NCBI GenBank assembly: GCA_040256005.1
Contig: JBDZWC010000019.1
Location: forward strand, 1-32,351
Reading direction: 5' to 3'
Source: Deinococcaceae bacterium
GTDB lineage: Bacteria; Deinococcota; Deinococci; Deinococcales; Trueperaceae
Length of the DNA stretch: 32,351 nt
Shown here: positions 1 through 32,351 of the stretch, in pieces
How positions within the stretch are numbered: position 1 is the stretch's first letter
Layout of the letters: every line of letters begins with the position of its first letter
Program-made: the position numbers and the translations under genes
Notes under the pieces: model-generated
Database searches by the model: none
Told to the model about the DNA's origin: nothing
Seen by the model: the letters and a program-made list of their open reading frames with translations, nothing else

Positions 1-6
1 ATCGCC

Positions 7-36
7 TTGACTGGCTTTCTGCCGGGGCTATATCAT
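7..36 (+). promoter_or_regulatory. sigma70-type promoter for tRNA-Leu
   Basis: TTGACT (7-12), 18-bp spacer, TATCAT (31-36), about 30 nt upstream of the tRNA. Confidence 0.7.
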
Positions 37-68
37 GGCGTTTGCGTCTGACGCTCCTGGAGCGGCAA

Positions 69-155
69 GCCGAGGTGGCGGAATAGGTAGACGCGCTAGC
101 TTGAGGGGCTAGTGGCCGCAAGGCTGTAGGGGTTCAAGTCCCCTCCTCGGCACCA
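69..155 (+). tRNA. tRNA-Leu (anticodon GAG), class II with long variable arm
   Basis: Acceptor stem GCCGAGG/CCTCGGC + A + CCA; D arm GGCGGAATAGGTAGACGC; anticodon stem CTAGC/GCTAG with loop TTGAGGG (GAG at 103-105); T arm AGGGG-TTCAAGT-CCCCT. Confidence 0.97.
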
Positions 156-160
156 CCAGT

Positions 161-200
161 GAGCGCCGGCGTGCAACATCGGCCGGCGCTCTTCCTTTCC
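161..200 (+). terminator. intrinsic terminator after tRNA-Leu
   Basis: Perfect 10-bp stem GAGCGCCGGC/GCCGGCGCTC followed by TTCCTTTCC. Confidence 0.75.
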
Positions 201-336
201 CACGATCAACCGCGTTCACCATCGCGGCCATCCGCACGGGCGGACCCGTGGCGCCCGCACCCGCCGCGCCGAGGGGCGCATGGAGACGTGCCCATGCCCG
301 CTGATGCGGCTCGCGGACACCGTGATAGCCTCGGTC

Positions 337-1893
337 GTGAGCATGCTGCAGGCTAGCGGGCAGTTCCCGTTCAGCCATTACCGCGAGGGTCAGCTCGAGG
401 CCATAGACGAGGTGCGGGCCGCGTTCGCAGCCGGTAAGCGCTTCGTTGTGCTCGAAGCTCCCACGGGTTCCGGCAAGAGCGCGATAGGCGTGACGCTGGC
501 GCGCGAGGCCGGCTCCGCGTTCGTGCTCACGGCTCAGAAGGTGCTGCAGGACCAGTATGTGCAGGACTTCCGCGACCTGTCCGTCATGAAGGGCCGCTCG
601 AACTACCCCTGCCTGGTGGCCGACACCCACGCCGCGGCGGCGCCCTGCCTGGCCGGCAGGCGCTTCCCGGAATGCGATGACTGCCCGTACTTCGTCGCCA
701 AGGACGTCGCCATGGCTGCCAAGGTCGCGACGATGAACTACGCGTACTTCCTCGCGGAGCTCAACTACGCCGGCGCCTTCGGCAAACGCGAGCTGCTCGT
801 CCTCGACGAGGCCCACAACACAGAAGCTGCGCTCATGGGGTTCGTGCAGGTGGGCCTGAGCGAGGGCCAACTGGCGCGCGCCGGCCTGGCCAGGGCGCTG
901 CCGCCGGACATGGGCCCCGAGGTCGCGTTCGATTTCGTGGATGACCTGCTGCCCGACATGGTGGGCCGGGCTCGGGCCATCGACAAGGACCTCAAGGGCG
1001 ACGCCACCGATGAGGCCTCGGTGGCGCAACTGCGCATCAAGCAGTGGCTGGAGTCGGCGCACGCCCGCTTGCGGTTCCTGCTCGAGAGCCACGCCAGCGG
1101 CGAGGTCGACTGGGTCGTGGAGCGCGGCCGTGACCAGCACGGCGCCACGCTGACGTTCAAGCCGGTGGAGGTGCGGGCGTTCGCCCACGAGTTCGTGTTC
1201 GCCCACGCCGACCGCGTGCTGTTCATGTCCGCGACCATCCTCGACGCCCGCACCTTCCTGAGCTCCCTCGGCATCGAGGAGGACGAGGCCGCCATTGTGA
1301 GGGTGCCGTCGTCGTTCCCCGCACACAGGCGGCCGGTCGTGCTGCGCCCGTCGGCGCGCCTGACCAGGCGCTACCAGGAGCGCGATCTACCGCTGCTGGC
1401 CGCCGCCGTCTCGGAGCTGGCCCAGGACCATGCCGCTGATAAGGGCGTCGTCCACGCGCACTCGTACATGATCGCCACCTACCTGGCGAAGCACATAGCC
1501 GCAGACCAGCGCTGGAGGCTGGTCACGCACTCAGACGCCGCCGGCAGGGAGGCCGCGCTGGCGCAGCACCTGACTTCGACCGAGCCCACGATCCTCATCA
1601 CGCCGAGCATGACCGAGGGCATAGACCTGGCCGACGACCTGGCGCGGTGGCAGGTGCTGTGCAAGGTGCCCTACCCCTACCTGGGCGACAAGCAGGTCGC
1701 CGCCCGCATGGAGCGCGACCGCGACTGGTACGACTGGCGCACCTGCCTGTCCGTCGTCCAGGCGTACGGCCGGTCGGTGAGGAGCGCCGAGGACCACGCC
1801 GTCACCTACCTACTTGACGCGGACTTCCCGACGTTCATCAGGCGTCAAGCCGCGCGGTTGCCAGAGTGGTTCATGGAAGCGATCGAGACCTGA
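337..1893 (+). CDS. ATP-dependent DNA helicase, DinG/YoaA/XPD family with 4Fe-4S motif
   Basis: Q motif YREGQ, Walker A EAPTGSGKS, DEAH, SAT, TEGID, QAYGRSVR; four Cys in NYPC..APC..ECDDCPY. Start placed at GTG 337 (TG-A-TAGCCT -10 element 5 nt upstream); ATG 343 or ATG 280 are alternatives. Confidence 0.9.
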   Translation: MSMLQASGQFPFSHYREGQLEAIDEVRAAFAAGKRFVVLEAPTGSGKSAIGVTLAREAGSAFVLTAQKVLQDQYVQDFRDLSVMKGRSNYPCLVADTHAAAAPCLAGRRFPECDDCPYFVAKDVAMAAKVATMNYAYFLAELNYAGAFGKRELLVLDEAHNTEAALMGFVQVGLSEGQLARAGLARALPPDMGPEVAFDFVDDLLPDMVGRARAIDKDLKGDATDEASVAQLRIKQWLESAHARLRFLLESHASGEVDWVVERGRDQHGATLTFKPVEVRAFAHEFVFAHADRVLFMSATILDARTFLSSLGIEEDEAAIVRVPSSFPAHRRPVVLRPSARLTRRYQERDLPLLAAAVSELAQDHAADKGVVHAHSYMIATYLAKHIAADQRWRLVTHSDAAGREAALAQHLTSTEPTILITPSMTEGIDLADDLARWQVLCKVPYPYLGDKQVAARMERDRDWYDWRTCLSVVQAYGRSVRSAEDHAVTYLLDADFPTFIRRQAARLPEWFMEAIET

Positions 1894-1909
1894 GCCAAGT
1901 AGCTGCCGG

Positions 1910-1982
1910 TCAGGCGTCGGCTGCCACTGATAGCGATCAGGCGTCGGCTGCCACTGATAGCGATCAGGCGTCGGCTGCCACT
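1910..1982. repeat. 27-bp tandem repeat, 2.7 copies (TCAGGCGTCGGCTGCCACTGATAGCGA)
   Basis: Identical copies at 1910-1936 and 1937-1963, partial copy 1964-1982, no spacers, between convergent genes. Confidence 0.95.
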
Positions 1983-2005
1983 CAGGGAGAGGGACGTCCG
2001 CGGCC

Positions 2006-3199
2006 TCAGAAGTGATCGTTATGCGTCTTGAACACCGGGTGACCGGCGAGCGCACGCCCTAGCGGTCGTAGCTTCGCCACGGAGCCCTCCGCCCAACCGT
2101 CAGCGAGCAACGACTCCGGCGTGGCTGCCCCGGTCACCAAGGCGGCCAGCGCTCGCACGTCGAGCGCGGCGTCGGGATCGGAAGACCGCGACCCCGTGAC
2201 GGTCGCGCCGCCTGCGCCGCTCAGCTCCACGTCGAAAGTGCCGTCGTTCCACGGACAGTCCTTGTCCACCACACGGATGGTGAGCGACGCGTCCTCTTGC
2301 CACTGGAGGACCGACAGCGCGGCCCGCAGGTCGACGATGCGGACCTGAAGCTCGGGCGCGTGCACCGTCTGGTAGGAGGCGCGGTCGAGGGCGATCGGGT
2401 CGCCCGGCGGCAGGTGCAGCCGCACGCGGTCCACCTGGCCCTCGAACGCGGCCAGGAACGCGAACAGCCGCCGCCTGCCGGCTGGTGACGAGTACGCCAT
2501 GTCCCTGACCTTGAGGGTGGCCCGGCTCGGGTCGACTGGAGGGTCCTCCACCGAGACGACCGCGTACGCGTCCTCCAGCTCGTACCCGAAGTGGGCGACA
2601 TGTTCCCACGGGCGCCTGAACGTGAAGCTCCAGTGGTCCTTGATGTCGTCGTCGCGGGTGAGCGCGAACGAGAACCGCTTCGCGTAAGCGCCGAACGTGG
2701 CGCTCATGGCCGGTGAAGCGGACTCCACCGGCTCGGCCCCCGTGTCGCCCGCCAGCGTCACGCCCGCGCTGGCCCGCAACCGTTCGGGGGTCATCTCCAG
2801 CGTGTGGCCGTTCAGGACCGTCTGATAGCCCAGCTTGGCGTAGAAGGTCGGTTCGAACGGGTGCTCCGCGCTCCAGCCGATCCCGTCCTCGCGCAGGTCA
2901 GCGAACCAGCGCCGCAGTTGCTGGGCGACGAGCCCCCCGCGACGCGCCTCGGGCGCGGTGGCCACGCCGGTCAGGCCGCCGATCCTGACCTGCCTGCCCC
3001 CGAGGAGGGCACCGAAGGGCACCATGAACGTCACGCTGCGCAGCCTGCCGCCCCTGAAGGCGCCGAGGCTGTAGGGCATGCGCCAGGTGAGGTGCTCGGC
3101 CGCTGTTTCGCGGTCCTCGACCGGGTGGTAGGCGACGGACCGCACGTCGAGGAGCTGGTCCATGTCGTCGGCGGTGAGGGGCCGGAACTCGTGGTCCAT
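2006..3199 (-). CDS. Eis-like GNAT N-acetyltransferase with SCP2-like C-terminal domain (copy 2)
   Basis: VATAPEARRGG acetyl-CoA motif, EHPFEPTFYAKLGY, QVRIVDL, DKDCPWNDGTF, C-terminal DHF; ATG 3199 preceded by GGAG. Confidence 0.9.
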   Translation of the reverse strand: MDHEFRPLTADDMDQLLDVRSVAYHPVEDRETAAEHLTWRMPYSLGAFRGGRLRSVTFMVPFGALLGGRQVRIGGLTGVATAPEARRGGLVAQQLRRWFADLREDGIGWSAEHPFEPTFYAKLGYQTVLNGHTLEMTPERLRASAGVTLAGDTGAEPVESASPAMSATFGAYAKRFSFALTRDDDIKDHWSFTFRRPWEHVAHFGYELEDAYAVVSVEDPPVDPSRATLKVRDMAYSSPAGRRRLFAFLAAFEGQVDRVRLHLPPGDPIALDRASYQTVHAPELQVRIVDLRAALSVLQWQEDASLTIRVVDKDCPWNDGTFDVELSGAGGATVTGSRSSDPDAALDVRALAALVTGAATPESLLADGWAEGSVAKLRPLGRALAGHPVFKTHNDHF

Positions 3200-3221
3200 G
3201 GGCGGGGCTCCAGTCTGGGGT

Positions 3222-4382
3222 CTAGAAGTGGTCCGCGCGGGGCATGTAAACGGGGTGTCGCGAGAGCAGGCCGGCCAAGGCGTCAAGCGCCGCCACGTCG
3301 CCCTCGGCCACGCCGGTCGCCAACAGCGAGCGTGGGTCCTGGGCTCCGAACAGCGCGGCCGCCAGGCCCAAGGGCCCCAGCGACACGTCCGCTGTCGTGC
3401 CGGCGGGCGCCAGGGTCGCCTCGCAACCGTCCGGGCCCAGCCGCAGCCTGAAGACACCGTCCTGCCACGGACAGTCCGGGTCCGTGAGCGACAGGGTGAA
3501 CTCGGCCTCCGCCGGCGCGGAAAGGCCCGCTAGTGTGGCGGGCAGGTCCACGACACGCACCTGCAGGCCGTGCATGCGCTGCAGGTAGCGGTCGCCGTAC
3601 ATGGCTGTGAGCGGATCGCCGGGCGGCAGCATGATGAGCACGTGGTCCACCTGCCCGGCGAAGCTCGCCAGGTAGGCCAACAGACGGCGCCGCCCGGCGG
3701 GGCTCGTGTACGCGTAGTCGCGTACGAAGAGGTAGGGCTCGGAAGACCGGTCGACCCAGGCGCTGGCGTAGGCGTCGCCCACGAGCGCTGTCACGATGCG
3801 TTCGTCGAGCCCGGGCGGTTGCGTGGCATAGTTCATGCCGCCCCTGGTCCCGTCGTCCCGCGTCAGGGCCAGGCTGTAGCGGCTCGCGAACTGCGCGTGG
3901 ATGGGGCCGACCTGGGAGTGGTCGTCCGGATCAACCTCGACCGCCTCGTAGGGCTCCGCAGTGGCCAGGACCGAGACAGGCAGCTTGACGAGGTGGCCGT
4001 GTGACACGCTCTGGTACCCGTAGCGGGCGTAGAACCGCGGGTCGAAGGGCGAGTCGGCGCTCAGGCCCACGCCACGCTCGTGGAGGACCTCGAACCAGCG
4101 CCGCAGCAGCGCCGCGACGTGCCCTCGCCGCCTCTCGGTGGGGGCAGTGGCGACGGCAGCCAGGCCGCCCAGGCCTTGCCTGGTGCCGCCCACGTAGGCG
4201 GTGAACGGCCACATCGTCGCAAGGCTCGCGAGCCTGCCACCCTCGAACGAGCCGAGGACGTACGCCAGGATGCGCTCGAGGAACTCCCGGTGATCCTGGC
4301 TCATCGGATGCCCGAACGCGAACGAGCGGATGGGCATGGCCGCGTCGATGTCGTCGCCGGTGAGGAAGCGGACCTCACGCAC
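3222..4382 (-). CDS. Eis-like GNAT N-acetyltransferase with SCP2-like C-terminal domain (copy 1)
   Basis: VATAPTERRRG, DSPFDPRFYARYGY, QVRVVDL, DPDCPWQDGVF, C-terminal DHF; AAGGAG upstream of GTG. Confidence 0.9.
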   Translation of the reverse strand: MREVRFLTGDDIDAAMPIRSFAFGHPMSQDHREFLERILAYVLGSFEGGRLASLATMWPFTAYVGGTRQGLGGLAAVATAPTERRRGHVAALLRRWFEVLHERGVGLSADSPFDPRFYARYGYQSVSHGHLVKLPVSVLATAEPYEAVEVDPDDHSQVGPIHAQFASRYSLALTRDDGTRGGMNYATQPPGLDERIVTALVGDAYASAWVDRSSEPYLFVRDYAYTSPAGRRRLLAYLASFAGQVDHVLIMLPPGDPLTAMYGDRYLQRMHGLQVRVVDLPATLAGLSAPAEAEFTLSLTDPDCPWQDGVFRLRLGPDGCEATLAPAGTTADVSLGPLGLAAALFGAQDPRSLLATGVAEGDVAALDALAGLLSRHPVYMPRADHF

Positions 4383-4391
4383 GGTACGTGG

Positions 4392-4853
4392 TCACTCCTT
4401 CGTGAACGGGAGGTTGGGCGCCCGCTCCACGGCCGTGCGAAGCACCATGATCGTCTCGGTGCGCTCCACGCCGTCGAGCATGAACATCCTGTCGAGGAGG
4501 TCGTCGAGCTCGGCGGTGGAGCTGGCCCGCACCTTGGCCATGAACGAGTAGACGCCGGCGACGGAGTAGACGGCCTCCACCTCCGCCAGGGCAGCCAGGC
4601 GGTCCACGAGCTGTTTGGCCGGCTTGCGGGGTTGCGGGGCGATCATCACGAAGGCGGTCACGTTGAGGCCCACGGCCTCGGGGTCAAGGACGGCCCGGAA
4701 GCCCCTGATCACGCCGGCCTGCTCCAGCTTGCGCACCCGCTCGCCCACGGCAGGGGCCGACAGCCCGACAGCCTTGGCGAGGCTGGCGTGGCTGGCTCGC
4801 CCGTCCTCGCGCAGCAGCTCGAGAAGGCACTTGTCGACGGCGTCGAACTGCAT
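4392..4853 (-). CDS. Lrp/AsnC family transcriptional regulator
   Basis: DAVDKCLLELLREDGRASHASLAKAVGLSAPAVGERVRKLEQAGVIRGF HTH plus RAM domain (YSVAGVYSF); start at ATG 4853. Confidence 0.95.
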   Translation of the reverse strand: MQFDAVDKCLLELLREDGRASHASLAKAVGLSAPAVGERVRKLEQAGVIRGFRAVLDPEAVGLNVTAFVMIAPQPRKPAKQLVDRLAALAEVEAVYSVAGVYSFMAKVRASSTAELDDLLDRMFMLDGVERTETIMVLRTAVERAPNLPFTKE

Positions 4854-4909
4854 GCTGAGCGAATCTAGCACGGGAGAGAGGCGCCCCCGGCCCTTGCTAT
4901 CGTTGCCGC
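4854..4909. promoter_or_regulatory. back-to-back extended -10 (leaderless) promoters for the Lrp gene and ymdB
   Basis: Minus strand TG-C-TAGATT (4867-4862) 8 nt before ATG 4853; plus strand TG-C-TATCGT (4898-4903) 6 nt before GTG 4910. Confidence 0.65.
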
Positions 4910-5704
4910 GTGCGCATCCTGTTCGTGGGCGACGTGTTCGCCACTCCCGGCATGAGAGCGGCCATCGCGTTCATAGCGAAGCGGCGCGAGGAGTACGACC
5001 TGGTGGTCGTCAACGGCGAGAACGCGGCCGGGGGCTTCGGGATCACGCGCCGGCACTTCGAGCAGCTGCTGGCGGCTGGAGCGGACGTAGTCACGCTGGG
5101 CAACCACGCGTTCGACCAAGGCGAGGTCCTCGACATGCTCGAGGAGACGACCCGGCTGCTGCGGCCGGCCAACCTACCCATGGCCACGCCGGGCATGGGC
5201 CACAGCGTCGTGCAGACGCGAGGGGGCGAGCGGGCGGTGGTGGTCCAGGTGATGGGCCGGATCTTCATGGACCCGATCGACGATCCGTTCCGGGCGATGG
5301 ACGAGGTGCTGGAGCTCGCGCCGGCCGGCGTGCCGGTGATCGTGGACTTCCACGCCGAAGCCACCAGCGAGAAGAAGGTCATGCTGCACCACCTGGCCGG
5401 CCGGGTGGCGCTGCTGGTGGGCACGCACACCCATGTGCAGACGGCCGACGAGACCGTCTACAAGGGCACGGCCTACCTCACGGACGTGGGCATGACCGGT
5501 GTGCAGGGTTCCTCGATCGGCATGCGCTACGAGGACGTGTACCACCGGCTCGTTACCAAGCTGCCGCGTCGCTACCGGCCCGCCGAGGGTCAGGTGACGG
5601 TCTGCGCCGTCTCGGTGGAGGTGAGAGGGAATCGCGCGGTCGCGATCGAGCGGCTGTGGGTGCCCCAGGCCCGTGAGTCCGCGGTGGAGGCCGGCGCGCC
5701 TTGA
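4910..5704 (+). CDS. ymdB: YmdB-like (TIGR00282) metallophosphoesterase
   Basis: LFVGDV, NGENAAGG, TLGNH, LRPAN, DFHAEATSEK, GTHTHVQT, TDVGMTG signatures. Confidence 0.92.
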   Translation: MRILFVGDVFATPGMRAAIAFIAKRREEYDLVVVNGENAAGGFGITRRHFEQLLAAGADVVTLGNHAFDQGEVLDMLEETTRLLRPANLPMATPGMGHSVVQTRGGERAVVVQVMGRIFMDPIDDPFRAMDEVLELAPAGVPVIVDFHAEATSEKKVMLHHLAGRVALLVGTHTHVQTADETVYKGTAYLTDVGMTGVQGSSIGMRYEDVYHRLVTKLPRRYRPAEGQVTVCAVSVEVRGNRAVAIERLWVPQARESAVEAGAP

Positions 5705-8445
5705 CCGACCCCGCCGCCAGGGTCAAACCGGCCTCCGGCAGCGAGGCCGAGGGCGGCTTCGAGCGCCTGAGCGCCGATGTGGACTTCCTCGGCACGTGCC
5801 TCGGTGACGTCCTGCGGGAGCAGGAGGGGGCCCGGCTCTTCGAGCTGGTAGAGCGGGTGCGCGGCCTCACCAAGGCCATACGCGCCGGCGACGAGGAGTC
5901 ACGGCGGCGGGAGCGCGCGGAGCTGGCCGAGGTGCTACAGGGTCTGGACACCGCCACCGCCGAGAAGCTCGTACGCGCCTTCACCGTGTACTTCCAGCTG
6001 GTGAACCTGGCCGAGGAGGTCCACCGCGTCCGGGTCAACCGCGAGCGCGGCGTGACCGCGTCGGTGGACGGCCCGCGGGGCGAGAGCATCGCGGCCGCGG
6101 TGAAGGCGCTCAAGGACCAAGGCTGGTCAGCCGCCGAGGCGAGGCGGTTCATCGAGGGCCTCGACGTGCAGCTCACGGTGACCGCCCACCCCACCGAGGT
6201 CAAGCGCTACACGGTCAGGCTGAAGCTCGAGCGCGTCTCGGCAGCTCTGAGGCAGTTGGGAGAGAGGCGGCTGGCGCCCTCGGACCGGCAGGCGCTGGTG
6301 GACACGATCTACGCCGAGGTCACCGCGCTGTGGCTCACACGCGAGGCCAACGAGGACCGGCCGACGGTCCTCGACGAGGTGAAGAGCGCCCTGTACTACT
6401 ACCGGCGGTCGCTGCTCGACGCGGTGCCCAGGCTCATGCGCGACGTCGACGAGGCGCTGGCCACCTACTACGGCACCGAGGCGCTGCCCATGGGCGCCCT
6501 CGAGCCCATCGTCAGGTTCAGGTCGTGGATAGGCGGCGACCGCGACGGCAACCCGTACGTCACGCCGACGGTGACCCGCGAGGCCTACGAGCTGCAGCGC
6601 GGGGTGGCGCTGGAGCGGTACCTCGAGGACATCGACCTCCTGGTGCAGCGGCTCTCGCAGCACGAGGACCGTGTGGTCCTCACCGGCCGCTTCCGGGAGG
6701 ACCTGGCCGAGCTGGACGAGCGCTACGGCGAGAGCACACGGTTCCCGCGGGAGCCGTTCCGACGCAAGCTCGAGCACATGCACCGGTTCGTGAGGGCGGA
6801 GAGGGCCGGCGAGGGCGCCTACCCGGGCGGCCCGGCCGGCTACGTAGGAGACCTGGAGCTGGTGGAGCACACGCTGGCTTCGACGCACGCCGGCCGCCTG
6901 GCCGAGACTTTCGTGCGCCCCGCGCGCTACCGGGCTGACGCCTTCGGGTTCGTGCTGGCGCCGCTGGACCTGCGCGAGCACTCCTCCAAGCACGAGCAGG
7001 CGGTGGCAGACCTACTCGCCTTCGGAGGCGTAACCGACGACTACGCGGCGCTGGCCGAGGACGAACGCGTGAGCCTGCTGGCCCGCGAGCTCGCGACGCC
7101 CCGGCCGCTGGCGCCTTCGTGGGCCCGGTTCGGGGAGGAAGCTACGCGGGCGCTGGACTCGTTGAAGGTGCTCAGAGAGGTGAAGGAGCGCTACGGCCCC
7201 GAGGCCGTGGGCGCCACGATCGTGAGCTTCACGAACGGCCCTTCCGACGTGCTCGAGGCGTTGCTGCTGGCCAAGGAGGCCGGCATCCCGGACATCGACG
7301 CGACGCCGTTGTTCGAGACCCTCGACGACCTGCGGCGTGCGCCCGCAGTCATGCGATCGCTCTTCGAGACCCCTGTCTACCGCGAGCATGTGGGCAGGCG
7401 CGGCGTCCAAGAGGTGATGATAGGCTACTCGGACTCGAACAAGGACGTCGGGTTCCTCAGCGCCAACTGGGCGCTGTACCAGGCGCAGGAGGGGCTGGCG
7501 CGGGTGGCGGGCGAGGCGGGGGTGCCGCTCAGGCTGTTCCACGGGCGCGGCACCAGCATCGGCCGCGGCGGCGGTCCTGCCGGCCAGGCGATCCTCGCTC
7601 AGCCGCCCGGCTCGTTGGGCGGGCGCATGCGCATGACCGAGCAAGGGGAGGCGCTGTCCGACCGCTACGCCGACCCTGACCTGGCGCACCGGCACCTGGA
7701 GCAGGTCGTGCACGCGTTCATCCAGTCCTCGGCGCGGGACGCCCGCGGCGTGGAGGAACTCGATCCCCGCTACCGAGAGGCGGCCCAGCTCGCCGCCGAC
7801 GCCAGCCGCGAGAGCTACCGGCGCCTGGTGGACGACGACGGGTTCTTCGAGTTCTTCACCGCCGTGACGCCCATCGAGGAGATCAGCCGCTTGAACGTGG
7901 GGTCGCGGCCGGCCAGCCGCGGCCAGGGCGGCTCGCGCGAGGACCTGCGCGCGATCCCGTGGGTGTTCGCCTGGACGCAGTGCCGGGCGAACGTGCCCGG
8001 GTGGTACGGCATCGGGACCGGGCTGGCGGCGCTGGCCCCGGGCCTATCGGCGGAGATGTACGAGCGCTGGCCGTTCTTCCGGGCCGTCGTCGACTTCGCG
8101 CAGATGAGCCTGGCGAAGGCCGACATGGACGTGTTCGGCAGCTACCTGACCCTGGCGGAGGAGCCTCATCGCAGCGCGTTGGGGGGTCTGATACTCCAAG
8201 AGTTCGAACTGTCGGTGAAGGAGGTCGAGGCCGCCACGGGCGCGCCCCTGCTCGCCGGCGACGGCGTCTTGGCCCGTTCCATCGCGCTGCGCAACCCGTA
8301 CGTCGACCCCATCAGCCACCTGCAGGTCGAGCTGCTCAGGCGCCTGCGAGCGTCATCCCAGGACTCACTGGTCGAGAGGTCGCTGAGTTACGCTGTCTTG
8401 GTTTCGCTGATCGGCATCTCAGCGGGCATGCGGACGACCGGCTGA
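5701..8445 (+). CDS. ppc: phosphoenolpyruvate carboxylase
   Basis: TAHPTE, SWIGGDRDGNP, QEVMIGYSDSNKD, FHGRGTSIGRGGG, LRAIPWVF, C-terminal GMRTTG; TTG start overlaps the ymdB stop. Confidence 0.97.
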   Translation: MTDPAARVKPASGSEAEGGFERLSADVDFLGTCLGDVLREQEGARLFELVERVRGLTKAIRAGDEESRRRERAELAEVLQGLDTATAEKLVRAFTVYFQLVNLAEEVHRVRVNRERGVTASVDGPRGESIAAAVKALKDQGWSAAEARRFIEGLDVQLTVTAHPTEVKRYTVRLKLERVSAALRQLGERRLAPSDRQALVDTIYAEVTALWLTREANEDRPTVLDEVKSALYYYRRSLLDAVPRLMRDVDEALATYYGTEALPMGALEPIVRFRSWIGGDRDGNPYVTPTVTREAYELQRGVALERYLEDIDLLVQRLSQHEDRVVLTGRFREDLAELDERYGESTRFPREPFRRKLEHMHRFVRAERAGEGAYPGGPAGYVGDLELVEHTLASTHAGRLAETFVRPARYRADAFGFVLAPLDLREHSSKHEQAVADLLAFGGVTDDYAALAEDERVSLLARELATPRPLAPSWARFGEEATRALDSLKVLREVKERYGPEAVGATIVSFTNGPSDVLEALLLAKEAGIPDIDATPLFETLDDLRRAPAVMRSLFETPVYREHVGRRGVQEVMIGYSDSNKDVGFLSANWALYQAQEGLARVAGEAGVPLRLFHGRGTSIGRGGGPAGQAILAQPPGSLGGRMRMTEQGEALSDRYADPDLAHRHLEQVVHAFIQSSARDARGVEELDPRYREAAQLAADASRESYRRLVDDDGFFEFFTAVTPIEEISRLNVGSRPASRGQGGSREDLRAIPWVFAWTQCRANVPGWYGIGTGLAALAPGLSAEMYERWPFFRAVVDFAQMSLAKADMDVFGSYLTLAEEPHRSALGGLILQEFELSVKEVEAATGAPLLAGDGVLARSIALRNPYVDPISHLQVELLRRLRASSQDSLVERSLSYAVLVSLIGISAGMRTTG

Positions 8446-8533
8446 CGTTAGCTCTTTCACATCCACCACAGCACTCATGGCGTTCACGAGACCGGTTCGT
8501 AGCCTCTTAGCCGAGGCTCATGAGGAGTGTTGA

Positions 8534-9286
8534 ATGGACATCTTGATCAGTGGGGGGCCAGTCCTCGCGGCGATCGTGCTGGTCTCTTTCTACGCCGTGT
8601 ACATCTTTTTCTACCGGTTCCTCCGGCTGCGCAACGAGCGCACCGACACCGCCGAGCTGATGATGAAGGTGAACGCGGCGGTGCGGGAGCGTGACCTGGA
8701 GCTGGCGCTGGCGGCGTGCGAGGAGCACGGCGGCCCGGTCGCGCGCGTGCTCGGCGCCGCGTTGATCAAGCTGCCCTACGGCCGGCCGGCTGTCGAGGCC
8801 GCCTTCCAGGAGGCGAGCATCCAGGAGGAGCAGACGCTGGCACGGGGCCTGCGTCCGCTGGCCACGATCGCGCAGGTGGCACCCATGCTGGGCCTGCTCG
8901 GCACCGTCACGGGGATGATCATCGCCTTCGGCCAGATCTCCAGGCTGGGCACCGGCGACCCTTCGGTCGTCGCCAACGGCGTCGGGCAGGCGTTGGTGAC
9001 GACGGCTGCCGGGCTCATCGTCGCGATCCCGGTGATCATGGGGCATTCGTTCCTCTCGAGCCGCGTGGAAGCGATCCTCGTCGACATAGACCGGCGTCGC
9101 GAGGAGCTGATGGGCAACATCGCGCAGGCCGTCGCCAGCCGGCGCGAGGAGTCGCAACGCGAGCGCACCAGCAAGCCGGCCGCACGCGAGCACGACCAGC
9201 AGCCCGCGGTTCGGACGCAGGCGGCGTACCGGGACGATGACGAGACCCCGAGGCGCGTCGCCGCCGACCTGACGCCCAACACCTGA
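8534..9286 (+). CDS. exbB: MotA/TolQ/ExbB proton channel protein
   Basis: Three TM segments; APMLGLLGTVTGMI and GVGQALVTTAAGL motifs; AGGAG RBS at 8523-8527. exbB versus tolQ cannot be resolved by eye. Confidence 0.9.
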   Translation: MDILISGGPVLAAIVLVSFYAVYIFFYRFLRLRNERTDTAELMMKVNAAVRERDLELALAACEEHGGPVARVLGAALIKLPYGRPAVEAAFQEASIQEEQTLARGLRPLATIAQVAPMLGLLGTVTGMIIAFGQISRLGTGDPSVVANGVGQALVTTAAGLIVAIPVIMGHSFLSSRVEAILVDIDRRREELMGNIAQAVASRREESQRERTSKPAAREHDQQPAVRTQAAYRDDDETPRRVAADLTPNT

Positions 9287-9287
9287 C

Positions 9288-9701
9288 ATGACCTCGAGTA
9301 GCCGTCACAGGAGAAGGTCGCTGGGTGGCAACGCGACGATCGACCTGACGCCCATGGTCGACGTCGTCTTCCTGCTGATCATCTTCTTCATGCTCACCAC
9401 GACCTTCATCACCGTCGAGTCGGGCCTGCCGGTCGACCTTCCCGAGGCCCAGACGGCGACGTCCTCGCCCAGCGAGCTGCCCACCGTGACCATCAACGGG
9501 CTCGGCGAGGTGTTCTTCGGCGGGGCTCAGGTCGCCGAGTCGGAGCTCCCGGCGCTGGTGCGCCAAGCGCTCCAGCAGTCCGGTCAGACGGCCGTCGTGC
9601 TGCGGGCCGACAGCTCATCGCAGCACGGGCAGGCCGTGCGCGTGATGGACCTGTTGCGCCAGGCTGGGGCCGAGCGCATAGTCATCGCAACGGGCGGCTG
9701 A
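9288..9701 (+). CDS. exbD: ExbD/TolR family protein
   Basis: IDLTPMVDVVFLLIIFFM with the conserved TM Asp; VDLP, LRAD, VMDLLRQAG. Confidence 0.93.
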   Translation: MTSSSRHRRRSLGGNATIDLTPMVDVVFLLIIFFMLTTTFITVESGLPVDLPEAQTATSSPSELPTVTINGLGEVFFGGAQVAESELPALVRQALQQSGQTAVVLRADSSSQHGQAVRVMDLLRQAGAERIVIATGG

Positions 9702-9709
9702 TCCAGGGG

Positions 9710-11749
9710 ATGGCGGCGTACGGGGTCAAGCGGTTCTACGAGGACAGGGACAAGCGCCGCGCGGCGCTGCTGTCGCTGTTCCTGCACCTGGCGGCGCTGC
9801 TGCTGATCGTCTGGGTGGTATCGCGACCGCAGCCCGAGCCGCTACCCACGTTCATCGTCATAGACGTAGGCACGCCGGCCTTCGCAGACGAGTACACGGA
9901 GGCCGCCACGGCCGAGGCTCCCACGGTGCAGACGCCGGAGCCGCAGGTCGCCTCTACCGAGGCCGGTGACCCTCAGGCCATGAGCGCTCCGCAGGAGCAG
10001 ACGACGGCGGAGCAGGTCCAGACCGTCACCGAGCAGCCGCCTGCGCCGCAGGCTCCGCCCGCGGCCGCGTCCATGCCCGAGGTGGCACCCGTTGAGCCGG
10101 CCCAGGTGACGCCGCCCCCACCGCAGCTGCAGGAGTTGGCAGCCGAGGCACCGGAGCTACCCGTCGCGGAGGCCCCCGCCAGCCAGCTGCCCGAGGTGGA
10201 GCTCGAAGTGCTGCAGAACCGCCAGATCGCGGCGCCCGTGACGATCCCGGAGCCGCAGGTGCAGGCTCAGGTCTCAGAGTCCCGCTCCCTCGCCCTGGCT
10301 CCCGCCGCGAGCGTGGCCCAGGCCCGCGAGCTGACCGCGCCCGACGCCACGGCGAGCGTGGCGCAACCCGTGCAGCTGCAGGCCCCGACGGCCACCGCCC
10401 AGGTCTCGTCCGCCGTGGCCGTCACGAGCCCTCAGGTGAGCGCCTCGGTGGCGCAGGCCGTGCCGCTCGAAGCGCCTCAGATGAGCGCGTCGGTGGCCAA
10501 CTCCGTGAGCCTCTCCACCCAGGGCGTGAGCGCCAGCGTGTCCGGCACGCGGCGCCTGGCACCGCCGGCCGTGAGCGCGGTGGTGGGCGAGTCCGTGGCG
10601 CTCGACGTGACGCCGACCGTTCAGGTGGCGCGTCCGCGCCCGCTGGCCGTACCGCAGTTGAGGGCCGAGGTCACGGGGCCACAGGCGCCCGGTGCGCCCG
10701 ACACGGCCGGTGCCGAGGCCGGGGCGACCGACATCCGGGCGACGGTCGAGTCGCCCAGGGCTCCGGGCGGCAACGCCCTGAACGCGGGGCAGGCCGGACC
10801 CGCCGATCCGGACGCCACGGCGGCGGCCCGCGGGCTGGCCGGGGGCCCGGACGGCGTCGGTGCCGGCGACGGGGCCAGGCAGCCGCCCGCCAGGCCGGCC
10901 ATGAGCCAGCAGCGCGACCGGGCGCTCGCGGTGATCATCGACAACGCGAACGGCTACCCGCAGAGCGGGCTGGCACAAGCCAGCCTCGTCGTCGAGATGC
11001 CCGTCGAGGGCGGCATCACGCGCCTGCTGGCGTTCTTCGACGCCCAGGACCCCCAACGTGTGGGCCCGGTGCGCAGCGCCCGGCCGTACTTCGTCGAGCT
11101 GGCGCAGCGTAGCGAGGCCGTGCTGGTGCACGACGGCGGCTCGCCCGACGCCATGATCGCGATCGCGGGCGCAGAGGTGCCCACGCTGAACGCCTACACC
11201 TCGGGGGAGCTCTTCGCCCGAGCGGGGGAGAGGTCGGCCCCGTACAACCTCTACTCGCTGGGCAGCGACCTGCGGGCGGCCGTCAGGACCATCGTGCCGG
11301 AACGTGTGCGCCTGGTGGCTAACGCCATCTTCAGCCCGGCGCCGGACGCCCGCGCCGTCTCCGAGGTGAGCGTCAGCTACGGCGCGTACACGAGCGGCTT
11401 CAGGTTCAACGAGCTCACGGCGCGCTACCGCTGGGTCCGCGCCGGCGACCCGGCGGTGCAGCCCGACGGCCAGGTCCTCGAGACGCAGGCCGTGCTGGTC
11501 GGGGACATCCAGGCCGTGCCGATCCCGGACGACGACGCGGGCCGGCTCTACATCCCGGTGCGTTCCGGGCCCGCGACCCTGTACCTCAACGGCAAGGCCG
11601 TTGAGGGCACCTGGGACGTCGTGGACGGCTCCGGTATCACGTTCATCTCCGACGGCGGCCAGAGGGTGGACCTGGCCAAGATGCGCACCTGGGTGGTGCT
11701 CAGCCCCAACTACGAGACGCGAACCGAGCGACCAGCGACCGCCGAGTAG
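9710..11749 (+). CDS. TonB/TolA-like membrane-anchored protein with Pro/Ala/repeat linker and C-terminal DUF3048 (YerB-like) domain
   Basis: KRR + TM helix LLSLFLHLAALLLIVW (S22-x3-H26); Pro/Glu/Ala/Gln-rich linker; from about aa 402 LAVIIDN..PQSGL..VEMPVEGGITRLLAFF..VGPVRSARPYF..LVHDGGS..APYNLY, which I recognise as DUF3048. Confidence 0.8.
   Translation: MAAYGVKRFYEDRDKRRAALLSLFLHLAALLLIVWVVSRPQPEPLPTFIVIDVGTPAFADEYTEAATAEAPTVQTPEPQVASTEAGDPQAMSAPQEQTTAEQVQTVTEQPPAPQAPPAAASMPEVAPVEPAQVTPPPPQLQELAAEAPELPVAEAPASQLPEVELEVLQNRQIAAPVTIPEPQVQAQVSESRSLALAPAASVAQARELTAPDATASVAQPVQLQAPTATAQVSSAVAVTSPQVSASVAQAVPLEAPQMSASVANSVSLSTQGVSASVSGTRRLAPPAVSAVVGESVALDVTPTVQVARPRPLAVPQLRAEVTGPQAPGAPDTAGAEAGATDIRATVESPRAPGGNALNAGQAGPADPDATAAARGLAGGPDGVGAGDGARQPPARPAMSQQRDRALAVIIDNANGYPQSGLAQASLVVEMPVEGGITRLLAFFDAQDPQRVGPVRSARPYFVELAQRSEAVLVHDGGSPDAMIAIAGAEVPTLNAYTSGELFARAGERSAPYNLYSLGSDLRAAVRTIVPERVRLVANAIFSPAPDARAVSEVSVSYGAYTSGFRFNELTARYRWVRAGDPAVQPDGQVLETQAVLVGDIQAVPIPDDDAGRLYIPVRSGPATLYLNGKAVEGTWDVVDGSGITFISDGGQRVDLAKMRTWVVLSPNYETRTERPATAE
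10220..10672 (+). repeat. about 10 degenerate 14-15-aa coding repeats (consensus approx. ASVAxxVxLxAPxVS)
   Basis: RQIAAPVTIPEPQVQ / AQVSESRSLALAPA / ASVAQARELTAPDAT / ASVAQPVQLQAPTAT / AQVSSAVAVTSPQVS / ASVAQAVPLEAPQMS / ASVANSVSLSTQGVS / ASVSGTRRLAPPAVS / AVVGESVALDVTPT / VQVARPRPLAVPQLR. Confidence 0.85.
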
Positions 11750-11801
11750 TCCCGTTTCGACTTGACGCCGGGGGCCCCGCGCGCCGCGCCGCGGCGGGGG
11801 C

Positions 11802-11844
11802 TTGACAGCGCGAGCCTCGACCGCTAACTTAACCAACAAGTTAG
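11802..11844 (+). promoter_or_regulatory. promoter and palindromic operator of the ArsR-SRPBCC operon
   Basis: TTGACA (11802-11807), 17 bp, TAACTT (11825-11830); perfect inverted repeat CTAACTT-N7-AAGTTAG (11824-11844) overlapping the -10; AGGAGG RBS follows. Confidence 0.8.
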
Positions 11845-11866
11845 ATAACGAGGAGGTCAAATACAG

Positions 11867-12202
11867 ATGCCCGCCGCCGACCAACTGAGCCGCGCGTTCG
11901 CCGCCCTGGCGGACCCAACGCGGAGAGCCATCCTCACGCGCCTCGCACGCGGAGAGGCCACCGTGAACGAGTTGGCCGAGCCGTTCGAGATAAGCCTTCC
12001 CGCCATCTCCCGCCACCTCAAGGTGCTCGAGCGCGCCGGCCTGATCTCGCGCGGCCGCGTCGCCCAGAGCAGGCCGTGCCGGCTGGAGCGGCAGGCTCTC
12101 GACGAGGTCGGTCACTGGTTGAGAGGCCAGCGCGAAGCCTGGGAGGAGAGCATGGACAGGCTGGACCATCTCCTCAAGACAGCCGGCGACCTCCCCAACT
12201 AG
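11867..12202 (+). CDS. ArsR/SmtB family transcriptional regulator
   Basis: FAALADPTRRAILTRL..TVNELAEPF..SLPAISRHLKVLERAGLI. Confidence 0.95.
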   Translation: MPAADQLSRAFAALADPTRRAILTRLARGEATVNELAEPFEISLPAISRHLKVLERAGLISRGRVAQSRPCRLERQALDEVGHWLRGQREAWEESMDRLDHLLKTAGDLPN

Positions 12203-12243
12203 GCCGCCCGAAGCCCGCCGCGATCCGAAGAAGGGACGAGCAC

Positions 12244-12729
12244 ATGACAGACACAGCCACACCCGCCACCGAGCACGAACTGGTACTGGAGAGGGTGTTC
12301 GACGCCACCCCAGACCGCGTCTTCCGCGCCTGGACCGACCCCGAGATCCTCAAGAAGTGGTTCGCCCCCAAGCCGTACACCACGCCCAGCGCGCGCATGG
12401 ACGTCAGACCCGGCGGCAGCAGCACGATCGTCATGCGCGACCCGGACGGGAACGAGTTCCCCAACACGGGCGTCTACCTGGACGTCGTGCCCGACCGCCG
12501 CATCGTCTCGACCGACGCCTACGTGTCCGCCTGGGTGCCGTCCGAGCGGCCCTTCATGACGATGGACCTCAACTTCGAGGACATCGGCGGCGGCAAGACC
12601 AGGGCCGTGTACCGCATCAAGCACTGGACGAAGGACGCCTACGACCAACACGTGCAGATGGGCTTCTACGAGGGCTGGGGCATCTGCGCCGACCAGCTGG
12701 CGGAGCTCCTGGCGTCGGGCGAAGCCTGA
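12244..12729 (+). CDS. SRPBCC (AHA1/START-like) ligand-binding protein
   Basis: ELVLERVFDA..RVFRAWTDPE..KWFAP..MDVRPGG..GVYLDVVP..MGFYEGW; start ATG 12244. Confidence 0.92.
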   Translation: MTDTATPATEHELVLERVFDATPDRVFRAWTDPEILKKWFAPKPYTTPSARMDVRPGGSSTIVMRDPDGNEFPNTGVYLDVVPDRRIVSTDAYVSAWVPSERPFMTMDLNFEDIGGGKTRAVYRIKHWTKDAYDQHVQMGFYEGWGICADQLAELLASGEA

Positions 12730-12752
12730 GGCAGAACGAACTCGAACGCTTA

Positions 12753-12780
12753 GGACCGCCGCCATGCGCTGCGGCGGTCC
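12753..12780. terminator. stem-loop between convergent genes (probable terminator)
   Basis: Perfect 10-bp stem GGACCGCCGC/GCGGCGGTCC with 8-nt loop; no clear U tract. Confidence 0.55.
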
Positions 12781-12832
12781 CGAGCAGTCTGTGACGTTCC
12801 CTTGCGGTCTGCTGCCGGTAGCCAGAGGGTGA

Positions 12833-13375
12833 CTAGCGCTGCGCGGCCTCCTGGGTGGCCGCCCCGGGCCCATCGGTCATCCAGGCGCCGTCCTCCTCGA
12901 ACAGCTCGCGCAGCCGCTTCTCGTTCTCGGCCGAGAGGTTGGTGCTGATCAGCTCCGGCTCGAGCGGCCGGATGCTCTCGGCGACCCGGTCGGGCGCCTG
13001 GGTGCTCGCCAGCATCACCAGCGCCGAGGTGCCGGGCGTGACCTTCTCACGCATGCTGGCGATGAAGTCATCGTCGATGCCGATGTCGGACAGCGCCCCG
13101 CCGATCGCGCCGGCCGCCGCGCCCACGGCCGCGCCGAGCAAGGGGACGAGCAATATCAGCCCGATGAGCGTGCCCCAGAACGTGCCGCCGAGGGCGCCGG
13201 CGCCCACCAGGTTCAGCGCCTGCCTCACGCGCGGCGCCTGCCTGTCCTCGGGCCAGGAGATCACCGCCGCGTCCATCACGCGTATCAGCTCCCGGGCCTG
13301 CAGACCCCTCAGGGTTTCGAGCGCCTTGGCTGCCCTATCGGGGTCTTCGAACCTCCAAACGGTGAGCGAGGTCAT
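12833..13375 (-). CDS. DUF1269 family membrane protein
   Basis: MTSLTVWRF..DAAVISW..GAGALGGTFWGTLIGLILLVPLLGAAVGAAAGAIGGALSDIGIDDDFI..PGTSAL..TNLS; GGAGGT RBS before ATG 13375. Confidence 0.88.
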   Translation of the reverse strand: MTSLTVWRFEDPDRAAKALETLRGLQARELIRVMDAAVISWPEDRQAPRVRQALNLVGAGALGGTFWGTLIGLILLVPLLGAAVGAAAGAIGGALSDIGIDDDFIASMREKVTPGTSALVMLASTQAPDRVAESIRPLEPELISTNLSAENEKRLRELFEEDGAWMTDGPGAATQEAAQR

Positions 13376-13424
13376 GTGCCACCTCCAACGACGGCGAGGG
13401 TACGCGCACGCCATGAGAGCGCCC

Positions 13425-13460
13425 GGCGACCACTGGAAGGCGACCACTGGAAGGCGACCA
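13425..13460. repeat. 14-bp direct repeat, 2.6 copies (GGCGACCACTGGAA)
   Basis: 13425-13438, 13439-13452 and partial 13453-13460, in the divergent DUF1269/GH19 intergenic region. Confidence 0.9.
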
Positions 13461-13483
13461 AGGGGCGGACTTAGATTGGCGGC

Positions 13484-14287
13484 GTGGACCCGTACCCCTA
13501 CCACGCCGAGCCCGACGCAGACCGCACCGACGACGTGGCCGCCCAGATGGACCGGTTGCACGCAGGTCTGGGCGAGGAGATGGCGCGACGCGGCGGGGTG
13601 CACGAGTCGCTGGTGCCGCCCTCCGAGCCGACAGGTGGGGCCGGGCGCCAGCCGGGCGAGCCGGGCTTCACGATCGACCCTGGCGCGCTTCAGGCCATCG
13701 TACCCAGCGTCGCGGAGACGTTCAGGGCGCCGCTGGAGGAGACGTGTGTCCAGTTCGAGATCACCACACCGCTCAGGCTCGCCCACTTCCTGGCGCAGAC
13801 GGCGCACGAGTCCGCGCGCTACACCGCCCTTGTCGAGAACCTCAACTACGGCGCGCCCGGGTTGCTGGCCACCTGGCCGAGCCGTTTCGACGAGAAGAGC
13901 GCCGCCAACTACGCGCGCCAGCCTGAGCGCATAGCGAACAAGGTCTACGCCGACCGGATGGGCAACGGGCCGGAGAGCTCCGGTGACGGGTGGCGCTTCC
14001 GTGGGCGCGGCATCCTGCAGGTGACGGGACGCGCTAGTTACCGGGCCATCGGCGAGGCGCTGGGCGTGGACCTAGAGGCCGAGCCCGACCAGCTGCAGAC
14101 CCCGCGTCTGGCCGCCCTGGCCGCGGGCTGGTACTGGGGCGCACGCGGCATCAACGCGCTGTGCGACAGGGACGACGCCGTCGCCGTGACGGAGGCCGTC
14201 AACGGTGGCCGCCACGGCCTCCAACAGCGACTGGAACTGCTGAACCAGGTGAAGACGGTGCTGAGCGGCGGCGACGTCGTAGCGTGA
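13484..14287 (+). CDS. glycoside hydrolase family 19 (phage-endolysin-like lysozyme/chitinase)
   Basis: RLAHFLAQTAHES, ENLNY, YADRMGNG..GDGWRFRGRGILQVTGRASY, AAGWYW, VNGG..GLQQR; TAGATT 6 nt upstream of GTG. Confidence 0.92.
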   Translation: MDPYPYHAEPDADRTDDVAAQMDRLHAGLGEEMARRGGVHESLVPPSEPTGGAGRQPGEPGFTIDPGALQAIVPSVAETFRAPLEETCVQFEITTPLRLAHFLAQTAHESARYTALVENLNYGAPGLLATWPSRFDEKSAANYARQPERIANKVYADRMGNGPESSGDGWRFRGRGILQVTGRASYRAIGEALGVDLEAEPDQLQTPRLAALAAGWYWGARGINALCDRDDAVAVTEAVNGGRHGLQQRLELLNQVKTVLSGGDVVA

Positions 14288-14328
14288 CCACCCCCTGCTC
14301 CGCTGCGCCCGGGTACTAGAGTTGGGGC

Positions 14329-14604
14329 ATGTGCAGGAACATACGACCGCTCTTCAACTACGAGCCGCCGGCCACCTCGCGCGAGGTGCGCGACGCAGCG
14401 CTCCAGTACGTCAGGAAGGTGAGCGGGTTCACCGCGCCGTCGCGCGCCAACCAGGAGGCGTTCGACCAGGCCGTCGACGAGGTCGCACGGGCCACCGAGA
14501 AGCTACTGGCCGCGCTGGAGACGACCGCACCACCCAAGGACCGCGAGGTGGAGGCGGCCAAGGCCCGGGCGCGGGCGGCCGTGAGGTTCGGTACGCCTGG
14601 CTAG
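14329..14604 (+). CDS. DUF2277 family protein
   Basis: MCRNIRPLFNYEPPAT..AALQYVRKVSGF..PSRANQEAF..LET..PPKDRE signature. Confidence 0.9.
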   Translation: MCRNIRPLFNYEPPATSREVRDAALQYVRKVSGFTAPSRANQEAFDQAVDEVARATEKLLAALETTAPPKDREVEAAKARARAAVRFGTPG

Positions 14605-15389
14605 ACCGGTTCCTCGCGCGGTATGAGCTCGTCGAAGAACAGGCCCTTGAGCCTGAGCCGGTAGCCCGCTTCCGTGATGTCGGCGTCCAGGTAGACGTAC
14701 TCGTCCTTGTGCCCGTTCGTGTCGAGCAGCAGCGCACGGCCCTGCGACGCGACGTTGACGCCACCCCTCACCGGGGTGTGCCCGTAGATGCCCAGGCGGT
14801 AGTCGGTGCCCTCCAGGTAATCCACGTCCTCCTGGATCCAGCGCCGCCTGTTCTCGAGGTAGAAGCCCTGGTCGAACGAGTTGTGCTCCGGCAGTGGGCC
14901 CACGTGGGCCAGGTGAAGACCCTCGATGACCAGCTCGTACGGCCAGCTCAGGATCCAGTCCTTGAGCTCGGCATCCATGGGGTTGCCGTGCCCCGGCTTC
15001 CACTCCAGGTGGGCGACGTCGTCGGTGCGGAGCGGGCCCTGGTCCTCGGTCACCGCATTGAAGTCGTGGTTGCCCATGAGGATCACCATGCGCTCGTCTG
15101 GCACCCGGTCCTGGAAGCCCTTGACCTCGCGCAGGAAGCGCTCCTGAGCCTGCTCCGCTCGTTCCAGGTGGCGCGGGTTGTACTCGTCGTAGCGCCTCAC
15201 GTTGATGAGGTCGGCGTAGCGCTCGCGGCTCTTGGCGTGGACGAGGTCGCCCAGGAGGACCAGCTTCACGTCGCCCTCCCTCAACTCGTCCGTCGGCTTG
15301 TTGCGCTCGTCCGCCAGACCGGCGTCCCTGAGCATGCGCCAGAGCTTGTCGGGTTGTACGTGGATGTCGCCTACGACAACAAGGCGCAC
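14601..15389 (-). CDS. calcineurin-like metallophosphoesterase
   Basis: VGDIH, LGDLVH, MGNHD, AHVG, YGHT motifs; GAGGA RBS. Confidence 0.88.
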   Translation of the reverse strand: MRLVVVGDIHVQPDKLWRMLRDAGLADERNKPTDELREGDVKLVLLGDLVHAKSRERYADLINVRRYDEYNPRHLERAEQAQERFLREVKGFQDRVPDERMVILMGNHDFNAVTEDQGPLRTDDVAHLEWKPGHGNPMDAELKDWILSWPYELVIEGLHLAHVGPLPEHNSFDQGFYLENRRRWIQEDVDYLEGTDYRLGIYGHTPVRGGVNVASQGRALLLDTNGHKDEYVYLDADITEAGYRLRLKGLFFDELIPREEPV

Positions 15390-15444
15390 TCTAGGTCCTC
15401 ATGTTCTGGAAGTCGGCTCGTGGCCGCTGCCGCCTGATGGAGCT

Positions 15445-16614
15445 TCAGCGTTGCGCCGCCGCCTCCAGCATTGGCAGCGGGTCGACCGAGTCGCCGTCCA
15501 CGCGCACCTCGAAGTGCAGGTGCGAGCCGGTGGAGTTGCCCGTGCTGCCCACCAAGGCGAGGGTGGCGCCGGCCTCGACCCAATCGCCCTCGTTCACGAG
15601 CAGCTCGGAGGCGTGCGCGTAGTAGTACTCGGTGTTGCCGGACTCGACGATCACCACGTTGCCGTAGCCGCCCATCCAGCCGGAGTAGGTGACCGTGCCG
15701 GCGGTGGCCGCGACGATGGGGTCGCCGGTGTTGCCGTCGATGTCCAGGCCACCGTGCCAGTTGGAACCCGAGATGCGGAGCTGGCGGTAGCCGTAGCGCG
15801 AGGTGATCGTGCCCACGAGCGGCCAGCGCATGGCCGTGGGCGCGGCGGTGACGACGGGTGTGACGTTCCCGGTCACGGCGCGCGCCGCAGCGACCTCGCT
15901 GCCAGGCACGATGGTCAGGACCTGACCGGCCAGGATGCGCTCGGTCTTGAGGCCGTTGGCGCTGACGATGGCTGCGACTGTGGTGTTGTGCGTCGAGGCC
16001 AGTTGCCACAGGGTCTCGCCCGGCTGGACCGTCACGGTCTGCGCCACGGCGCCACCGAGGTCACGACCGCCGACCGAGTACTGGCCGGGGATCGTGAGCT
16101 TGTAGCCGGGGTTGAGGACCGTGGCCAGGGTGAGCCCGTTGGCGTCGGCCAGCGCCTGCGCGGTGGTGCCGTACGCGCGGGCGATGGACCAGAGGCTGTC
16201 GCCGCTGACGATCTCGACCATGAGCGGCTCGAGCTCCTTGTCGCCGGCGTCGAGGGCCAGCACCTGGCCGGGATGGATGAGCGTGCCGTCGAGGTCGTTG
16301 AAGGCGATGAGGTCCGACACGCTGACGCCGTTGGCCAGCGCGATGTCATACAGCGTGTCGCCGGCCTGCACGGTGACCGTGCGCGCCGGCTCGGACGCCT
16401 GTTCCTGCCCGCCCGGGATCCGGATGACCTGCCCGGGCCGGATCTGGTCGCCGCTCAGCCCGTTGAGCTGCATGAGCGTGGCGACGTCCGTACCGGCACG
16501 CTTGGCGATGCTCCAGAGCGTGTCGCGGGGTTGAACCGTCACCGATTGTGCGGAGGCGACCGAGGCCGCCAGCAGGCATAAGGAGAGAGTGAGTGCACAA
16601 CGCCTGGCTGACAT
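15445..16614 (-). CDS. secreted 4xLysM + M23 peptidoglycan endopeptidase
   Basis: Signal peptide ending ASA; four LysM repeats (VQPRDTLWSIA, VQAGDTLYDIA, IVSGDSLWSIA, VQPGETLWQLA); M23 HGGLD and HLHFE zinc motifs. Confidence 0.95.
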   Translation of the reverse strand: MSARRCALTLSLCLLAASVASAQSVTVQPRDTLWSIAKRAGTDVATLMQLNGLSGDQIRPGQVIRIPGGQEQASEPARTVTVQAGDTLYDIALANGVSVSDLIAFNDLDGTLIHPGQVLALDAGDKELEPLMVEIVSGDSLWSIARAYGTTAQALADANGLTLATVLNPGYKLTIPGQYSVGGRDLGGAVAQTVTVQPGETLWQLASTHNTTVAAIVSANGLKTERILAGQVLTIVPGSEVAAARAVTGNVTPVVTAAPTAMRWPLVGTITSRYGYRQLRISGSNWHGGLDIDGNTGDPIVAATAGTVTYSGWMGGYGNVVIVESGNTEYYYAHASELLVNEGDWVEAGATLALVGSTGNSTGSHLHFEVRVDGDSVDPLPMLEAAAQR

Positions 16615-16720
16615 TGTCAGCCAAGATACCAGAATCCCCCCTCCAAACTACAAGAGGTTTTCCACCACGGCGGTGACTTATGCACCTCTCCAGTGGCGCG
16701 ACCGCAGAGAGGGTGCTGCC

Positions 16721-16900
16721 CTACAGCCTCTCGCTCGGGTCCAGCACGGTCTCGAACATCTCGCGAGCACCCAGTTCCATCATCATGAGGCAGTAGTTCT
16801 CGATGTCCAGGTCGTCCGCGGTGCCGTGGATGATGCGGAACTGTAGCCGGGCAGCCTCTCTCTCCAGCTCGGCCGTAGGTACGTGGGCGAAGCTTGCCAT
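16721..16900 (-). CDS. small hypothetical protein (59 aa from ATG 16900)
   Basis: Codons mostly end in G/C like neighbouring genes; fills an otherwise empty gap; imperfect hairpin at 16682-16716 downstream. Confidence 0.65.
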   Translation of the reverse strand: MASFAHVPTAELEREAARLQFRIIHGTADDLDIENYCLMMMELGAREMFETVLDPSERL

Positions 16901-16958
16901 GGCCACATAAGTACTAGGCCGCGTCTTACGAGACCCTTAACCGCCTGTCACCGTGGCC

Positions 16959-17729
16959 TTAGTCGGGCAGCAGCCTCGTGCCCGAGCCGGCGAGGGCGTC
17001 CCTGACGCCGTCCGGGTGCCTTCCGTCGGCGATCGCGGCGAAGGGGGCCCCCTGCTCCAGAGCGAACAGCGCCGCCTCCACCTTGGGGATCATCCCACCG
17101 GCGATACGGCCGTCTGCGATCCGCTCCCTGGCGGACGCCGCCCCGAGCTCCGGGATCAGGCTCTCGGCATCGTCCGGGTCGTCGAGGACGCCGGGGACGT
17201 TCGTGAGGAAGACGGCTCCCTCGCCCAGGGCGCCGGCGATCGCACCGGCAGCCTCGTCGGCGTTCACGTTGAGGCTGGTCCCCGGCCGCCCAGCGGCCAT
17301 CTCCATGCCCACGCTGGCCACGACCGGCACCAGGCCGCCGTCACGCAGGACGCTCAGCACGGTCGTGTCCACCGCCGCGACGCGACCGACGCGCCCCAAC
17401 TCCTCGCCGATCCGCTCGGCGAGGAGGAGACGGGCGTCGCGCCCGGTGAGCGACACGGCCGGCCCGACCTCGTATGCCAGCTCCTTGCCCAGCATCGTGA
17501 GCACGGTCTCCACCACCTCCATCGCGGCGTCGTTAGTCACCCGCAGCCCACGCACGAAGCGGTGCTCGATGCCCTGGGCGTCCAGCGCGGCCGCGATGTT
17601 GGGGCCACCGCCGTGGACGAGGACCGGGGGCACGCCGGCGGAGGCCAGGCCCCGCACCCCGGCGGCCACGGCGGCCCTGGTGTCGCGGTCAGTCATGGCG
17701 TTCCCGCCGTACTTGATGACCAGGCTCAC
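16959..17729 (-). CDS. argB: acetylglutamate kinase
   Basis: VIKYGGNAM, VHGGGP, GLRVT, NVNADEAA, LTNVPGV, GGMIPKV; start GTG 17729 with TAGACT 7 nt upstream. Confidence 0.92.
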   Translation of the reverse strand: MSLVIKYGGNAMTDRDTRAAVAAGVRGLASAGVPPVLVHGGGPNIAAALDAQGIEHRFVRGLRVTNDAAMEVVETVLTMLGKELAYEVGPAVSLTGRDARLLLAERIGEELGRVGRVAAVDTTVLSVLRDGGLVPVVASVGMEMAAGRPGTSLNVNADEAAGAIAGALGEGAVFLTNVPGVLDDPDDAESLIPELGAASARERIADGRIAGGMIPKVEAALFALEQGAPFAAIADGRHPDGVRDALAGSGTRLLPD

Positions 17730-17775
17730 GAGGCGGAGTCTACGACGCGCGTGATAGCCTCTCCCGGCCACACGT

Positions 17776-19212
17776 ATGTCGACGCCAGAGCGCATGGACA
17801 TCAGGTTCGGGACCGACGGTTGGCGCGACCTCATCGCCGACCGTTTCACGTTCGCCAACGTCAGGCGGGCGGCGAGGGCGTACGCCGAGCACCTCAGCGA
17901 GCGCGGTGGCGGCCTCGTGCTGGTGGGGCACGACACGCGCTTCATGGCGCGCGAGTTCGCGCTGCAAGCCGCCGGCGTGCTGGCCGGCCACGGCCTGGAC
18001 GTGCGCGTGAGCGCGGACTACCTACCCACGCCTGCGCTGTCGTTCGCGGTGAAGCGCCACGGCGCCGCCGGCGGGGTCATGATCACGGCGTCGCACAACC
18101 CACCCACCTACGGCGGCTTCAAGCTCAAAGGACCGTACGGCGGCACGGCCACGCAGCAGATCTACGCGGATGTCGCCGCCCGCCTGTCGCAAGCGCCCCA
18201 GGACCCAGGGCCGACGCGGCTCGAGACGTTCGACGTACGCGAGGAGTACTACGCGGCGCTAGCCGGGCTCGTCGACCTCGACCTGATCCGGTCGTCGGGG
18301 CTGCGCGTGGTGCACGACGCCATGGGCGGCGCGGGGGCGGGTTGGCTCGCTCGCTTCGGGAAGCACACCGGCGCCTTCAGGGTCACCGAGGTCCGCGGGC
18401 GCCCCGACCCGCTGTTCCACGGCGTGAACCCCGAGCCCATCGCCGCCAACCTGTCGGCGACGGTGGAGGAGATGGCCGAGGCAGGCGGCCGGCAGGACGC
18501 GCCCGCGTTCGCCGTGGCCACCGACGGCGACGCCGACCGCCTCGGGGCCGTGCTGCCCGGGGGCCGGTACTTCGACTCGCACCAGATCTTCGCGGTGCTG
18601 CTCGACCACCTGCAGAAGCGGGGCGGCAGCGGCAGGGTGGTCAAGACGTTCACGGTCAGCCGCATCGTGGAGCGCCTGGCGGCCCTACGGGGGCTGGAGG
18701 TCGTGGAGACGCCGGTGGGATTCAAGTACATCGTCGACGCGATGCTGGAGGGCTCGGTGCTCATAGGAGGCGAGGAGTCGGGCGGCATCGGGCTCGGGGC
18801 GCACCTGCCGGAGCGCGACGGGATCGCCAACGCCCTGGTCCTGTTGGAGGCCGTGGCCGCCTCGGGCGAGGGGCTCACCGAGGCGTTCGCCAGGCTCGAG
18901 CGCGAGACCGGCTGGCGGCACGCCTACGACCGGCTGGACCTGCACCTTTCCGGCGACGAGTCCCCACAGGCGGTGGTCGAGCGCGTGGCGCAGGGCCGCG
19001 ACGCGTTCGCCGGCTGGTCGGTGGACTCGGTGGAGTACCTCGACGGCCTCAAGTTCAACCTGGCCCGCGCCGGCACCGTCTCGGCCTGGCTGCTGTTCCG
19101 CGCCAGCGGCACCGAGCCGCTGCTGCGGGTCTACTGCGAGGCGCCCCGGACGGCGGACGTCGCGGCGATCCTCGCCGCGGCCGAGCGCCTGGTGCTCGGG
19201 CCCGCCGCCTGA
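17776..19212 (+). CDS. phosphoglucomutase/phosphomannomutase family protein
   Basis: FGTDGWR, ITASHNP, DGDADR, GGEESGG, RASGTEP. Confidence 0.95.
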   Translation: MSTPERMDIRFGTDGWRDLIADRFTFANVRRAARAYAEHLSERGGGLVLVGHDTRFMAREFALQAAGVLAGHGLDVRVSADYLPTPALSFAVKRHGAAGGVMITASHNPPTYGGFKLKGPYGGTATQQIYADVAARLSQAPQDPGPTRLETFDVREEYYAALAGLVDLDLIRSSGLRVVHDAMGGAGAGWLARFGKHTGAFRVTEVRGRPDPLFHGVNPEPIAANLSATVEEMAEAGGRQDAPAFAVATDGDADRLGAVLPGGRYFDSHQIFAVLLDHLQKRGGSGRVVKTFTVSRIVERLAALRGLEVVETPVGFKYIVDAMLEGSVLIGGEESGGIGLGAHLPERDGIANALVLLEAVAASGEGLTEAFARLERETGWRHAYDRLDLHLSGDESPQAVVERVAQGRDAFAGWSVDSVEYLDGLKFNLARAGTVSAWLLFRASGTEPLLRVYCEAPRTADVAAILAAAERLVLGPAA

Positions 19213-19219
19213 AAAGCGC

Positions 19220-20302
19220 CTACAGCGTGATCAGTTCCTTGGGGCTGTGGGAGAGCACCTCGTGGCCATCCTCGGTCACGAGCACCAGGTCCTCGATGCG
19301 CAGTCCCGTGAAGCCTAGGACGTAGACGCCGGGCTCGACCGTCACGATCATGCCGGGCTCCAGCACGTCATCGGAGCGCTGCGAGAGGCGTGGTCCCTCG
19401 TGTATCTGCAGACCCGTACCGTGGCCGAGGCTGTGCGGGAAGTGCTTGGCCAGGCCCTGTTCGGCCAGGTAGTCGCGGGCGACGGCGTCTACCTCGCGGC
19501 CCGTCTTGCCGGGCGCCACGGCTGCGGCGCCCCGCTCCTGGGCACCCAGCACGGCGTCGTACAGCCGCCTCTCCTCGTCACCCACCGGCCCGACCGCGAC
19601 CGTGCGCGTCATGTCGGCGTGGTAGCCGCGGTAGCGGGCGCCGAAGTCCATCGTGACCAGCTCACCGGCCGCGAGCTTCTTCTGCGAGGCCGTGCCGTGA
19701 GGCATGGCGCCGCGGATGCCCGAGGCGACGATGATGTCGAAGGCGGCCCGGTCGGCGCCGGCGAGGACCATCGAGCGCTCCAGCTCGAGAGCTACCTCCG
19801 CCTCGGATACACCCGGCTTGATGAACTCGAGGACCGCCGCGAACGCGGCGTCGGTGATCCTGGCGGCCTCGCGCAGCAGCTCGACCTCGTCGGGACGCTT
19901 GACCAGGCGCAGCTCGGCGACCACCTCCTCCAGCGGTTGGGGGTCGGCCCCGAGCTTCTCGGCCAGCTCGCGGTGGCGCTTGAGGGTGAGGTGCTCGGCC
20001 TCGACGCCGAGCCGCAGACCCTTGGCCAGCTCGGCTACGCGGTCCGCGGCGTTGCTGACGATCTCGAACGGCAGCAGCGACTCGTCCTCGGCCTGTGCCG
20101 TGTAGCGGCCGTCCGTGAGCATGACGGCCTCGTCCCGGAGCACGAGCACGGAGGCGTCCTCGGGGCTGGAGAAGCCGGAGAGGTAGCGGACGTTGGGTGG
20201 GTAGGTCACGAGGAGCGCGTCCACGCCGCGTTGCCGCAGGGCGGACCTGACGGCGTCCAGCGTGGCGTCGACGTGCGACTTGGAGGGTGCGGTCACTGTC
20301 AT
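19220..20302 (-). CDS. Xaa-Pro aminopeptidase/prolidase (M24B)
   Basis: TDGRY, MDFGA..YHADMTRT, HSLGHGTGLQIHE, VEPGVY, RIEDLV; start overlaps the tpiA stop. Confidence 0.95.
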   Translation of the reverse strand: MTVTAPSKSHVDATLDAVRSALRQRGVDALLVTYPPNVRYLSGFSSPEDASVLVLRDEAVMLTDGRYTAQAEDESLLPFEIVSNAADRVAELAKGLRLGVEAEHLTLKRHRELAEKLGADPQPLEEVVAELRLVKRPDEVELLREAARITDAAFAAVLEFIKPGVSEAEVALELERSMVLAGADRAAFDIIVASGIRGAMPHGTASQKKLAAGELVTMDFGARYRGYHADMTRTVAVGPVGDEERRLYDAVLGAQERGAAAVAPGKTGREVDAVARDYLAEQGLAKHFPHSLGHGTGLQIHEGPRLSQRSDDVLEPGMIVTVEPGVYVLGFTGLRIEDLVLVTEDGHEVLSHSPKELITL

Positions 20303-21093
20303 GTGCTCTCCTCTTGGGTGTCCAGGCCGGCCCGACGGTTGGCGCTGCCCATGATGCTAAGGAGGTCCGTGGCGACGAGGCTGGCGCCGCCGATGAGGCC
20401 GCCGTCGACGTCCGGCTGAGCGAGCAGCTCGGCGGCGTTGTCCGGCTTCATGCTGCCGCCGTACAGCACCCTGATCCCGTCCCCGCCCGGCAGCAGGCGG
20501 GCGAGCTCCGCACGGACGGCCGCGCACATCTCCTGGGCGTCCGCCGCGGTGGCGGTAAGCCCCGTGCCGATCGCCCAGACCGGCTCGTATGCGACCACCA
20601 GGTCGCCCGCGCCACCCACCCTGACGCCGTCCAAGGCCCCGCGCAGCTGACCGAGGACCACGGCGGCGGCAGCGCCCGCGTCCCGCTGCTCGCGGCTCTC
20701 ACCCACGCACAGGATGGGGGTGAGGCCCTCCTCCAGCGCGCGGCCCAGCTTGGCCCGGACCGTCGCGTCGTCCTCGGCATGGTACTGGCGCCGCTCGGAG
20801 TGGCCCACGACCGCGTAGCCGGCCCCGGTGTCCTTGACCATGGCAGCGGACACCTCACCGGTGTAGGCGCCCTCCTCGTGCCGCGAGACGTCCTGGGATC
20901 CCAGGCCCAGCGGCGTGCCGAACGTCAGGCGTGCCATGCCTGGCAGGTGCGTGAACGGCACCATGAGCGCCACGTCGCATGCCAGCGGCTCCAGCGCTGC
21001 CAGCTCCGCCAGGAACTCCCGCGTCCACGAGGCCGCCTCGGAGGGCGTCTTGTGCATCTTCCAGTTGCCGGCGATGAGCGGCCTGCGGGTCAT
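20299..21093 (-). CDS. tpiA: triosephosphate isomerase
   Basis: AGNWKM, GHSERR, AYEPVWAIGTG, YGGS, GGASL; ATG 21093 with TATCTT 6 nt upstream. Confidence 0.97.
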   Translation of the reverse strand: MTRRPLIAGNWKMHKTPSEAASWTREFLAELAALEPLACDVALMVPFTHLPGMARLTFGTPLGLGSQDVSRHEEGAYTGEVSAAMVKDTGAGYAVVGHSERRQYHAEDDATVRAKLGRALEEGLTPILCVGESREQRDAGAAAAVVLGQLRGALDGVRVGGAGDLVVAYEPVWAIGTGLTATAADAQEMCAAVRAELARLLPGGDGIRVLYGGSMKPDNAAELLAQPDVDGGLIGGASLVATDLLSIMGSANRRAGLDTQEEST

Positions 21094-21156
21094 CGGGCCA
21101 AGATACCGCGCCACCGCTGGCGGTCAGGCGCCCCCAGGGCGAACGGGCGCGTGGCG

Positions 21157-22263
21157 TCAGGTGACATCCACGCTCTCGCCCAGCACGTCACGCACGTAGA
21201 GCAGCTTGACCAGCGCCAACAGGACGGCCAGGAGCGGAGTGGCGATGAGCAGGCCGACGGGTCCGAAGACCGCTCCGGCTACGAACACGGCCGTGATCGT
21301 CAGAGCCGGCGGCAGGTCGACGGTGCGCTGCTGGATGAGGGGCGCCACGAGGTTGCCCTGGAAGAGCTGGACGGCGAGGAACAGCACCACCACCCAGAGC
21401 AGGTGCGACGCGCTGAGCGACAGGGCGACGAGGGCGGCGATAGAGAACCCGACCAGAGGGCCGAAGATGGGGATCAGCTCCGCCAGCCCGGCGATCAGTC
21501 CCAGCACGAGGGTCAGCGGCACACCGATCAGCGACAGGCCCAGCCAGGTCACCAGACCGACGAAGGTGATCGAGGCCAGCTGGCCCAGCACCCAGCCACG
21601 CAGCGCGCGGTAGGCCGCCGCGATGGCCTCCGCCGCCCTGGTGCGGCGACCGGGCGGTATCAGCTTCATCAGGCCGTCGCGGTAACGTCGTGGACCCGAC
21701 GCCAGGAACAGGCCGAGGAAGACCACGAAGATCGCCTTGGTGATGACGTTGCCCAGGGCGGTCGCGGTGCCCGTGACGGTGGATATCACGCCAGCACCAG
21801 GCGACACGGCCTCGGCCTCGCCGGCCAGCCGGTCCAGCAGCCATGCCCCCACGGGCACCGAGCCGACGGCCTCCAGCAGCTCCTCGACGCTGTTGGGCAG
21901 GCGTTCGGCCAGCTGGACGACCTGCTCGCTCACGCTCGGGCCGAGGAGCCAGATGCCACCGGTGACGAGCACGAAGAGGAGCACGACGTACGCGGCAAGC
22001 GCACCGCCGTATGGCAGTCGCGCGCGACGCGAAGCGAACTTGGCGGGCGCGTGCAGGAAGACCGCGACGAGCAGCCCGGCGAAGGCCAGGAGAACCACCT
22101 CCCGGGCGTTCCAGGCGATGAGGGCCGTCACGGCCGCGAGCGCGACGAGCCCGATGACGGTCAGGGTCCGGCGTACGAACGGGCCCACGCCTCCGCCGGG
22201 CGGCGACACGGGTGCCCGCTCGGTAGTTGGCGTCACACTTACCCGCGTGGCCTGCGGGGGCAT
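21157..22263 (-). CDS. AI-2E (PerM/TqsA) family transporter
   Basis: Multi-TM; LRGWVLGQL, LIAGLAELIPIFGP, QLFQGNLVAPLI, FGPVGLLIATPL; TATCGT 6 nt upstream of ATG 22263. Confidence 0.92.
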   Translation of the reverse strand: MPPQATRVSVTPTTERAPVSPPGGGVGPFVRRTLTVIGLVALAAVTALIAWNAREVVLLAFAGLLVAVFLHAPAKFASRRARLPYGGALAAYVVLLFVLVTGGIWLLGPSVSEQVVQLAERLPNSVEELLEAVGSVPVGAWLLDRLAGEAEAVSPGAGVISTVTGTATALGNVITKAIFVVFLGLFLASGPRRYRDGLMKLIPPGRRTRAAEAIAAAYRALRGWVLGQLASITFVGLVTWLGLSLIGVPLTLVLGLIAGLAELIPIFGPLVGFSIAALVALSLSASHLLWVVVLFLAVQLFQGNLVAPLIQQRTVDLPPALTITAVFVAGAVFGPVGLLIATPLLAVLLALVKLLYVRDVLGESVDVT

Positions 22264-22319
22264 GCCGGCACGATAGACGGGCCGCGCTCCGAGCCGTTGC
22301 TGGTCAGACGACCTGGCGC

Positions 22320-22889
22320 TTACTTGTCGGACAGGAACTCACGCACGCGTCTCAGCACGAGGTCCGTCGCCACGTCGTCGAAGGCGGGCAGCGAGCTGTC
22401 TGTGAACAGGTGCTCGTCGCCCGGGTAGAGGAAGAGCTCGCCGTGGTCGGCCTGTGCCACCACATCCTGGGCGGCCTCCAGGTCCTCGACGAAGAACGGG
22501 TCTTCCTCCATGGCATGGACCTGGACCGGGACGCCGGCCGGCCAGCCGCCGAACTCGGAGGCGGGAAGGGAACCGTGTAGGAGCAGCGCCCCGCGTGCGC
22601 CCGGCCTCGTCTGCGCCAACTGCTGGGCGCCGCCCACCCCCATCGACATGCCGGCGTACACCAGGTCCTGCGACAGCGCCTCGGCCTCGCGGACGGCGCG
22701 TGCGCCTATCTCCCGGAAGCCGACCTCGCGCAGGTGGCTCATGCCGGCTTCTATGTCCAGGAAAGTGCGCCCGCCACCGAACAGGTCCGGAGTGTGGACC
22801 GTGTGACCCTCGGCCCGCAGCCGGTCGGCGAAGGCGCGCACGCCGGGGGTGAGCCCCTGGACGTGGTGGAACAGCAGTACCTCGGCCAT
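22320..22889 (-). CDS. dienelactone hydrolase family alpha/beta hydrolase
   Basis: LFHHVQGLT, HTPDLF, GMSMG nucleophile elbow, EDPF, YPGDEHLF; GGAGAGG RBS before ATG 22889. Confidence 0.9.
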   Translation of the reverse strand: MAEVLLFHHVQGLTPGVRAFADRLRAEGHTVHTPDLFGGGRTFLDIEAGMSHLREVGFREIGARAVREAEALSQDLVYAGMSMGVGGAQQLAQTRPGARGALLLHGSLPASEFGGWPAGVPVQVHAMEEDPFFVEDLEAAQDVVAQADHGELFLYPGDEHLFTDSSLPAFDDVATDLVLRRVREFLSDK

Positions 22890-22963
22890 ACCTACGACCT
22901 CTCCAACCCGCCCCAGGGAGCCGCAGGCTAGCAGGTTCGCGACCTGTCCCCGGTCAGCGCCCG

Positions 22964-23002
22964 ACAACGAGAAGCGGAGCGGCCCGCTGAGGGCCGCTCC
23001 GC
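22964..23002 (-). terminator. intrinsic terminator of lon
   Basis: 12-bp perfect stem GCGGAGCGGCCC/GGGCCGCTCCGC (22974-23002), followed on the minus strand by TTCTCGTTGT. Confidence 0.75.
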
Positions 23003-23030
23003 CAGGTGGTTGGGTGTGAGTCTAGCGGCT

Positions 23031-25496
23031 CTAGGCCACCACGCCGGCCTCGTCCTTGCGCCGCTGGCGCGGGCGCCGCTTGCCGTCGCCCTCGAACTGC
23101 AGGCCGCGCGCTTCGAGCTCCTCGAGCCCGCCAACGAGCGCCACGTCGAGCGCCTCGTCGATGTCCGACACCGGGTGCAGCTCCAGGGAGCGCAGCAGGT
23201 GCGAGGCGATGTCCTTCATGTCTGCCTCGTTCTTCTCCGGGAAGACGATGTGCTTGATGCCGGCCCGCTTGGCGCCGAGGATCTTCTCCTTCAGGCCGCC
23301 GATGGGCAGGGCCCGACCGCGCAGCGTGATCTCGCCCGTCATGGCGACGTCCTTGCGGACAGGCGTGCTGGTGAGCGCGCTGATGAGCGAGGTGGCGAGC
23401 GCTAGGCCCGCGCTGGGGCCTTCCTTCGGCGTCGCTCCGGCCGGCACGTGGATGTGGATCTCGCGCTCCTCGAGGTCCTTGGTCGAGATGCCGAAGCGCT
23501 GGGCGTTGGACTTGGCGTACGTCAGCGCGGCTCGCGCCGACTCCTTCATGACGTCGCCCAACTGGCCCGTGAGTACCAGGCCACCCTTACCCGGGGTGAT
23601 CGAGGTCTCGACGAAGAGGATGTCCCCGCCCACGGGCGTGAAGTACATGCCGGTCGCGACGCCAACCAGGTCGTCGTCGGCCTCGGACTCGGGCGTGAAG
23701 CGCTGGGCGCCCAGGTACTGCTCGAGGCTGCGCTCGGTGATGCGGACCCGCTTGGCCTCGCCCTCGGCGATGCGCCTGGCGGCCTTGCGGGCCAGGGTGC
23801 CGATGAGGCGCTCGAGGTTGCGCACCCCGGCCTCGCGCGTGTACGAGGTGATGACCCGGCTGATGGCGCCGTCGGTGATGTTCACCTGGTTGGGCTTCAG
23901 GCCGTTCTCGTCCAACTGACGGGGCAACAGGTAGCGCTTGGCGATCTCGAGCTTCTCCTGCTCGATGTAGCTGGAGAACTCGATGGTCTCCATGCGGTCG
24001 TAGAGCGCCTCGGGGATCTGGTGAGCGTAGTTCGCCGTGGCGACGAACAGTACCTCGGAGAGGTCGAACGGCACGCCCAGGTAGTGGTCCACGAAGTTGG
24101 CGTTCTGCGCCGGGTCGAGGACCTCCAGCAGCGCCGAGGAGGGGTCGCCCTGGAAGGACGCGCCCAGCTTGTCGACCTCGTCGAGCAGGAAGACGGGGTT
24201 CTTGGCGCCCGCCTGCCTGATGCCCTGGATGATGCGGCCCGGCATGGAGCCGATGTAGGTGCGCCGGTGGCCGCGGATGTCGGACTCGTCACGGGCGCCG
24301 CCCAGGCTGATGCGCACGTACTCGCGGCCCAGCGCCTTGGCGATGGACTGGGCGATGCTCGTCTTGCCGACGCCGGGAGGGCCGGCGAAGAGCAGGATGG
24401 GGCCCTTGTTGATCTCGAAGGCGTCCAGCTCGCCGTCGGCCGCCCGCTCGGCCTTGAGCTTGCGGACGGACAGGTACTCGAGCACGCGGTCCTTGACCTT
24501 CTCGAGCCCGTAGTGGTCCTCGTCGAGGATGCGCGCCGCCTCGGAGAGGTCCAGCCGGTCCTCGGTACGAACGTTCCACGGCAGCTCGACGATGGTGGTG
24601 AGGTAGGTGCGGATCACCGAGGCCTCGGCCGAGTCTGGGTGCATGCGGGCCAGACGGTTGAGCTCCCGCTGCGCCTCCTTCATGACGACCTCGGGCAGGT
24701 CGAGCGCCTCGAGCTTCTCCCTGAACGCCTCGACCTCGTCCTCCTCGTCGTCGGAGCCGGACAGCTCCTTCTGGAGGGCCTTGATCTGCTCGCGGAGGAA
24801 GAACTCGCGCTGGTTGCGGTCTATCTCGTCCTTGACCTCGCGCTGGAGGCGACGCTGGGTCTCCTGCAGCTCGATCTCGGTGTCGATGAGGATGAGCACC
24901 TTACGCAGGCGGTCGGTCACCGTGGGGGACTCGAGCACGGCCTGCTTGTCGGCCAGCTTGAAGTCCAGGTGGTAGGCCACGTAGTCAGCGAACTGACCCG
25001 GGTCCTCGAGGTTGAGGACGAACTGGGCCACCTCGCTCTGGACCGAGCGGCTGCCGGACTCCACGAGGTCCTTGAACTTCTCGCGCAGCTCGCGGAAGGT
25101 CGCGACGAGCTCCACCTCGTCACCGTCGGGGACGTCGATGGCGGACACCTCGGCCTCGATGAGACCGTCCTCGTGCTGGTACTCGTGGATCTTCACGCGG
25201 GCGAAGGCCCTGACGAGCATCTGGATCGTGCCGTCTGGGTTCTTCTTCATCCGCATGATGTTGCAGGCGGTACCGGTCTGGTAAAGGTCCTCGGGCGTGG
25301 GCTCCTCGACCTCGCGGTCCTTCTGGCTGACGATGACGATGGTGCGGTCGCGGTCGAGAGCGGCGTTGATGGCCTTGATGCTGATCGGCCGGCCTGCGTC
25401 GATCGGCATGACCATCGTGGGGTACAGCACCGAGCCGCGGACCGGGCAGACCGGTACGGGCTGTTGGAACTCGTGGTTGGTGCTTGGCTCGGCCAT
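23031..25496 (-). CDS. lon: ATP-dependent Lon protease (LonA)
   Basis: LON N-domain, [33 protein letters not shown] (catalytic Ser), IGGLKEK; ATG 25496 after AGGTGA, with GTG 25505 as alternative. Confidence 0.98.
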
Positions 25497-25585
25497 TATG
25501 GTCACCTAGCCTATCTGAAGGGGCTGTGGCGGAAAGTGGCTTTCCGGCGTGTTCGGGCCGCCCGAAGGCGCCGGAGCCTGATGGA

Positions 25586-25635
25586 CTTGAGTCAACATTG
25601 CTCAAGTTTACTAAATAGAGTGCACTAAAGTCACG
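25586..25635 (-). promoter_or_regulatory. tandem HAIR (HspR operator) overlapping the lon promoter
   Basis: CTTGAGT-N7-GCTCAAG (25586-25606, one mismatch to CTTGAGT-N7-ACTCAAG) and degenerate ATAGAGT-N7-AGTCACG (25615-25635); minus-strand GTGACT-18 bp-TAAACT promoter lies within. Confidence 0.85.
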
Positions 25636-25768
25636 CGGCGGCTGACCATGCGCCGCGACCGGTTGGGACGGGTCCGCGCGACGGGCCCCACGGTGGCCCT
25701 GGGGGCACGCCACGAGCCTTCCACGCGGCTTTCGAAGGCTATCACCCCCCGTGGTAACTTGTCGCGTC

Positions 25769-27640
25769 ATGACCGACGTCTTTGGCGCGTTGACCGCCTC
25801 ACTGCGCGCCGCGATCCAGACCCTGGCCCCGGACTTCGATGCGGACGTGCAGGTCCAGGAGGTGCCGGCGGACAAGCCCGGCGACTACGGCAGCCCGGTG
25901 GCGTTCACGCTCGCCCGCACGCTCCGGCGGCCGCCGCCCCAGATCGCCGCCGACATCGTGGCCCGGTTGCAGTTGCCACAGGGCGTGGCGGCGGCTGACG
26001 CCGTGGGCGCGTACATCAACTTCAGGCTGGACGCCGGCGCCTTCGTGCGCGGCATCGTGACGGGCTCGGCGCGGCCCCGGGTGGCCGAGCGCCGCAAGGT
26101 CGTCGTCGAGCACACGAGCGTCAACCCCAACAAGGAGGCCCACGTCGGGCACCTGCGCAACATCGTCCTGGGGGACGCCACGGCGCGGATCCTGCGGGCC
26201 GCCGGTCATGTGGTCGAGGTTCAGAACTACATAGACGACACCGGTCGGCAGGCTGCCGAGAGCATCTTCGCCGTCACGTACTTCCAGACCCGCTACGACA
26301 CGCCCTCGAACGGCTCGCCACGCAAGTACGACCACTGGTTGGGCGAGCTGTACGTGCGCCTCGGCCAGGCCAAGGAGACCGACGGCGAGGCCATAGAGCG
26401 CGGCGTCAACGAGGTCATGCATCGCCTCGAGCGCGGCGAGCTGCGGCACGAGGTGGAGCGCGTCGTGCGCGCCCAGCTCGAGACCTTCAACGCCCTCGGC
26501 GCCGAGTACGACCTGCTGGTATGGGAGTCGGACGTCGTGCAGGCGGGCTTCCTGGACCAGGGTCTCGAGGTGCTGGAGAACAGCCGCTACACCTCTCGGC
26601 CCACCGAGGGCAAGTACGCCGGGGCGCTCGTCATGGACGTCTCGGAGTTCCTGCCCGGTCTCGAGGAGCCGAACATCGTGCTGGTGCGGTCAGACGGCAA
26701 CGCCATGTACGTCGCCAAGGACATCGGCTACCAGTTCTGGAAGGCGGGGCTCTTCGAGGGCCTGGGCTTCGAGCGCTTCGCGGTGCAGCCCTCCGGCAGC
26801 CCTTTGTACACCTCGAGCCCCAAGGGCGAGCTGCATCCCGACGGCCGCACCTTCGCCAACGCCGACGAGATCATCAACGTCATCGACGTGCGCCAGAGCC
26901 ATCCTCAGACGATCGTCAAGACGGCCTTGGCGCTGGCTGACGACCCGCGGGCGCAGAAGGCGCACGAGAACTCGCACCACCTGGCGTACGAGGTCGTCAC
27001 CCTCGAAGGCCGCGCGATGAGTGGGCGCAAGGGCATCACCCTGTCGATAGACGAGGTGACGGTCGAGGCCACGCGCCGGGCCCGCGCCGTGGTGGAGGAG
27101 AAGAACCCGGGCCTCCAGGACATTGACGAGGTCGCGCGCGCCGTTGGCATAGGCGCCCTGCGCTTCGGCATGCTCAAGAGCGAGGCCAAGCGGATGATCG
27201 ACTTCCGGTGGAACCAGGCGCTGTCGCTGCAGGGCGACTCGGCCCCTTACGTGCAGTACGCGCACGCCCGCGCCTGCAGCATCCTGCGCGCGGCGGAGGC
27301 GGCGGGTCTGTCCTTGGCCGTGGCCGAGGAGAGGGCCGACATGGACGCGTTGGGCCCGCTCGAGGTGAAGCTGGCCCAGGTGCTCGCGCGCTACCCGCGT
27401 GTGGTCGAGACGGCCGCTGAGGAGCTGGCCCCCCACCAGGTGGCCCAGTACGCGCTGGACCTGGCCACCGCGTGGAACTCGTACTACAACCACAAGGACG
27501 CCTCCGGCCGGCCGGACACGCAGGTGCTGAAGGCCGAGCCCGGGCTGCGCGAGGCACGGCTGGTCCTGGTGGACGCCGTGAGGCGCGGCCTGGCCGACAC
27601 GCTGGACCTGCTGGGCATCGCTGCTCCCGTCGAGATGTGA
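25769..27640 (+). CDS. argS: arginine--tRNA ligase
   Basis: GDYGSP, EHTSVNPNKEAHVGHLRN (HIGH), QNYIDDTG, MSGRKG, GDSAPYVQYAHARACSIL, C-terminal VEM; ATG 25769 after TG-G-TAACTT. Confidence 0.97.
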   Translation: MTDVFGALTASLRAAIQTLAPDFDADVQVQEVPADKPGDYGSPVAFTLARTLRRPPPQIAADIVARLQLPQGVAAADAVGAYINFRLDAGAFVRGIVTGSARPRVAERRKVVVEHTSVNPNKEAHVGHLRNIVLGDATARILRAAGHVVEVQNYIDDTGRQAAESIFAVTYFQTRYDTPSNGSPRKYDHWLGELYVRLGQAKETDGEAIERGVNEVMHRLERGELRHEVERVVRAQLETFNALGAEYDLLVWESDVVQAGFLDQGLEVLENSRYTSRPTEGKYAGALVMDVSEFLPGLEEPNIVLVRSDGNAMYVAKDIGYQFWKAGLFEGLGFERFAVQPSGSPLYTSSPKGELHPDGRTFANADEIINVIDVRQSHPQTIVKTALALADDPRAQKAHENSHHLAYEVVTLEGRAMSGRKGITLSIDEVTVEATRRARAVVEEKNPGLQDIDEVARAVGIGALRFGMLKSEAKRMIDFRWNQALSLQGDSAPYVQYAHARACSILRAAEAAGLSLAVAEERADMDALGPLEVKLAQVLARYPRVVETAAEELAPHQVAQYALDLATAWNSYYNHKDASGRPDTQVLKAEPGLREARLVLVDAVRRGLADTLDLLGIAAPVEM

Positions 27641-27695
27641 GGCTTCCCCCCAGAGAAGAGTTCTAAGCGACCGGCAAGTGGGCTAGCATCTGAGG

Positions 27696-27926
27696 ATGGA
27701 CTCTGCACCCCGGCCCCGGCTCAGCGACGGCCGCTTCCTCGTTCCCGCCGTCCTTGGCGTACTAGGCGTCCTGTTCGCACTCAGCGCTCTACCGTTCCAG
27801 CCCTCGCCGTCCAAGATCGTCCTCAACCTCGTGGCCGTGATCATGCTGGCCGCCGGCGGTGCCGGCCTGGCCATGGCGCTGGACAAGAAGCGTCGCGGCG
27901 AAGAAACGAACGAGACCGGGCGCTAG
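27696..27926 (+). CDS. small 2-TM membrane protein, hypothetical
   Basis: Two hydrophobic helices followed by DKKRR; TAGCAT 6 nt upstream of ATG. Confidence 0.7.
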   Translation: MDSAPRPRLSDGRFLVPAVLGVLGVLFALSALPFQPSPSKIVLNLVAVIMLAAGGAGLAMALDKKRRGEETNETGR

Positions 27927-27964
27927 GACGCCCGGCCCCGCCGAACCGATAGGTCTGTAGTAGC

Positions 27965-28336
27965 TCAGCCGATAGGGTCCATGCCCGCGGCCGGCGGCCG
28001 CGTGGCCGTGACCGTCGAGGCCCGCGGCGACTGGCCCGCGCCGTTCCTGGCCATGTAGGAGGTGTTCTCGGCGATCTTGAAGATCGCCATGAACGCCTCG
28101 AGCCATACGCGGGCGATGATCACGTAGAGCAGGAACGCGATGGGGACCAGGATGAGCGCGAGGATGGCGCCGCCGGCGCCGTTCGACGCGAACGTCACGA
28201 ACCAGAACAGCCCCACGATCGCCGCCGCGATGATCGAGATGACGTAGATCACCCGGATGATGCGCACGGTGACGAAGTCGTCGAAGGAGAGGTCGAAGAG
28301 CATCGACAGGAAGGACTTGCCGCTGTTGCCGACCAC
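27965..28336 (-). CDS. DUF4282 family membrane protein
   Basis: LFDLSFDDFVTVRIIRVIY..IARVWLEAFMAIFKIAEN; GGAGG 5 nt before GTG 28336. Confidence 0.85.
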   Translation of the reverse strand: MVGNSGKSFLSMLFDLSFDDFVTVRIIRVIYVISIIAAAIVGLFWFVTFASNGAGGAILALILVPIAFLLYVIIARVWLEAFMAIFKIAENTSYMARNGAGQSPRASTVTATRPPAAGMDPIG

Positions 28337-28483
28337 TTTTGCCTCCAGGCCCACCGCGGTTTCGTCCAGGTAGCCCGGGGGCCGCTCAGAGGAGCGGCGA
28401 CCGTGAGAACGAGATGTGGGCAACCTGAGAATAGAGCCGTTCGGCGCCGTGCGCTACGCGACTACGCCACATATAGTCCTCTC

Positions 28484-30166
28484 ATGGCCGGCCTCGACCT
28501 GGACGAGATCGCGGTCCTGGCGGACCGGCTGGCGCGCAGACGAGAGACGGTAGGCCTCGCCGTCGCCGTGCTCGACGGTGGCGAGACAGTGTTCGCGAAG
28601 GGCTACGGCGTCACGCGCGCGGGCGGGAGTGGCGTGCCTGTCACGCCGGCTACGCTCTTCGGCCTCGGCTCCATCGCGAAGAACCTCTGCGCCTGCCTCA
28701 TCATGCGGCTGGTCGAGAGGGGCCGGCTACACCTCGACGAGCCCCTCGTTGCACTCGACCCCGGGCTGGAGTTCTCGGACCCGCTCCTCGGTCGAGCGAT
28801 CACGCTCCGGCACGTCCTCAGCCACACCACCGGGCTGCCCGCGGCCGGGAAAGACTTCGGGCCCGTGCACCCCGAGGCCTTGAGGGAGTTCGTCAGGCGG
28901 CAGGTCTCCGCGTACCGCTTCCTGTTCTTGCCCGGTGCCGCGCACAACTACAGCAACGTCGCGTACTGCCTGGCCGGCCACGTGGCAGAGGTCGTCACCG
29001 GCAGCGGCTACGACACCCTGGTGGCTGAGCACGTGTTCGAGCCGCTGGGGATGCACGCGGCTACCTTCGACCCGGATCTCGCCGCTGCACGCGGGCTGGC
29101 GCCGCCGCACCGGCCCGATCCGGACGGCTCGCCGGTGCCGGCCCTGCTGGCCCGGAACGCCAGCGGGAACCCTTCGTCGTTCACTCTCGCGAGCCTGAAC
29201 GACCTGTGTGCTCTGGCAGCCATGTACCTCGTGAGGGGCGCGGTCTTCGGGGAACGCTACCTCTGGCCCCAGAGCCTGGACGAGATGATGCGCGCACAAG
29301 TGGACCGCGGCATAGGCCCGGCTCCGTACGAACTGTCCCAAGTTAACCGCGCGTACGGGCTGGGTTTCTACGTCGGCTCTTACCGCAGGCACCGCGTGGC
29401 GCGGCACGGAGGAGTCTCGCAGTCCTACAACTGCTTCTTCGAGCTGCTGCCAGACGACGGGCGCGCCCTCGTCGTCCTGTGCAATCACGCCGACGACGCG
29501 GCGCTGACGGAGCTGGTGGCGGGGGTCTACGACGTCGTGACCGGCCGGCGACCTGCGGGTCTGGCCAAGCGTAGAGCGCCCGGTCCGGCGAAGGGACGAG
29601 ACCTGTCCGAATGGACAGGCACCTACGTCGACTTCGAGTACGGCGGCATCGTCGAGGTGATGACTCGGTCCTACGGCGGCGCAGTGCTGCGCCGCGAGAG
29701 CGAGGAGCTGGAGATCGTCCCCTTATCCGGTACCGACGGCTACGCGCGGGCGCCGTCGGGCCGGTTGCCGCTGGCTTTAAGGCCGCGGGCTGGAGCGGAC
29801 CGCGAGCACGTCCTCATCGTCGGAGGCCGACCGTACCTAGCGCTGGAGCAGTCCGGCCCGGTACCAACCGTTGAGATGCTGCAGAGGCTGGCAGGCCGCT
29901 ACCGCGACCCCACCAACCTCGCGGACGACGGTGCACTCGAGGTGACGGTGGCTGGCGGCGCGCTCAAGGTGAGTGATGGCGGGGAGTGGTACGACTGCCG
30001 CCCGTTGGGTGGGTCTCGGTTCACGTGCGGCTTGGGGGTCCTCGATTTCGACGACCGCCGAGATAACCCCTACTCGGACGGCGGGCCCAGGTACGTTCAG
30101 CAGGGAGGGGCGACGCTCTACTTCCGGAAACTCGCGGCGGATATTGCGGCCTGGGCCGACTCCTAG
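28484..30166 (+). CDS. serine hydrolase, beta-lactamase/class C PBP fold with C-terminal extension
   Basis: SIAK (SxxK), LSHTTGL, YSN, HGG; TATAGT 6 nt upstream of ATG 28484; no signal peptide. Confidence 0.9.
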   Translation: MAGLDLDEIAVLADRLARRRETVGLAVAVLDGGETVFAKGYGVTRAGGSGVPVTPATLFGLGSIAKNLCACLIMRLVERGRLHLDEPLVALDPGLEFSDPLLGRAITLRHVLSHTTGLPAAGKDFGPVHPEALREFVRRQVSAYRFLFLPGAAHNYSNVAYCLAGHVAEVVTGSGYDTLVAEHVFEPLGMHAATFDPDLAAARGLAPPHRPDPDGSPVPALLARNASGNPSSFTLASLNDLCALAAMYLVRGAVFGERYLWPQSLDEMMRAQVDRGIGPAPYELSQVNRAYGLGFYVGSYRRHRVARHGGVSQSYNCFFELLPDDGRALVVLCNHADDAALTELVAGVYDVVTGRRPAGLAKRRAPGPAKGRDLSEWTGTYVDFEYGGIVEVMTRSYGGAVLRRESEELEIVPLSGTDGYARAPSGRLPLALRPRAGADREHVLIVGGRPYLALEQSGPVPTVEMLQRLAGRYRDPTNLADDGALEVTVAGGALKVSDGGEWYDCRPLGGSRFTCGLGVLDFDDRRDNPYSDGGPRYVQQGGATLYFRKLAADIAAWADS

Positions 30167-30253
30167 ACAGTTACCTGCTGCGGTAGGGAAGCCGAGACCT
30201 TCACCGGCGACGGCAGTAAGGCTCTCCAGCGCGAGGGCACGCCGCAACCCCTC

Positions 30254-32351
30254 CTACCTCTTCAAGTGCCTGGCCAGAACCTCTATCGGGTGAACCGCCT
30301 TCTCCTCGGTGCCGTCGGCGATCTGGTGACGGCACGAGAAGCCCGGCGCGGCCGTCGTGCCCTCGTGCGCCCGCACGGCCGGGAACAGCCTCTGCTCGCC
30401 GATGGTCATCGACAGGTCGTGGTGGGCGTACCCGAACGAGCCGGCCATGCCGCAGCACCCGGCGTCCAGCACTTCTACCTCGTCAGCGACCCAACCGAGC
30501 GTGGCCGCCGCGTAGCTGGTGCCCAGGACGGCCTTCTGCTGGCAGTGGCCGTGGAACAGCACCGGCTGGCTGGCGCGCTCGAAATGGTCTTCGGGCTTGA
30601 ACCTGCCGGCGGTCCACTCCTTGGCGAGGAAGTCCTCGACCATGCGCACGTTCTTGGCGACGGCGCGTGAGTCCTCACCGGGCACCAGGTCCGGGTAGTC
30701 GTCCTTGAACGCCGCGACGCACGACGGCTCGATGCCCACGATGGGCACGCCGGCGACCACGTAGGTCATGAGCCTGGCGACGTTCGCGGCCGCCATCCGC
30801 TTGGCGTCGCGCAGCATGCCCTTCGAGATCTGCGGACGCGCGCAGCAGCCGTAGCTGATCAGCTCCACGTCGTAACCCAACGCGTCCAGCACCTGCACAG
30901 CCGCCTTGCCGGGGCCCTGGTCGTTGAAGCGCGTCCAGGTGTCGGCGAAGAGGGCGACCTTGCCAAGGGGTCGAGGTGCCGACCGTGCGGTGGCTACCTC
31001 TTGGCCGGGGGTTTCGGCCCCCGGGGCCACTGTGCCGGCCCCTGCTCCGGGCGCGCCCGCCGCGGCCTGGGGCGCGACCGCCGGCTGCCGCCCCTCGAAC
31101 CAGCTCTCGAAGCGGCGCGGCTCGTAGCTTGGCAGTACGCGCCTGGCGTCCACGCCCACGGCCTTCTCCATGAGCCAGCGGACGGGCTTGAGCGGCAGCA
31201 GGGTGTTGGCGAGGGGCGCCAGCGTCTGGCCCAACGGGGCGACCCGCCCCACGTTCGCGAACGCGCGCGCGGAGAGTGGCGTGCCGTGATCGTCGTAGTA
31301 GTGCTGCAGCCACTCGTACTTGAGCTTGGCCATGTCCACCTGGCTGGGGCATTCGGCCTTGCAGGCCTTGCACTCCAGGCACAGGTCGAGGACCTCGTAG
31401 ACCGCCTGGCTGGTGAGCCCGCCGGGCAGCCCGCCGGTGATGGCCTCGCGTAGCACGTTGGCGCGGCCGCGTGTGGAGTGGTCCTCGTCGCGGGTGCCCA
31501 TGTAGCTGGGGCACATGGTCCCCACGCCCACCTTGCGGCAGGCGCCCACGCCGGTGCAGGCCTCGATGGCGCCGAGGAACCCCTCCTGACCGCTGAAGTC
31601 GAAGTGCGTCTCGACCTGCGGCGCCGGGTAGTCGGTGCCGTAACGCAGGTCCTCGGTCATGGCCGGCGCCTCTACGACCTTGCCGGGGTTCATGAGCCAG
31701 TCGGGGTCGAAGGCGCGCTTCACGTCGATGAACGCCTGGTAGAGCCGGTCGCCGAACAGGCGCCGGTTCTGGTACGACCGGATGAGGCCGTCGCCGTGCT
31801 CGCCGCTCCACGAGCCGCCGTACTTGAGCACCAGCTCGAAGACCTCGTCGCTTATGGCCTGGTACGCCTCGATGCCGGCGGCGTCCTTGAGGTCGAGGAG
31901 CGGCCTGACGTGGATGACGCCCACGCTGGCGTGCGCGTACATGACGGCGCGGGCGCCGTGGCGCTCGCACACCTCGATGACCTCGGGGATGTAGAACGGC
32001 AGCTTGTCCACCGGGATGGCCGCGTCCTCGATGAACGGCGTCGGCTTCTGGCGCCCCTTCATGGTGGCGTAGATGCCCAGGCCGGCGCGACGCAGCTCGA
32101 AGATCTCCTTCTGCTGCGCCGGCACCTTGGCGACGAACGAGGCGTACGACAGTGCGCCTACGTCCGTGTCGGCCGCGAGCGAGGCCAACTGCTCCTCCAG
32201 CTCCGATTCCGTCTCGCCGTCGAACTCCACCAGCAGGACCGCGGCCGGGTCGCCCTGCACCCAGCTCGTCAGGGCGGCCATACTGGGGTTGGCCCGGCCC
32301 AGCTCGAAGAGGTCACGGTCGAGGAGCTCCACCGCGGCCGGCCCGTGGCGG
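30254..32351 (-). CDS. FAD-linked oxidase fused to 4Fe-4S and CCG domains (GlcD/GlcF, YdiJ-like), 5' part outside the window
   Basis: FIEDAA, HVRP, SGEHGDG, MNPGK; CTGVGACRK..MCP, CLECKACKAECP; GCCARP and GCCGMAG; frame open to the window edge. Confidence 0.92.
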   Translation of the reverse strand, partial: RHGPAAVELLDRDLFELGRANPSMAALTSWVQGDPAAVLLVEFDGETESELEEQLASLAADTDVGALSYASFVAKVPAQQKEIFELRRAGLGIYATMKGRQKPTPFIEDAAIPVDKLPFYIPEVIEVCERHGARAVMYAHASVGVIHVRPLLDLKDAAGIEAYQAISDEVFELVLKYGGSWSGEHGDGLIRSYQNRRLFGDRLYQAFIDVKRAFDPDWLMNPGKVVEAPAMTEDLRYGTDYPAPQVETHFDFSGQEGFLGAIEACTGVGACRKVGVGTMCPSYMGTRDEDHSTRGRANVLREAITGGLPGGLTSQAVYEVLDLCLECKACKAECPSQVDMAKLKYEWLQHYYDDHGTPLSARAFANVGRVAPLGQTLAPLANTLLPLKPVRWLMEKAVGVDARRVLPSYEPRRFESWFEGRQPAVAPQAAAGAPGAGAGTVAPGAETPGQEVATARSAPRPLGKVALFADTWTRFNDQGPGKAAVQVLDALGYDVELISYGCCARPQISKGMLRDAKRMAAANVARLMTYVVAGVPIVGIEPSCVAAFKDDYPDLVPGEDSRAVAKNVRMVEDFLAKEWTAGRFKPEDHFERASQPVLFHGHCQQKAVLGTSYAAATLGWVADEVEVLDAGCCGMAGSFGYAHHDLSMTIGEQRLFPAVRAHEGTTAAPGFSCRHQIADGTEEKAVHPIEVLARHLKR

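Follow-up and report, generated by a model that had tools for sequence, protein, structure and literature searches.

What does an ExbB-ExbD motor do in a phylum whose members have an outer membrane, yet whose searched genomes lack any TonB-dependent receptor and, for the most part, Pal? This puzzle is raised for the Deinococcota by a locus in the window, by which we mean the whole 32,351-nucleotide stretch of DNA analyzed, where three genes on the forward strand appear to encode an ExbB/ExbD-type motor and a TonB-like stalk protein ending in a DUF3048 domain. Our reading, which we put forward tentatively and with confidence a little short of even, is that the head of this motor-linked stalk has a predicted role in binding or remodeling the cell wall. 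We regard the system as a new variant of the motor-driven force transducers that probably acts on the wall, and the device likely works there and not in nutrient import.

The first gene (8534..9286, +) encodes an ExbB/TolQ-type proton-channel subunit of 250 aa (PF01618, E 1.6e-28), which is the sole PF01618 match of the genome in the Pfam profile search, and the second (9288..9701, +) encodes an ExbD/TolR-type subunit of 137 aa (PF02472, E 2.6e-30). In the ORF list they are separated by 1 nt and the third gene follows after 8 nt, which agrees with the tight packing reported in a preliminary description of this DNA. Both marks of such a motor, a pore Asp on ExbD and a Thr ring on ExbB, are present, as that description had also noted: the pore Asp25 of ExbD is shared by all 16 homologues aligned and falls on the Asp of ExbD chains of solved structure, and the pore residues P117, T124, T157, and P166 are retained in ExbB, with T124, T157, and P117 invariant in 15 of 15 homologues. 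In the case of the transducer-helix site on ExbB, alignment to A. baumannii-type TolQ chains indicates that Ser18 and Pro166 are retained and that the equivalent of Trp38 is Val22; none of 40 motors has Trp at this position, and Pro190 is missing from all four ExbBs of family f2. The best profiles for the window motor are TolQ and TolR, yet its scores lie far under the TolQ/TolR cut-offs, and ExbB falls short of the equivalog cut-offs for TolQ and for ExbB. A scan of the operon region found no promoter or convincing terminator consensus, and three RNA runs, two of which resemble one data set, gave only short contigs covering parts of the operon and its neighbors.

By profile and conservation, the third gene (9710..11749, +) encodes a TonB/TolA-like stalk protein of 679 aa with a DUF3048 head. 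Its single N-terminal membrane helix (residues 18-37; 9761..9820, +) follows a basic KRR and contains S22-x3-H26, with Ile33 and Val37 where the SHLS motif has its later Leu and Ser. A Pro-flanked hydrophobic strand (residues 46-56; 9845..9877, +) with the core FIVIDVG is conserved in alignments and is placed like the TonB D-box, without fitting exactly the alternating pattern given in the accessible part of PMC10907165, where the D-box is a strand of that pattern bound by the ExbD dimer. The linker (residues 57-396, 340 aa) contains 22% Ala and 14% Pro, and its middle is not plain polyproline and consists of nine 15-residue Ala/Val/Ser repeats (residues 181-315; 10250..10654, +), the autocorrelation reaching 0.94 at lags 15 and 30 and being equaled in none of 500 shuffles. 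Repeat number and strength differ between the stalks of relatives. The KRR-led S-x3-H helix and long Pro/Ala linker described previously are thus present, with the amendment that the repeats occupy the mid-stalk. By analogy with TonB, the S22/H26 helix would dock on ExbB and the ExbD dimer would capture the FIVIDVG strand, and the Ala/Pro- and repeat-rich stalk may span the periplasm. A complex predicted from the periplasmic dimer of ExbD and residues 36-70 of the stalk scored 0.14 against a mark of 0.32 in a run whose controls did not fold, and counts neither for nor against docking.

The head (10907..11695, +) has the YerB fold, and Pfam places DUF3048 at residues 400-526 of the protein (PF11258, E 1.6e-35, 122.8 bits) and DUF3048_C at 554-662 (PF17479, E 5.8e-10, 40 bits), both over the cut-off of 25, with no TonB_C match in the same search. 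This settles in favor of DUF3048 the earlier question of which of the two families the C-terminal domain belongs to, and the DUF3048 motifs that had been read from the sequence hold. The model of the head superposes over its whole length on Bacillus subtilis YerB (PDB 2PSB) with Z 32.6 and an rmsd of 2.3 over 267 residues (Foldseek E 1.5e-22), and fold searches with the DUF3048 model found YerB alone, everything else having Z of 3.2 or less and no functional homologue appearing. The conserved polar residues N412, E429, E433, R438, R455, S456, R458, Y460, H474, S478, R504, N513, D608, and R612, a set rich in Arg, Glu, and His, are common to 146 fused and 78 stand-alone DUF3048 proteins, and they could form a site that takes peptidoglycan or a wall-polymer ligand. 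YerB-type proteins share the two-domain fold and the conserved residues and differ in being lipoproteins of ~350 aa with no motor nearby, whereas in the window protein the domain caps a TonB-like stalk. The literature searched contained no paper or experiment that assigns DUF3048 an activity.

The fusion recurs in relatives. Gene 3 was matched in 23 of 24 genomes of its own family and in all four of family f3. Of these 28 loci, 27 have exbD immediately upstream of the homologue and the remaining one begins at a contig end; because the fusion is conserved with exbD in both families, it is no artefact, and the one-off assembly or frameshift error considered in the preliminary description is ruled out. 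In one relative (L055) the homologue is broken into two frames, and in the contigs of run X1 gene 3 is free of indels. In family f4, ExbD was found in only 10 of 48 genomes, and the device is therefore dispensable there. A contig scan with a single protein query returned close relatives only. In loci of an Atribacterota type, too, the DUF3048 stalk is preceded by exbD (29 of 33 loci, the remaining four having <300 bases upstream), and a TPR protein of ~1215 aa is encoded upstream, while stand-alone DUF3048 loci have exbD upstream in 0 of 36, 23 of which have at least 2 kb upstream. The fused heads of Deinococcota and Atribacterota are separate groups in free trees, but an AU test that used 43 of 74 rows does not reject a single clade (p 0.264). 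Among fused homologues with an intact N-terminus, the His is kept in 118 of 120 and S-x3-H in 114 of 120, seven flagged rows having been inspected by eye. The conservation of H26, which the preliminary description had named as a test, accordingly holds for most of the family and fails in the f3 stalks, where the His is absent (3 of 3), and in most Atribacterota-type stalks, which have Asn. In f3 the loss of Ser and His from the stalk is accompanied by a change of ExbB Ser18 to Thr, which counts as one event.

A survey of 151 Deinococcota genomes, of the kind the preliminary description had suggested, supports the association of motor and stalk across the phylum. One ExbD is present in 110 genomes, and in 104 of these a stalk head follows on the same strand at a distance of 0.8-2.5 kb, this head being DUF3048 (head A) in 21 and a different domain (head B) in 83; in five of the other six, head B lies on another contig. 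Heads A and B are mutually exclusive (21 versus 89 genomes, never together) and unrelated (hhalign probability 0.2), and head-A and head-B ExbDs are split by a 100/99 branch in an unrooted tree without outgroup. All 16 head-B stalks read carry the His helix, and a strand follows the helix in both stalk types. Neither head B nor the secreted protein encoded downstream of it matches a Pfam or NCBIfam family above cut-off; in most head-B loci read, this protein of ~230 aa carries a signal peptide and directly follows the stalk. A likeness of head B to a domain of LPP20-type lipoproteins was considered, and no search result supports it. By structure, head B matches residues 198-318 (domain 2) of Tp0624 with Z 10.3 and an rmsd of 2.5 over 101 residues, the next match having Z 3.0. 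The available part of PMC5104382 proposes Tp0624 as a wall-coordinating protein, in which the matched domain is joined to an OmpA-like domain, and reports that it failed to bind DAP.

The wall-directed role gains contextual support from this Tp0624-like head B and from a DUF3048 protein linked to ftsEX. In the Bacillota locus L146, a gene lying 30 nt behind ftsE-ftsX encodes a signal peptide, CC_PcsB (E 6e-11), and DUF3048, a fusion confined to one lineage (a single 90% cluster with 5 members). The slot after ftsEX is usually taken by wall hydrolases, and the FtsEX partners PcsB, CwlO, and EnvC are coiled-coil wall hydrolases and activators. It is the L146 protein that resembles this type, having the PcsB coiled coil and following ftsEX, whereas the stalk protein of the window lacks a coiled coil and the DUF3048 fold is not one known for hydrolases. 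The other stand-alone DUF3048 neighbors scanned were mostly unrelated to the wall (PitA, PdxST, HtpX, Era). The DUF3048/YerB family comprises 7750 representative clusters at E ≤0.001; no relative was found in the viral contigs searched, and eight matches in phage records all fall in unannotated records. The stand-alone proteins are in the majority lipoproteins or anchored by a single helix, and since their carriers include monoderms such as Bacillus and Streptomyces, their target need not be an outer-membrane protein.

A rival reading is an uptake system whose head would open an outer-membrane transporter unrecognized by current profiles. In its favor, both motor and stalk belong to the Ton type, a profile miss is not proof of absence, and very large nutrient-transporting OmpM/SlpA barrels are described for Deinococcota in the accessible part of PMC10628300. 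Against this, the receptor barrel and plug were each found in 0 of 151 Deinococcota genomes with controls matched, TonB_C was found in 1 of 151, there is one motor per genome, no receptor gene adjoins it in the window, and the head family is widespread among cells lacking an outer membrane, so that we consider uptake quite improbable. The window's own genome (96.8% complete) likewise has no match to a TonB-dependent receptor (PF00593, PF07715; positive controls matched), TonB_C (PF03544), OmpA/Pal, or TolB_N, whereas the earlier remark had been that no TonB-dependent receptor, tolB, or pal lies nearby. The one PD40 match, in a frame of 640 aa that carries a GxSxGG hydrolase motif, was not taken as TolB, and the search with PF13103, in which none of the controls matched, carries no weight. 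OmpA/Pal occurs in 25 of 151 Deinococcota genomes without a tie to the motor. Because of the receptor, TonB_C, and OmpA/Pal results, the system is neither classic Ton nor Tol-Pal, as the preliminary description had proposed. It resembles TolQ-TolR-TolA in being a single chromosomal motor kept through a lineage, in its nearest profile scores, and in a likely envelope role, and differs in the shortfall of those scores, the missing TolB_N and OmpA/Pal, and the fold of the head.

Two further explanations concern what the head does. A motor-coupled stalk might grip a periplasmic protein, as TolA does with TolB-Pal, and thereby free or move an SLH-type tether; this is somewhat unlikely, though the strongest of the alternatives. 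It would suit the secreted proteins encoded by other versions of the operon (the TPR and ~230-aa proteins), the binding of proteins by TonB and TolA heads through strand addition (accessible text of PMC12204202), and the SLH proteins of the genome, one in a 935-aa frame. However, the window operon has no fourth gene, the 230-aa partner profile has no match in its own genome and the TPR profile only partial TPR matches, and polar residues shared with stand-alone lipoproteins better suit a small or polymeric ligand. Improbable, in turn, is that no force is transmitted at all and that a tethered YerB protein is co-transcribed or passively held, or is a tension sensor gating the motor. Stand-alone DUF3048 proteins do have an anchor and Pro-rich spacer without a motor, adjacency across related genomes is non-independent evidence, and the contacts are lost in parts of the family: the absence of Trp38, which in E. 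coli contacts the transducer His, the loss of Pro190 in f2, and the loss of His in f3 leave the E. coli contact network incomplete, which also counts against the preferred reading. Yet the pore Asp and Thr residues are intact, and profile searches found no other transducer candidate in the genome. Judged from sequence comparison, coupling is favored by head adjacency in 104 of 110 genomes, by head exclusivity, and by the His helix kept across unrelated heads, and further by the Atribacterota-type exbD adjacency, in a second phylum, and the joint change in f3.

Under the preferred reading, a wall-acting head on a motor-coupled stalk, the motor would switch or move the head, for example in envelope remodeling during growth or division, and the host cells may tether the outer membrane by an SLH protein in place of Pal. 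Proton-motive force would then be coupled directly to wall remodeling via a TonB-like arm, and the orphan family DUF3048/YerB gains a candidate cell-wall role. A broader proposition, rather doubtful as a whole, is a phylum-wide third use of Ton/Tol motors with exchangeable heads, in which DUF3048 is a class of wall enzyme or hydrolase activator under mechanical control by FtsEX or ExbBD. The survey names two alternative motor output modules, one of which occurs in Deinococcus and Thermus, organisms that are easy to work with. A convergent metallophosphoesterase and LysM/M23 pair close to the operon (window 14601-16614; also L048, L052, L053) was set aside as inherited gene order.

The claim of a new machine is overstated, since stalks that resemble TonB but end in a foreign head, encoded next to tolQR-like genes, have been described as vWA transducers (PMC12204202, Williams-Jones et al. 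2025, accessible text). These share the His membrane helix, motor box, Pro-rich linker, non-TonB_C head, and adjoining tolQ/tolR-like genes, and often have a TPR gene, as do the Atribacterota-type loci. In the window, by contrast, the head is YerB/DUF3048 over its full length (head B elsewhere) and not vWA, there is one tolR-like gene, and the 340-residue stalk bears 15-residue repeats. The accessible main text of PMC12204202 does not mention DUF3048, YerB, or Deinococcus, nor does the one supplement available mention DUF3048, Deinococcus, Truepera, or Thermus. A motor-DUF3048 system was not found in the literature searched, a scope excluding subscription papers and bioRxiv supplements, and among the papers listed for Deinococcus ExbB/ExbD none was on the topic, nor did any of those listed for Trueperaceae/TonB name the family. 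With E. coli TonB-ExbB-ExbD, as given in the accessible parts of PMC12215075 and PMC10907165, the window system shares the Asp/Thr pore, the Ser-x3-His helix, the post-anchor strand, and the Pro-rich spacer, and it differs in having no TonB_C head or receptor match, Val for Trp38, and a strand off the D-box pattern. An Atlas search returned unnamed clusters plus a TonB_N cluster at 0.87, which we take as a lead only.

The three genes lie on the forward strand with gaps of only 1 and 8 nt, exbB at 8534-9286 (MotA/ExbB by Pfam), exbD at 9288-9701 (ExbD by Pfam) and gene 3 at 9710-11749, with DUF3048 at residues 400-526 and DUF3048_C at residues 554-662 by Pfam, and this agrees with the tightly packed operon of the preliminary description. 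The motor residues that it listed as intact are indeed kept (ExbD D25; ExbB T124 and T157), as is P117, and the motor falls below the equivalog cut-offs of TolQ/TolR as well as those of ExbB/ExbD.

Gene 3 begins with a basic KRR followed by a single membrane helix carrying S22-x3-H26. From 146 fused homologues, in which DUF3048 sits on a stalk, 26 were excluded because the N-terminus was not intact or the strand motif was absent, and in the 120 left the His is found in 118 and S-x3-H in 114 (seven regex misses were checked by eye). The S-x3-H helix originally proposed for docking is kept in most of the group but not in family f3 of our 151-genome Deinococcota sample, where Ser and His are absent from 3/3 stalks and the ExbB Ser is replaced by Thr. 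In E. coli, TonB Ser16 and His20 touch ExbB Ser34 and Trp38, linked to Pro190 (PMC12215075); compared with this ExbB, that of the window retains the Ser and Pro but has Val at the Trp position, which is non-Trp in 40/40 motors aligned. Because of this Val, the f3 stalks lacking Ser/His and the f3 Thr, the docking site is considered a variant. We infer that the stalk docks on the motor, and the gene 3 stalk is very probably coupled to ExbB/ExbD. The helix is followed by a proline-flanked strand, FIVIDVG, at the position of the TonB D-box, which is similar to, but not an exact match for, the published alternating pattern between flanking prolines (PMC10907165). The stalk itself, 340 residues long, has three parts: an acidic Pro/Glu/Gln segment, nine repeats of 15 residues each (181-315, with an autocorrelation of 0.94 that 0/500 shuffles equalled) and a Gly/Ala segment.

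A one-off assembly or frameshift artefact can be dismissed, as gene 3 is matched in 23/24 genomes of its own family (the missing one is 77% complete) and in 4/4 f3 genomes, with exbD immediately upstream in 27/28 loci; three other families gave 0/12, and in one relative (L055) gene 3 lies in two frames. ExbD is present as one copy in 110/151 genomes (the window's own genome, f1 12/12, f3 8/8, f2 79/82, f4 10/48), and DUF3048 is restricted to f1 and f3, 21 genomes of the 151. Downstream of exbBD in f2 and f4 lies a stalk that shares the His helix (16/16) but ends in an unrelated head B of ~115 residues with two invariant Cys, found in 79/82 f2 and 10/48 f4 genomes. By coordinate pairing, a head lies 0.8-2.5 kb downstream of 104/110 ExbD matches (21 DUF3048, 83 head B); in five further genomes the contig carrying head B is not that of ExbD, ExbD occurs alone in one genome and head B alone in another, and none of the 151 has both heads, counts that come from kin and are not independent tests. 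Homologues that carry names assign the window to the Trueperaceae. We infer that f2, f3 and f4 correspond to Deinococcaceae, a Marinithermaceae-like family and Thermaceae, and the head-B matches include one protein from Thermus thermophilus.

The head-B model (pLDDT 86.5) matches residues 198-318 of Treponema Tp0624 (Z 10.3, rmsd 2.5, 101 residues; Foldseek E 0.04). This stretch is taken as domain 2, described by its authors as uncharacterised and fused to an OmpA-like domain that is divergent (PMC5104382). The last gene of head-B operons encodes a secreted protein of ~230 aa that has no Pfam family and no match in the window's genome; the order exbB, exbD, two-Cys-head stalk and then this protein is seen at L042:4081-6586 and other f2/f4 loci (L040-L043, L085-L096), in some of which a type III pantothenate kinase-like gene, identified by eye, follows. 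In L085, L086 and L090 (f4) the matched exbB-like frame is only ~116 aa with the first helix in a separate match, pointing to a possibly split or shortened ExbB there. We take D. radiodurans DR_0458 to be a candidate head-B stalk. PMC8779699 gives this protein as an uncharacterised membrane protein and describes DR_0456 as exbB/tolQ-like and seen by proteomics.

The sample of 69 metagenome loci comprised 33 with a DUF3048 stalk, from clusters named Atribacterota, and 36 with stand-alone DUF3048. In the former, exbD lies upstream of the stalk in 29/33, the other four having no upstream DNA, and the stalk helix is chiefly S-x3-N; exbB/exbD was found in 0/36 of the latter. A TPR protein of ~1215 aa precedes exbB in the nine Atribacterota-type loci where it was called by script, and in one Atribacterota-type locus (L125:620-1327, +) a second TolQ-like gene lies upstream of the giant TPR gene. 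A single origin of the Deinococcota and Atribacterota fusions is not rejected by the AU test (p 0.264).

The C-terminal domain proved to be DUF3048 rather than TonB_C, as had been claimed: the only solved relative is B. subtilis YerB (2PSB), to which the AlphaFold head model (pLDDT 91.4) aligns with Z 32.6, all other matches being at Z 3.2 or below. YerB is described as a putative lipoprotein of unknown function (PMC13068155, PMC3416734), one of these sources naming it alongside Spo0A in a sporulation gene table; a figure legend in PMC10849945 calls COG1470 yerB, a usage which we do not link to the DUF3048 family. About 14 polar positions, including five Arg, show 91-100% conservation both in the 146 fused and in 78 stand-alone proteins, a set that would suit a putative active or ligand site. 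The stand-alone proteins are mainly lipoproteins or single-helix anchored, and other fusion partners include dockerin, beta-lactamase-family, PEGA, RCC1 and TPR domains. The gene slot after ftsEX is occupied by wall hydrolases or their activators (PcsB, CwlO, RipC, EnvC). The best clue to the role of the head is a metagenome locus (L146, 3810-6795) in which ftsE-ftsX is followed after 30 nt by a signal peptide, a CC_PcsB coiled coil and DUF3048, an unreported head in this slot, known from one Bacillota lineage with five cluster members. Other DUF3048 neighbours scanned are mostly not wall genes. At L151:3176-4645 (-), a stand-alone DUF3048 lipoprotein gene is transcribed divergently from an LCP wall-polymer transferase gene and precedes one for a mannose-1-phosphate guanylyltransferase.

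Taken as a whole, the most likely reading, which we hold tentatively, is that the motor would grip the gene 3 stalk via its membrane helix and strand and would then move or switch a wall-acting DUF3048 head. The system would work like TonB and TolA but differs from them in head and partners, which upholds the proposal that it belongs to neither TonB uptake nor Tol-Pal. In a profile search the window's genome (96.8% complete) has one PF01618 and three SLH matches and none to receptor barrel, TonB_C, OmpA/Pal or TolB_N, and uptake through a transporter of unrecognised kind is quite unlikely. Across the 151 genomes there are 0 receptor barrels, 0 plugs, 25 OmpA-like matches and one TonB_C, the last in a 415-aa secreted-looking protein (L173:1495-2742, -) of a genome with no receptor match. 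Pal is reported to be confined to Gracilicutes, the Deinococcota tether being OmpM/SlpA (PMC10628300). A TolA-like pull by the stalk on a protein partner is less probable than a moved or switched wall-acting head, and a passive or sensing role of the stalk is doubtful. The closest described class is that of the vWA-headed transducers (PMC12204202); its main text has no mention of DUF3048, YerB or Deinococcus, and one of its supplements has no match for DUF3048, Deinococcus, Truepera or Thermus. No description of a motor-linked DUF3048 stalk was found in the literature searched, whose coverage was limited.

Directly after the operon are an ArsR-type regulator and an AHSA1/SRPBCC gene (11800-12729, +); the pair is preceded by the hexamer TTGACA and by AT-rich sequence. 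A glycoside hydrolase family 19 gene (chitinase/lysozyme-like; 13484-14287, +) lies between the operon and a metallophosphoesterase and four-LysM/M23 endopeptidase pair (14601-16614, -), which adjoins the operon convergently in loci L048, L052 and L053, whereas other genes intervene in the window. On the other side, two tandem Eis-like GNAT/SCP2 acetyltransferase genes are located behind an AsnC regulator (2006-4382, -).
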